Source of the DNA: Rhina ancylostomus
Lineage: Eukaryota
Length of the DNA stretch: 64,000 nucleotides
Reading direction: 5' to 3'
Assembly (NCBI GenBank): GCA_030265395.1
Contig: JARFYF010000084.1
Span: 64,641,681-64,705,680 of the forward strand
Each line of letters begins with the position of its first letter. Positions within the stretch are counted from its first letter, which is position 1. The notes under the pieces were generated by a model. That model saw only the letters and a program-made list of their open reading frames with translations. It was not told the origin of the DNA and did not search any database. A program made the translations under genes and the position numbers. Shown piece after piece: positions 1 to 64,000 of this stretch.

Positions 1-113
1 ATAGAGGGCTATGGGTAGGTCTAGTAATTTCTACGGTAGGGACATGTTCAGCACAGCTTTGTGGGCTGAAGGGCCTGAATTGTGCTGTAGTTTGCTATGT
101 TTCTATGTTTCTA
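1..113 (+). mobile_element. 3' tail of CR1/HER1-type LINE (young family; near-identical tail at 21630-21700)
   Basis: gtgggctgaagggcctgaattgtgctgtag followed by a (tttctatg)n-type terminal repeat, the typical chondrichthyan CR1 3' end. Confidence 0.8.
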
Positions 114-596
114 AAAGATTCCTGTCCACACCACTTCCCCTTTACTGTCTGACGTCAAAGGCCCCAGATCACTATAGGATTATAAAATGACATCAAGCAT
201 CAAACTTTAGTGTGCACTTGAGATTCATTCAAACTTGCTGAGGGGGCCAAATAACTACCCAACCTGGGCTTGATGTTTATTCATCTATCTACTTAGATAT
301 CTAATGGGATCATACTTGACATAGTGTGCAGTTTGTCCCCCATGTTAGTTTTAAATAGCTGTGTTTTTTCTAAAGCATGACATTATGATTTAGTCCAAAA
401 GTGCACAATTCCTTCTTGTAACAGTGAAATAAGTGAAATGGAACTGAATATGAGATCTATCACTCTTAGTAAATCAGAGTGAAGTCTGTGAGGTGCTCTG
501 TGATTGAAGTTAATTATGATGAATTAGTGCTTTCCACCAAGATCTGGATGCCCAGTTAATTAGCATCCTGGCTCTTTATTATATCTCTTGTTGCAG

Positions 597-819
597 GCAA
601 TGGTGAATGTAAAGGAGGGGAATGCCACTGCTACTCGGGCTGGCATGGTGAAAGCTGTAACTGTTCTTCATCCCTGATGTCCTGCAGGACAGACCAGGGT
701 CAGATCTGCAGTGGAAGAGGGATGTGTCTCTGCGGCAGTTGTCATTGCACTGATTCCAGAGCCTCCGGCCCTTTGTGCGAGGTTTGCCCAACGTGTGAAA
801 ATTCCTGTGAAAATAGCCG
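597..819 (+). CDS. ITGB8: Integrin beta-8 exon: I-EGF3/I-EGF4 and start of beta-tail
   Basis: ttgcag|...cg|gtatgc, phase 1->2; (G)NGECKGGECHCYSGWHGESCNC...QICSGRGMCLCGSCHCTDSRASGPLCEVCPTCENSCENS; cysteine spacing matches beta-integrin EGF repeats and the beta-8 QVCSGRG...CTD...CPTC pattern. Confidence 0.93.
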
Positions 820-1289
820 GTATGCTTGTGCAATTCTGATGTATTCACTGTTTCACATTTTTGTATCTAATATTTACTGAAATGAATTAACAACACATTA
901 TTTTGGTTGACGAGTACCTTACTTTTCTTATCATCTCAGGCAGCCCAACTAAATCTGTTATGAGATGAATTTACATCGAGAATGAGCATACTACACAAAC
1001 AAAAGTAACTAAGTGCCTTACCATAGCAAGAACTCTGAGTTATTGAACTCTCAAATATTTAAAATATTTTAAACTTTGTTTATAATTTAGTTTTCACATC
1101 ACTTCCAGGGTAATGAATAAGTGCCACCAAGGCACACACTATGTGAAATCTTGGGGATAGCAAAACAGAGGAGACTCTGACATACCATTCCCAGTGCCAG
1201 GCAAGGTCTGTCTCTATGCATGGTGTTGCACTGCTATGAATTTCCTTTGAATTTCTTCTGGTCTCTTGCTGTAACTTCTAAACTCGATG

Positions 1290-1700
1290 CTCCTTTAACA
1301 CTGCAGGTCTCACTCACCATGTCCCCAATAACACTTCCCGAATTATAGAAAACATTTGTCCCTATTCACTTGCCACTTCAGTTTTTCCTTTTTTCCATCC
1401 TTTCAATCAATAATTGACAGTCTACTTCTCCCCTTTTCATCCCCTACACCAGATCCAATCTTTCTCTCAGACTTCTGAGCCTTACGCTTAAGCTCTCTCT
1501 CAACCCAACCCCCATTCTTCAGTCACTCTCCCTGATCACAATATCATCACCCTTCCCCCATCTCTTGCCCCAACAATTGATATTGTATTTCAGTATCCCG
1601 ATTTTTCACATTGAACATTATAAATGCTGTGGTCATCATCTTTAGTCCTCACTGCTTACTTGCTCCATACCCCTTCCTGAACATCGTCTCAGACTATACC
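1290..1700 (+). mobile_element. Old, degenerate L2-like LINE fragment (pyrimidine-skewed)
   Basis: C/T-rich skew with L2 ORF2-like wording; boundaries approximate. Confidence 0.35.
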
Positions 1701-3249
1701 AAATTCTTTAGTGCCTCAAAATCTATTTTTGGCACTGACTGCCCTATATTATCTCTATTATATTGACATACTTGCCTAGAATTGTCACTCAATTGCACAA
1801 ATATTTACATGCAAATCATATATAAAAATAATTTCCATGGGTTTGATCATACTAGCAACAATCTAGGTCATTAGAACAGGCAGAATCTTACTGCAGCGAT
1901 GTTTGATCAGCATCAGACATGCACCTAATGATATCATAGGTCACACAGCACTTATCTCCTCCACTGCTGATGGAAATCTGAACTTTTGCAGGAAACCAGC
2001 AACCTTTATTGCTAACTCACGTAAAAACTTTGGTTTTAAGCACAATACAAGGTTCAAGAAATAAGAGACCAAATAAATGGTCTGCACTGTGACATTGATG
2101 TTTTGCATACATCACCAACTTCACTTTTCAAACATCATGAAAAATGAATCAGTACCCGAAACTAATCAGCCTTCTTAAAAAAATATCAATGTGAAGCTGC
2201 CTGCTGTGATCACTGGCCCCTTGATCAGTCTGTAGTCTGTACCATACAGTGGCATGGAGCCACTTGGGCCCAGGGGTTGATCAGGCCACTTCCAAGTGAG
2301 GGGGATGTTCTGACATATTTGCATATCTCCCCACTCTTCCTTTCTGTGTGTTTTGCCTCACCTTCATTGCAGCCTTTCTTGCAGTAGATCTGTAGCTCCA
2401 TGTTGGGGTGTTAGTTATCTTCTGACTGCCTTCCCAGTGGTCAGCACAGCAATGACACAGCAGCTGCAAGTTCTGTGTACAACTTCAGATGAGAACCACA
2501 TAGATTCACATGCATGAATCTATGTGGAAAATGCTGCAGCACTTTTGCATACTTTGGACTAAATACAATACATATTCAGTGCACCAAAAGAGTGTAAAAT
2601 CTAATTTTTAGTTAACTGGTTTCCTCTTCAAAACATCACCTGCAACCATTTTCCCCACTGGTTATTTGCTACTGAAAGTTTGTAATGTGTCTTGACTTAT
2701 CTTAAATTTTGTTTCTTATAATACCCTGTTTCCACTTCAAGGAGTGCCATGGAATGTATATTATGGTAAATTTACCACGTATGGGGAGCCTCCATAATGG
2801 ATACAAGTGTTATGAATCAGCAACATTGTTGTGAATTTCGAGCAATAAAACTCTCGTACATGTGTAGGCAAGAACATAAAAACCAAAGTAGACCCACCAA
2901 TTCAAATTGTTTCTGTTATGCCATCTGGTCATGGCTGAACCAAGTATTCACCATTGCTCCATTTCCTTTGATAACATTGCTGAACAAAGTAAAATACAAA
3001 ATTTTCTTTTGCAAATTTCAGTTGATGCATCATCTACTGCTTCAGGGAAGACATTTCCAGGTTTCCATGCAATAGTTTCATTCTGAAATGCTATCACTGC
3101 AGCAACAACCAAAGAATCCCAAACAAAGCAGATTCAATGCAAACCAATTTCAGGAAAGGGCCATAAAACAGACTCTAAACCCAAATTTATAGATGTAAGA
3201 GGTCTGGCAGCAATCGTGCAAAAGACCCATAAAGCTGAAAATGGGAGGA

Positions 3250-3530
3250 TAAAAACTACAGTTGCTAGAAATCTGAAATAAAGCCAGAAAATGATGAAAC
3301 ACTCCGCTGATCAGGCCGTGTGTGTGAGTTGAGAAACAGANNNNNNNNNNNNNNNNNNNNNNNNNNNNNNNNNNNNNNNNNNNNNNNNNNNNNNNNNNNN
3401 NNNNNNNNNNNNNNNNNNNNNNNNNNNNNNNNNNNNNNNNAGAAAATGATGAAACACTCCGCTGATCAGGCAGTGTGTGTGAGTTGAGAAACAGAGCGAA
3501 TGTTTCAAATCAAAGATCCTCCTGCAACCT
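3250..3530. mobile_element. Penelope-like terminal remnant spanning a gap
   Basis: gttgctagaaatctgaaataaagccagaaaatg...tcaggcagtgtgtg...gagaaacagag...tgtttca motif shared with other remnants in the window. Confidence 0.5.
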
Positions 3531-3797
3531 GAGAAGCTCCATTCACTAACATGGCAATACAGATCCATATTGGGTGAAGTCCACAAATGGTCCTTGGTGT
3601 CTTTGTTTATTGCCCAGAAATGAGGGCCAAGCATGCAGTTCAAAGTGTTTTAAGCATCTTATACCTTCCATGTATTTGGCGAACATGATTTTGTTTGAAT
3701 GATTCTGGATATCGCTGGAGAGCTTGCACATAGTCACAAATGCACTGGCTAACTGTGTATTTTACATTCATGTTACTCTTTAATTTTCTCTTTCTAG

Positions 3798-3895
3798 GAA
3801 GTGTGTACAGTGTCATGTATTGAACTACTGGGCAGTGTATCCTGCCAATTGCAGCACCTCATGTTCTCAAATGATGGTAGTGGACCAGATTTCAG
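3798..3895 (+). CDS. ITGB8: Integrin beta-8 exon: N-terminal half of beta-tail domain
   Basis: tttctag|g aag tgt gta cag tgt...att tca g|gtatt, phase 2->1; KCVQCHVLNYWAVYPANCSTSCSQMMVVDQIS resembles beta-8 NCMQC...CKTSC...VDQTS. Confidence 0.9.
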
Positions 3896-4906
3896 GTATT
3901 TGTTGCTTTCTGTATTTTGCTGTTTTGTAATATGGGGGGCTTACAACATGAGTTAAGATTTTTACATCTGCAGTATGATCAAGAAGACTGTTTACAGAAA
4001 TGCATACTGCCTAGGGGGCTCTGCTTCAGTGTTTTTTGTAACTACCTCCCAACTACTGTCCCAGTTCCTGCCACTCCGTTATGATCAACCCAGACTGCCA
4101 GAGTTTGGCACTAGGTTCACTTTATTCCTTTAGACCAGTACTGCTTGTATGTAACATTCTAAATGAGCAACCTCAATGTATTAATGGTATCAACATAAAG
4201 TAAATGTTCAGGAAATGACTGAGCATGAAAGATCTGATTCAACATAATCTTTATAACATAGAAGCCAATACTGCAGGTTAAGCAGTATCTGTGGGTAGGG
4301 AAGAAGAGTTAACATTTCAAGCAATGATCTTTCATGATGATTTAGGTATAACAAAACATGGTATTGTGGCAGAATGGAACGCATTCTTATCGTAAAATGG
4401 TTTGAATATCGCTTAAATTCTTAGATAATAATTGTATAATCACAACAAAAAGAAAAGAAGCAATAAGCAATACTTTCATTCTCAGTAGAGAGGCAAAATT
4501 GACAATATTGGATCACTCACCACCCACCCTCTTAAATGTGTTCCATTGATTTTTAGTCTGTTAAGTTATATAAAGGTCAGTCATTCAATGTTGTTTGGTT
4601 TATCCCATGAGTAATGTTGATTGTCTGTTAACTTCACTGGAACTGAATTTCAGATGTAAAGTACCCATAATTATGTTATAACATATTTAGATCATGCAAC
4701 CGAGGGCAAAAGTTGGCCTCACAGTTCACCAAAAAAAACAAAGGTTTTTCAAATCACCTGATGGGAATCTGGAGAAATACATTGGAGACCTGTGCTATCA
4801 ATCTCATTGATTTTGTATTCAAGGAAATGATATGAGAAACCTTCGGTGGAAGATGATCAACACCCTGTTTTGTTAATTATGTCATTATTTTATATTTCAT
4901 TATCAG

Positions 4907-5026
4907 AATCTGAGGAAGAAAAATCACAACACTGTGTTTTTCAAGCAAATGATAAATGGTTATATAAATTTAAAATGGTAGCAACTAACACTGAAAAAGA
5001 ACTTCTTTACATATTGAAAAACCCAG
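4907..5026 (+). CDS. ITGB8: Integrin beta-8 exon: C-terminal half of beta-tail domain (absent from mammalian beta-8)
   Basis: tatcag|aa...cca g|gtgagt, 120 nt, phase 1->1, open; (E)SEEEKSQHCVFQANDKWLYKFKMVATNTEKELLYILKNP(E) aligns without gaps to the beta-3/beta-1 beta-tail C-terminus. Confidence 0.82.
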
Positions 5027-5810
5027 GTGAGTCTTTTTATGTAATTGTACAAGAGCATTAGGCAAGACTGAGTTCTTAATCAGTTCTTCACAGTTGATAC
5101 TTGTGTTATATTTAATTACTTTCAATACATTTTCGTTTAGCTTTATCGATTATTTCATGTCATAGAGTCATACATCACAGAAACACATCAAGCATCAAGT
5201 ACCCGTCTGTATTAATCCCATTTACTAGCACATGGTCCAGAGCATTCCACTGCTTGCCTTTTTAGAGATTGACAATGTAAATGTGAGAGCAGAGTGGAAA
5301 TTGGCAGCAAGTGAAGACATTTTCAAGTTCTCTTTGGGTGCAGAATGTTGCATCATTGCAGTCAATTGTGTCCAGTCATTGCAGAAAGGGTTGTGGAAGT
5401 GGTCCCAAATAAGCCTGGATTGTTCCATGTATCCAACAAAAAGACAGGTGTCCTTATTATTGCCAATTTAACTCATTTTACTGACTGTGTTGGCCACCTC
5501 CTTAACAGTACTCTCTAGCAGTGCATTCCAGCTTACTTTTGCTTCTATTTAGGACATACAATGCTGTGCCTACCAGAAAACTGATTTGTAGGCAGATTGT
5601 GATATCAGTGCATGCATATTTTTGCTTTGAAGACCACTAGATTGAAGGTTACTGCCAGCTGGCTCCCTTAATTTTGCAGTTAGTACCCTCTCGTGATCTT
5701 GCAGTTATCACTCACTCCTAATCTCACATTAACATGAAAATAAAATATTTATTTTCCAGTGCATCAATTTTAACCAGTAAAATGGGTAAAATATTGATTT
5801 TAGATCCAAG

Positions 5811-8800
5811 ATTCGGAGCGGGACCTTTGAAAAGAGGTGAGTCTCCAAGCGTGTGCTTGCGAGTTTCATTGTGTCAGAGTCTAAATGAGGCACATTTGCA
5901 AATTGTTAANNNNNNNNNNNNNNNNNNNNNNNNNNNNNNNNNNNNNNNNNNNNNNNNNNNNNNNNNNNNNNNNNNNNNNNNNNNNNNNNNNNNNNNNNNN
6001 NNNNNNNNNNNNNNNNNNNNNNNNNNNNNNNNNNNNNNNNNNNNNNNNNNNNNNNNNNNNNNNNNNNNNNNNNNNNNNNNNNNNNNNNNNNNNNNNNNNN
6101 NNNNNNNNNNNNNNNNNNNNNNNNNNNNNNNNNNNNNNNNNNNNNNNNNNNNNNNNNNNNNNNNNNNNNNNNNNNNNNNNNNNNNNNNNNNNNNNNNNNN
6201 NNNNNNNNNNNNNNNNNNNNNNNNNNNNNNNNNNNNNNNNNNNNNNNNNNNNNNNNNNNNNNNNNNNNNNNNNNNNNNNNNNNNNNNNNNNNNNNNNNNN
6301 NNNNNNNNNNNNNNNNNNNNNNNNNNNNNNNNNNNNNNNNNNNNNNNNNNNNNNNNNNNNNNNNNNNNNNNNNNNNNNNNNNNNNNNNNNNNNNNNNNNN
6401 NNNNNNNNNNNNNNNNNNNNNNNNNNNNNNNNNNNNNNNNNNNNNNNNNNAACAACCTAGCAGAGGACAGCCGCAGTGCCCAGGTCTCTGGCACTGAGCC
6501 TGGTTGTGTGGCGCAGAAGGGAAGGGAAGAGAAGAGGAGACCAGTAGTGATAGGGAGTTCCATAGTAAGGGGGACAGATAGGAGATTCTGTGTACGTGAA
6601 AGAGACTCCTGGATGGTATGTTGCCTCCTGGGTTCCAAGGTCAGGGATGTCTCATATTGGGCCCACAGCATTCTGAAGGGGGAGGGTGAACAACCAGAGG
6701 TTGTGGTGCATACTGGTACCAATGACATAGGTAGGAAAAGAGATGAGGTCCTGAAGAGGGAATATAGGGAGCTTGGTAGCAAGCTGAAAAGCAGGGCCTC
6801 ATGGGTAGTAATCTCTGGATTGCTGCCTGTGCTACGTGCCAATGAGGGTAAGAATAGGATAATTTGGCAGATGAATGTGTGGCTGAGGAGATGGTGTAGG
6901 GGGCAAGGGTTCAGATTTGTTGATCATTGGGATCACTTTTGAGGAAGGTATGACCTGTACAAAAGGGACAGGTTACACCTGAACTGGAGGGAGACCGATA
7001 TTCTTGTGGGCAGGTTTGCTAGAACTGTTGGGGAAGGTTTAAACTAGTTTGGCAGGAGGATGGCTACCAGAGGGATAGGTCAGAGGTTGGTACCTTTAGT
7101 GTACAAGTGGATGCAGCATGTAAAAAGACTGTGAGGAAGGATAGTCAGTTGAAAAATTGCAGTCAGTTGGATGAGCTGAAGTGTGTCTACTTTAATGTAA
7201 GAAATACAAGAACAAGAGTGATGAACTTAGAGTGTGGGTAAGTACATGGAACTATGATGTGGTGGCCATTACAGTTACTTGGCTGGCACAAGAGCAGGAA
7301 TGGCTGCTGGATATTCTGGGGTTTAGATGTTTCAAAAGGGACAGGCACAGAGGTAAAAGAGGTGGGGGAGCGGCTTTGCTGATGAGGGGCAGTGTCACAG
7401 CTGTAGAAATGGAGGACATCCTGGAGGGATCGTCTCTTGAGTCAGTGGGGGTGGAAGTCAGAAACAGGAAAGGAGCAATTGCTCTATTGGGAGTATTTTA
7501 CAGAACCCCCAATAGCAGCAGAGACACTGAGGAGCAGATCAGGAGGCAGATTTTGGAGAGAGGCAAAAATAACAGGGTTGTTGTCGTGGGTGATTTCAAC
7601 TTCCCTAGTATTGATTGGCACCTCCTTAGCATAAAGGCGATAGATGTGGCAGAGTTTGTTAGGTGTGTCCAGGTAGGATTCCTGACACAGTATGTGGACG
7701 GGCTGACTAGAGGAGAGGCCATACTGGATCTGATACCAGGCAATAAGCCTGATCAGGTTTCAGATCTCTCAGTGGGAGAGCATTTTGGAGATAGTGACCA
7801 TAACTCCTTGACCTTTACCATAGCCTTGGAGGGGGATAGGAGCAGATGATATGGGACAGTATTTAACTGGGGGAACAGGAATTATGATGCTATTAGGCAG
7901 GAACTTGGGACTGTAAATTGGGAATAAACATTTGGGGAAGTGCAAAGCAGAAATGTGGAGGTTGTTTAAGGAATACTTGAATGGGTTTCTGGATAGGTTT
8001 GTTCCTTAAGGCAAGGTAAGGATGGTAGAGTGAAGGAACCATGGTTCACAAGAGATGTAGAATAGCTTATCAAGATGAAGAAAGAAGTTTACCTAAGGTT
8101 CAGAAAGCATGGATCTGAGAGTTACAAGGTAGCCAGGAGGAAGTTTAAGAATGGGCTTAGGAGAGCTAGAAGGGGGCTTGAGAAGACCTTGGAGAGTAGG
8201 ATTAAGGGAAGCCCCAAGGCATTCTACACCTATGTGAAGAATAGGAGGACGACTAGAGTGAGGTTGGACCGATCAGGGATAAAAGAGGAAATGTGCCTGG
8301 AATTGGAAGAGGTGGGGAAGGTCATAAATGAATACTGCGCTTCAGTATTCACCAGAGAGAAAGACCTTGAAATTTGTGAGGATGGCGTACAACAGGCTGA
8401 TATGCTAGGGCATGTTGACGTGAGGAAAGTGGATGTGCTGGAACTTTTGAAAAACGTTAAGATAGATAAGTCACTGGGGCTGGATGGGATATACCCAAGG
8501 TTATTGCAGGAAGCGAGGGAAGAGATTGCTGCACCTTTGGCGATGATCTTTGCATCCTCACTGGCCACAGGAGTGGTGCCAGTTGATTGGAGGGTGGCAA
8601 ATGTTGTTCCTTCTTTCAAGAAAGGGAGTAGGGATAACCCTGGGAATTACAGACCAGTGANNNNNNNNNNNNNNNNNNNNNNNNNNNNNNNNNNNNNNNN
8701 NNNNNNNNNNNNNNNNNNNNNNNNNNNNNNNNNNNNNNNNNNNNNNNNNNNNNNNNNNNNNNNNNNNNNNNNNNNNNNNNNNNNNNNNNNNNNNNNNNNN

Positions 8801-10002
8801 NNNNNNNNNNNNNNNNNNNNNNNNNNNNNNNNNNNNNNNNNNNNNNNNNNNNNNNNNNNNNNNNNNNNNNNNNNNNNNNNNNNNNNNNNNNNNNNNNNNN
8901 NNNNNNNNNNNNNNNNNNNNNNNNNNNNNNNNNNNNNNNNNNNNNNNNNNNNNNNNNNNNNNNNNNNNNNNNNNNNNNNNNNNNNNNNNNNNNNNNNNNN
9001 NNNNNNNNNNNNNNNNNNNNNNNNNNNNNNNNNNNNNNNNNNNNNNNNNNNNNNNNNNNNNNNNNNNNNNNNNNNNNNNNNNNNNNNNNNNNNNNNNNNN
9101 NNNNNNNNNNNNNNNNNNNNNNNNNNNNNNNNNNNNNNNNNNNNNNNNNNNNNNNNNNNNNNNNNNNNNNNNNNNNNNNNNNNNNNNNNNNNNNNNNNNN
9201 NNNNNNNNNNNNNNNNNNNNNNNNNNNNNNNNNNNNNNNNNNNNNNNNNNNNNNNNNNNNNNNNNNNNNNNNNNNNNNNNNNNNNNNNNNNNNNNNNNNN
9301 NNNNNNNNNNNNNNNNNNNNNNNNNNNNNNNNNNNNNNNNNNNNNNNNNNNNNNNNNNNNNNNNNNNNNNNNNNNNNNNNNNNNNNNNNNNNNNNNNNNN
9401 NNNNNNNNNGAGTTCAAGAGCTGCAAGGTAATGTTGCAGCTCTATCGAGCTCTGGTTAGACCACACTAGGAGTATTGTGTTCAGTTAAGGTTGCCTCATT
9501 ATAGGAGGATGTGGAGGCTTTGGAGAGGGTGCAGAGGAGATTTACCAGGATGCTGCCTGGATTGGAGAGTATGTCTAATAAGGACAGGTTGAGTGAGCTT
9601 GGGCTTTTCTCTTTGGAAAGAAGGATGATGAGATGTGACTTGATAGAGGTGTACAAGATAATAAGAGGTATTGATCGAGTGGACAGTCAGAGACTTTTCC
9701 CAAGGTGAAAATGGCTAACACAAGGAAGCATAATTTTAAGGTGACTGGAGGAAGGTTATAAGGGGGATGTCAGGGGTAAGTTTTTTTTACAGTGGTGAGT
9801 GCGTGGAAAACTGCCAGCAGAGGTTGTGGGGACAGATACATTAGAGACATTTAAGATACTCTTGGATAGCCACGTGAATGATAGAAAAATGGAGGGCTAT
9901 GTGGGAGGGGAGGGTTAGATAGATATTAGAGCAGGATAAAATGTTGGCACAACATTGTGGGCCGAAGGGCCTGTACTGTACTGTAATGTTCTATGTCCTA
10001 TG
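5811..10002 (+). mobile_element. Near full-length CR1 LINE (ORF1 SGNH-esterase; ORF2 AP endonuclease + RT), inactivated, inside an ITGB8 intron
   Basis: ORF1 VVIGSSIVRG...VVHTGTND...VVISGLLP (6451-7047); APE YDVVAITVTW, GVFYRTPN, VVGDFNFP, SDHN; RT KSLGLDGIYPRLL, DWRVANVVPSFKKG, NYRPV; C-terminal LERVQRRFTRM; gtgggccgaagggcctg tail; stops and frameshifts; two internal gaps. Confidence 0.92.
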
Positions 10003-10510
10003 ACTGTTTTCATTGAACAAGCAGTAAAAGGAAATGTAGAGTTTAGACTGATTTTTCAAAATGTAGGAGCTAGAAGAATATAATCTTATGATGCTGTGAA
10101 GTAGTAGAATTGATTGCTATTGGTAATGATTAAAGCTGGTATGATTGTACTTAACAGCATTTAAGAACAGATTAGAAGGATTGAAGGAAAGAAGAATAAA
10201 AGATGTGTCAATACTGTAACTGCATGGGATGTAGGGGCATTAATCACCCACACATGCTGCTTAGGTTGAATAGCTGTTTCCTTAAAGTACTTCCCATGTA
10301 ATTTATGCTGGTCCTTATTTCTAATGTTTATCTTTTGAAATTACTAGTGTTTTATTCATATGTTAATCAGCAGAATGTCCTTTCAATGGTGATAAGTAAA
10401 GCAATTGAGANNNNNNNNNNNNNNNNNNNNNNNNNNNNNNNNNNNNNNNNNNNNNNNNNNNNNNNNNNNNNNNNNNNNNNNNNNNNNNNNNNNNNNNNNN
10501 NNNNNNNNNN

Positions 10511-11110
10511 GCAATGGAACCTGTGTTAGTATTTGCTTTGACTGCAAGTGGCGAAATAGTGTTACAATTACCTAGGGTATTGGTGTGGCCACACCTGGAA
10601 CACTGTTTAAGAAAGGATCTGCTAGTATTGGAAGCAGTCTAGTACAGATTCACTCAGCTAACTCCTGGGAGAGGGTTGTCCTATCATGAGCAGGTAAAGA
10701 AATCAGATCTATGTTCTTTGGAGTTTAGAATAATGAGAGTTGATCTTATTGACATGTATAATATTCTGAGGGGGGCCATGACAGGGTAGATGTCAAGATG
10801 TTTGAGATAAATTCGAGTGAGGGGACTTAATTACAAGGTAAGATGTTCATTTAAAACTGAGATAAGAAGGAACTTCTCACAGAGGATGGCGAATCCTGAG
10901 AATTCTCTACCCAGAGGTTTGTGAAGGTTAGATCATTCAAAAAGAAGATAGACACATTTTTGAAACACTGGGCAATGGAGAGCAGTGGGGAACTGGCACT
11001 CAGGAGGAAGTGAGGCCTGGGCAGATTAGCCACAATTATATTGAATGACTGGGGAGGTTTGAGGAGCAGAGTGGCCTACTCCTGCTCCTGTTTTCGTATG
11101 TTCTTCTGTT
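10511..11110 (+). mobile_element. 5'-truncated CR1 LINE 3' fragment (older subfamily)
   Basis: gccacacctggaacactg, ctttggagtttagaa and terminal gtggcctactcctgctcctg motif. Confidence 0.75.
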
Positions 11111-11263
11111 CCAATAGTTCCAATATGGCTTGCTGCATAATTAATAATATTTATTAATATTTTGCTAAGGTGATTAATCCTAAAATTCCTAGTCATTTTA
11201 TTAATGCTGAACTCCAATAAGCTCTCCAGGCTTGTTTGATATTTTTCTCCACTTGAACAGTCC

Positions 11264-11360
11264 AAGTGTTGGTAAATGGGATTAGTGTAGATGAATAATT
11301 AACAGTCAGCATGGATATGGTGGGCTGAAGGGCCTGTTTCTCTGAAGTATGACGTTATGG
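11264..11360 (+). mobile_element. CR1/HE1-type 3' tail
   Basis: ggtaaatgggattagtgtag...gtgggctgaagggcctgtttc. Confidence 0.65.
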
Positions 11361-12173
11361 CATGAGTTCAAAACTTGTAACGGAAGTGCTGATAGCAAAA
11401 TTCTGCACCACAAGTGCAAATCTGGAGAATTACCAGCTGTGGTTTGAAGTGATCACCTTAAGGGAGTTCTCTCAATGTACTATTAATAAAGCTTTAACAT
11501 TAATATGCTTATAATCTAGAAATATTGCTTTGATTCTACAATGAAACCTCAACTTATGAAACTTGATTTATGTTTGCATTCCCTCAATAATACTAATCTA
11601 TAAAAGTGCTTGGAAACCACTTGAGTCCCATGTTAATTTGGCCTTTTTCAATTATATGACAGCACTAAAAAAGGGGACTGCTCTCCACATGAATGCTAGT
11701 GAATGTAGAAGCAAATTTATCAAACTGAAAGGGAATGACAGACTACTGCTGTTAATTTGAAGTCATGGTTTGTACAAAAAAATTGAGTTATTTAAATTTT
11801 ATTTAAACAAGCTTTAAAAAACTTTATTATCATCTTTACTGAACAAGTTCTAATTTAACTTAACAGATGATTTGAATTCAGTAATTTTGAATACAGAGTA
11901 GTACTTATAACCATAGTAATCTGTAAATACACACAACAAAAGTTGTGTTCTGAAGACCTGAATTTGTTTTATTTATAATCCAATGAGTTGTAATTTATAA
12001 AATTAGTGATTTATTGTGATTATAAATTCAGCATAAATTAATTTAGATCATTTCAAATATTTCTGAACATCGAATTACAGTAATTACACAAGATTTGAAG
12101 TGAATTTAAGTGTGTGAAACACTTCTGTTCTTAGATCCAACTCCAATCTCTAATTTATATTATTATTTTCCAG

Positions 12174-12340
12174 AATACTATTCTAGACACAAGATTCTTG
12201 CAACATTTCTTATCTTCTCTGTTGGTACAGTTATCACAGGATTAATCATTGTGATGGTAATCAGGCAGATAATGATGCACTGGAATTCAAGTGAACCAAC
12301 TCACCCTGGAAACAATTGCAAACTATCTACTCCACAAAAG
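12174..12340 (+). CDS. ITGB8: Integrin beta-8 exon: transmembrane helix and membrane-proximal cytoplasmic region
   Basis: ttttccag|aa tac...caa aag|gtagaa, phase 1->0; ILATFLIFSVGTVITGLIIVMVIRQIMMHWNS matches the beta-8-specific IIRQVILQWNS; no HDRRE motif as in other betas. Confidence 0.92.
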
Positions 12341-12470
12341 GTAGAACTCATAGGTTATAGATTTACAAGTAGCCAGAAAGTTTAAAGTTGTTTAGATTAT
12401 TTCTGGTAATTCATTATGATGGAAATATGCTGATATAAACTACTGAGGGTGTAAATTTATTTTTTTAAAG

Positions 12471-12585
12471 AAGGAACTCCTTTACTGATAGTTCAAATAC
12501 TATAGTTTGCAAGCATAACAAATCAGAGGAACTTCATGTGTATGTCAATAAAGTGCAAGTAATTCAGAACATAGAATTGCAATAG
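12471..12585 (+). CDS. ITGB8: Probable terminal ITGB8 coding exon (cytoplasmic tail), with an apparent 1-nt frame discrepancy
   Basis: acceptor tttttttaaag at 12470; frame ending TAG 12583-12585 reads SSNTIVCKHNKSEELHVYVNKVQVIQNIELQ*, similar to beta-8 EKPEEIKMDISKLNA; phase-0 splicing gives only KELLY*. Confidence 0.55.
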
Positions 12586-15500
12586 AAACATTGCAAAATT
12601 AGTGCAGGATTCCAAACTGCTTAAAAGGTTTCAAATAAAATGATCAGATTACAAGAATGAGAAAGGCAATGCTCATTCCGTCTGATCGGACCCATTCAGA
12701 AAAGTCAGCACTTTCCACTACCAGCAATATTATTCACTTATTGCATAACAACCTGAAGATTTCTGCCAATATTACCTGATGGAAATCCACACTATGGAGT
12801 GAAATTATCCTTGGCTGCTGAAGCAAAAAAGGCAGCAGAATTGGAAAAAGATATTTTTTGAAGGAAAACAGAAAAAGAAAACTTGCACCTGCTTNNNNNN
12901 NNNNAAGGTGTAATATGGGTTGCTGATTCATTATCAATTGCTTTGGGCAATAGTTCATAATTTCAGCCCTCAGTTTTGATTGCTTTTCATTAACCAAACT
13001 TCCTAACATCAACCTATCTTTGTATTTCAAACCTGTACTCATTTGTCTTCATATGGCAGCTTAACTTTAAGTCATGTTCTTCATTTTCCTTTTCTATACT
13101 ATTTACAAATATGGTGCCCTGTGTCAGTAATCTCCTACTAAGACTAAATACATTGACTTGCTCCTGGTTTCCTTGATAATTTGGTCCTGTTAAATAGAAT
13201 TTTCACCGAGAGACCTGCTTCCATGTAGCTGAATACTGGATTTAACATTCAGTTATCAAGATTGTGTCACTGTGTCATGAACTGAGGTTCTTCTGATTTT
13301 ACAACAACCTCAGATGAACTATATTTATTTCAGACTCAACCTAATAGAAATTAAGTGTGAATTAAATTGTAGATAGTGACCTCTAGAGAGCTATCCTATA
13401 CTTAAAAAAAACTTAGCATTTTATCAAAACATGTTATTTGATAATATTCTTTACTTATGTTAACTATGACTCTTGGAACCAGTCTCTGTGCAATACAATA
13501 CTTGTAAGCAAATCACTAGAGATAATAGCAATATTATTGATTTCTATGATCACTACTGGAGAACAAAGTACAGATTTACTGTCAGTGTTATATTTCTGAT
13601 CATCAATATCCATACTTACCTTTGGATTGCTATTTGCTTTAAAATATTTTGAAATTACTCATGTATTTTCAATAAATACAGTTAAGTACATACTGATTAT
13701 CTAAAGATGTCCACAATGGGTCCCCTATTCATTAAGTCTGACTGCTAAAATAGCCATGGAAACCTTCATAACACTGATGTACTTGCTCATTATACTTTTT
13801 CTTTAGCATTTCCAGGGCTCTTTCACAAAAGTTAGAGAAAACATTTAAGAAAATGTCATGGAGTTTCATCCCCAATATATTTAAATCTCTTCTATTTCTT
13901 TACGTTTTTAGAAAAGTCTGTGCTGTAACAGAATTAGCTGAGTATTTGCACTATCAATTAACATGTAGCAATATCTTGAAATGAGCAATATCAGCTGGTG
14001 ATGGAATTATCAACCATAAAAAATTGTTCTTGAATCTTATTGACTGGAAATTATAATGAATGATATTATCATGTGAAATTTGACTATTCATTTANNNNNN
14101 NNNNNTTTCTGCCATTTTTTGTTAAAATCTAATTTCAAAGCTTGTGTTTCGTTAGAAAAAGTTCCTTTAAAATTACAATCAAGAATCTCTCTCAACCCTT
14201 TGAACTGAACGTGATCCAAAGTTTTCTAGGATGTGCAGTTATATTACTATCTATCACGTTATCCATTTTAAAGAAAACATCTCCTTTTCACTATCTGTTT
14301 CTCTCTATTCCTGTGCTATTTTTATAGGTAACCAATCTCTATCTAGAATCCCTAATATTTCACCATGTACATCACTTTAATCAAAATAAGGGCTGATTTT
14401 AGCTATCTACAGTAGCAAAACAAAGCTGCCTATATGCACCCTTTTGATTTTGCTTTTGGGTCAAGTACTATATAATTGCTCTTAAAGAAATCTTCAGATT
14501 CTGTTTTTAAGTCTTTAGCATTCACTCAGAAGCAGAATCTCCCACAATATATTAGTCTTGAGTCTAATAATATATTTATTTAAGAACATAAAATAACTTT
14601 GATTTGTACCTGTCCATATGTGCAAATATGTATGCTTAAACATGCATTCATGTTTATTGGTGTAATTTTTTTGCTTGTAGAACTGTGAATCACTTTTTGA
14701 TGCACTGGAGGCATTCTGTTTATGAAATAGGCATAGAATCAACATTCAGCTTTATAATTTATCAGAGATTACTTAACTTTTACTGGGTCAAAAGGGCAGT
14801 TTTGAAGAAACAACTGATTAACTGTTTATATCCATTGTTACATGGAAAGGGTTCCATGCTGGAAACGAATGGTCAACCCACTTAATCTCCATCATTATTG
14901 TGAATGTTACATATTATTGTTTTTCATTGCTTTTACATATAACCCTGAAACGTCATGGTAGAAGATCATTTGAGCCAAATTACACATTCTACTGCATTAT
15001 TTTAGCAAGGGCATTTTTTTAAAATGAGCAGTTTATTATCTGAGTTAACATAATATTCATAGGAATATCAAATGATATATTATGTACTTCATCATTAACA
15101 TCACAAAGAATAATACTTGGGTTGAATTCTCATATTCAGTATGTTTTATGCTCTTATTTGTTATAATGATCCTGAAGTTGATGGTTCAAGTGGCATTATA
15201 TCTCTGAGCATTAACATTATATTTCATTCTTTAACCAAAATGAGGAAAACATTAAGTCAAAATTATTTTGTTATAACTCTGTAGTTTGCACATTGGTGTT
15301 TCGTGCTATCAACACATCCCCCATTTTCAGGCTGACAAAAATCCCAGGCTTTTCATTTTCTCAGTCATGTCAGAACCTTCCACATTTCTAAGAAGTGTAA
15401 TGATACTACTGATGTAATTGAAAGGGTACAAGAATAACTGAAAAACTTATTAATTTTTCCTTGAACAATGTAACTAGTTAAGTGTTATTGCAGGACAAAC

Positions 15501-17191
15501 TATTTCATAATAATTCATTTAATTTACAAGAGTCCTTGGTTAACACTGTGCACTTTAGAAAACAATATAATCAGCAATTGATGAAACTAGTACAATTTCT
15601 CACATTACTGAAATGATAAAATAGCTATTGAATGTCAATCCCCAATTCTAAAATACTCTAAAACTTGCACTAACCATTGATTAAACTTTTCATATTTATT
15701 ATGAATTCTGATCAGTAGAATAAATGATCATTTAATGTCTGACTTTTAATTTATTTTATTTTGTATAGGAGATTATTTTTAGGTTTACACTTGGTGTCTG
15801 TAAAAAGTTAATGCTTAAAGAATCTAAGACTATAGTTAACATATGTTAATGTTGTTTAAGCATATTACCGAAATGGTTTATTCCTGCAGTCTGACATATT
15901 GAAGATGCATTTATCTTCTAAATTGCTGCTAATTAGTCATTGCACGCTGCAAATGGCTGCTTAATTGATTCTCTGTAAATCTCTGATAGAGAAATTAAAC
16001 ATCTAAAGTGGATGAAATATGATCAGTTAATAAGGGTCCTTTGTTCAAACATAATCTAAACAAACATCAAGGAAAACTGTCTTAAATTATTTCTGAAAAA
16101 AGAGGTAATCCAATTTTTCATTGCCAAAGTTATGAAGCAAACTTGCAACCCAATTGCTTCAACAGGCTATCCAATTATTTTAGATATTCACACTACATTT
16201 TATCTTAACTATAATAAACATTTCTATTGTCATTAATGAATGTATTTGCCTAGAATTTCAGTCGTAGAACAATGTCTATGACTCTGCAATTGAATTTCTA
16301 GTAAAATATATTCAGTGAAGAAAATTAAGGACTCACTACAAGGATCATCAACTTTGCAATTTTCCTTCTGAATGCTCTGTGTGTCTGATATGCTGTAGAT
16401 GCTAGAACATGTGCAATGGTGGAAGCACATGCCTGTGTGCAATGTCTGTGACTTTTAACTATTCGTACATAGCTCAGTGACAGAACAAGCTATCCATTAC
16501 AATACATGTGAGGCCCACTTTGGCATTATTTAAAAGAGTCCTGCCAAATAAGGTCCCAGATTATTGAGTCCAACACTGAATGCCTACCTCAGGTAAATTC
16601 TCAAGTTAAAAGTTTACCAAGAGTAGAAATTTTGGGGTAAAATAAGTCATCCTTATGACTGCTCTTCCTCATTATCCCTCCTTACCCTGAAGGTCAGGTC
16701 TCCTACCTTCTCCAAAATGAGCACAATACCAAATACTCAAGCCTAAACAATATATATTTGTTTTGTTATTGAAATTTTGATACTAATTTCACAGGAATGT
16801 GACAAGTTCATTTGTAGATGGCAATGATACCAGGGCTGATTAAAATTAGAAGTTTAAAACCATTTCATATCATGAGCATTGTAGGCTAATACTCAACTGG
16901 AATGTTACTACAAATTGCAGACATTGAATAAACCAATCTGGTTGCTTAAACAACAAACCTAGCACTGAATATTGACATTTTTTGTAGCATTTTTTATCAT
17001 ATTTGTAGTATCATTGTTTTATTTTTTGTGGTATTGTTATACCTTACAGTACTAAATAGTTGAGACTATTTTCAGAATAAAAATAGAATAATTATATGTG
17101 ACTGTTTATCTTTCAAAATATGCTCTTGTAATTTATCCCAGCAAAGTGATGGCTTTTGTAAATGGATGTCATGTTTCCAAAAGTTCTGTTA

Positions 17192-17197
17192 AATAAA
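17192..17197 (+). terminator. Candidate polyadenylation signal closing a long ITGB8 3' UTR (second AATAAA at 17076-17081)
   Basis: AATAAA with upstream TGTA elements and downstream GT/T-rich sequence, at the end of a TE-free AT-rich stretch. Confidence 0.4.
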
Positions 17198-17789
17198 ACT
17201 TCATTTGTTGCATGGACAGCAAACAAGTATGTTTTAACTACTTTGCTTATCTGGAGAAACCATCAATGTTTGCTCAAGAGCCTGAGTCATCCAGTCCAAT
17301 GCTGCAAAATTCAATGATTATTTATGAAATATGATATGAGCAAGATCCTAAACCTCTTTGCTTTTGCACACGTCATAAAAATATTCCACTGGCAGCTTCT
17401 GAGTTGTTCAAGGTCATTGAGTCTCTTCGTGATGATCTGGTATACTCTTTAATCCTATTGTCTCTTTCAGAGTTCTGAGATGCCTAATTGATAGCTACCT
17501 CCCTGTTTTATCAGAAGACTTTGTGTGCCATCACAATGAATACATGCCAAGTATCAGAAGACATTATTTAATCGAAGTAGCAAGAACACTAGGCTTTCTC
17601 CTTCCAAAATTATAATTATGTCTTTAAATATACCTCTTTTTAATATATAAAAGCATTGTTCTGATGTTGCAAAGCCTAATTTAGCTCTCAAGGATTATTC
17701 AAACAACACTTGATGTTTTAAATTGGGCTATGTAACAAAAGAACGTAATGATAGGTACAGGAGTAGATAATAAGGCTATCAATGAACAA

Positions 17790-18520
17790 TTCAGTATGAT
17801 CTGATTTTGCCCTTTATTCCATTTCCCTACCTGATTCTCATACCCTGTGACTCCCCTGTGGTCCAGAAATCTGTCTTGGAGTTAAGTTCTCTGGGCCAAA
17901 GTCCTCACGTGAGAGGAATCTCCTTATCCTTGTCTTAAATGGAAAACCTCTCTTCTGAATTTATATCCCTAATTCCAGATTTCCCCTGTGAGGGGAAACA
18001 ATCTTTCTTTATCTAGGCTGTCAGAATTTTTTCATATTTCATAACTAATGAGTATGGGCCCAATCTACTTGGTGCCTCAATTCCAGAAATGAACGATGTG
18101 AAATCTCTCCAATTTGCCTCCAATGCAAGTATATTTAAATAAAGGGATTAAACCTATGCTCTGTACACCAGCTGTGGTCCCACCAGTGTTGTGTACAATT
18201 GTTTCAAAACATTGCTACTTTTGAACTCCTTCCCCTTTGCAATAAAGACTAGCATTCCATTTGTCTTCATAATTAATTGATATGCTTGCATGCTAACGAT
18301 GTGTTTCATGCATTCTGCAGTTTCTTCACCAAAACAATATTCTGTTCTTCCTACCTCACATGCCTCTATGTTTCCTCATATTATACTCTGCCACATTTTT
18401 GCCCACTCACTCAATTTATCTGCATCCTTTTGCAGACTTTGTTCTCCTCACCACTTGTTTTCTTATCTTGCTCTACTGTCAGCAAATTTAGTTCCAGGAA
18501 AACTTGATCCTTTCACCTGT
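17790..18520 (-). mobile_element. Degenerate CR1 LINE 3' fragment
   Basis: reverse-complement CR1 ORF2 C-terminal wording (ctgtacaccagctgtggtcccaccagtgttgtgtacaattg; ttgcaataaagactagcattccatttg). Confidence 0.7.
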
Positions 18521-18934
18521 CATTAATAGCTGTTTTGTGTATGAGGCCATGAGGATCATTAATGTGGTTTGTGATGTATCCTATGAACATATTTCCAGTG
18601 GGAAGTCCACAGAATGCCATCCAGAAGGGAAACTAAGACACTGGTGCTAGTGTGAATAGAAGGAAGATCATAGTACAAAATAGATGGTATTCCCATCATT
18701 TTATTAAACTGCTTTCTTTAGTCAGCACTCTGCCTTAATCATAGATGATTCTGATGTTAAATGAAAAGAACATACCCACCCCTCTCCTTCCAGTCACCAC
18801 TGTTTTAAGGAATCATGAAATACGTGGTGGATGTATTGCTTCTGCTGGCTGGTTGTCCATTTAATTGTAGATCCTTCAGAGCATTTTGATACTTCAAGAC
18901 TGAATACCAGAAGCACAATAGGATACTGCACTCT

Positions 18935-20290
18935 AGAATAGTAATTCATAATCAGAGAGTTCTAATTCTAACCATGGCCACTCATGAAGTTGAAACTCAG
19001 TTAGCTAAATTATTTCAGAATGAAAGGAAATCACATTATGAACAAGAATATTTATGAAAGTGTAAGATTATCATAAAAACTCAACTGATGTCCAGTATGG
19101 GTGGAAGTTAGGAATAAGAAAGGAGCAGTTACCCTCCTGGGAATATTCTATAGGCCCCCTGGTAGCAGTAGGGATACTGAGGAGCAGATTGGGAGACGGT
19201 TAATGCATTTTATTAAACTGCTGTCCTCAGCTGTCCTGTCCATTATAATAACCCTGTTATTTTCGCAGAAAGATGCAAAAATAACAGGGTTATTATAATG
19301 GGTGACTTCAACTTTTCAAATATTGATTGGCACCTGCTTCGTGCCAAAGGTTTAGACTGGGCGTAGTTTGTTAAGTGTGTTGAGGATGGATTCCTGACAC
19401 AGTATGTTGGCAGGCCGACTAGAGGGAATGCCATATTAGATCTAGTTTTAGGTAATGAACCGGGACAGGTGACAGATCTATCGGTGGGTGAGCATTTGGG
19501 GGACAGTGACCATTNNNNNNNNNNNNNNNNNNNNNNNNNNNNNNNNNNNNNNNNNNNNNNNNNNNNNNNNNNNNNNNNNNNNNNNNNNNNNNNNNNNNNN
19601 NNNNNNNNNNNNNNTGTCAGAGGGAGGTTTTTCACCCAGAGAGTGGTTGGTGCATGGAATACGCTGCCTGGGGTGGTGGTGGAGGCTGATATGTTGGTCA
19701 AGTTCAAGAGATTATTGGATAGGCATATGGAGGAATTTAAGATAGAGGGATATGTGGGTAGAAGGTGTTAGATAATCTTAGGTGTGGTTTGAAAGGTGGC
19801 ACAATTTTGTGGGCCGAAGGGCCTGTATTATGCTGTATTTTTCTATGTCCTTTAAGGAAGGGATCGTAATGTCCTTAACTGCCTGGCCTATATGTCACTC
19901 TCGAACCACAGAAATGTAGTTGACTGTTAACTGCCATTTAGTCACTTAGTTAAAGCAAAAATGTTGCAATAACAATTAATCCAGTAGGCACATTGGATAT
20001 GAACCAGACAAAAGCACAGCAAATCTGGTCATCTCTGCAACATCCTGTTCATTAATCTGGCCCATAACAACAAAGGTAGAAGAGCTTTCTGAGACCTGCC
20101 ATAACCATGATCACAGAATCATACTTCGCAATCAACATCCCCAACTCCTCTGTTCTCATTTCTGTTTACGTCCTGTCTCATTAGTAAGCCAGGCTTATGA
20201 GAGCTGACAGATCAGTGGCATAAAGTCAAGAGGAGTGGACCTGGAAAACTTTAACATTGACCTCGGGCTCTACAGGGTCTTGTGCTATGT
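18935..20290 (+). mobile_element. 5' part of an old LINE with SINE-like 5' UTR and degenerate endonuclease, split by a younger CR1
   Basis: aaaactcaactg...atgtcctttaaggaagg...ctggcctatatgtcactc...ttgactgttaactgcc is continuous across the CR1 insertion; downstream cacagaatcatac endonuclease-like wording. Confidence 0.55.
19094..19850 (+). mobile_element. Young 5'-truncated CR1 LINE (APE part, gap, 3' end)
   Basis: EVRNKKGAVTLLGIFYRPP, MGDFNF, ILDLVLGNEP, GDSDH; after the gap RFFTQRVVGAWNTLP and gtgggccgaagggcctg tail; flanked by atgtcc direct repeat. Confidence 0.88.
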
Positions 20291-21629
20291 TGTGAAATTA
20301 GAAAGAATCATAAAATAAACATTCAAAACCAAAGTAAAGGAGCTCATATTATATTAGGAGGTAAACTAATCATTTTCTGTACTCCCTTAGTGTGCATCAT
20401 CTATGTGTTGTTTCCAACACTAGTGATACCACATGGTACTATCCCAGAGGTTGTGGCATTCCTGATGGTAGTTTGCTGTCTTTTCTTGAGGAAGAACACA
20501 AATGACCATAGGCAGCTCCAAAAGTAGCTCTTGCTGCAACTTTCACCCGTTGTGATGTGGCAAGATGTCTAAACTGACTGGCAGACAGACAACAGTAAGG
20601 GCATGGGTAGGGGAAGTATGAGAAAGGACAACAGATTAGTATTCCTTGGAGTGACTGGTAATTCCCCCAGAGCAATGTCTCAGCAATCCTAATGATATAC
20701 TGAAGAGATTCACAAACTGCTGTAAAACTTGCAAATCCCTTTGAACACCAGTATTCCATGATTTCAGCATTATGAGGGTTGCNNNNNNNNNNNNNNNNNN
20801 NNNNNNNNNNNNNNNNNNNNNNNNNNNNNNNNNNNNNNNNNNNNNNNNNNNNNNNNNNNNNNNNNNNNNNNNNNNNNNNNNNNNNNNNNNNNNNNNNNNN
20901 NNNNNNNNNNNNNNNNNNNNNNNNNNNNNNNNNNNNNNNNNNNNNNNNNNNNNNNNNNNNNNNNNNNNNNNNNNNNNNNNNNNNNNNNNNNNNNNNNNNN
21001 NNNNNNNNNNNNNNNNNNNNNNNNNNNNNNNNNNNNNNNNNNNNNNNNNNNNNNNNNNNNNNNNNNNNNNNNNNNNNNNNNNNNNNNNNNNNNNNNNNNN
21101 NNNNNNNNNNNNNNNNNNNNNNNNNNNNNNNNNNNNNNNNNNNNNNNNNNNNNNNNNNNNNNNNNNNNNNNNNNNNNNNNNNNNNNNNNNNNNNNNNNNN
21201 NNNNNNNNNNNNNNNNNNNNNNNNNNNNNNNNNNNNNNNNNNNNNNNNNNNNNNNNNNNNNNNNNNNNNNNNNNNNNNNNNNNNNNNNNNNNNNNNNNNN
21301 NNNNNNNNNNNNNNNNNNNNNNNNNNNNNNNNNNNNNNNNNNNNNNNNNNNNNNNNNNNNNNNNNNNNNNNNNNNNNNNNNNNNNNNNNNNNNNNNNNNN
21401 NNNNNNNNNNNNNNNNNNNNNNNNNNNNNNNNNNNNNNNNNNNNNNNNNNNNNNNNNNNNNNNNNNNNNNNNNNNNNNNNNNNNNNNNNNNNNNNNNNNN
21501 NNNNNNNNNNNNNNNNNNNNNNNNNNNNNNNNNNNNNNNNNNNNNNNNNNNNNNNNNNNNNNNNNNNNNNNNNNNNNNNNNNNNNNNNNNNNNNNNNNNN
21601 NNNNNNNNNNNNNNNNNNNNNNNNNNNNN

Positions 21630-21700
21630 AGGGACATGTTCGGCACAGCTTTGTGGGCCGAAGGGCCTGAATTGTGCCGTAGTTTTTCTATGTTTCTATA
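21630..21700 (+). mobile_element. 3' tail of young CR1 LINE whose body lies in the preceding gap
   Basis: near-identical to 38-113. Confidence 0.75.
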
Positions 21701-22929
21701 AATGTGTTAGAACCTACTGGTGTAGTGGTGAAATCAACCATCAGTTGCTTCAATACAGTGGATTCCATGGGTGTCAATGGAAATGACCACCGGTTCCATA
21801 CTGGGAAGGATAAGGTCCAAGGTTTTCACAAAGCCCAGTGCTAAATTGGTGATGGAGCTCTCTCCATATCTGCTTAGGCTTTTAAATGCAATGAGCGTTA
21901 AGTGTGAACATTGTCTTTTCATTTGTAAATGGACTCTTCTGCAGCAGAACCAGGTTCCCTCCAGTGAACTGACTCCTGTGCAAGGCAAATTGGTGATCAA
22001 GGCATGTTGGAACATGGTCAGGAGGTGGGATATTGGTTGCTGGATTTCCTTAGCGTCATGAGCACTGATGCATTGTGAGAGCAAATGGCTCTCATCATGC
22101 TGCAGTACTCATAACTCTAGGAAAAGAATTGTCTGACTGCAGAGGAATATGGGCGTTTTAGCAACTACAGGGGCACGTGGTAAGTGGGAAACATGGCTGC
22201 AACATCAATTACACATTAATGATCAGAACATCATATGAACAAACATAGTTTTTGCATTGACAGTGGTTTCTTGCAATGAAGTTTCCTGCCCTGAATGAAA
22301 TGAACAAAGAAAGACTTCCAACAGCCTGTTGAGTAAAGTTATGCAAGGCAGGGACCAACATAAGGTTTCCAGGCTAGGCTGTTCAAGTGGGAAAATACAC
22401 CTTAAGATATTGATTACATACATTAAGGACATCAGTTCTGTCAGGTTGAAAGCATAACAATGATGCTGAACCCTATTTAGTATAAGGTTAAAATTAAATG
22501 TTGTACAAAAACATATCGTAGGTATTACATCTAAAGTCAGATACCAGGCACTGTTGCATACATAGCAAATCATCAATCAACCAATAACTGAAGTTCAAAC
22601 AATTAATTACCATTTTTGGATCACTTTATATGTCAGTCTTCCACTTAGTAAGATATTTGCACTTAAATATTCTTCTGCCTCTGCACTTAGTCATAAATCC
22701 TCTCATCTATTATGAAACCCCTACTGTCAATTGGTTTTGTAAATGTATTGTAATCCTTTAATGATGATGAATCAACTCATGCAAGGCACGTTTTATGAAC
22801 TCACATGCAGGCAGGGCAACAAAGCTTTGGAGGACGTGCATATTAAGAACTGAACATTGTGATCAGTTTTGCTACCCTGAGAATTGAGACCGTGCAAGTG
22901 AAAGGCTCTCCTTGCACAAGGTGGCAATC

Positions 22930-23100
22930 AGCAACAACAGCAGCAATAACATATTCCATTCATTAAGCAGTTTGAAGCAGTAATTTAACAGTGTGCTCCA
23001 CGGGAGCAGAAGTTGAACACAACTTCACAGGTTTGTCAGAAAGATGGATTTCAGAGAGTTTTTTAAAAGGAAGATAGCGAGGTATAGAGGCAATAGTTTA
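22930..23100 (-). mobile_element. L2 LINE 3' end remnant
   Basis: (aac)n-like tail followed by tcagaaagatggatttcagagagttttttaaaagga L2 terminal motif on the minus strand. Confidence 0.45.
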
Positions 23101-24794
23101 TTGAAAAATATGTTTTATCAGTTTACCTTAAGCATACTACTCTATTTTCAAAAGTTCAACTAAGCTGCAATTTAAGAAGAAAGCATGTAGCCAAACAGTT
23201 CAAAGAATGGTTGTGCTGATGGAGCCAATAATTCAGAAATTATCATTCAAAAATTGTCATTCAAAATTTAGACATATTTTGTGGTGCTTTCATAGTTTTC
23301 ATATAATTACAATGCAACAAATAAGTTTAAGAATATCAAAAATGCAGAAAGAAAAAGAAATTTAATGGGTTTCTGAAAAATTGCATAATCAGGGCAAGGA
23401 GAAACAAATATACAGCATATGGAATTTCAGAAGGCTTTTATTCAGCAATCTCGCAAGAGATTTTTACAGAAAATTCTATGTAATGGGAAACAAGTCTGCA
23501 CTGATAAAACCCTGGCTGATGTGCAGTGTAATGCTCTTGGGTGCTGCTGCTTCCCTCTCTGAATTATCTCCCATACCCTCAGTTCTGCAGAACTGTTCTC
23601 AGCCTTTGGCCCTGTGGTTACTCTGCATTGGACAGATGTCAATAAGTCCCCACCTATTATGACATCCCTCAAAAGATCTTTGGAAATTCAAAGTATCCAG
23701 ATTTAGCTGGATACTAAATCTGCACTTGATTCAGAACTTCAGTAACTTTGTAATCCAAAAATATCTTATGGATGCTGATTTCTTCCCTAGAGCTCACACA
23801 GTCTCCTGTAGTAATATTGTCAGTGCTACCTGAATTGAAATTGTCTTGCTACTGCATCTTGAGTCAATTCTGTTGTCTTTCATCCTGTTTGTGAATAATA
23901 ATGGCATAGCAGTCATTCTGAAGCTCTGCTGAACTGTCTCTCTTGTAGTATCTAAAAAGTATAAGGACTCTTCCTCCGAAATGTTGACATTCAAGAATTG
24001 CATATGTTCCCAAATCACTGTCTAAATAGCACTCTTGACTCAAACAGCTCATAAGAGACTTTCACTCTACCCTGGTCTAAATCTCTGGTCTACTGGTCAC
24101 CTTTCTTTGCAGATTTGTTTCACAATTTTGTGGTGGTCTCCACAGATATTTCAGCAGATTCTGCCCTAGTTAGTATACTGCTACCTTCATATTTGTTTTA
24201 CGTAGTGTCCTGGAGCAAAACAGACAGATGCCAAAACCTTGCAGGTGGTTACTCGACAATTCTCACCCATAGTTACTGCAAGTCCCATGTTTGCAAAGAA
24301 TGTTGTTATTATCCTCCTTAAATCACAAAAAAGTCAATTTGCATTACTTATCCATGTGAAATTATTGTGCTCCCACTCTCCTCATGTGTTTCTTTCTCAA
24401 TCTATTCAGGACACAACCTTTGTGTACATTGACCCAATATTTGCCTTTATCTCCTCTCAAGTAGGTCTCACAAAGAGCTCTTTTANNNNNNNNNNGCCCA
24501 AGCAACACATTTCTTTTTAGGTCGGCTATTGTCAAATTTCATCCGCAATGGTGCCAGGGCATTTCCAGCTCTAGCCAATGGCCACACATACCCTCAGAGA
24601 GCTAGCTGCCTTCAGTGTTCAGTGTTCTTTCAACCCATGGTTACCATTACTCTGGCTGCTCTAGTGGTGTGGTAACTATTGATTTCTCATTGAATTTTCA
24701 AGTACTGACTCTGGTCTGTCAGTTTTTGAGAACTGTGGGTGAGGAGGTGAGTCCTGAATGAATGAATATTTTTCATTTGTATTCACTAAGGATA

Positions 24795-25490
24795 AAGTCC
24801 TTCCTTCAAATCCTTCCTATAGTGGGGCAACTAGAACTGAATTAAAGAATTCCAAGTGCAGTCTAACCAGTGCTTTTTAGTTGCAACATAACGTTCCAAC
24901 TTTTATATTCTCTGCCCCGATGAAGATATCTTCACCACCCTAAATACCTGTGTTGCCACTTTCTGGGAATTATGGACTTGGTTCTCTGGAACTATGGAAG
25001 GTCTCTCTGTTCATTAACATTCTTTACCACTCTATCATTTATTGTAAATGTCCAATGCCTAGTTGATTTCTCAAATTAGTGAGGCAGAATAATGGCTATC
25101 CCTGATCAGCTATTGAATTTCCAAATGTACATAACTTCAATCTCTTGGCTTTATTAACTATCTTCTAGTCTTCTGGCACGTCACTTATGGGTAACAAAGA
25201 TGTAAAAATCTCTGTCGGGGCTCCAGCTATCTCCTCCCTTAATTCCCATTGCAACCTGAGATAGATCTTATCAACCTTTATGCATTACATGACATCTAAC
25301 ACTTCCTCCTTAATACTGACCTGCTCCAGATTATCCACCTAACCCTCACTGAACTCACTTCCACATCCTTGCACTTAGTGAATACTTACTTGTAGAATGT
25401 CTCGGTAATCTCCTTTGATCTTATTTGCCAAAGGTATTTTATGGCTCTCCTAATTTCTTTCTTAAGTTCTTTTCTACACACGCTATATTC
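24795..25490 (-). mobile_element. Degenerate, internally deleted CR1 ORF2
   Basis: reverse complement of VMLQL..LVRLHLE and RT N-terminal segments. Confidence 0.7.
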
Positions 25491-25509
25491 CTCAAGATAG
25501 TATTAAAAC

Positions 25510-26100
25510 ATGTAGTATAGGATGTTGAAGAAGGCAAAGAGGATGCATGCTTCCATTAGCTGGGGCTTAACACAGCTTTATAGAGTACTGGTTAGGCTAC
25601 ATGTGGAATATTGTATGTAGTTCTGATCGCTACACTATAACAAGAATGGGATTACACTGAAGTGGCTGCAGAGGAGATTCATCAGGAAGTTGCCTAGGAT
25701 GGAATATTTCAGTTATAAAGAAAGACTTGTTTCCTTTGAGCAGAGGTGATTGAGGGGGGTACCTAACAAAGGTATACAAAATTATGAGAGGTGTAGATAT
25801 GGTAGATAATAAGAAATTTTCTCCCCACCGCAGAGGACGAGGGTTTAAGGTAAGAAGTAAGAGGTTTAGGAGGAATACTTCTTTCACCCAGAGGGTGGTT
25901 GCAATCTGAAACGCATTCCCTGAAAAGGTGGTAGAGGCAGGTACTCCCACAACAGTAATGAAACATCTGGATAAGCTCTTAAATCACCAAGGCAAAGTTG
26001 GCTCTGGACCAAGTGCTGGTAAATGGGATTGATATATTATGATTGGCATAAGACATGATGGGTTGAAGGGTCTATTTCTATGCTATGTTACTCTGTGACA
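25510..26100 (+). mobile_element. 5'-truncated CR1 LINE 3' end
   Basis: ggttaggctacatgtggaatattgt, tgcagaggagattcatcagg, ttcacccagagggtggtt, atgggttgaagggtct tail. Confidence 0.8.
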
Positions 26101-26774
26101 TAGACCTAATGCAATGCAATATGGTGCAGGATCTCTCTGAGTGGAAGTGACTAGTTTATCTCCCAGAAAACACTTGACAAGAATTTGGGCCTTGGTGCCA
26201 ACTCAAAGGCCTTTAAAGTTGCCATTTAAATTGAATGTCAGATATTCTCATGGAGGGTCTTCAACCTGAAGTGTCTCTTTCCACAGACACTACCTGACCT
26301 GATGAGTGTCTCCAACATTTTAGTTAAATCAATTATCATGCGTGTTTTTGATGTCCACACATTTTCAAAAACACCTGGAAAATATTTAAAAATGTGTCTT
26401 AACTTTATTGGTTAAAAGACTACATATTTAAAAACAATCAAGCACATTTAAGCTGACCAGGTTAAAGCAAGTCTGAAGATCTATTTACTCTTTTGCAGGC
26501 AACCATTTTTCCCATTCGCTTTTCAATGTGTCCATTGTGTTTGCATAATGTTTAATCTGGTTTGGACTCAGCAGGCAAAGAAGGAGCTAAGAAAATTATG
26601 GAAGTTCTGGATGTGGACTTCATGTCAGTCAGCTTAAGCACGTTTCATTGCTGGATTTGGTAATAACACACTGAAACACAAGTAATCCCAATAGAAATGC
26701 TAGTGCCTGTGTGATGATTTATCCCATTATTGTGAGGCCAGGAAGCTCAAAAGCAAAATTTGAAGTGCCCAATA

Positions 26775-26940
26775 AACTTACCTATACATCTTTGGGATGT
26801 GGGTGGAGCACCCAGAGGAACACCATGTAGTCATAAGGGAGAATGTGTAAACTCCACACGGTCAAGGCAAGAGATCAAGACTGAACCTAGGACTCTGGCA
26901 TTTTGAATCAGTGGCACTACTAACGGTGCTATGGTGCCAG
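26775..26940 (-). mobile_element. V-SINE/HE1-type tRNA-derived SINE, older copy
   Basis: tctttgggatgtggg...ggagcacccagaggaa...gggagaatgtgtaaactccacac core. Confidence 0.7.
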
Positions 26941-28664
26941 CTGCCATTTACTTAATTGGTTGCTGATGGAAAACACTTCACAAACAGAACACCAAATGTC
27001 TGAATAAAATAGAGGCAATTGTGTTGTTTTCATTGTCAAAAGCTGCTTGTATCTGTTTACATAATTCTGAGGAGATCATGTAATATACCTTTGCATTTGC
27101 ATCACTTTAAAAATAGTATCAGCATGATGTTTAACCGTGAAAACCTGTTTGGTTGAAGTTATATAATATCTTGATGAACTTTGTGCACCATAATTTTCTT
27201 TATCTCTTTCACAACAGCATTCTGCATTTTGCAATGTCATGGTGTATTACTGGAGGTCACAGTGTGTGAATGAAAGTGTTTAGGCCAGATGCCTTGGTCT
27301 TTGGCACCAATTAATCTTCTAGGTTTTCTTTTAAAAACTCAGTTGTCTTTGTGTCAACTAATTGCTGAGATAAATCAATCTACATTACAATAGTGCTGCA
27401 TAAACAAACTCTCTTTGCAGTGACAATTTAAAATTTGGAACATCTATGAAGACTTTATGAACAAAAACATTTTAAAAGTATTGTACATATTCAATGAAAT
27501 GTTCATTTTCCAGTAATATCTCAGGTAAGAAGATTTACACAGATTATTCCTTACAAAGCCAAGTGTAACATTTTTTCCACCTAATGAAACCCTATTAAAA
27601 TCATAAAAATCTTTTTTAGGCATTCCTTCCAGCCTTGTAATTAGTGTAATTTTTATCCATATCGGGATCTGCTTCCATTCTGAAACTTTGCTCCACCTGG
27701 GTTTAAATAAAATGTGAAAGAAGGTTCAATGTGGAATGCACCAAAACTCTGCCAACTTGTGCATTTCAATTATGAATAAAAGATTTCAAATTGGAAGAAT
27801 CTTAGAGGATTTAAAGACAACACTGTGAATTAATCACACTTATCTGAAATTTGATACCCATACCTTCAGAACTTAGGCGTTGTCTTGTTGCATCAGGTTC
27901 TCCTCTGAGAAGAGGAAATGACTAGTTTTGAGCAGGTAGATAGTTAAAGGATGTGATCTTTAAGTCTTGTGGATCAAGGTGGGCTGGTATATGTTAAACT
28001 GCACAAACTATCTTTATATAACATTGTTTAAATAAAGAGTAAGCAATTATTATTTTAACTTAAATTAGTTTTTATGACTTTAATTGATTTTCAGCGTGGT
28101 GCTGTTTTGTTTTAATTTTATGAGTGTAATCAATCTATTAAGAAGGGTGAGAAGTAGTATCTTATATTTAAACAAGATGCATTTCTAATTTTCGAAGGGC
28201 ATTTCAATGGTGTGGCAGTAACAAACTCCTGTTTGCTGTTGTTTAGTCTTGGAGGTAAGTGAAAGGTAAGTACAGTTTCTGGCTTTGTTCACCCAAGTCT
28301 GTGAAGAATACTGCACTTTGCCACTCTTGAATTTACCATAAATTCCGATCGAAAAGTCTATGGTCCAGTCAATGATGTAATGAATGGCTGATATTCATTT
28401 TCAGCTGAATTCAAAATCTGGCCCATCAAATTTTATTATCCTGAAACTATTTCGTGGGAGCTAGATTAATTAACTGCTGGACTATCATGACCACAGATAT
28501 CACCTTTGTTTTTCTGGAAATAGGATCTAATTATAAGAACTAGTTTGCCTAATTATTTAACCAAAATATGGGTACAAATTTATTTTTGCAGATTTATTGC
28601 ATACTGCTAGACTGGTTTCCTTTAAAAGAAACAAAAAGCAGAAAGTGGAAAATTACAGGACAAG

Positions 28665-28713
28665 ATGAAGGAAGAATTCAGGCCAAACCAGACCCAAGAT
28701 ATCGCTGTTAATG
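28665..28713 (+). CDS. ABCB5: ABCB5 first coding exon (acceptor at 28591, ATG at 28665)
   Basis: tttttgcag acceptor; aagATGaag...gtt aat g|gtaagt; MKEEFRPNQTQDIAVN(G), phase 1, compatible with the next exon. Confidence 0.65.
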
Positions 28714-28798
28714 GTAAGTTTTTATTCTGTATTTTATCAGTTCAAGTCATGCATTGTAAAAACCAAATAAGTTTGGCAAAATAGACAGTTGAAACCAG

Positions 28799-28938
28799 AT
28801 TGTCCATTTTAATATATTCGTCTTGCATGTTAACGTGATACTTAAAGATTAAGTTTTCTTAAACTGACATTGTCCATTTTAATATATTCATCTTGCATGT
28901 TAACGTGATACTTAAAGATTAAGTTTTCTTAAACTGAC
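28799..28938. repeat. Tandem duplication, 2 x 70 bp, one mismatch
   Basis: attgtccattttaatatattc[g/a]tcttgc...cttaaactgac repeated directly. Confidence 0.9.
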
Positions 28939-29749
28939 AAGGGATTGAGATATGGAAGCACGTTACCTCTTATCTTCAGTTTCAATATACTTTTAGTTGG
29001 CAATCACTGTACTAAAAAGCATTCAGATTATGACCCATATGGTTTATTAAAGTGACAAAATGTGACTTTACAGAAACAGTTACATAAGCTTGTTTGTAAT
29101 GGAAAAATCAAGATAAGAACATAATTGTGCTACAGTAATCCCTTGAGTATGTAAATAACTGTGTAGTACATTGTTTGAAAAAATGCTAGCACAATTTGTT
29201 CTGTGTCATATCACTCAGATCTTTTAAATATGGTCTTAAATGTGTCAAATGAAGCAATTAGCTAGTATCCAGATGTTATACCCTCATTCAATAATGTGCA
29301 GACAAATATATCACAGAAATGCAATCATTATGGCACAGTCAAATTCCATGCCAGCTCTTTATAGAGCAATCGATTCTGTCCCTTTCTCCTGCTCTGTAGG
29401 TATTTTCTCTGAAATGACATTCAATTTTTTTTTGAAAGCCTGATTGATTCTGCTTCCTCCGGCTTTACGGGCAGTGAGTTCCAGATCCTCATCACCCTTT
29501 GTGTACTTAAGCATTTCCTCGCATCTCCCCTCTATCTTTGGTCATTACTTTAAATCTGTAATTCCTAGTCCTTCAATTAGCCTCTAATAAAGGACAGTCA
29601 ATTTAACCTCAGGTGGAAAATTTAGAGAGCTTCAACCAGAGCAAAATTAATTGGCTTAAAGGAACCATGTTTAACGAATATAGACAATATGGGATTGTTG
29701 ATGTCAGATCGGAGCTAGAAGTTCTTCAATAAAGTACTGCAGTGGGTTG

Positions 29750-30230
29750 ATTAAGATGGTGTAGTTGATTTGTTTGCATGCTGGCTTTCAAAAGATATTT
29801 GATAAGATGTCACATAATAGGTGTGAATACAATGGCATCAACTGAGCTATAGTAATTATACATTAGTTGTGTATGGAGAAACATATGATCCTAAGGGGAC
29901 ATGACAATGTCGATGACAAGATGTTTTCACCAGTGGGAGAATCTCGAACGAGGGGACATAGTGTCATGATAAAGGACCAGATATTTAAAACCAAGGGATG
30001 TAGAAATATCTTCTCACAGAAGCTGACGAATCTCTGGGGTTCTCTGCCTCATTGAATCATGGAGGCAAGCTCAATAGAAGTATTTTTGAAAGAGGGATTG
30101 AGGTCTGTGGGGAACTGGCACAGAAGAGGAGTTGAGGCTTGGGGTAGATTAGCCATGATCATTTGAATGGCAAGGGAAGCTTGAGGGGCCAGATAGCCTA
30201 CTTCTGTTGTTATTTTCATGTGTTCTTCTG
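29750..30230 (+). mobile_element. Degenerate CR1 LINE fragments and 3' end
   Basis: tttcaaaagatatttgataag (FDK motif), gagaatctcgaacgaggggacatag, atagcctacttctg tail; same subfamily as 10511-11110. Confidence 0.72.
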
Positions 30231-30849
30231 ATAGTTACTGTCTATTTTAATGTCATGTGATTAAAGCTTTTACACATAAATAGCATGTTTCTAAGTCTTG
30301 TAGTAGAAATAATGAATAGTTTAAGTTAACCAATTCTAGGATGCTTCAAGATACTATGTAGCTGAGTGTGTTGCATAACTCCTGCCATAATTGTAGGATA
30401 TGATTCATGTCTATTGATTTATTTGTCTGGCTATATTGTGAAAGAAGATTGCCAAAATGATCTTAATACAGGAAATAGGACAATTAATTAGGATCATAAC
30501 AAAGTTGTCATGCAGTGCTTTTGAAAGATCTTTAGCATTCTTGGAGTTTTATTCTCATCAACATTTATTAAGCCATAATGAATTTGCAAGGCACTGTCCA
30601 TAAAAAGTGGCGCGCTAAAAAATTGAAATGTATTTAATTTGTAGAGACAAATTGATGGAGTCAGTGATTATCTCTCTACACATGGGGTGTGGTGAGGAGG
30701 TGGAAATGGGGCTATTTATGTTTAATTCTATGTTTATCTGCTTCTAAAATGCATCAGGGTATAATTTCCTCATGTTCCTGCATGGGAACATTAATCAGTT
30801 GTACAGAGTGCCTGCTGCTTTGAGTTCCTATCTACTCTGTGTATACCCT

Positions 30850-31560
30850 TTATGAATTTAAATACCTCGATTAATTCTTACAAGCTCTTCTGTTCCAAGG
30901 ATAACAGCCCCTGCTTCTCCAGTCTACCCAATTAACCGACATTCCATTCAGTTTGATAAATCTGTTCTGCACCAAAGCCTTCATATATTTCCTGGAACTT
31001 TAGCACCGAGAACTGGACACAATATTCCAGTGGATTCTGTGGATGAACCAGTTTTATTTTGTATAAAGGCTTAATAAACAGTCTGCTGGAACGCAGTGGG
31101 CCAAGCAGTATCTGTGGGGGAAAAGGAATTGCTGGCATTTCGGGTCAAAACCCTGCATCAGGAATATTGACACTTGAGATCCTCCAGCAGATTGTTTGTT
31201 GCTCCAGATTCCAGCACCTGCAGTCTCTTGTGTTTCCATTTTATAAAGGTTCATCATGACTTCATCATTCTTGTACTCTATGACTATAAATAAAGCCGAG
31301 GATCCTGTATACTTTTTAACCTTTTTTTTCAGCCAACCCCATCACATTCAATGAACCTACATATCTCTTTATTCTCATGTCCTTTTAGTTTATTCTCTAT
31401 TCTATTACCAAAATGTAACACCGCATTTCTCAGCATTATATTTTGCCTGCCAACAATATGCCCGTTCCACCATGGTGTCCAAATCTCCTTAATCTACCCC
31501 CATCCTGAAGGGTGTTCAGCATGCTTCCTGGTTTCTTATCATTCATATGCCAAGTCCAAA
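30850..31560 (-). mobile_element. Degenerate CR1 fragment interrupted by a Penelope-like remnant
   Basis: reverse-complement LEYCVQF motif (gaactggacacaatattccagt); continues after 31250. Confidence 0.7.
31070..31241. mobile_element. Penelope-like inverted terminal remnant with tataaagg target-site duplication
   Basis: aaacagtctgctgga ... tccagcagattgttt inverted arms; tataaagg at 31062-31069 and 31242-31249. Confidence 0.7.
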
Positions 31561-31714
31561 GTATTAACATGTTTTCGTCTGAATGGACATGTTTAAGCAA
31601 CCATAGCAAAAGAAATTTACTAACAGCCATTAGTTGTTGCATCATAACAGCCAACACCGGCAAGCTATGTGATAGTGATGCCCAATAAAAAGAAATAGGA
31701 AATGAGAAAAATGA

Positions 31715-31900
31715 AAACAAAGACTCAATTTGCGCAATACTTTTCATAACATCCCAAAGGACCTTAGTACCATAGAGGTACTCTTGAGTATAGTTATTTT
31801 TATCATACAGGAAAACACAGCCGCCCTTACACAAATCAAATCCTCACAACAAGCAGTGTGGCAATGGTCAAGTATTCTGTTTTTGTGTTATTGATTAAGC
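31715..31900 (-). mobile_element. Deu-SINE (AmnSINE1/SacSINE1-like) remnant
   Basis: aggaaaacacagccgcc...cacaacaagcagtgtggcaatggtcaag...tctgtttttgtg resembles the reverse complement of the Deu core. Confidence 0.5.
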
Positions 31901-32354
31901 CATCACAAATGGATAGAATATTCTTAAAATTAGCATTGGGGAGTCAGTGCCATTCACTGAGCTGTGGCTAGCACTTTGCTGAGAATTTGTTGCTTTTTAT
32001 GTCAGTGTTGAAAGTTAAAAAAAGTGAAGGAGGCAACGAGTTATCAGTGATTGACGGTATACTGATTATCCAGTTTAGATCACTCATTAAGTCTTTGGGT
32101 GTGGCTTAACCAGCTCTCAAAGCATTTTGGTAGCATTTTTGATCCCAAGGCTCCATGCTGAGCAGGGTCTGGCTGACCAGTTGGAGACTAGCTTCCTTGG
32201 GGAAGTTTGCACTGAGAAACCCATCAAAGTCAAGTGACTAGTCACCATCAATTGAAAATGCTGAGCAACTTTGGAGACATTTCAGGCTATTGACCTTGTT
32301 TTATAGAAAAATAAAATAGACAATAGAAATTTTGGAAAATTAACTTTCCCACAG

Positions 32355-32433
32355 GATTCTCCAATGCTGGCTATGACAATCCAAGCTACCAGGAAGATGA
32401 GAAATCAGAACATGATCACCACAAAAAAAGAAA
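32355..32433 (+). CDS. ABCB5: ABCB5 N-terminal exon
   Basis: ttcccacag|ga ttc...aga aa|gtatgg, phase 1->2; (G)FSNAGYDNPSYQEDEKSEHDHHKKR(K); bridges the phases of both neighbouring exons. Confidence 0.72.
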
Positions 32434-32524
32434 GTATGGAACCATCTTACAATTAAGTCATAAATGATTTTTATTTATAAAAAGGGCAAAATTAATTTGT
32501 GTTGCAACTTATATTTTTCTACAG

Positions 32525-32570
32525 GGGAAAGAAAGACAAGGGGAATAAGTCAGTTGGACTTCTTGAACTG
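32525..32570 (+). CDS. ABCB5: ABCB5 exon leading into the elbow helix
   Basis: ttttctacag|g gga...gaa ctg|gtttgt, phase 2->0; GKKDKGNKSVGLLEL precedes FxFAD as in P-gp VGxxxL-FRYA. Confidence 0.82.
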
Positions 32571-32719
32571 GTTTGTTACTTTTATTCCACCTGATTTTCT
32601 TTTACAATATGGTGCTTGTCCACATTCTAAGATGTGGACAATAGGGAACACTAAGATGTGCTAGAACACCATAGAAATTATTTCTTGTGTCTTATCTAAA
32701 TATTCTGGATGGGCTACCT

Positions 32720-33210
32720 CCATTTCACCCACAAATTTAGTGACAGTTCAGTGAAGAAACATTTTGGATTTGACAAGGTGCCAAACAAGAAAACTTGGTG
32801 CATAATGTTTGGGTTCAGAGGATTGAATGAAATGTATCAGCTTGAATATTTAAATAAGTTGAAAGTGGAAATAAAATGTAAGGTATCAATGACTGCCAAA
32901 GATATAAAGTAGGATGAGTAATTTAACTGTGAGGATGTGAAGAAATGAAAGGGTACTGCAATTTTCAAGTAAATTGTAAGAAAACCTGGCAGCTGGAGTA
33001 AAATATGAGGAATCTGAAATTATTGTCTTTGCTGGGAAGAATAGAAAAGCATTTTTTCAAAAAATGGTGGCAGACTACAAGCAATTTGAATATCCTTGTT
33101 CTTATCACAAAAGCCAATATGCACTTGCACCGAGTATTTCGGAAAGAGAATAGTATATTCTCATTATACTCTTCTTTGAAGAGTGTAAAAGAGTAGAAAG
33201 ATCAAACCTG
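32720..33210 (+). mobile_element. Highly degenerate CR1 RT fragment
   Basis: ttggatttgacaaggtgcca (FDKVP), ggcagctggagtaaaatatgagg, tatccttgttc...acaaaagccaatatgcac. Confidence 0.5.
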
Positions 33211-33379
33211 ATGGCCATAGTCTCCATTGTTTGGGACTAAATGGCTGGTAATGCATTCATGCACACTTTGACACTGGATCACATCTATATGAATGACAAA
33301 TGGAAAACGTCCTTCACCCATTTGTGAAACAGGCACCGGTCTGCCAAAACTAGAGGAAAGCATATTTGTAAGACTAGAG

Positions 33380-34030
33380 AAACTTAGTGACAAGGAAAGG
33401 AAAGGCTATGAAAAGTTTAAACTCAGAATGAGATGTTTAAATTTTAGGCCCAAGGCATATCTAGTTCAGTGAGAATAGTAATGAAAGGCAAATGAAACTA
33501 GGTGTGAAATAACACTGGATTTTTGAATGAATTAAATTTAAGTTGTTCATAAAGGCCAGTAAAACATTAGAATAGTTCTGCTAAAGTGGCCGAGGCATGG
33601 ATAAGGCAGAAGCAGGTGATGTCAAGAAGGTAACATAAAGGATATAGGATTGTAAGATAAGTATAGGGCTGAAGAGGATGTTGAGGATGTGAAATCCTGG
33701 GAAATTGGCTTGGGAAGGGGTGGAATTGACAGTGGATATATAGTGTTTAGCTTCGCCCTTCCCAATGTTTAACTACGAGAAACTTAGAGGGATATACAGT
33801 AATAGAAATTGTGAGTGGATATGCAGAAGTCAGCCTAGATTCAGCATTTAGAGTTATTAAAGGAGAGAATGTATTTGAGGAAGAGGAAGAATTAAGGTTA
33901 GATTTTAGAGCTTTAAGGATTTGTGCTTAAATTTCATGAGAGTAAAATTTAATCATTTAAAAGGGATAGGGAAGGGGGGAGAAGAGGAGGAGGGGTGGGG
34001 ATACTGGTCAGGGACTCTGTTACAGCTGCG
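33380..34030 (-). mobile_element. Old L2-like LINE fragment (purine-skewed on +)
   Basis: G/A-rich degenerate L2 ORF2 reverse-strand wording. Confidence 0.4.
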
Positions 34031-34290
34031 GNNNNNNNNNNNNNNNNNNNNNNNNNNNNNNNNNNNNNNNNNNNNNNNNNNNNNNNNNNNNNNNNNNNNN
34101 NNNNNNNNNNNNNNNNNNNNNNNNNNNNNNNCTTTCCTGTTTTTGCAAAAAATATTTGATATATTTTTCAGTCATTTGACCAAGAAATTTTGATGAGTAA
34201 GAGAGACATTTTGTGATTTACATGCAGCTGCATGGAATTTTTAAAAAATATTTAATTACATCAACAGATGAAGAATGTTTTCATTTATAG

Positions 34291-34447
34291 TTTCACTTTG
34301 CTGATGGATTCGACTTCCTGATGATAACAATAGGAGTGATTAGTGCAGTAGCACAAGGGATCTCTTTGGAGCTCATGATCATTGTCTTTGGACAGTTGAC
34401 TAACAGTTTTGTCTTCAGCGGAACTCCCCAGAATATCTCTAATGCAG
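34291..34447 (+). CDS. ABCB5: ABCB5 exon: elbow helix and TM1
   Basis: tttatag|ttt cac ttt gct gat...gca g|gtatt; FHFADGFDFLMITIGVISAVAQGISLELMIIVFGQLTNSFV. Confidence 0.93.
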
Positions 34448-34753
34448 GTATTGTAATGCTCTACAATATTAATCAGAAAAAATCAATTTATTATTTCATT
34501 AGGTAACTATGATCCTAAGATAATCAAACAGATGGTTGAAAATATATTCGGAGGGAGCTTCATTTCCTGCTTAATAACCTGTTACAATATTGTCTCATTG
34601 ATGCTTACTTCGTCTTCCCACACACTGTATTTAGGTGTGGAGGTTCACTGATCAGTCAGCCAATATACATGCCAAAATAATGACTCATGCTGTTTATTGA
34701 TTGGATTGACAATATTCAATCCATTGTAAAAGCAATTTAAATTTTTAAAAAAA

Positions 34754-34992
34754 TTATTTACAGCGTGGTAACAGGCCCTTCCGGCCCAACGAGTCTGTGC
34801 CGCCCATTTTAAACCCCAAATTAACCTACCCGTCCATCTTCAGAATGTGGGAGGAAACCAGAGCACCCGGAGGAAACCCAAGCGGACACGGGAGAACCTA
34901 CAGACTCCTTACAGACAGTGACGGGAATTGAATCCCAATTGCTGGTGCTGTAATAGCATTGTGCTAACCAGTACACTACTGTGCTGCCCCCA
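34754..34992 (-). mobile_element. HE1/V-SINE with CR1-type 3' tail
   Basis: aacaggcccttccggcccaac tail; gaatgtgggaggaaaccagagcacccggaggaaaccca core; tRNA-like head gggaattgaatccc...gctaaccagtacactactgtgctgccc. Confidence 0.85.
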
Positions 34993-35099
34993 CGCTACTG
35001 TGGGAACTGAGTTTTACTGGGGAAAATGCTAAACATTCTTTCCATAATTGCTGTAAATACCGAAATCCTGAACCTGCAACTCTGCTCGTCAAATTTCAT

Positions 35100-35350
35100 A
35101 AATCGCTGTGTTAACTCTGCCCAATTTTATTATTATTTTCCAATGCCCTATTATGACTTAATAACAGATTCCAGTAATTGCACTGCAATTGATATCAGGT
35201 TAACTGGTCTGTATTTCCTTGCTTTTTCCTTTCCTTAATAGTGGGGTTACATTTGCTGCCATACAATCTGTGGGAAACATTCTAAGTTTTATGGAATTTT
35301 GGAAAATGCCCAATTATGCATCAACTACCTCCATATTCACCTCCCTCTAA
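35100..35350 (-). mobile_element. CR1 RT N-terminal fragment
   Basis: reverse complement of NYRPVNL and VAANVTPL motifs. Confidence 0.55.
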
Positions 35351-35399
35351 ACCACATTCTCTCAAAATAATAACAAAAATTAGCAAATTAGTGTAAGCT

Positions 35400-36700
35400 A
35401 TCATCAACAGTAATATCAAGTGGCAATTACTTACCAATAATCTCCTCACCAATTCCCAGTTTGGAGCTGAATTTGAGAGGTGAGATTACGGCGACTGCCC
35501 TTAACACCAGAACAGTCTTCTACAAAGTGTGGCGTCAAGGGGCCTTCTAGAACTGAAATCAATGGCCTTCAAAGGGAAAAATAAACTCCCAAAGGAAGAC
35601 AGATGTGGGTATTGTAGGTCAATGATCCCACTCTGAAGACCTCACTACAGGAGCTGCTCAATGTAGTGCTCTGGGCCCAACATCTCAGGCAGCATCACCA
35701 ATAGCCTTTCTTTCATCAGAATATCAGAAATAAGGATGTTTGCTGATGATCACATAATGTGCTGTTCCACTCACACCCCTTCTGCAAATGAAGCAGTACA
35801 TGCCTGCTGACAAGATTTCAACAACATTCATGCACGGATTAGAAAGTGGTATGCCACAAAGTGTCAGGCAGTGTCCGTCTCCAACAAGAGAAAGTCCAAC
35901 CGCCTACCTTTGACACTCAGTAGTATCACCAGTGCCAAGTCCACAACCATCAATACCCTGGGTTAATATTGTTTTGAAACTCAACTGAACCAGCTATAAA
36001 AGTCTGGTGGCTGCAAGATCAAGCTAAAAGCTCAATGTCGTGCAGCAAGAGCCTCACCTCCTGATACCCCAATGCCTTTCCATTAACCAGGCACAAATCA
36101 GGAGTGTGATGGAATACTCTCCATTTACCTGGATATGTGTAGTTCCAACAACTCTCAAGTAGCTTGACACTATCCAAAACATTTTAACCCACTTGAGTGG
36201 CATTCACCATTCTAAATATTCATTCCCTCCACCTTTGGTACACAGTGGCTACAGTGTGTACCATCTACAAAATGCCCAGCTATTCATCCAGGTTTGTCCA
36301 ACAGAACCTTCAAAGTTACTAATTCAACCACCAGGAAATACAAAGGCAGTGTACAAATGGGAACAGAACCCACTTGCANNNNNNNNNNNNNNNNNNNNNN
36401 NNNNNNNNNNNNNNNNNNNNNNNNNNNNNNNNNNNNNNNNNNNNNNNNNNNNNNNNNNNNNNNNNNNNNNNNNNNNNNTTCTGTTCCAAGTCACATATCA
36501 TTCTAGGTTGGAGATATGCCGCCATTCCTTCATCATTGCTAGATCTAATCCTGGAAGTCCCCACCCAACACCACTGTGTGAGGACTGAGGCAGTTCTAAA
36601 AGGTGGCTCCCCACCACCTCAAGGGTAATTAGGGATGGGGGTTAAATACTAGTCTTCTCAATCACACTCAGATCCTGAAACTGAATGAATTTAAAAAAAG
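35400..36700 (+). mobile_element. Old LINE RT and 3' end (probably the family whose 5' part is at 18935-20290)
   Basis: aaagtgtggcgtcaagg, gtagtgctctgggcccaac, atgtttgctgatgat (FADD), caggagtgtgatggaatactctcc; tail ggctccccaccacctcaagggtaattagggatggg, also seen at 38900-38990. Confidence 0.75.
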
Positions 36701-36709
36701 CCATCAAGT

Positions 36710-37560
36710 CTCAGAATTTATTAGCTTTCAATCCCATTAATTTTTCCAAATCAAGCTTTTCACCAATTTCTTTGAGCTCCTTATTTATTCTAGATCTGTA
36801 GTTTTTGATTTTTTTTTCTCTGAAGTTTTCTATGTCTTCTTTCATAAAGACATATGTAAAATATTTGTGCAATTTCTCTATCATTTCCTTATTCCATAAT
36901 ATAATTTCCATTAGGTTTTCTATGTCTTAGCCTGTAAGGGACCCACTTATCTATAAAAACTCTTACAATCTTTTTTTATGCTTCCCATTAGAATAAGAGA
37001 GTCAACAACTTTTCCTTTCTATATCAATGCCTTGGAGATCCTCTTCTGAGTTCTGAAATTTTTCCAAACCTCAGACAAACTTTTTTTCTTTTTTGACAAC
37101 TTTTTAAGTTTTTTCCTTTGATTTAATACTGTTGTTTAACTTTTGATAGCCACTGCTTGACCAAATAAATAAATATTTAAAAATATATAAAATTTGCAAA
37201 GTATGGATTAATTCTTTAAAGTTACCTCTCACTGGCTTGCAATCATTCCTTTTTAAGGTTTGTAAATTTCCCAGTTTGTCATAGCGAAAACATGCTATCT
37301 TTATAGCTTGCTTTAGAAAGATTTAGGGCTTTGATTTCACTTTGAATTAAATTACCTTCAATCTTTATAATAAATTTTAACAGATTACAAGCACTTTTCC
37401 CTAAAGTCCCCTTAACTACCAGCTCCTCAATTATTCTTTCACATTACATAATATTAGATCTAAAATAGTTTGTCCCTCATAGATTCCTCAACAAGCTGAT
37501 CTAAAAAATATCTCTTCTGCACTCTGGATGATTCACAGTCCACCAGATGCACGACCTGGC
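36710..37560 (-). mobile_element. Degenerate CR1 ORF2 (APE-RT linker)
   Basis: minus-strand translation EKLHKYFTYVFMKED...LEKLMGLKANK; ttagatctaaaatag (ILDL motif). Confidence 0.6.
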
Positions 37561-39377
37561 TCAATTTGGGAAAACAAAACGCTATAGCATCGTTGATAGG
37601 AATTTACATCCCTTAATACCCATGCTGTTTACATTTCCTCCCTTTAGCTTTAATGCAGCTTCATTTTTTTAAGGTATGGACAATGGTTCTAAAGTGTATT
37701 ATCTCATTCTTTAAAAAAATTGATGTTAAAGTTTATTTGCAATGTAACTTTGCAATCAGCTGGTTTTCTGGGTCTGAGGTCTTGCCAAATTGCAAGCTTG
37801 AGCCTGGTGAAAATTAAGCTGTTGCATATGACCTGGTCCTCTGTCAGAATTATTTGGTTGATTGCACACTGTAACCTACAGGGAGAAATGCAGCTCATAT
37901 TTTATTCTTCCCCAATAATTTGCTCTACAATTAGATTGTTGCACAGTAAGATATCAATGTATTTTCTTCCATTATCCTACTTTGCATCTCTTCATGCCAT
38001 TTGTTCTCACCAAGTAACTGGTTTGCTGATGTAGCCAATGTGGCTGGACAACAATCTGTTCCTCTCATTCAAAATGCCTTTGGCTCTACCTCAACTTGAT
38101 GGCATCTTTTAGATTTTGGTCTCTTTTGCAATTTATTTAATTGTAGCATTACTTTTTGAGAAATGATGGATGAATAATCTTTAACTGCCAGCTGCCACTT
38201 TTGGAAAAAAAATGAATGTTCAGAAATTGAAAATTAAAGTGATGCCACACACAAGGCTGAAGGGTCTCAAACCCTATTGTCGACTGTCCATTTTCCTCCA
38301 TAAATGCTGCCTGACCTGCTTTGTGCATTGTTCCAGGATCCAGAAACTGCAGTCTCTCATGTCTCCAATTAAAGTGATGCAATGGGTTGCATGGGGAGGG
38401 TGGGAGATCAGTTGAGAGCAGGACAGCAGCAACCCAGCCACCTCTTTGATTCAAAATGGTCCACCCGATGCAACTGTCCATGTAGTCTCCTTATGCCTAC
38501 TCATACAAGATGAGGATGATACTNNNNNNNNNNNNNNNNNTGCTTCATCTATTTGGAAGATGCCAGTAGCAACTATCAGCCTCAGATAAACCATGGGTGG
38601 TGCTTAAAGGAACTGCTGCTGATTCCTGGTAAAACATTTTGGGAAAATTTCAGTTTGTCTTTGAGGATCAGAAAGAACTTGAGTGCTCTTCCTGTACCAC
38701 CCTGGAATGCCTAGGTTGCCATCAGTCCTTTCAGGATCACAGCTGCTCCCATGAAATATCATTCTTATTCTCCCTACCCTATCACTGCACAGGCATTCCA
38801 TGTGCAAACCTCACTAACCATCCTATTGAGATTTCTATTTTACCTCTCCTGAAAATATTAATTGGCACCTCTCAGGCATCGTTTGACTGCATAAGTTCAG
38901 GAAGGTGGCTCACCACCAACTTCTCAAGAGCAGTTAGTAATGTGCAATAGACACTGGCCTTGCCAACAAAGCAGAAATCCCTAAAACCAGTACATATAGA
39001 CAACTTATCAAATGATCATTGGTCACTTGTGAGCTGAGACAATGGATATCATCTCATACTTGTGATGGGTAACAAATAAGCATAAAGCAAGGACCTATTG
39101 TTGGTTGATAGTTCTCTTACCTAGGATGAAGGTCCTATCTCACCACTCTCCTGGCTGAGGTCAGACTGCAGACGAAACCCGTATCTTACTTGAAAATCAG
39201 CTTTTCTGAAACTATATCTTTTCATAGAAACTGCCTGATCTGCTGAGTTGTTCCAGCACTCTCTGATTTTAGTTCTGAAACTGTTCTAATCTGTATAGAT
39301 TAATTCTACTCAGATTAATGTATTTGTTATTATCAAATATTTATTTTAATATATAACTATTCCATTGACCATAACAG

Positions 39378-39447
39378 CATTTAAGAACAGTTCAATCGAA
39401 ACATGCTTTGAAATACCTGGATTTGACTTAGAAGCTGAAATGACAAG
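39378..39447 (+). CDS. ABCB5: ABCB5 exon: first extracellular loop
   Basis: ataacag|ca ttt...aca ag|gtaaaa, phase 1->2; FKNSSIETCFEIPGFDLEAEMT(R), with N-glycosylation sequon NSS and the LExEMT motif. Confidence 0.88.
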
Positions 39448-39555
39448 GTAAAAGTATTATTTAATATTAAAATAAATTCAACTTTGTAATTGTCTGTATT
39501 TGCAGTTCATTCCAGTAAGTTTCCAGATTATTCACACAAAATTCTATTACCACAG

Positions 39556-39747
39556 ATATGCATACTATTTTGTGGCACTCGGATGTGCAGTCTTAATTTT
39601 AGGAACAATACATATGTCAATGTTTTCAGTTTCTGGCACAAGACAAACCAGAAGAATACGGCAAAAGTACTTTCATGCAATTCTTCACCAAGAGATAGCA
39701 TGGTTTGACTCACACCAAATTGGGGAACTAAATGCAAGACTGACAGA
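39556..39747 (+). CDS. ABCB5: ABCB5 exon: TM2 and ICL1
   Basis: cacag|a tat gca tac tat...aca ga|gtaagt, 192 nt; YAYYFVALG...RQTRRIRQKYFHAILHQEIAWFD...GELNARLT. Confidence 0.95.
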
Positions 39748-40405
39748 GTAAGTAATTGAGCTTTAGTATCTGGCCATGTTTAATTGATCCAAAATAGCAA
39801 TCGATTACGACAAATATTTATGGACCAGAAGTGCCTTATCTGCCAAAAACATTTTATCACTGATTTATCAAAGCTTTTATTATTGCTGTCCCAGAATGAT
39901 CTGATGTCAACATCACCTTTTTGCTTTACAATTAGCTATTACTACATCATTCATTATTATTGTTTAGCTACCTCATATTACTGTTTCTGTTTCATAACAT
40001 AAGAAATATTCCCAATTATTCTCTTAAATTTCAAGTTTTTCACTAAACCCACTTTCATGTGCAGCAGTAAGAAGAGTGAGATTTTTGTTGTTGGGATGTA
40101 AATTGTACATCCACCATATTGGAGTCTGTTGAAAGATACATTAGCATATGAAGGATGTGACAAACTTTACTGGCAGTTTTCAAATATTTTATTGATTTTA
40201 AAATGATGCAGTAAAGATTTAACTTGTAGCATATAATCAAACAGAATAATTGATACATTTTAGACTGCAATACCTGGTAGTATATAAATATATATAAAAA
40301 TAAATTGAAAGTCAGTTTATTCATGGGATTGTTTTAAGTGACACTGACACTATGAAGTAATTGCTGATGGCAGAGCCTATTATTCTGTTCTTTTTATATT
40401 AACAG

Positions 40406-40577
40406 TGATATTAAAATCATCAAAGAAGGTCTTTCAGACAAACCCAGCATAATCATCCAACTATTTGCCACTTTTGTGACGGGATTTATAATTGGATTTA
40501 TCTATGGATGGAAACTTACTTTGGTCATTTTATCAGTTTCTCCTTTTCTTGTTGCCTCAGTCGTTATGTGGACAAAG
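40406..40577 (+). CDS. ABCB5: ABCB5 exon: TM3-TM4
   Basis: aacag|t gat att...aca aag|gtataa, 172 nt; DIKIIKEGLSDK...GFIIGFIYGWKLTLVILSVSP. Confidence 0.95.
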
Positions 40578-41239
40578 GTATAAACACAACTTTTAAAGAA
40601 TACATATGCATGAGAAAGTAGGATTCAGTATGCTATTAAATGTGCAATATAGTTGGAATAGATAAAGAGGACAATTGTAGTATATACTCCCATAAGTCAG
40701 GTCATGAAAAATGCTAACATTTTGATAATTGTGACAAAATTTAATGTAATCTGTGACAAAGTAAACACATGTATTTTTCAAATCAAATAATATATTCCAT
40801 AAAGTAATTTTGGAATAGGTATTACTATATCAATTATGCTGATCAATATTTTATGCACCTGTGCTTCAAAAAGACAGGTTGTGTCATTTTAGACATCAGG
40901 CCAGAGGCTGAGATATAAAAAGATAATTTAATAACTTTGAAAATATAGAAGATGGGTAGGGTAACAACAAGTGTAACAATAATTAATATGTTTAGTACTT
41001 TGAAGACTATTAAATTAAAAACAGCACTTAAAGTCCTAGTTAGAGTAAGGCTGTGTGGGTAACCCACGCCACTTTAGTGCAAAGTCTTTAGGTTGTGATA
41101 TTCTACAAGATCCATGGCCAGTGTGTTGTGGAATATATTTTGTACTATTGAACTCTCACAAAAGCTATGAATTTATACCATTATAGATCGCAAAGATCAT
41201 GAAGGAATTGTTTTGGAGACTAGATTGAGGATAGGGCAG

Positions 41240-41930
41240 GAAAAAATAATCATGACAGAAGACCTGAAAGGCAGGGTATGGTGGGGAAAGAATCATGATG
41301 GGAAAAGTTGTAACTGTGGGACGANNNNNNNNNNNNNNNNNNNNNNNNGCTCTTGATGTGCAAATCACTGAGGATGAAAGGGTGTTAGCTATGGAGGCAA
41401 TTGGTAAAGTAACTATGTAGATAATTTGGCAGTAGTGAATGGTGGATATGTTTCCGAGGATTTGGTATGCAGAGGCTGAGAAGGGTTTAAGTCAAAGAGA
41501 AGACTGGGTGCCGGGGCCACGAAGATAACGTAGGGAAGAGGGTAGTGGGATGATTAGTAATCCGCTCCAACCTGAAACATCAACTCTTTTTCTCTTTCTA
41601 CTGATGCTGCCTGACCTTTTGAGTATTCCCAGCATTTTCTGTTTTTATTTCAGAATTCCAGCATCTGCAGTTTTTGATTGCCAGTCACGTAGAGAAACAT
41701 ACAGGACGAAAAAAGAACCAATAAGTGGAGAGAAGGAAGGTGTACAGGGTGGTACAGAGAGGAAGAGGAAGGGGGAGGGCAGGTAATGATGGGGGAGAAT
41801 AACAGGTGGTGGTGAGTTGTGATGAAGATATGGAGGTTGGTGAGGTTTGCTTGCTAGAATCAGAGTTAAACATGAGAAGTCCAGAGATAGTCGGAGTCGG
41901 CCGAACAGTCTCCACTATTCCCTCCCCATC
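41240..41930 (-). mobile_element. Old L2-like fragments with a Penelope-like remnant inserted at ~41565-41680
   Basis: purine-rich L2 wording; ctgatgctgcctgacctttt gagtattcccagcattttctgtttttatttcaga motif. Confidence 0.45.
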
Positions 41931-42548
41931 CATCAAACTATCTCCACTATACCCAGCAGATCGAAACCCACCTGTTTTTAGGATTTAAATTTATCCCCCT
42001 TCACTTCGCCTTTGTTGCCAAGAAACAAGGGATGTTAATAGGTTGAAAGAGCTTGAAGCTCATTTCCACTATCTTTGGTCTGAGTCATAAGCAAGACTGG
42101 AAAATTCTTGGTTCCCTGCTCTCAAAAGAGAGATCTGAGTAGTGAACTTTTGGGATGGGTGTAAATGTTTTAAAATATTGTTTAAAAAAACAAAACTAAT
42201 AATTTAGAATTATTTAACAGGAGTAGTAATCAGTTAAAGGTACAACCTGGCAAAACAGTTCTTGAAGGCCAATAAAAGAAATTGTTTAATCATGCAAAAA
42301 GCCACATATCTGCATAATAGACAATAAATTGAAGACATCTCCCCACTCTTCCCTACCCCCTGCCAAATCATTTATGAAACAATTACCTGCTGGAATACAG
42401 AGGCTTCAGGGTCTCTCATCACAGAATTGATCCAAATGAACTAAATCCCTCCTTATCAGTAATGTGTTTGTATCATTTAATCTCCCATACAATCTGTGGT
42501 TTAATTGATGTTGCTTATTATTACCATTTTATCTCATTTTAAAAACAG

Positions 42549-42673
42549 TTTATAACATCGCTGACCAATGCAGAATTGAAAGCCTATGCCAAAGCAAGTG
42601 CTGTGTGTGAAGAAGTTCTCATGGCAATAAGGACTGTTTTTGCATTCAGTGGACAACAGAAAGCTCTAGCAAG
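42549..42673 (+). CDS. ABCB5: ABCB5 exon: ICL2
   Basis: aacag|ttt ata...gca ag|gtaagt, 125 nt; ELKAYAKASAVCEEVLMAIRTVFAFSGQQK. Confidence 0.95.
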
Positions 42674-44568
42674 GTAAGTTTTATTCAAACCTTTCTTAAA
42701 GGTCAAACACATCATAATGCAGCTCATTGCAATCAGTTGGTAGTCACCATAGGTGTTTCCTGTCAATCAATCTATGGACTCTGCTCTTGGCAGTAAGTAA
42801 TAAATACGCAAAAGAAAGAGACTTGAAAATAATTAGAGCAAGAATCATTTAAAAGAAAAATTCAAACATACATCTGCAATGGGAATAAATGGGATATAAG
42901 TAAAGAAACAATGATCTGTAAGAATGCAAGCAGAATTTTGATAGAAAGCTGAAATGTGGAACACAAGTATGAATTATTTACTCAATAAATTAGATGCAAC
43001 ATGTTGTGGTGAGCTGTAAAAATGTTAAGAATCTCAAACCCACACCATCAAAGTCTACCCACTTTCAGCTTTAAAAGAGGTGTGACAGGAATAGGGTTTG
43101 TCAACCAATCTGCTTCTAAGAGGTGGCTTGTTCACTTAACTATTTTAGTGAGTGTGCATGCCCAACATTTTTAAGATTGACATTGACTGGCCACATTTCT
43201 GGCAGCTGAAGGGAGCTGGAAGTAAATGGCTTTGCAATAGAACTTGTGAGCCAGAAAAAATAGGAATGATTCCACCCTTCTCTTAAACTACCCAATTTTC
43301 AACACCCAGCAATTGACCTTAGATCAGAACCATCTGTCACACCCCTAATTTGATTGGATCCAGCCAGAATCTGGTTCTTCCCAGCCATAAGCACCCCCTG
43401 AACTGGCTCCTCCAATCCCATCTACCCCCTCCCAATTACCAATTCTATTCCCTTTGATTCTCTGCAATTTGGTGTTGCCTCTCCAATCTCTTGACCCCTT
43501 CTTCATCCATACTGATCTCCCTCAACTCTTCAATTCAGTTCTTCTAAGCCCTCCCAAACCTTCCACTCTTGGTATTATCATTTCTCAAACTTGAGGATCT
43601 TGCACCAAGCTTTTATTTACCCCATAATTTTTCTGCACTCTGATCATCCCAACCTATTCAATAACTCCCAGATCTTATCTCCCCAAAAATATGCTCCCCT
43701 TCCCTTATTTTGATTTCCTTGAACTGATAACAAAACCTTCTAATTATCCTAGCCTTTCCGATCTAGTTGCACCGTTCCCAATCTCATTTAATAATTCTGA
43801 GCCCTCTACATCCCTTCTAATTCACTCAACAGTCCCATTTCCCCACAACCCTACCACCTTACCTTCAACTCTTCCCACAGCTCTCCCAATCTCAACTCCA
43901 CCATTCTTCCCTGCTCCCTTTGATCTTCCCACCTGTCAACCTTTCTGCTCTCCCATGATCCATTAGCCTCAACTATAATGTTGGACTTCAATCCACATTC
44001 CCGTGATACTGGAATTTACACTACTTTGTCCTTGGCCTTTCCTGCTGCTTCTCTGCCTCCTTTCATTCCCCTGCTGTGAAGTGGGCTGACACATTGGACA
44101 GACAGTCAATTTCTCAATTAGATGACTACAGCCAGGAAATAAAGTACGTAAATCAGAACTGCTATTAAATTCATCAGAATTTGAAGAAAAGCTGATTCCT
44201 CAATTACCAAAATGAACAACCTACACACTTTACCTGACATCATTCCCTAAGCATCATCATAACATATCCATCTCTCTCACCCACACACTTATCAATATTG
44301 ACACCTATCGATCTATGTACTTGACGATCCATGAAAACACTAAAAGGTCACCTTTCAGAAACCATATTGTGTGGCAATGCATATTTTGATGTATACACAC
44401 CTATGGTTCAACTTCCATTTAAGCTTGTCACACTAAACCTGAGTTGACGCAGGTAAATTTAAGTGTTGGTTAGAAGCAGAACCACAACATTATGACTATT
44501 GAAATAGACAGTGAGAGAAATTTATCAAGTTGTGTCCTGGAAATCACAATAATTTTTCATTATTTCAG

Positions 44569-44746
44569 ATACAAAGTCAACCTAAAGCAAGCCAAGGAGA
44601 TTGGAGTAAAGAAATCTGTCATCACATATGTTTCAATAGGTTTATCGGAGTTTTTAATGTATGGCTCCTATGCTCTTGCATTTTGGTATGGGTCAAAGTT
44701 GGTTGTGGATGAGCCAGAAAATTATTCAGTTGGACAAATTTTGATT
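44569..44746 (+). CDS. ABCB5: ABCB5 exon: TM5
   Basis: tttcag|a tac aaa...ttg att|gtgagt; YKVNLKQAKEIGVKK...YGSYALAFWYGSKLV. Confidence 0.95.
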
Positions 44747-45459
44747 GTGAGTATGCATTTTTATAATCAAATTGCTGCTAACTGTTTAACAAGTTCACTT
44801 TACAAGTCGTGACTTTTACACCTGATCCATTAACAGTCAGTAGAATTCAAGGCTGCCAAGCACTGGGGGAGGAAACACCAGTCTTGATACTTAAGTAAAT
44901 GAAACAAAATCTCTGCAGCCAGGAAAGAGCAACAGATTCTAGTAAAACCAAATTATGGTTATTTCCAGTGATCCTTACATTCTTCCCCTCTACTTGCTGG
45001 CCTCCAACCACTGCTTATCTGAATGTATACCATGCCAGGTCACTGACTCATTGACAAAACAAGAAAAAATATCTATCACTTAAATCTTATAATGCCATGT
45101 CACTTCTGTAAGATCTTTTTTTTCCCCAAGGATCACAGATTACCTTGAGAGTTATGGACAATATAATGACTGCAAAACAGTTCTACAACCTATAACAAAT
45201 ATGATGATTGAATTAGTCAAAGAATAGTGAGATGTCTCAGCATTGGCTGTGGACAACAAATATCTCCTTGATTCTCTTTTTGGTCTTCTCTGGCTGGTCA
45301 GAGGGTTAAATCAAGACAAACCAGTACTGGCATGAGTTCAACCTTGAGAAGCACTCAATTAGCTGCCTTCTTTTCACCCTTCATGCTCTAGCTTAGATGC
45401 CCTATTTATTTAAGGGGTATTAAATAAATTTGTTTTACCCAAATATTGACACTTTTCCT

Positions 45460-45538
45460 ATCCAAGTGTTTAGAGTAATTTTAAATTGTCATTTAGTGTT
45501 TAATCCAAGTGTTTAGAGCCATTTTAAATTGTCATTTA
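45460..45538. repeat. Tandem duplication, ~36-bp unit with 43-bp period
   Basis: atccaagtgtttagag[ta/cc]attttaaattgtcattta twice. Confidence 0.8.
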
Positions 45539-45624
45539 ATATAAATATCTCCTTTGCACAGCTTTTGGAAATGCTTCAGATAAAAGAAATACAACTCAGT
45601 AATTAACCTCCAATCATTTTACAG

Positions 45625-45738
45625 ATACTTTTCTCAATCATAATTGCAGCATTCTCAGTTGGTCAGGGACTAGCAAACTTTGAAGAAGTTTCAAAGGCTC
45701 GAGGTGCTGCTTATGAAATATATCATCTTATTGCAAAG
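45625..45738 (+). CDS. ABCB5: ABCB5 exon: TM6
   Basis: tttacag|ata ctt...gca aag|gtaaat, 114 nt; ILFSIIIAAFSVGQGLANFEEVSKARGAAYEIY. Confidence 0.94.
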
Positions 45739-46255
45739 GTAAATAACATCTTTTGTATTTTTCTCACATGTGGTTTTGGTGTACTTGTTTAAAGAGGATT
45801 CCTTTAATGGTGTTTGAGTAAGAGGAGAGTGGTTCATTCCACAGACTGCTGTTTTAGTAATTTCAGCCAGATAACTAATAGAAGTCTCAGGCTAGGAAGC
45901 AACATAACAAACTAAATTTCTTTACTTCAATCTCTGACCAGCCTTAGCTGATGAAAAGTGAAACAAAATGGGTTGCTAATGGCCCATTGATGTAATTTCT
46001 AACAGATGTTAATTATGCATCATAAAGGAAGATAGACAACAGTTCAGATAATGAGAGGGTTGCTAGCCCTGGTTAAAAAAACTGCATACAACAATAACTT
46101 AGTAGAAATGTAGAAAAGCAAAACCACTCGTGAGAGCATATAAACAAAAGGTAATATATATAACTACATGTTCGGCAGCCACAGATGTGATTTGATTTTT
46201 TTTTAACCAACATATTACATTTAAATTTTTTTTGTTTGTGTATCTTTGTTTCCAG

Positions 46256-46366
46256 GATCGTCCTATAGATAGCAGCTCCAATGATGGTCATAAGCTTGAT
46301 AGTATCAAAGGAGATATTGAATTCAAGGATATCCATTTCAGTTATCCAACTAGACCAGATTCAAAA
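46256..46366 (+). CDS. ABCB5: ABCB5 exon: NBD1 start with A-loop
   Basis: ttccag|gat cgt...tca aaa|gtatgc, 111 nt; [33 protein letters not shown]. Confidence 0.95.
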
Positions 46367-47097
46367 GTATGCTTTTTTCATTGTTTATTTCATTTGCTTA
46401 CATAAATATATAGACAATGTGAAAGTAATAATTTGTGTTAGTTGATCAATAAATGAAAAACCACTTGACCAAGAAGAGTGGAATGACAAACCTTGAATCT
46501 CACTTAACAATGGATTGCAAGAAGTGGAACTAATTCCTTTGGCTTCAGATTCTAGATGAAATGGAGAAGAAGGGCATTTGGAGTGAAATTTACTTCTGGT
46601 TTCAGAATGTGATGCAGAATTCCGACATGAAGAGGGAATACGTCCCTTCCATTCCACTATCTGAAATCTTTTGAGAAAGGAATCTGGTACTCCAGCAAAC
46701 ATCCAACCTCTTTGAATAGCCCTGTTGCTAGAGTTCTACACAACAGCCTGTTTTAGGCATACACAATGCAAGATGGGAAGGCAACAATTACATTTTGTAG
46801 AGGCAGCATTTATACCAAATCATCTTTAAGCAAGTATGGAAAAATGGCACTAAGTATGCTAATGAATCTTACAGAGATATGTTTCCTTAGCAGAGTTTGC
46901 ATTACCTTACTTTTTAAAAAAATATTGTTAAAATCATTTGCTAAAGTCATTAGTGACTTATAGAATATGGAGCTAAGTCACGTAATAAACAGACTGTTGT
47001 TTGAAAGAGGAAATACTGTCTTATTCATTACGTAAGCAAGGCTAAAGATTAACTTTGATTTCTGATCAGTACAATTGTGTCATAACAATTGTTTGTA

Positions 47098-47380
47098 AGA
47101 TAAGATATAAGATGAAAGATATCTTTATTAGTCACATGTACATCGAAACACATCTTTTGCGTAGAGCATTCTGGGGGCAACCCGCAAGTGTCGCCACGCT
47201 CCCAGTGCCAACATAGCACGCCCACAACTTCCTAACCTGTACATCTTTGGCATGTAAGAGAAAACCAGAGCACCCAGAGGACGCAGACACAGGGAGAATG
47301 TACAAATAGTGGCCAGAATTCAACCCAGGTCACTGGTGCTGTAATAGCATTATGCTAACGACTACTCTACCATGCCTGCC
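47098..47380 (-). mobile_element. V-SINE-type element with a non-CR1 (AATAAA + short repeat) tail
   Basis: same core as 34754-34992 (aaaaccagagcacccagagga...gggagaatgtacaaa) but the minus-strand tail reads gatgtacatgtgactaataaagatatctt. Confidence 0.8.
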
Positions 47381-47694
47381 ACTTTCTGGAAGGCCGAACT
47401 AACCCAGACTGGCTTACTCTCATCTCTGTAAACCAGAGTAGATCAGTAATACACAGCTCATAAATGGAATTATAATACTTAAATATAAATTTGCAACATT
47501 TTATATTTTGTTATTAAATATTTCTAACTTACTTCAGAATGCATGATTAAAATATGTGGAGCCAAAAGGAAAAAAAAAGAAAGGAATGAAAAGTTATTGT
47601 AATATAATAATATGCGTGCAATCTCTTTGTTTCTAAATTATATCACATTCTCATCATTTTTAAATAATTATAACTCTCTAGTTTTCTTTTGTAG

Positions 47695-47820
47695 ATTCTT
47701 AATGGTTTAAATGTGAAGGTTACAAAGGGGCAGACCATTGCACTGGTTGGAGCTAGTGGCTGTGGTAAAAGCACAACAATCCAACTACTCCAGCGTTTCT
47801 ATGACCCTCAAGCAGGACAG
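47695..47820 (+). CDS. ABCB5: ABCB5 exon: NBD1 Walker A
   Basis: ttttgtag|att ctt...gga cag|gtgagt, 126 nt; [23 protein letters not shown]. Confidence 0.97.
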
Positions 47821-48059
47821 GTGAGTGTAAGATGTGCGTATGGAGGTGTGGAGAGTTCACTTAGTGGCACTAACCTGTGTGAAATAGGAGGGGTAGGTTC
47901 ATATTGATACCATGCCAAATCACAGGCAGGCAGTTTGGTATTGAAACTTTGCCTATTAACTGTAAAACATGCCACATGCTAAATTAATGAAGGGTTGTGA
48001 TGCAATAATATAACAACTGTCATAATTTTAAAATGCCAGTTGGTATTAAAGAGTAATGA

Positions 48060-48350
48060 AAAGTTATGCTGCATAAGACCTTTCAGCCCATTGTGTTTAT
48101 GCTGGCCAAAATGCATTGTAAATGAATCCCACATCCAAGCACCCAGTCCCAGTTCTATTAAGTTATAGCTCTTCAGGTGGTTACCTGAAAACCTTTACAG
48201 TCTGGCAATGATTTCTGCCTCCACCACCCTTTTCAGGTAGTCAGTTTCGGACCCCACTAGTCAATGAGTGAAAAACTTTTCTTCACTTCCCTCTAACCCT
48301 TCTACCAATTAACTCACACCTAAGCCTTTTAGTCATTGAATATTCTGCTT
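48060..48350 (-). mobile_element. CR1 3' end remnant
   Basis: agacctttcagcccat tail; tttctgcctccaccacccttttcagg. Confidence 0.55.
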
Positions 48351-48351
48351 C

Positions 48352-48571
48352 ATGATCATTATTTTTTGGACTCCTTGCACTGCACTTTCTCTGTAGCTGT
48401 GACATTTTACTCTACTGTTATTGTTTTTACCTGTACTACATCAATGGACTCTGTACTAACTCAATGCAACTGCACTGTGTAATGTATTGACCTGTATGAT
48501 TGGTATGCAAGACAAGTTTTTCACTGTACCTCGGTACAAGTGACAATAATAAACTAATACCAATACCAATA
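48352..48571 (+). mobile_element. 3' UTR of a Rex1/RTE-like LINE
   Basis: tttttcactgtacctcggtacaagtgacaataataaa followed by (ataccaat)n-like tail; family assignment is inferred. Confidence 0.55.
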
Positions 48572-48599
48572 ATGTCCTGGTTATGTCCTAGTTATGCCC

Positions 48600-49030
48600 T
48601 AGTGGGCATAAAAGTAGATAAATCCCCAGGGCCTGATAAGATGCATCTCTGGCTACAGGAGGTAAGGGAAGAAATTGATGGGGTCTTGATCGAGATTTTT
48701 AAATCTTCACTGGCCACAGATGAATTGCCAGATGGTTGGACAACAACTGTGGTACCCTTATTCCTTTATTCAAGAAGGGTAGGAGGAATAAGACAAGTAA
48801 TTAGAGGCCTGTGATTCTGACGTTAGTGGTAAAAAAGTTAGTGGAAAAATATTTGAGGGGTAGCATCAATCTACACTTCATAGGGCAGAGATTAATCAAA
48901 GAGAGTCTCTATGGCTTTGTTAGGGGAGTTTCTGTCCAACTAAATTTGATTCAATTTGTTAAAAGGGTAACAAAGTAAGAACAATGTGCTCCATGTAGTC
49001 AACATGGATTTTAATAAGTTGGGAATGGAC
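48600..49030 (+). mobile_element. CR1 RT N-terminal fragment
   Basis: IKVDKSPGPDKMH...EIFKSSLAT; tatggctttgttaggg; gtcaacatggattttaataag. Confidence 0.75.
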
Positions 49031-50906
49031 AAACACCGGGGAGTTTGCTCTTTTTCCTTCATCATCGTGTTAGCCATTTCAGCAGCTGCTCCATGGCTGC
49101 CATTGAGAGAAATTTTTAAAGTTTCACTGTCTTCCCGTTCAGTCAGTGTGACAGTAAAACAACAACTGTAAGCTCTGCATACAGCTACAGACAGGAACCA
49201 TGCAGACTCATTTAACACCTAATTCCTACTTCTCTTTATTTTTGTCCAATTCTACAAATTTTTTGGAAGATCTGAAATGGTGTTGGTACAATATGCAGCA
49301 TGTATTTAGTTCTCCGAAAGAAGGAGATCTCCATTTTCTAAAGAATGCTGACTTAACGTTCATTAGGTATTTGTATGTGGACTTATTCAGAGTTAAAAGA
49401 AAAAATAAGAAGGCAGGAAGTCTTACATTATGTTTCAACTTTTATAACCATGAAATCCAGAAAGGCTCTTGTATCATTTCATTTGTATTCCTGGACATGA
49501 TCAGGACTAAGACACCATCTGATCAGTAATCCTCTGGTCACTAAATCTTCCAACCTTTCTATTCATAGCAAATCTCTTGCTTATCTTTATTTATCAAATC
49601 TATTGTGATGGACATTGCTTTCATCATAAAATGTTTTATATTATTTGTTGTCTATATGAGATTTCAGCTCAAGCAAAATGGTATCAGTAGAAATAAAGCT
49701 GCATCAGATGTTTCTGAAAGAATTTAATTTGTTTAAATGTAATAATACACATGAACTGCATTTTCCATAGATATCCTGATCAATTTTGTAAAGATGTAGG
49801 TGCAGGAAATTGTGTGACTACTTTTCCAGTTACTGGGAGCAACAGTGGCTGTTGACCACACTCAAGCAAATACAAATAGATGCATTCAAGCTGAACACTG
49901 ATTCTTTTCATCACTTTGTGAATAAGGAACTGCATGCAGGGCTCATGACTAAAGTTAGGACACTCGGGGCAAAAAGTTGAAAGTATGACAAATAGACAGC
50001 AGAGAGCAGGGTGAATGAAAGACATTCAGATTTGAGGAAGGTGGAAAGTTCTGGTCCAAAGGATAAAAGCTGGAATCACTGTTATTCATAATATTCATAA
50101 AAGATTCAGACTTGGAAACAAGTTGTTGGCAACATATTTGCAATTGCCAAAACTGGGAATAATATAGAGAAAAAATTGCATGCATGCAGACTCAGCAATT
50201 AACTGAGAAATTAACTTCAGCAGAAATAATTGCAATGTGGTTTAGAAATTATTTCAGGCAGTTCCAAAGAATGTGCTTTAGAAAACCGGCTTAACCTATA
50301 GTAGAACAATTCCATGTACATTTCTGGACATCATAGCATCTGTCAAGAAATTCATCTCCTCAATTGTTAGTGGGATTTTCATTCTTCATTTTCTCTGACA
50401 TAAAACTCCCCCAAATTGTATCATTAATAGCATCATTGCATCAAATTGCATCATTAAACGTGCATAAATCATATACAGTGAGGTTTTCAAACTGGTTTGA
50501 AAATTGACAATTCTACCTTACTCACCAAACAAACCAAATTTTACTGCCTCACCTTCCCAAAAACCATTCTATTTGAAGGGCAAACACACAAATTGCAGTC
50601 TTTGCCTTCACTGAGATTTCTGACCTTATGTGACTTCAAATACAATCTTGCATGTGTGCCTGGACTGCCTTGGTCTTGGAAGTCAGAATCGCAATCTCAC
50701 TCAGCTTCCTTGCCTTAGGATGTTTCTGGTCTGCTCCTGGTAATTTCTGCCATGCCTCACTATTTGCTGCCCATGGAAGTCTCCTAAGCTTCATATTCAA
50801 AGACAGNNNNNNNNNNNNNNNNNNNNNNNNNNNNNNNNNNNNNNNNNNNNNNNNNNNNNNNNNNNNNNNNNNNNNNNNNNNNNNNNNNNNNNNNNNNNNN
50901 NNNNNN

Positions 50907-51070
50907 ACCTGTACGTCTTTGGAATGTGGGAGGAAACCGGAGCTTCCGGAGGAAACCCACACAGACATGGGGAGAACATACAAACTTCTTACAGACAGTG
51001 ATGGGAACTGAATCCCGATCACTGGTGCTGTAATAGCGTCACGCTAACTGCTACGCTACCATGCTGCTCC
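50907..51070 (-). mobile_element. HE1/V-SINE, young copy, tail lost in gap
   Basis: gtctttggaatgtgggaggaaaccggagc...gggagaacatacaaac...gctaactgctacgctaccatgctgc. Confidence 0.85.
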
Positions 51071-51351
51071 AATAGGCGCAGATTAGCATTTTCCATTTTT
51101 ATTAGTCTACTACCCAATTATTAAGAGATTAAAGATATTGATTGTCTAAGCTTATATATATGAGTAGTTGCTTATATGGACTCATATAAATCTAAGCCCT
51201 GAAATATTACTACGATATTTTTATTTTGTATTCAGGTGACAAAATAAATATAATAGCATAGTTATACAGCAGGAAAGCAGACAATTATTTTCTTTTATAA
51301 TATATCTATATAAATGTTGTTAACTTAAAGCTATTGCATTTGATTGTTTAG

Positions 51352-51555
51352 ATCACTCTCGATGGGCATGATATCCGTACACTGAATGTGAAGTGGTTGA
51401 GAGAACACATTGGCATTGTAAGCCAGGAACCAATTCTGTTTGCTACAACAATTGCTGAAAACATACGCTATGGTCGACAGGACGCAACTGATGAAGAGAT
51501 TGAGCAGGCAGCCAGGGAAGCAAATGCTTATGATTTTATATCAATGCTACCTGAT
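51352..51555 (+). CDS. ABCB5: ABCB5 exon: NBD1 Q-loop
   Basis: tttag|atc act...cct gat|gtaagt, 204 nt; [39 protein letters not shown]. Confidence 0.97.
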
Positions 51556-51926
51556 GTAAGTCATTCCTTGATTATAAATTAATAAGTATGTTCATTGGAT
51601 GGAGGGTTTGTTATGAGGAGAGATTGTTTAGCCTGGGTCTATTTTCCCTGGAGCAAAGGAGGCTGAGGTGTTATATGATAAAATTATGAGAGGCACACAA
51701 AAAAGTAGATAGCCAGAATCATTTCAATTTTAATTAGTCTCCAGACAGCTATGGTAGCCTGAGCTTAAGGTCAGGATAGCTGAATGGCATCTATGCCTTC
51801 AGTTATCCTGACCTTAAACTGTCTTTAAACCTCTCTTCTTCATGAGCCCCTTTCAAGTTTCATCAGCTATATTGTAAAGATTATTTTTACAAAACAGTAT
51901 AAGATCTGTGTATTCAAATTTTACAG

Positions 51927-52097
51927 AAATTTAATACAATAGTTGGTGAAAGAGGTACCCAGCTGAGTGGTGGTCAGAAACAGAGAATTGCTATTGCACG
52001 TGCAATAGTCAGAGACCCAAAGATTCTTCTGCTGGATGAAGCAACATCTGCTCTCGATACTCAGAGTGAATCTATAGTGCAGGCTGCTTTGGATAAG
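51927..52097 (+). CDS. ABCB5: ABCB5 exon: NBD1 signature, Walker B and D-loop
   Basis: ttacag|aaa ttt...gat aag|gtaagt, 171 nt; [39 protein letters not shown]. Confidence 0.97.
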
Positions 52098-52889
52098 GTA
52101 AGTGAGAGTGAAGAACAAGGAATCAAAATTCCTTATTGACTACTCCATAAGATATCAGGCTGTCAGCAATAAGCAGCATTTATCAGGAAATGTCCTGTAG
52201 GCCTCAAACCCACTAAAAGTACAGAATTTACTCATAGGTTTCTACTTTTGTACAACATGTTTCTCTCCAACAATACTTAATTCTTTATACAACAAATGTT
52301 TGAATGCTCTGCCCAAGTTAACATCCTCTCAATTTTAATTTCCATTTACTTGGGACAGAATATGAAACAGGCAGCTGATCCAATCTCATCGGTTTCTGAG
52401 CAGGAGTGTTCATTATAATTACTGCATTGTTTTGAAATTGATCCACTCTTGTCTTCCCTTTTTTTATATTAGTGTGAACAACACTCCCATTAGCTTTCCT
52501 CTTTTGTTCCTTTACAACTCGGTGACACCATTCTAAATATTTTTTCTTCTCCCATAATCCCCATTGAATTGAAATTAAAATTATCAAACCTTATCCTTAC
52601 CCAGATCCTTCATACCTTTCTCAGTATTCCATTCTTTTTGCAAAGGTGTTAGAATTTTAAGAATGCCTCACTATGTTCTCTCTGCTACGATATTCAATTA
52701 CTTTGTTATCCAAACAATATAATGCAAAAGAAAACAAGGATGCTTAACCAATTGAGTATTCTAGCAATAAAACTGGGACATATAAAAGCTCCCTCAATTA
52801 TTCTTACTCCTTTTGTCTATCACTTACAGTATCTTCCTAAGGAAGTAAGACTGTCAATAGCTTGAAAGGAATGAAATTGTTTTATTATG

Positions 52890-53020
52890 TTTTTCAGGAA
52901 CAACTTAAATAATGTTCCTTATGTATATTTCTGCAATTGCTGCTATGTGTGGAAAATGTAGCAGCCAGTTTGTGTGCAGCAAGATCCCACATGATAAATA
53001 ATCAAATAGTCCATTTTTTG
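52890..53020 (-). mobile_element. Deu-SINE remnant
   Basis: ggaaaatgtagcagccagtttgtgtgcagcaagatcccaca is the reverse complement of the Deu core. Confidence 0.6.
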
Positions 53021-54729
53021 GTGCATTATGCCCTCCACCCACCCACCCCACCCTGCCTTCTGTTAATGGAGTTATAATCGTTTGTTCAAATCCTGAAAGA
53101 TTCTTTGGTTAAATTGGTAATTAATTCTTGTGTGGAGCTTTGTGTTTGTTTGTGTTTGTGGAGCATGGTGATTTGAACATNNNNNNNNNNNNNNNNNNNN
53201 NNNNNNNNNNNNNNNNNNNNNNNNNNNNNNNNNNNNNNNNNNNNNNNNNNNNNNNNNNNNNNNNNNNNNNNNNNNNNNNNAGCTTTGTGTTTGTTTGTGT
53301 TTGTGGAGCATTGTGATTTGAACATGAGACTTTGAAACATAAGATCTCTAGTGTCTAATTTCTAATCGTTGAAAATAGGGTGGGAAATACTGATCTGTGT
53401 TTTGAAATATTGACCTCACTTTTGTATTTGAACCTATGCTGATAAAGTTAAATTTCTGCTTATCAATTAGAAATTTTAAACAAGGGATGCAGCATCAGTG
53501 AGAGTTTGCTTCTCTTAAGTTGACTACTTTGTTATTGCTTAGCTTACCTTGGAGGCACCATCACTGAGAACTTTATTTTCTTCTAAATAAATTATTCTGA
53601 ACTCATTTTGGTTCACAAATTCTAAACATACATTAATCAATTTTAGGGCATTCCATTTCACTATCTTAATCTTCTGTCCATGAGATTTCTAATATCTAGC
53701 AAGCCAAATTCAGGAAACAAAAATGTTAAAGCTGACAACATAGTGGTCACTTGATTTTTGGGAGACCATTGCTGACATTTCAGAAATCCCTTAGGAATGA
53801 ATAACATATGAATACCATCAGGAAAATGAGTTGGGGCGGGGGGGGGGGGGAATCACCGAGATGCGTGGAAAAGAAAAATGAATGGATGTGAGGAGCCAAC
53901 ATAGTCAAGCACGAGAAATATTCAGCAAAGAAATAGCTTATGAGCTAAAAGTTAAGAAAATTGGAGAATGAAAGAAATCCTAAAGCTAGTTTCAGAATTA
54001 TAACAGAAGGTGTTGGAGAAAACAATGGGTCCAAAAGCCACAGAAAGTAAAAGGACAGTTTAGCAGAGAGGTTGGATAGTCCTTATACTATCCCCAATCC
54101 TCCTTCCCATATACTGCCAACATTCTGATGTGGAATCTCTCTCTAAATCTGAGTAGTAACAATTGTTTCAAATTTTATCTTTCAGGTAAGGTTTTAGACA
54201 CAGAGGTGAACTTCTACATATGTATTTTCCTTGCATTGATGTGGATTGTATTTCTTTTCTAGATAGAGTAGTCATTAGTTCATATTTTTATAAAGAAAAT
54301 AAATGCAAAAACATCTGGAAGGAAATAGCAGGCTGATAAGCTCCAGAAAGAAAGTGAACATTTTAGCTTTAAACCTACATAGAATGTATTCTTAATACTA
54401 TGATTTTGACAATTCCCTTCAAATTGCTAATCTTTCTTTCTCTGTGTTTCAAACATTTAATCTATTTGAATTTTATTCTTTGTTGATTGTTTAATAGTAT
54501 GTTAATGGTTAAAGATTGGAGAAATAAAACAACTATATTAATGGGAATTATTTATCCTTATTTTTAGTGAAAATATTAAACTACTGGAAGTATATTCGTG
54601 TTCTACTGAAGAGCAAGTTCAGTGGTAGTTGAAAGTGAATAAAGCAGAAGGAATTTTGGAGAGTAGAGTGATGCATTTTCATCGGGATAATGAGGAGAGG
54701 CAATATAAAATAAACAGAAACTGAAAAAT

Positions 54730-55190
54730 CAATAGATGCTCAAAATCTGAAACAAAATAGAAAATGCTGAAAAACTCAGCAGGTCAGGAATCATTTGTGG
54801 AAAGAGATTAACATTTCATATCAAATAGCCTTCAGATCAAATAGCTTTAATCAGAACTGAGAAAGAGAGAAAGCAAGTCAGTTTTAAGTAGCAGAGAAGG
54901 TGAGGAGCGCAATGGTAGAACAAGAGTTATGTCTGTAATCGGGTGAAATAATGTAGCCATTGAATAGATAGTTAAACCCCTTCGTGTAATATGTTGCTAA
55001 TGTAGTAAAGGTTGGATGATATCGTATAGTCTGGCCCTCTGGGATATGCTTAGTAGACCAGAATATACAAATGAAAGAATAAAAAGGCCTGTCCTGATAT
55101 AAACCTTTAGAAAAAAAACAAGTTATCTAAAGTTGGAGTCCTGCAGGCTGCAACATGCCTGAACAAAACATTATATTTTGACTGTGCACA
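54730..55190. mobile_element. Penelope-like remnant
   Basis: agatgctcaaaatctgaaacaaaatagaaaatgctgaaaaactcagcaggtcagg...; gagtcctgcaggctgcaacatgcct. Confidence 0.55.
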
Positions 55191-55399
55191 TTGCAGCCTG
55201 AAGGTCTGAATAATAAAGTCTCAGATAACTTGATTTTTCTTTCTGTTTGTATTGGATCAGATGAATTTTGCTTGCTTTTCTCCTCACCGTTTTCTTTTAG
55301 TTTGTATATTATGGTCAGCTCAGCACATCCTAGTTGGCCAGAATTTATATCATCACACAGACTTCACAAGGGTGGCAACATATTGCACTGACTTAAAAA

Positions 55400-56070
55400 A
55401 AGGAAACGTTGATAAAGGGTTATAGGAGCAGGGTAACCCAAGGCTCTGTTGGCACGTCATTGAAAGTGGTAGGCACGTTGTGAAAGCAGGTAATAATTCT
55501 GGGCTTTATTGATGGAAGCATAGGTTATAAAAGCAGGGAAGTTATTCTGAATCATTGTAAAACACTGGTCCACCCTCATCTAGCAAATTATGTCCCATTC
55601 TGGTCACCACATTATCAGAAGAAAGTGAATGTTATGAAGACGATCCAAGAAATATTTATGAGAGTGGTTTCTGGGATGAGTGACTATAGTTACAAGAATA
55701 GACTGGAGAGACTGAGAGCATTTTCTTTGAAGAATATATGGTTTGATTGAAGTATAGGGGTCTAGACAGAATGGATAGTGGGAGACTTTTCTCTTTGGTG
55801 GTGGGGTCAAGAACTAGAGATCACAGATATAAAATAAAGCGGAACTGTATTGAGAGTGACATGAGGAAAAGTTCTTCTGCAAAATGTGTTGGAATCTCGA
55901 ATGCACTGCCTGCTAATGTGGTGGGGGCAGCTTCCATTGTGAGCTTCAAGAGAGAATTGGATATCCACATATGGTGGGGAAAAATTGCATGGCTACAGAG
56001 AAAGGGTTCATGAGTAGAACGAGTAGGTTGTCATGAGCTGAATGTCCTCCTTCTATAACCATTCTTTGTA
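55400..56070 (+). mobile_element. Degenerate CR1 3' fragment
   Basis: aaaagcagggaagttattctg, cattctggtcaccacattat, gagctgaatgtcctcct tail. Confidence 0.72.
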
Positions 56071-56571
56071 CAGTGTGGGACAAACATGCAGCTTTCAGCA
56101 GAATAGAGAATCTGGTTCAAGAGTTAAACTAATTGTGAAGAATGGTTCTCTCTGAGATCTGAGGCCAAAATTTCTCTCCAGTGTTACTGGCTAGAATCCT
56201 GTGCTTTGGAAGCTTTCTTGTTTCTGGTCTTTCAGTTTCAAGTAATGTTTTAGTCATTAAGCAATGCTTTAGATCAGGTTCAGATAATTCAAAACTAAGT
56301 TGTTTTAATAATATTAAGGGTTCAAGATTATGCAATGTGATTAATGTATAAAAGATTAACACACTCCCCTGACATCCTTTGACTCCACTTTAAAATGGGC
56401 ATTGAAATAAGCAAAGGAATTCTATATGTTAATATTCAGGCAGTTTAATTTCAAAGCAAGTAAATCAAAGCATTTCATTAACATGCAAATAAAACAGATA
56501 AGCAATGAGATTCCTTAAAGTCTTGTGAACAAGGTTTGTTATCATCCTGTCTAATCACTCCTTCACTGCAG

Positions 56572-56733
56572 GCAAGAGCAGGTCGTACAACCATTGTCAT
56601 TGCCCATCGCCTCTCAACAATCAGTAGTGCTGATATCATTGCTGCCTTTTCCAATGGAGTGGTTTCTGAACAAGGAATTCACAGTCAACTTATGGACAAG
56701 AAGGGCATCTACTATTCCCTAGTAAAACAGCAG
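56572..56733 (+). CDS. ABCB5: ABCB5 exon: NBD1 H-loop
   Basis: ctgcag|gca aga...cag cag|gtaaat, 162 nt; [17 protein letters not shown]...[19 protein letters not shown]. Confidence 0.96.
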
Positions 56734-57539
56734 GTAAATTGTAAACTGTAACCAAATTAGCTTTGTTTATTTTGTTCTTCTGTGACTGAAGTAGCTGTAT
56801 AATCTGTATGCAAATTAATTTAAGCTATTAATATGTAAAGGAAATAGGGACTCTGCAGAGGTTACTTTCCATTAATGGTAGAACCTTTTTTTTAAGCAGA
56901 AATGCCAGTCTTAGATCAAATTGTTTTGCATCTTTAAAAGATTGCATTTCTCGCCACTATAGAAACATGTTGAGTTTTTCCTCCCTGCTAATCTGAATGT
57001 CTGAATGGAGGATGCCAATAATGAGGAGAATCAGTTATCTGTTTCATCCACTCATTTTAGGAAAATTGGCTGATGGAACAAGTGTGTTCTATGCAAATTT
57101 GGAAGATTCTTCATTTAGAAGTTTGTGTTTCAGAACACTTTCACTGCAACTAGTAACCTGTGCCAGATGTTGGATAATGCCTTTGGGCTGGTCTCTAAAA
57201 GTGGTCTGACTGACAGACTTTCTGCTGAGCCTGAGTCTTTTCAATCCTCTCTTGTGATGTAAGGATTTAGTAGTAAGTTGAGAATAGATATTTGAGTGTG
57301 TGGCAGGATGAGTGGGTAAAATTCAATTTCTACATGAATACAAAGTGAATGAATGCAGAATTTATGATTGTTAAATATTTGGAATATTTTTTCTCCCACT
57401 TATTTCAAGGGGAATCAAATAGGTGGAATGCATGATGCTTCAGGTCAATGGAAAAGTGGTAAAACAAGTATGTTTTAAGTTATGGGGTTGGGGGGATTAG
57501 ACGTTGGGTGAAGAGAAATAAAAGCAATGCCTATAATTG

Positions 57540-58020
57540 AGATATTCAGCAGGTCAGGTAGCATCAAGGAAGAGAGAACATTTGAGTTAACGTCTCCTGA
57601 ACTACCCTCATTTATNNNNNNNNNNNNNNNNNNNNNNNNNNNNNNNNNNNNNNNNNNNNNNNNNNNNNNNNNNNNNNNNNNNNNNNNNNNNNNNNNNNNN
57701 NNNNNNNNNNNNNNNTTTATCTCCCTCTGTTTGCACTCCTCCAGACAGATCTGCTATGATCAACAGGAAATAACCAGAAGCAACTGGGTCCCTTGGACAA
57801 TCTTGCTTTCTGCAGTATTGCACAGATTTCCTTTGTCATCTCCATTGCTCTCTCACTGTGTAACTTGTAACACACTTGTTTTCTTACTTTTCCCATTCTG
57901 ATGAAGGGTCATTGGCCTGATTCTGATTCTCCCTTCATAGATGTGGCTGAAATCACAGGGTATCTGCAGTATTTTCCATTTTTATTTCTTATTTCCAGAA
58001 TCTGCACTACTTTGCTTTTC
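57540..58020. mobile_element. Penelope-like remnant with inverted arms across a gap
   Basis: tcagcaggtcaggtagcatc...gagttaacgt on the left; ccattctgatgaagggtca...cagtattttccatttttatttc on the right. Confidence 0.55.
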
Positions 58021-58229
58021 AAAATCTCATGTCTGAATGACTCTGCTGTTCTGCATATAACTGCAACCCACAATTCAAATTATCCAAAATCAGTGTAGAG
58101 GTTGAAAGGAGCAAAATGCTGTTTGATTCACCAAGTGTTTGTCTTCATTATGAATAAATTGAGCATTATATACATATAGCAACATTTGGAAGTGTTAGTG
58201 GCAGCAGCATGATCAGCTTTCATTAGGCT

Positions 58230-58592
58230 CAAATTTAAAATTTTCATCTCAGTTTTTAACGCTTTTATGACCTCAGCTCTCCATGCCTCTGGAACACACT
58301 TCAGCCAAAAACCCTTCAAAAACCTTAACATTCAAAAATCTTACTCTAGGACCTCTTGATGTTCCCTTCCCGTTTTTCTTGCCTTTGGCTCGGTCTAATC
58401 CACTGGAATATCTTCCACTCCATCTTCACCCTTAGGACAACACCTAAAACTGATTTCTGACCAAACTTTTGCTGCCTTGCCTCGTATCTCTTTCTTTGGA
58501 ACAGCAATAATTTGTGTGTCACTACACTTCTGCCAAGGTCCTTAGGATATTTTGTTCACATACACAGCACTGTATAAATGGAAGTTGTTGCT
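58230..58592 (+). mobile_element. L2 LINE 3' end
   Basis: ctggaatatcttcc...cctaaaactgatttctgaccaaacttttg...ccttaggatattt...gcactgtataaatggaagttgttg. Confidence 0.55.
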
Positions 58593-59312
58593 TTAAGCTG
58601 TAGTGGAGTTTCAGTGCAGAATGTTTATGACTTGTTGAAATATTGAAACCACATCATTTAAAAATCTAAACTAATACTTACTCTTTGCAAAAGTAAATAA
58701 TCCTTATTAGAAATGCTGTGTGGCATGCCTGCTTCTCAGTGGCATCAGAGACATGTAGTCTCCCATCTTAGATTTCAAATGTATAAATGGTTTAAGTGTG
58801 ATGTCTTGCAAAATAACTGCCTTTAAATAAGCTGTGTGCCAATACTGTTATGAAGATATTACAGAACTTTTCTGGCTATGATCCATTGCTCCATTGTTTT
58901 AACTTGCTGGGACACTCACTGCAGTTTCTCAAACAGGATGGCATGTTAATAAAGTATGGACAGATCTCAAATGTATCATCTAATCTGCCATTCTTATAAA
59001 AGAAAGGACACACTTCCACGTCCCCCCCCAACCCCATCCACCTCCCCCATTAGCCTTGTACAGGTTTTCTTACTGTCTGGTCTACTAAGCTGCTTAAAAT
59101 CTGAAACCAATAGTTCCTGCATCTTGAGGGCAGGTGACTATCTTGGGTGACTCGAACTGCCTTTCTTGCTGGTAATGCAAGGCAGTTGAAATTCACATTG
59201 CCCACTTCGAGCTTTCCTGCATTTTGACCCTGTGCACCTTTTCAGCACTTAAATGACAGCATTTAAATCAGTCAGCAATCCTAAAAATATTTTCTTATTC
59301 CTCATATTTAAG

Positions 59313-59513
59313 AGTTCAAGTCAGAAGAGTGACAGTGTTGAAGAAACAGGTACTGCTTTGGTGAAAGTGAATGAACTAGAGAATGATGAAGTCAAAAGCA
59401 TACATATGATCAGCAGGAACAGTTTCAGAAGAAAATCAAGCAAGAAACTTCAACATTTTACTTCCACTGAACCAAAGGAAACAGAAGGGAAAAATGAAGA
59501 AGAAAACAAATTG
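59313..59513 (+). CDS. ABCB5: ABCB5 exon: inter-half linker
   Basis: tttaag|agt tca...aaa ttg|gttaga, 201 nt, phase 0->0; acidic then basic RNSFRRKSSKK segment as in P-gp linkers. Confidence 0.8.
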
Positions 59514-59629
59514 GTTAGAATTAAATCTTAATACATGAATTTCAATATGGGAAGCACTTTACGTAAATGTGTATTTTTTTGTAGTATGCACATGGAGGTA
59601 TAAAGATCAGGTACTATAAATACTAGTTA

Positions 59630-59880
59630 CAGCTAAAGTGAATAAATCAGCTGATCCCAATGGCTTACATCCTTGGTTACAAAGGGAAGTAGCGAAGGAA
59701 ATTGTGAGGGCTCTATTCATAACCTTCCAAACATCTGTGGATACAGGGGTGGCCCCTGATGATCAGAAAACCCTAACTGTTGCATTCTTGTTCAAGAAAA
59801 GGTACTGGTATAAACCCAGTAACTACAGAACAGTCAGTTTATCTTCAGTAATGGGGACAATGCTAAAAGAATAGATAAGT
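59630..59880 (+). mobile_element. CR1 RT N-terminal fragment; probably continues at ~61290-61545 and ~61720-61900
   Basis: NKSADPNGLHP...LFKK...PSNYRTVSL; later acaaaaggcattt and tccaaatttgcagatagcaca (SKFAD) motifs. Confidence 0.7.
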
Positions 59881-59899
59881 AGTAGGTAAGAACACACAA

Positions 59900-61250
59900 G
59901 GTTTTTTTATAGTAGTTAAATAAAAAGACTCCAAATTACATCTAATTAAATAAAGTAGGAATGCAGGATCAGGTGATGTGTTATAACTGCATGATGTGGT
60001 AGCTGGCAGACCCCCTTGTGGTTCCTGGTGACCACATTTGCCACAAGTGTTGGTTGCTCAAGGAACTCAGACTCAAAGTTGATGACGTGGAATCTGAGCT
60101 TCAAACACTGTGACACATCGAGGGGGAGAGTTACCTGGACACTGCGTTTCAGGAGGTAGTCACACCCATTAAATTAACAGCTTCAAATTTGGTCTGTGGT
60201 CAGGGACAAGAGGGTATGACTGCAAGTGAGGCAGGTAGGGGGATCCAAGGGATCTTGGAGGAGCCTCGGCCCTTGAGCTTTTCTAACAGGTCTGAGATTC
60301 TTGCTTCCTGTGCAGATGAGAGTGGGGGCTTTGGACAAATGAGTAACTTAACTGTGGCACCATGGTTCAGGGAGTTATTCAAGATGAGGGAGAGAAGGGA
60401 ATTGTGGTTGGAATTGGGGACCGTCTAGTACAGGGAATAGCACAATTCTCTTGCAAGGATCGAGAGTGCCAAAGGCTGTGTTGCCAGCCTGGCGCCAGGG
60501 TTCGGGACATCTCATCTGACTTGCAGAGGAATTGGGAGTCGGAGGGGAAAGATCCACTTTTTGTGGTCCATGTGGGTGCCAACAATGTAGGTAGAGCAAG
60601 GAAAGGGGATCTGCTGAGGGAATTTGAGTAGTTAGGCACTAAATTAAAAAGCAGAACTGAAAAGGTAATCATCTCTAGATTGCTACCTGAGCCACATGCA
60701 AATTGGCACAGGGTCAATAAGACCAGGGAGTTAAATGCATGGCTCAAATATTAATGGGGAGAAGTGAGTTTAAATTTGTGGGGCATTGGCACTAGTATTT
60801 GGGATGAAGGGAGCTGTTCTGATGGGACAGGCTCCACCTAAAACATGCCGAGACCAGGGCCCTGGCAAATCACATAACTAGGGGTTTAAACTAAGGGTTC
60901 AACAGATTGGAAAAGTATAGATAAAGTAAAATGGAGGGAGAGTGCAGGATAAGTTACTGAAGTCTCCAGAACAAAGAGTAAGATAGAAAATTTAGAAAGG
61001 GATAAGAATTTTTCAGGCAACATGGAGACAAATTTGAGAAGAGGGATGGTGAATACAGAACTGAAGGTGTTATATTTGAATGCACACACTCTACAAAACA
61101 AGATAGATGAGCTTATAGCGCAGTTAGAAATTGGCAGGTATGACATTGTGGACATCAGAGTCATGGCTGAAAGATCACAGCTGGGACCTAAACATCCAAG
61201 GATACATATCCTATTGAAAAGATAGGCAGGTGGGAGGGAACAGGGGGTTA
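59900..61250 (+). mobile_element. 5' part of a CR1 LINE: ORF1 (Zn-finger/leucine zipper + SGNH esterase) and start of APE
   Basis: from 59961 MQDQVMCYNC...HICHKCWLLKELRLKVDDVESEL; PGARVRDI, VVHVGANNVG; ORF2 LKVLYLNAHTLQNKIDEL; many stops. Confidence 0.85.
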
Positions 61251-61569
61251 ATTAGTCAAATTTGATTGTTTTGGTATATATAGACATACAAAAGGCATTT
61301 ATTAAGGTGCTGCATATTAGGCATCATCAAGATTGAAGGCCATGAATTAAAAGGCCCTGTGGCAGCCCTTTTGTAAGTAACAGGAAACAGAATGCAGGAA
61401 TGAATGCTTGTTTTTTGGAGTGGAGGGAAATGAATAATGACGTTTCTCAAGATCAATATGATGACTAACTGCTTTTTCCTGATATATATTGGTTTGGACA
61501 CCTAGGCACAGAGGATAATTTCCAAATTTGCAGATAGCACAACACCATTTAATATTTACCTTTCAAAGC

Positions 61570-61720
61570 CATTTGGAAGGTACATGGATTAGAGAGGTTA
61601 AGAGGGATATGGGCCAAACATGGGCAAATAGGACTAGCTTAGATAGACATTTTGGTGGGCATGGATGAGTTGGGCCGAAGGGCCTGTTTCCATACTGTAT
61701 TACTCTATGATTCTATGACA
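61570..61720 (+). mobile_element. CR1/HE1-type 3' tail
   Basis: gggatatgggccaaac...ttgggccgaagggcctgtttcc...(tctatga)n. Confidence 0.8.
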
Positions 61721-62180
61721 CAAAACTTGTAGGAGTGGCCAAATGTAAGCAGTATAGAGAAAGACTTCAAGAAAATGTACACATGCTGACAGTCAGAAAG
61801 CAGGTGAAATTTAATGCTGCAATAAAATACTGTTACAGATTGTTCAGGAAAATGGGAAAAAAAGCAATTTAATCTCACAGGTGCAACTCTAAAAGGGGAA
61901 CCTTCTTTTCAACCCTAATTCTTATCTACTAAAATGGAATGATTACAGTTTGTTTTTCACATCCCTATTACCTTATAAGGGCAAAGCTGGTTTGTTGCAT
62001 AAATTTATAATATGATGAAACAACTTGTCAATCAAGTTCTGATCAAAATGCATTCCTCCTTAAATGATGGGCATTCTACAGAGCACCAGGGTTTAGACCT
62101 TTTTCTGAGAGCTGTCCTGGACAACATTCTGCACTTCAATTTGTCTTGGTAATTTTATTTTATATCTGCAAATTTTGTAG

Positions 62181-62327
62181 GAGGAAGATTTACCAGAAGT
62201 TTCATTTCCACGTGTTCTTGCTCTGAACAAAACAGAGTGGCCATATATCGTCTTTGGAATCCTCGCTTCCGCTATTAGTGGTGGTGTACCAGTAGGGTTT
62301 GGTGTGGTGTTTTCCCGGATGATTGGG
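62181..62327 (+). CDS. ABCB5: ABCB5 exon: second elbow helix and TM7
   Basis: ttttgtag|gag gaa gat...att ggg|gtgagg, 147 nt; EEDLPEVSFPRVLALNKTEWPYIVFG. Confidence 0.95.
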
Positions 62328-62429
62328 GTGAGGTTTATGTTTGTATTCTCAGAAAAGTCAAATATTGGAAGTTATAATCCTGATTAGGTTTCCTATATAA
62401 GTGTTGTCATCTATATAAGAAAATAACAA

Positions 62430-62808
62430 TCACTCTGAGTCAAAAAGTTATGAGTTTAAGACCCATTCTGGAGCATGTGATCTCAGCTAACACAATAAGG
62501 CTGTATGGTCAATGGTGCTATATTCAAATGAGATATTAAAGTGAGATATACCTTCTCAGATGAAAGTAAAATCTTCAATACATTGTTTTAATGAAAAACA
62601 GAGGCTTAAAGCTACTCTTGACCAACATTTAAAATAATTAGAGTTTATTTGTTCATGATATAATTGTTGTTTCAAAGACATGGTTGTATGGAAATAGACT
62701 GCCACTTTTATTAATATACAACAGTATAAGAGGAATAATTTATTTTGAGACAAGGACTATTAACTAGTCCATGGAGTCCAAAAGTCTATATGAGCAAATG
62801 CAAGAAAG
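62430..62808 (+). mobile_element. Deu-SINE (SacSINE1/AmnSINE1-like), degenerate, near full length
   Basis: ctctgagtcaaaaagttatgagtttaagaccc head; caaatgagatattaaa...ctcagatgaaagtaaaa core; aaatgcaag tail. Confidence 0.55.
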
Positions 62809-63200
62809 AGCACTCTCAAACTGACAATTAATCATGCTGATCTTTACACATCTTAAAAGAGGTGAAACTAAACAGTCCTGTCTGTGGCTGTTAATCTAAT
62901 CTTGTGTGCTCAAATGGATGGCCCCTTAATACTAAACATCTTATCTAGCTTTATCTCTTCCTCTTTATCCATATTCCTGGCTTTAACATCTTTTAAGTAG
63001 AACAGTGCTAGTGATGCCTAATATCTTTATCAATGTAGTTCACCCTTGGCTATAACTACTGTTGATCCTACAGGTAAATATCATCAACCTGCATTTTAAC
63101 TGCTTTCCTCTCAACTGGCAGTGAAGTACTTTTGGATGTACTGGGAAGTTGTAAAAGGCACAACATAAATACATGTCTTTCTTTTTTTTACTTCAATTAG

Positions 63201-63305
63201 GTATTTGCAATCATTGACCCTGAATTGAAACAATGGAGGGCTGCTGTATTATCCTTGATTTTCCTAGGTCTGGGTAGCGTCATGTTTTTGTGTTACTGTA
63301 TACAG
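63201..63305 (+). CDS. ABCB5: ABCB5 exon: TM8
   Basis: caattag|gta ttt...ata cag|gtaagt, 105 nt; VFAIIDPELKQWRAAVLSLIFLGLGSVMFLCYCIQ. Confidence 0.92.
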
Positions 63306-63504
63306 GTAAGTGATAAGAAGAATAGAAACCTCCAGCCGACATCCCTTAGCTCCCTTACGTCCACCCTAGTATTAAATTACAAAATTATAATAGTTTGACC
63401 TATTACCTTGAATGATTCTTCATTCTTCAGGAAATCATGAGGGGAAATAAAGCTACGTGTTAATTTAATATTTTAATCATTGGTTTTCTTTTGAAATCTT
63501 CAAG

Positions 63505-63582
63505 GGTTACATGTTTGGAAAGTCTGGGGAAAACCTTACATTGAGGCTGCGCGGATTGTCATTTAAAGCCATATTGCAACAG
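63505..63582 (+). CDS. ABCB5: ABCB5 exon: ICL3 (gene continues beyond the window)
   Basis: cttcaag|ggt tac...caa cag|gtgagt, 78 nt; GYMFGKSGENLTLRLRGLSFKAILQQ. Confidence 0.95.
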
Positions 63583-63879
63583 GTGAGTAGCTTTTCTAAG
63601 TTCCAGTCAGGACTGACATGCAAATATAAAACTATGAATTATTCTTTTAAAAACATCTCAGACACAGAAACAAACACCTTTAAATAGGGAATTGGGAGAG
63701 AGGAATTCATGTAAATTACAATCATCAGACAATGGTACTGAGCAAATTGTTTGAGCTGCAGTCTGACAAGTCTCTGATTCCTCTAGTTTTTCAACCCAGG
63801 GTTTTATGCATTGGTTTTAATTTTCAAAAATTCCCTTGGGTCTTCTGTCTTGTTGGCAATATGTAATGATTTATATGCC

Positions 63880-64000
63880 ACAGGGATTGGTACTGGGGCT
63901 TCATCTTTCTAAAAATTATAGAAATGACTTGGACGAAAACACCACAGTTTTAGTTGCCAAACTTGCTGATGACACAAAGATGTGTGAAAAGTAATAGTGA
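63880..64000 (+). mobile_element. CR1 RT fragment at window edge
   Basis: ccacagggattggtactgggg (PQGxVLG) and aaacttgctgatgacacaaag (ADDTK). Confidence 0.7.

Follow-up and report, generated by a model that had tools for sequence, protein, structure and literature searches.

Integrin alphaV-beta8 is the main activator of latent TGF-beta in the brain and a drug target. Its ectodomain is found almost only in the extended state, and the accessible text of PMC6889490 states that the unusual features of its betaI domain do not account for how scarce the bent form is. An excerpt of PMC10518446 describes the beta8 tail as smaller and poorly predicted in AlphaFold, and human ITGB8 is listed with 13 introns against 14 in ITGB3, ITGB5 and ITGB6 (PMC4030831, excerpt). 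The closest described lesion concerns ITGB3, the exon 13 of which measures 120 bp in humans (PMC3865572, excerpt). In dominant macrothrombocytopenia, ITGB3 c.2134+1G>C/A causes skipping of this exon, the same 120-nt in-frame loss as in short beta8, with the integrin still expressed at the surface (excerpts of PMC3865572, PMC3335122 and PMC12780958). Loss of these 120 bp (40 aa) makes transfected cells and the megakaryocytes of patients bind PAC-1 spontaneously (PMC3865572, PMC3335122) and leads to FAK phosphorylation as well (PMC3865572, PMC3335122, PMC12780958), and alphaV-beta3 expression is normal in the patients, as far as these excerpts go. The papers, in their available parts, disagree on numbering the deletion as mature 647-686 or 621-660; since precursor codon 712 begins with c.2134 and corresponds to mature E686, we read it as 647-686, the segment that beta8 lost. 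While the ITGB3 allele is, by the same partial sources, a human disease allele that activates alphaIIb-beta3, the loss in beta8 would be fixed and ancient.

Here we describe the corresponding exon in a ray. The window, that is, the whole stretch of 64,000 nucleotides analysed, contains the features listed below, and ten further exons of the gene lie upstream in the 62 kb preceding it, an assembly gap interrupting one of these.

597..819, plus strand: ITGB8 exon 11 (I-EGF3/4), 223 nt, AG/GT bounded; best PDB match human beta-8 (E 3e-18); joint 819^3798 in runs X1 and X2.
3798..3895, plus strand: ITGB8 exon 12, 98 nt, encoding the N-terminal beta-tail half with its helix, four cysteines and predicted strand A; spliced in both X1 and X2.
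4907..5026, plus strand: ITGB8 exon 13, 120 nt, phase 1-1, predicted beta-tail strands B, C and D with the CD loop; assigned from joints, profile, paralogues and AlphaFold.
12174..12340, plus strand: ITGB8 exon 14 (transmembrane segment and proximal tail), 167 nt, Tyr at the C687 equivalent; joint 5026^12174 in X1 and X2, and 167 nt in three paralogues too.
12341..12385, plus strand: read-through into the former intron 14, 14 residues and a stop, forming the batoid C-terminus; the X1 contig is unspliced from 12170 to 12500.
12470..12585, plus strand: what is left of exon 15, the ancestral last exon, now frameshifted; matched by shark tails in tblastn (E 4e-10).

Exon 13 is open over 40 codons, lies in phase 1-1 between an AG at 4905-4906 and a GT at 5027-5028, and is flanked by an exon ending at 3895 and by the transmembrane exon beginning at 12174, the frame being kept if it is skipped; the earlier note on this DNA had read all of this, including the peptide, correctly. 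It had also proposed looking for the junctions 3895^4907 and 5026^12174. Both are present, together with 819^3798, over GT..AG introns in one contig each of runs X1 (contig depth 60.6) and X2 (contig depth 2.2), which come from one related organism and one study and are presumed to be RNA; the DNA-like runs X3 and X4 carry none of the three, and an exon-skip joint 3895^12174 was not found among the contig joints listed for X1 and X2. When the 297 open phase 1-1 AG..GT candidates in 3896-12173 were scored against a profile built from non-beta8 tails only, the three best scores (12.9, 12.1 and 9.1 bits) all belonged to candidates ending at 5026, with the next at 7.0 bits, and none of 2000 shuffled versions of the exon peptide reached the 12.1 bits of the real one. 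The contig joints, the RefSeq matches and the profile scores with their shuffles rule out a chance open reading frame or a cryptic exon. Thus, 4907-5026 is confirmed as a genuine exon of batoid ITGB8 that is spliced into the message, the splicing being seen in a relative. A search with its peptide returned four RefSeq batoid beta-8 models among five candidates, and the exon is therefore already annotated.

By similarity and by its place in the tree, the window gene is ITGB8, as had been claimed. Its 780-residue model is 89-91% identical to seven batoid models, with identity falling to 82-83% in two sharks, 70% in chimaera and 51-54% in the beta8 of bony vertebrates; against beta3 and beta6 it is 36-39%. 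Its best PDB match is human integrin beta-8 (6uja_B, 8vs6_B, 6djp_B), with 801 bits versus 572 for beta6. A FastTree analysis of 86 rows and 590 columns, with tail columns excluded, included 29 named beta8 rows, nine other matches and representatives of P0239-P0299 with 740-840 residues; it placed the gene within beta8 (support 100) and with the batoids (99), beta6 being the sister group (91). The named beta8 matches included neither lamprey nor hagfish. A position outside the beta8 clade is ruled out by this tree and by the PDB ranking. The ray gene and human ITGB8 also share the absence of the ADMIDAS Asp-Asp pair, a cytoplasmic tail that has no NPxY motif and an ABCB-type gene downstream. 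Positions 8 and 9 of the beta-MIDAS stretch are T and N in the window gene and in 8/8 batoids, whereas the controls read DD in beta6 and beta3 and ND in hagfish, and no beta8 lineage compared has both ADMIDAS aspartates together, a missing pair that the accessible text of PMC6889490 gives as a beta8 trait. NPxY occurs in none of the beta8 cytoplasmic tails aligned, and Pfam Integrin_b_cyt matches beta6 but none of the beta8 proteins scanned. Downstream, exons of an ABCB1/4/5-type transporter occupy 34291-63684 on the plus strand, with the gene starting near 34291 on the same strand as ITGB8, and a bichir model (P0157) fuses beta8 to MDR1; the downstream neighbour expected for ITGB8 is ABCB5, to which this ABCB1/4-like gene may correspond. 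Relative to human beta8, the ray has 40 additional residues, its alignment stopping at chain residue 633 of human beta8 while reaching 686 of beta3, and its distal cytoplasmic tail is replaced by the intron read-through. The eight beta8 chains among the matches listed align only up to residue 421-425, and the leg is thus visible in none of the eight. In the knee region (window gene residues about 456-527; upstream exons 9-10, loci L003-L004 of G000:C84), the ray has 12 cysteines, as do shark, chimaera and bichir and as do beta3 and beta6; the sarcopterygians shown have 6-10 and ray-finned fish other than bichir 7-10, and pLDDT is low in this region.

The earlier note had presented the exon as an extra one missing from mammalian ITGB8. 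Mammals do lack it, but, as judged from its paralogues, it is the ancestral exon 13 of the beta3/5/6/8 class rather than an addition. Indeed, three paralogues in the same genome (G000 C58, C1:36.38M and C1:32.21M), labelled beta3-, beta6- and beta5-like from their similarity to named matches, beta5 by elimination, have a 120-nt phase 1-1 exon followed by a 167-nt transmembrane exon (3/3), and in three beta1/2/7-like paralogues a single match runs through the two halves of the tail. The architecture is that of exon 13 in ITGB3, ITGB5 and ITGB6, which encodes the C-terminal beta-tail (Pfam PF07965), although the ray exon is only about 18-20% identical to these and has no C663-C687 pair. An exon-only beta8 profile run against 46 non-beta8 tails gave E 5.9e-5 over 32 gap-free columns. 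The batoid stretch aligns to human beta3 598-715, with exon 13 falling on beta3 647-686; the gap-free alignment to beta3 that had been claimed holds from the first cysteine onward in phmmer, with one small gap in the acidic N-terminal linker. An insertion specific to chondrichthyans is ruled out, since the exon is common to the paralogues and to ray-finned fish. A beta1-like paralogue, L023 (G000:C84:23880000-23889700, minus strand), has a tail exon but no transmembrane exon within the 9.7 kb examined.

A profile of non-beta8 tails spans positions 1-122 of 126 in the window gene (69 bits) and at most 1-72 in sarcopterygians. The AlphaFold model of the Mobula orthologue (111-row alignment, single chain, pTM 0.52), in which residue 712 aligns to beta3 687, bears out the expectation of a beta-tail fold, with a helix at 633-646 and strands at 663-666, 677-685, 688-696 and 702-707. 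The last three form the exon 13 block, at pLDDT 67-76; in this model, exon 13 encodes three of the four predicted beta-tail strands and most of the beta-tail sheet. In fold searches with the whole model the head dominates, and the tail is hardly tested. The predicted fold of the short form, taken from whale, has a mean pLDDT of 45.6, with the tail below 50. Pfam went the other way: the exon 13 peptide alone had no Integrin_B_tail match and no PDB chain match, PF07965 did not match the whole batoid, shark and chimaera proteins scanned, and exon 12 gave a weak match under the cut-off (positions 8-35 of 88, E 0.012). The model missed six whole chondrichthyan and sturgeon/bichir proteins, and gar scored 32.9 against a gathering cut-off of 33.6; given that eel beta6 was missed as well, the Pfam model is insensitive.

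A canonical beta-tail has eight cysteines, with the pairs C608-C655 and C663-C687 in beta3. The window gene keeps the C655 equivalent and has W at the C663 position and Y at the C687 position, the latter being Tyr in 14/14 chondrichthyans among the matches listed; both equivalents are kept in 7/7 informative non-teleost ray-finned models among the matches listed. The tail called complete in the earlier note is thus complete in length, while by alignment it is not fully canonical, with one disulfide pair (C663-C687) missing. All five sharks (P0006-P0010) keep the C663 equivalent despite Tyr at C687, and carry one more cysteine, in a betaI loop at the place of window gene residue 343 (upstream exon 8); the eight batoids and the chimaera have neither cysteine. 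The extra shark cysteine and C663 could form a head-to-tail disulfide, although few independent events are involved and the corresponding contact in beta3 is made by the CD loop, not by C663.

The distribution of exon 13 was followed in annotated beta8 proteins among the matches listed (103 of 103 in one search, the best 120 of 533 in another). Among these matches, the exon is present in 14/14 chondrichthyan models (8/8 batoids, 5/5 sharks and 1/1 chimaera), in agreement with the conservation that had been predicted, and in 7/8 non-teleost ray-finned models, the eighth being an uninformative fused model. It lies between intact flanks in 48/52 teleost models; of the other four listed, one is chimeric yet has the exon, two are broken here and one, P0185, is without exactly this segment. 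The ray-finned fish that keep it include gar, sturgeon and carps. In contrast, it was found in 0/80 sarcopterygian annotated proteins among the matches listed, which comprise three coelacanth models from one species, one lungfish, seven amphibians, 48 sauropsids and 21 mammals; four of these are truncated or broken at the exon 13 region and three have unrelated inserts or ends. Odd models in the set are P0213 (frameshifted), P0187 (Tamandua, an unrelated 31-residue insert), P0208 and P0209 (aberrant ends), P0191 (broken), and P0216 and P0157 (chimeric). An exon-only HMM run on 159 other proteins gave one match at E <0.01, a teleost-clade beta8, and eight weaker matches at the homologous place that are not significant. 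Because of this weak reach, the count of 0/80 has power for a beta8-like exon only; it also rests on the length gap, the distance from anchor to transmembrane segment being 93-104 residues in fish versus 58-61 in nearly all sarcopterygians.

Since the exon is absent from all sarcopterygian models sampled, coelacanth and lungfish included, a loss specific to mammals is ruled out and the loss probably falls on the lobe-finned stem. We infer that this exon, as exon 13 of ITGB8, very probably disappeared a single time, in the common ancestor of tetrapods and lobe-finned fish. The distribution and the paralogue exons agree with the earlier proposal, and support the reading, that the ancestral gnathostome beta8 had a full-length tail and that the short form arose by clean loss of one exon. 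The 13 sarcopterygian rows form one clade in the FastTree analysis (94). Within beta8, that tree groups chondrichthyans with sarcopterygians (86), contrary to the species tree; one loss suffices under either.

As to how the loss came about, we consider the following course quite probable as a whole. Deletion of the symmetric exon 13 would let the frame survive. The exon holds the equivalents of C655 and C663, the partners of which, C608 and C687, lie in the flanking exons, and its deletion would free these two to pair with each other in a predicted bond of short beta8. Being symmetric, and having both its cysteines partnered outside, the exon may thus have been tolerably lost. C608 and C687 equivalents are both kept in 3/3 coelacanth models, 1/1 lungfish and 7/7 amphibians among the matches listed, and two frogs have only four tail cysteines left (608, 614, 635 and 687), which makes 608-687 the natural pair. 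In frog beta8 (P0224, P0230, P0231, P0233, P0063), neighbouring tail cysteines are further lost, which suggests continued decay of the residual domain.

The functional side is less certain. With exon 13, the beta-tail would pack on the alphaV calf-2 domain and the head as in alphaV-beta3, and the bent state would stay available; in its absence the lower leg would be a small disulfide knot, favouring the extended alphaV-beta8 of mammals. That the loss truly contributes to this extension is, by analogy with ITGB3, possible, yet short of an even chance. Rather unlikely, in our estimate, is the stronger form, in which a lesion of the ITGB3 disease type, fixed in the beta8 of the lobe-finned ancestor, would be a main reason why tetrapod alphaV-beta8 is constitutively extended, and in which shark, ray and zebrafish alphaV-beta8 would still bend and act as conformationally regulated TGF-beta activators. 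The earlier note had pointed to the deadbolt, and the CD loop is indeed predicted within exon 13. However, according to the available part of PMC2733745, deleting just the CD loop changes alphaV-beta3 little and alphaIIb-beta3 not at all, and the inactive state of alphaV-beta3 owes little to beta-tail contacts; the deadbolt is therefore the weaker argument, and whole-exon skipping in ITGB3 the stronger parallel.

We give about even chances to the same history having had no functional effect, with the beta8 of the gnathostome ancestor already independent of talin and prone to extend, the tail sheet dispensable and the loss neutral. Every beta8 lineage is without the ADMIDAS aspartate pair and NPxY, indicating that the atypical head and cytoplasmic tail predate the loss of exon 13. 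Neutrality would also fit the dropping of the C663-C687 pair by chondrichthyans, the small effect of CD-loop deletion in beta3 (PMC2733745, excerpt), the reduced number of knee cysteines in ray-finned fish with the exon (7-12 instead of 12), and the divergence of exon 13 itself: when ray is compared with ray-finned fish, only the signal exon differs more among the ectodomain exons, identity being 25-30% in exon 13 and 38-73% in exons 2-12. Yet the exon is 78% identical between ray and chimaera, more than the 70% of the whole protein, ray-finned fish keep it at full length with both cysteines, and the same deletion activates alphaIIb-beta3 (excerpts of PMC3865572 and PMC3335122).

The history itself has two challengers. 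Exon 13 could be a cassette exon in fish, with a short isoform older than the split and later fixed in sarcopterygians, which we hold to be improbable. Its symmetry would allow this, contigs lose rare variants, and exactly this segment is missing from the teleost model P0185 (Sinocyclocheilus rhinocerous); but P0185 sits on a 605-kb contig and the model of its congener keeps the exon, no skip joint is among the contig joints listed, and the Hemitrygon, Leucoraja, Polyodon and Callorhinchus isoform models that reach the region all include the exon, one Callorhinchus model ending in the intron preceding it. In addition, since C687 is Tyr in chondrichthyans, skipping there would leave C608 orphaned. 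More improbable still is a loss that is younger, on the tetrapod stem, or repeated, with the coelacanth and lungfish models simply missing a diverged exon. The evidence from these two lineages does consist of protein models, and exon 13 diverges fast; however, the tetrapod junction is seen in the lungfish model and in the three coelacanth models, which stem from different rounds of annotation, and in these four the distance from anchor to transmembrane segment is 59-60 residues against 93-104 in fish. A single loss on the lobe-finned stem thus remains the preferred reading.

Part of this is already known, namely the short tail of mammalian beta8 and the presence of the exon in RefSeq fish models: batoid, shark, chimaera and ray-finned 'integrin beta-8' models (e.g. 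XP_055517453.1, XP_062899816.1) include exon 13 with the same structure. We found no remark on the tetrapod difference in the database records of these models, and in our literature search no paper put a date on the truncation, linked it to exon 13 or compared it with the ITGB3 lesion, although an alignment in the main alphaV-beta8 EM papers could already show the loss; the available parts of PMC8275161, PMC3857192 and PMC12383024 held nothing further on beta8. An otherwise ordinary exon would thus reveal, through its distribution, a clean and ancient domain truncation dated to the lobe-finned stem, which bears on an open structural question, and its loss may help explain the extended state of a human TGF-beta-activating integrin. 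Fish beta8 orthologues would provide the control that is lacking, in which an atypical beta8 head sits on a full leg, and a single exon swap can test whether the tail explains the extension of alphaV-beta8. The predicted new C608-C687 bond lies in a region of human beta8 resolved in no listed structure. Caution is due with zebrafish, as its beta8 leg structure differs from that of human beta8.

At its other end, batoid beta8 is apparently missing its last exon (12341-12585). Sharks, chimaera and bony vertebrates retain a conserved distal tail. The 14-residue read-through ending recurs in models of eight batoid species, and two Leucoraja isoform models have a different C-terminal end. The remnant at 12470-12585 needs two frames, its nearest acceptor gives a stop after five codons, and it is matched by X3 without difference and by X4 without a listed indel. 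Ten Logan skate-like proteins (P0111-P0120), nine of them 569 aa long, stop just past exon 10 by running into the intron, and may possibly represent a secreted or an unspliced form. Intron 13 contains, at 6451-10080, pieces of a high-copy LINE-like element with long ORFs, interrupted by assembly gaps and covered at very high depth in all four runs.
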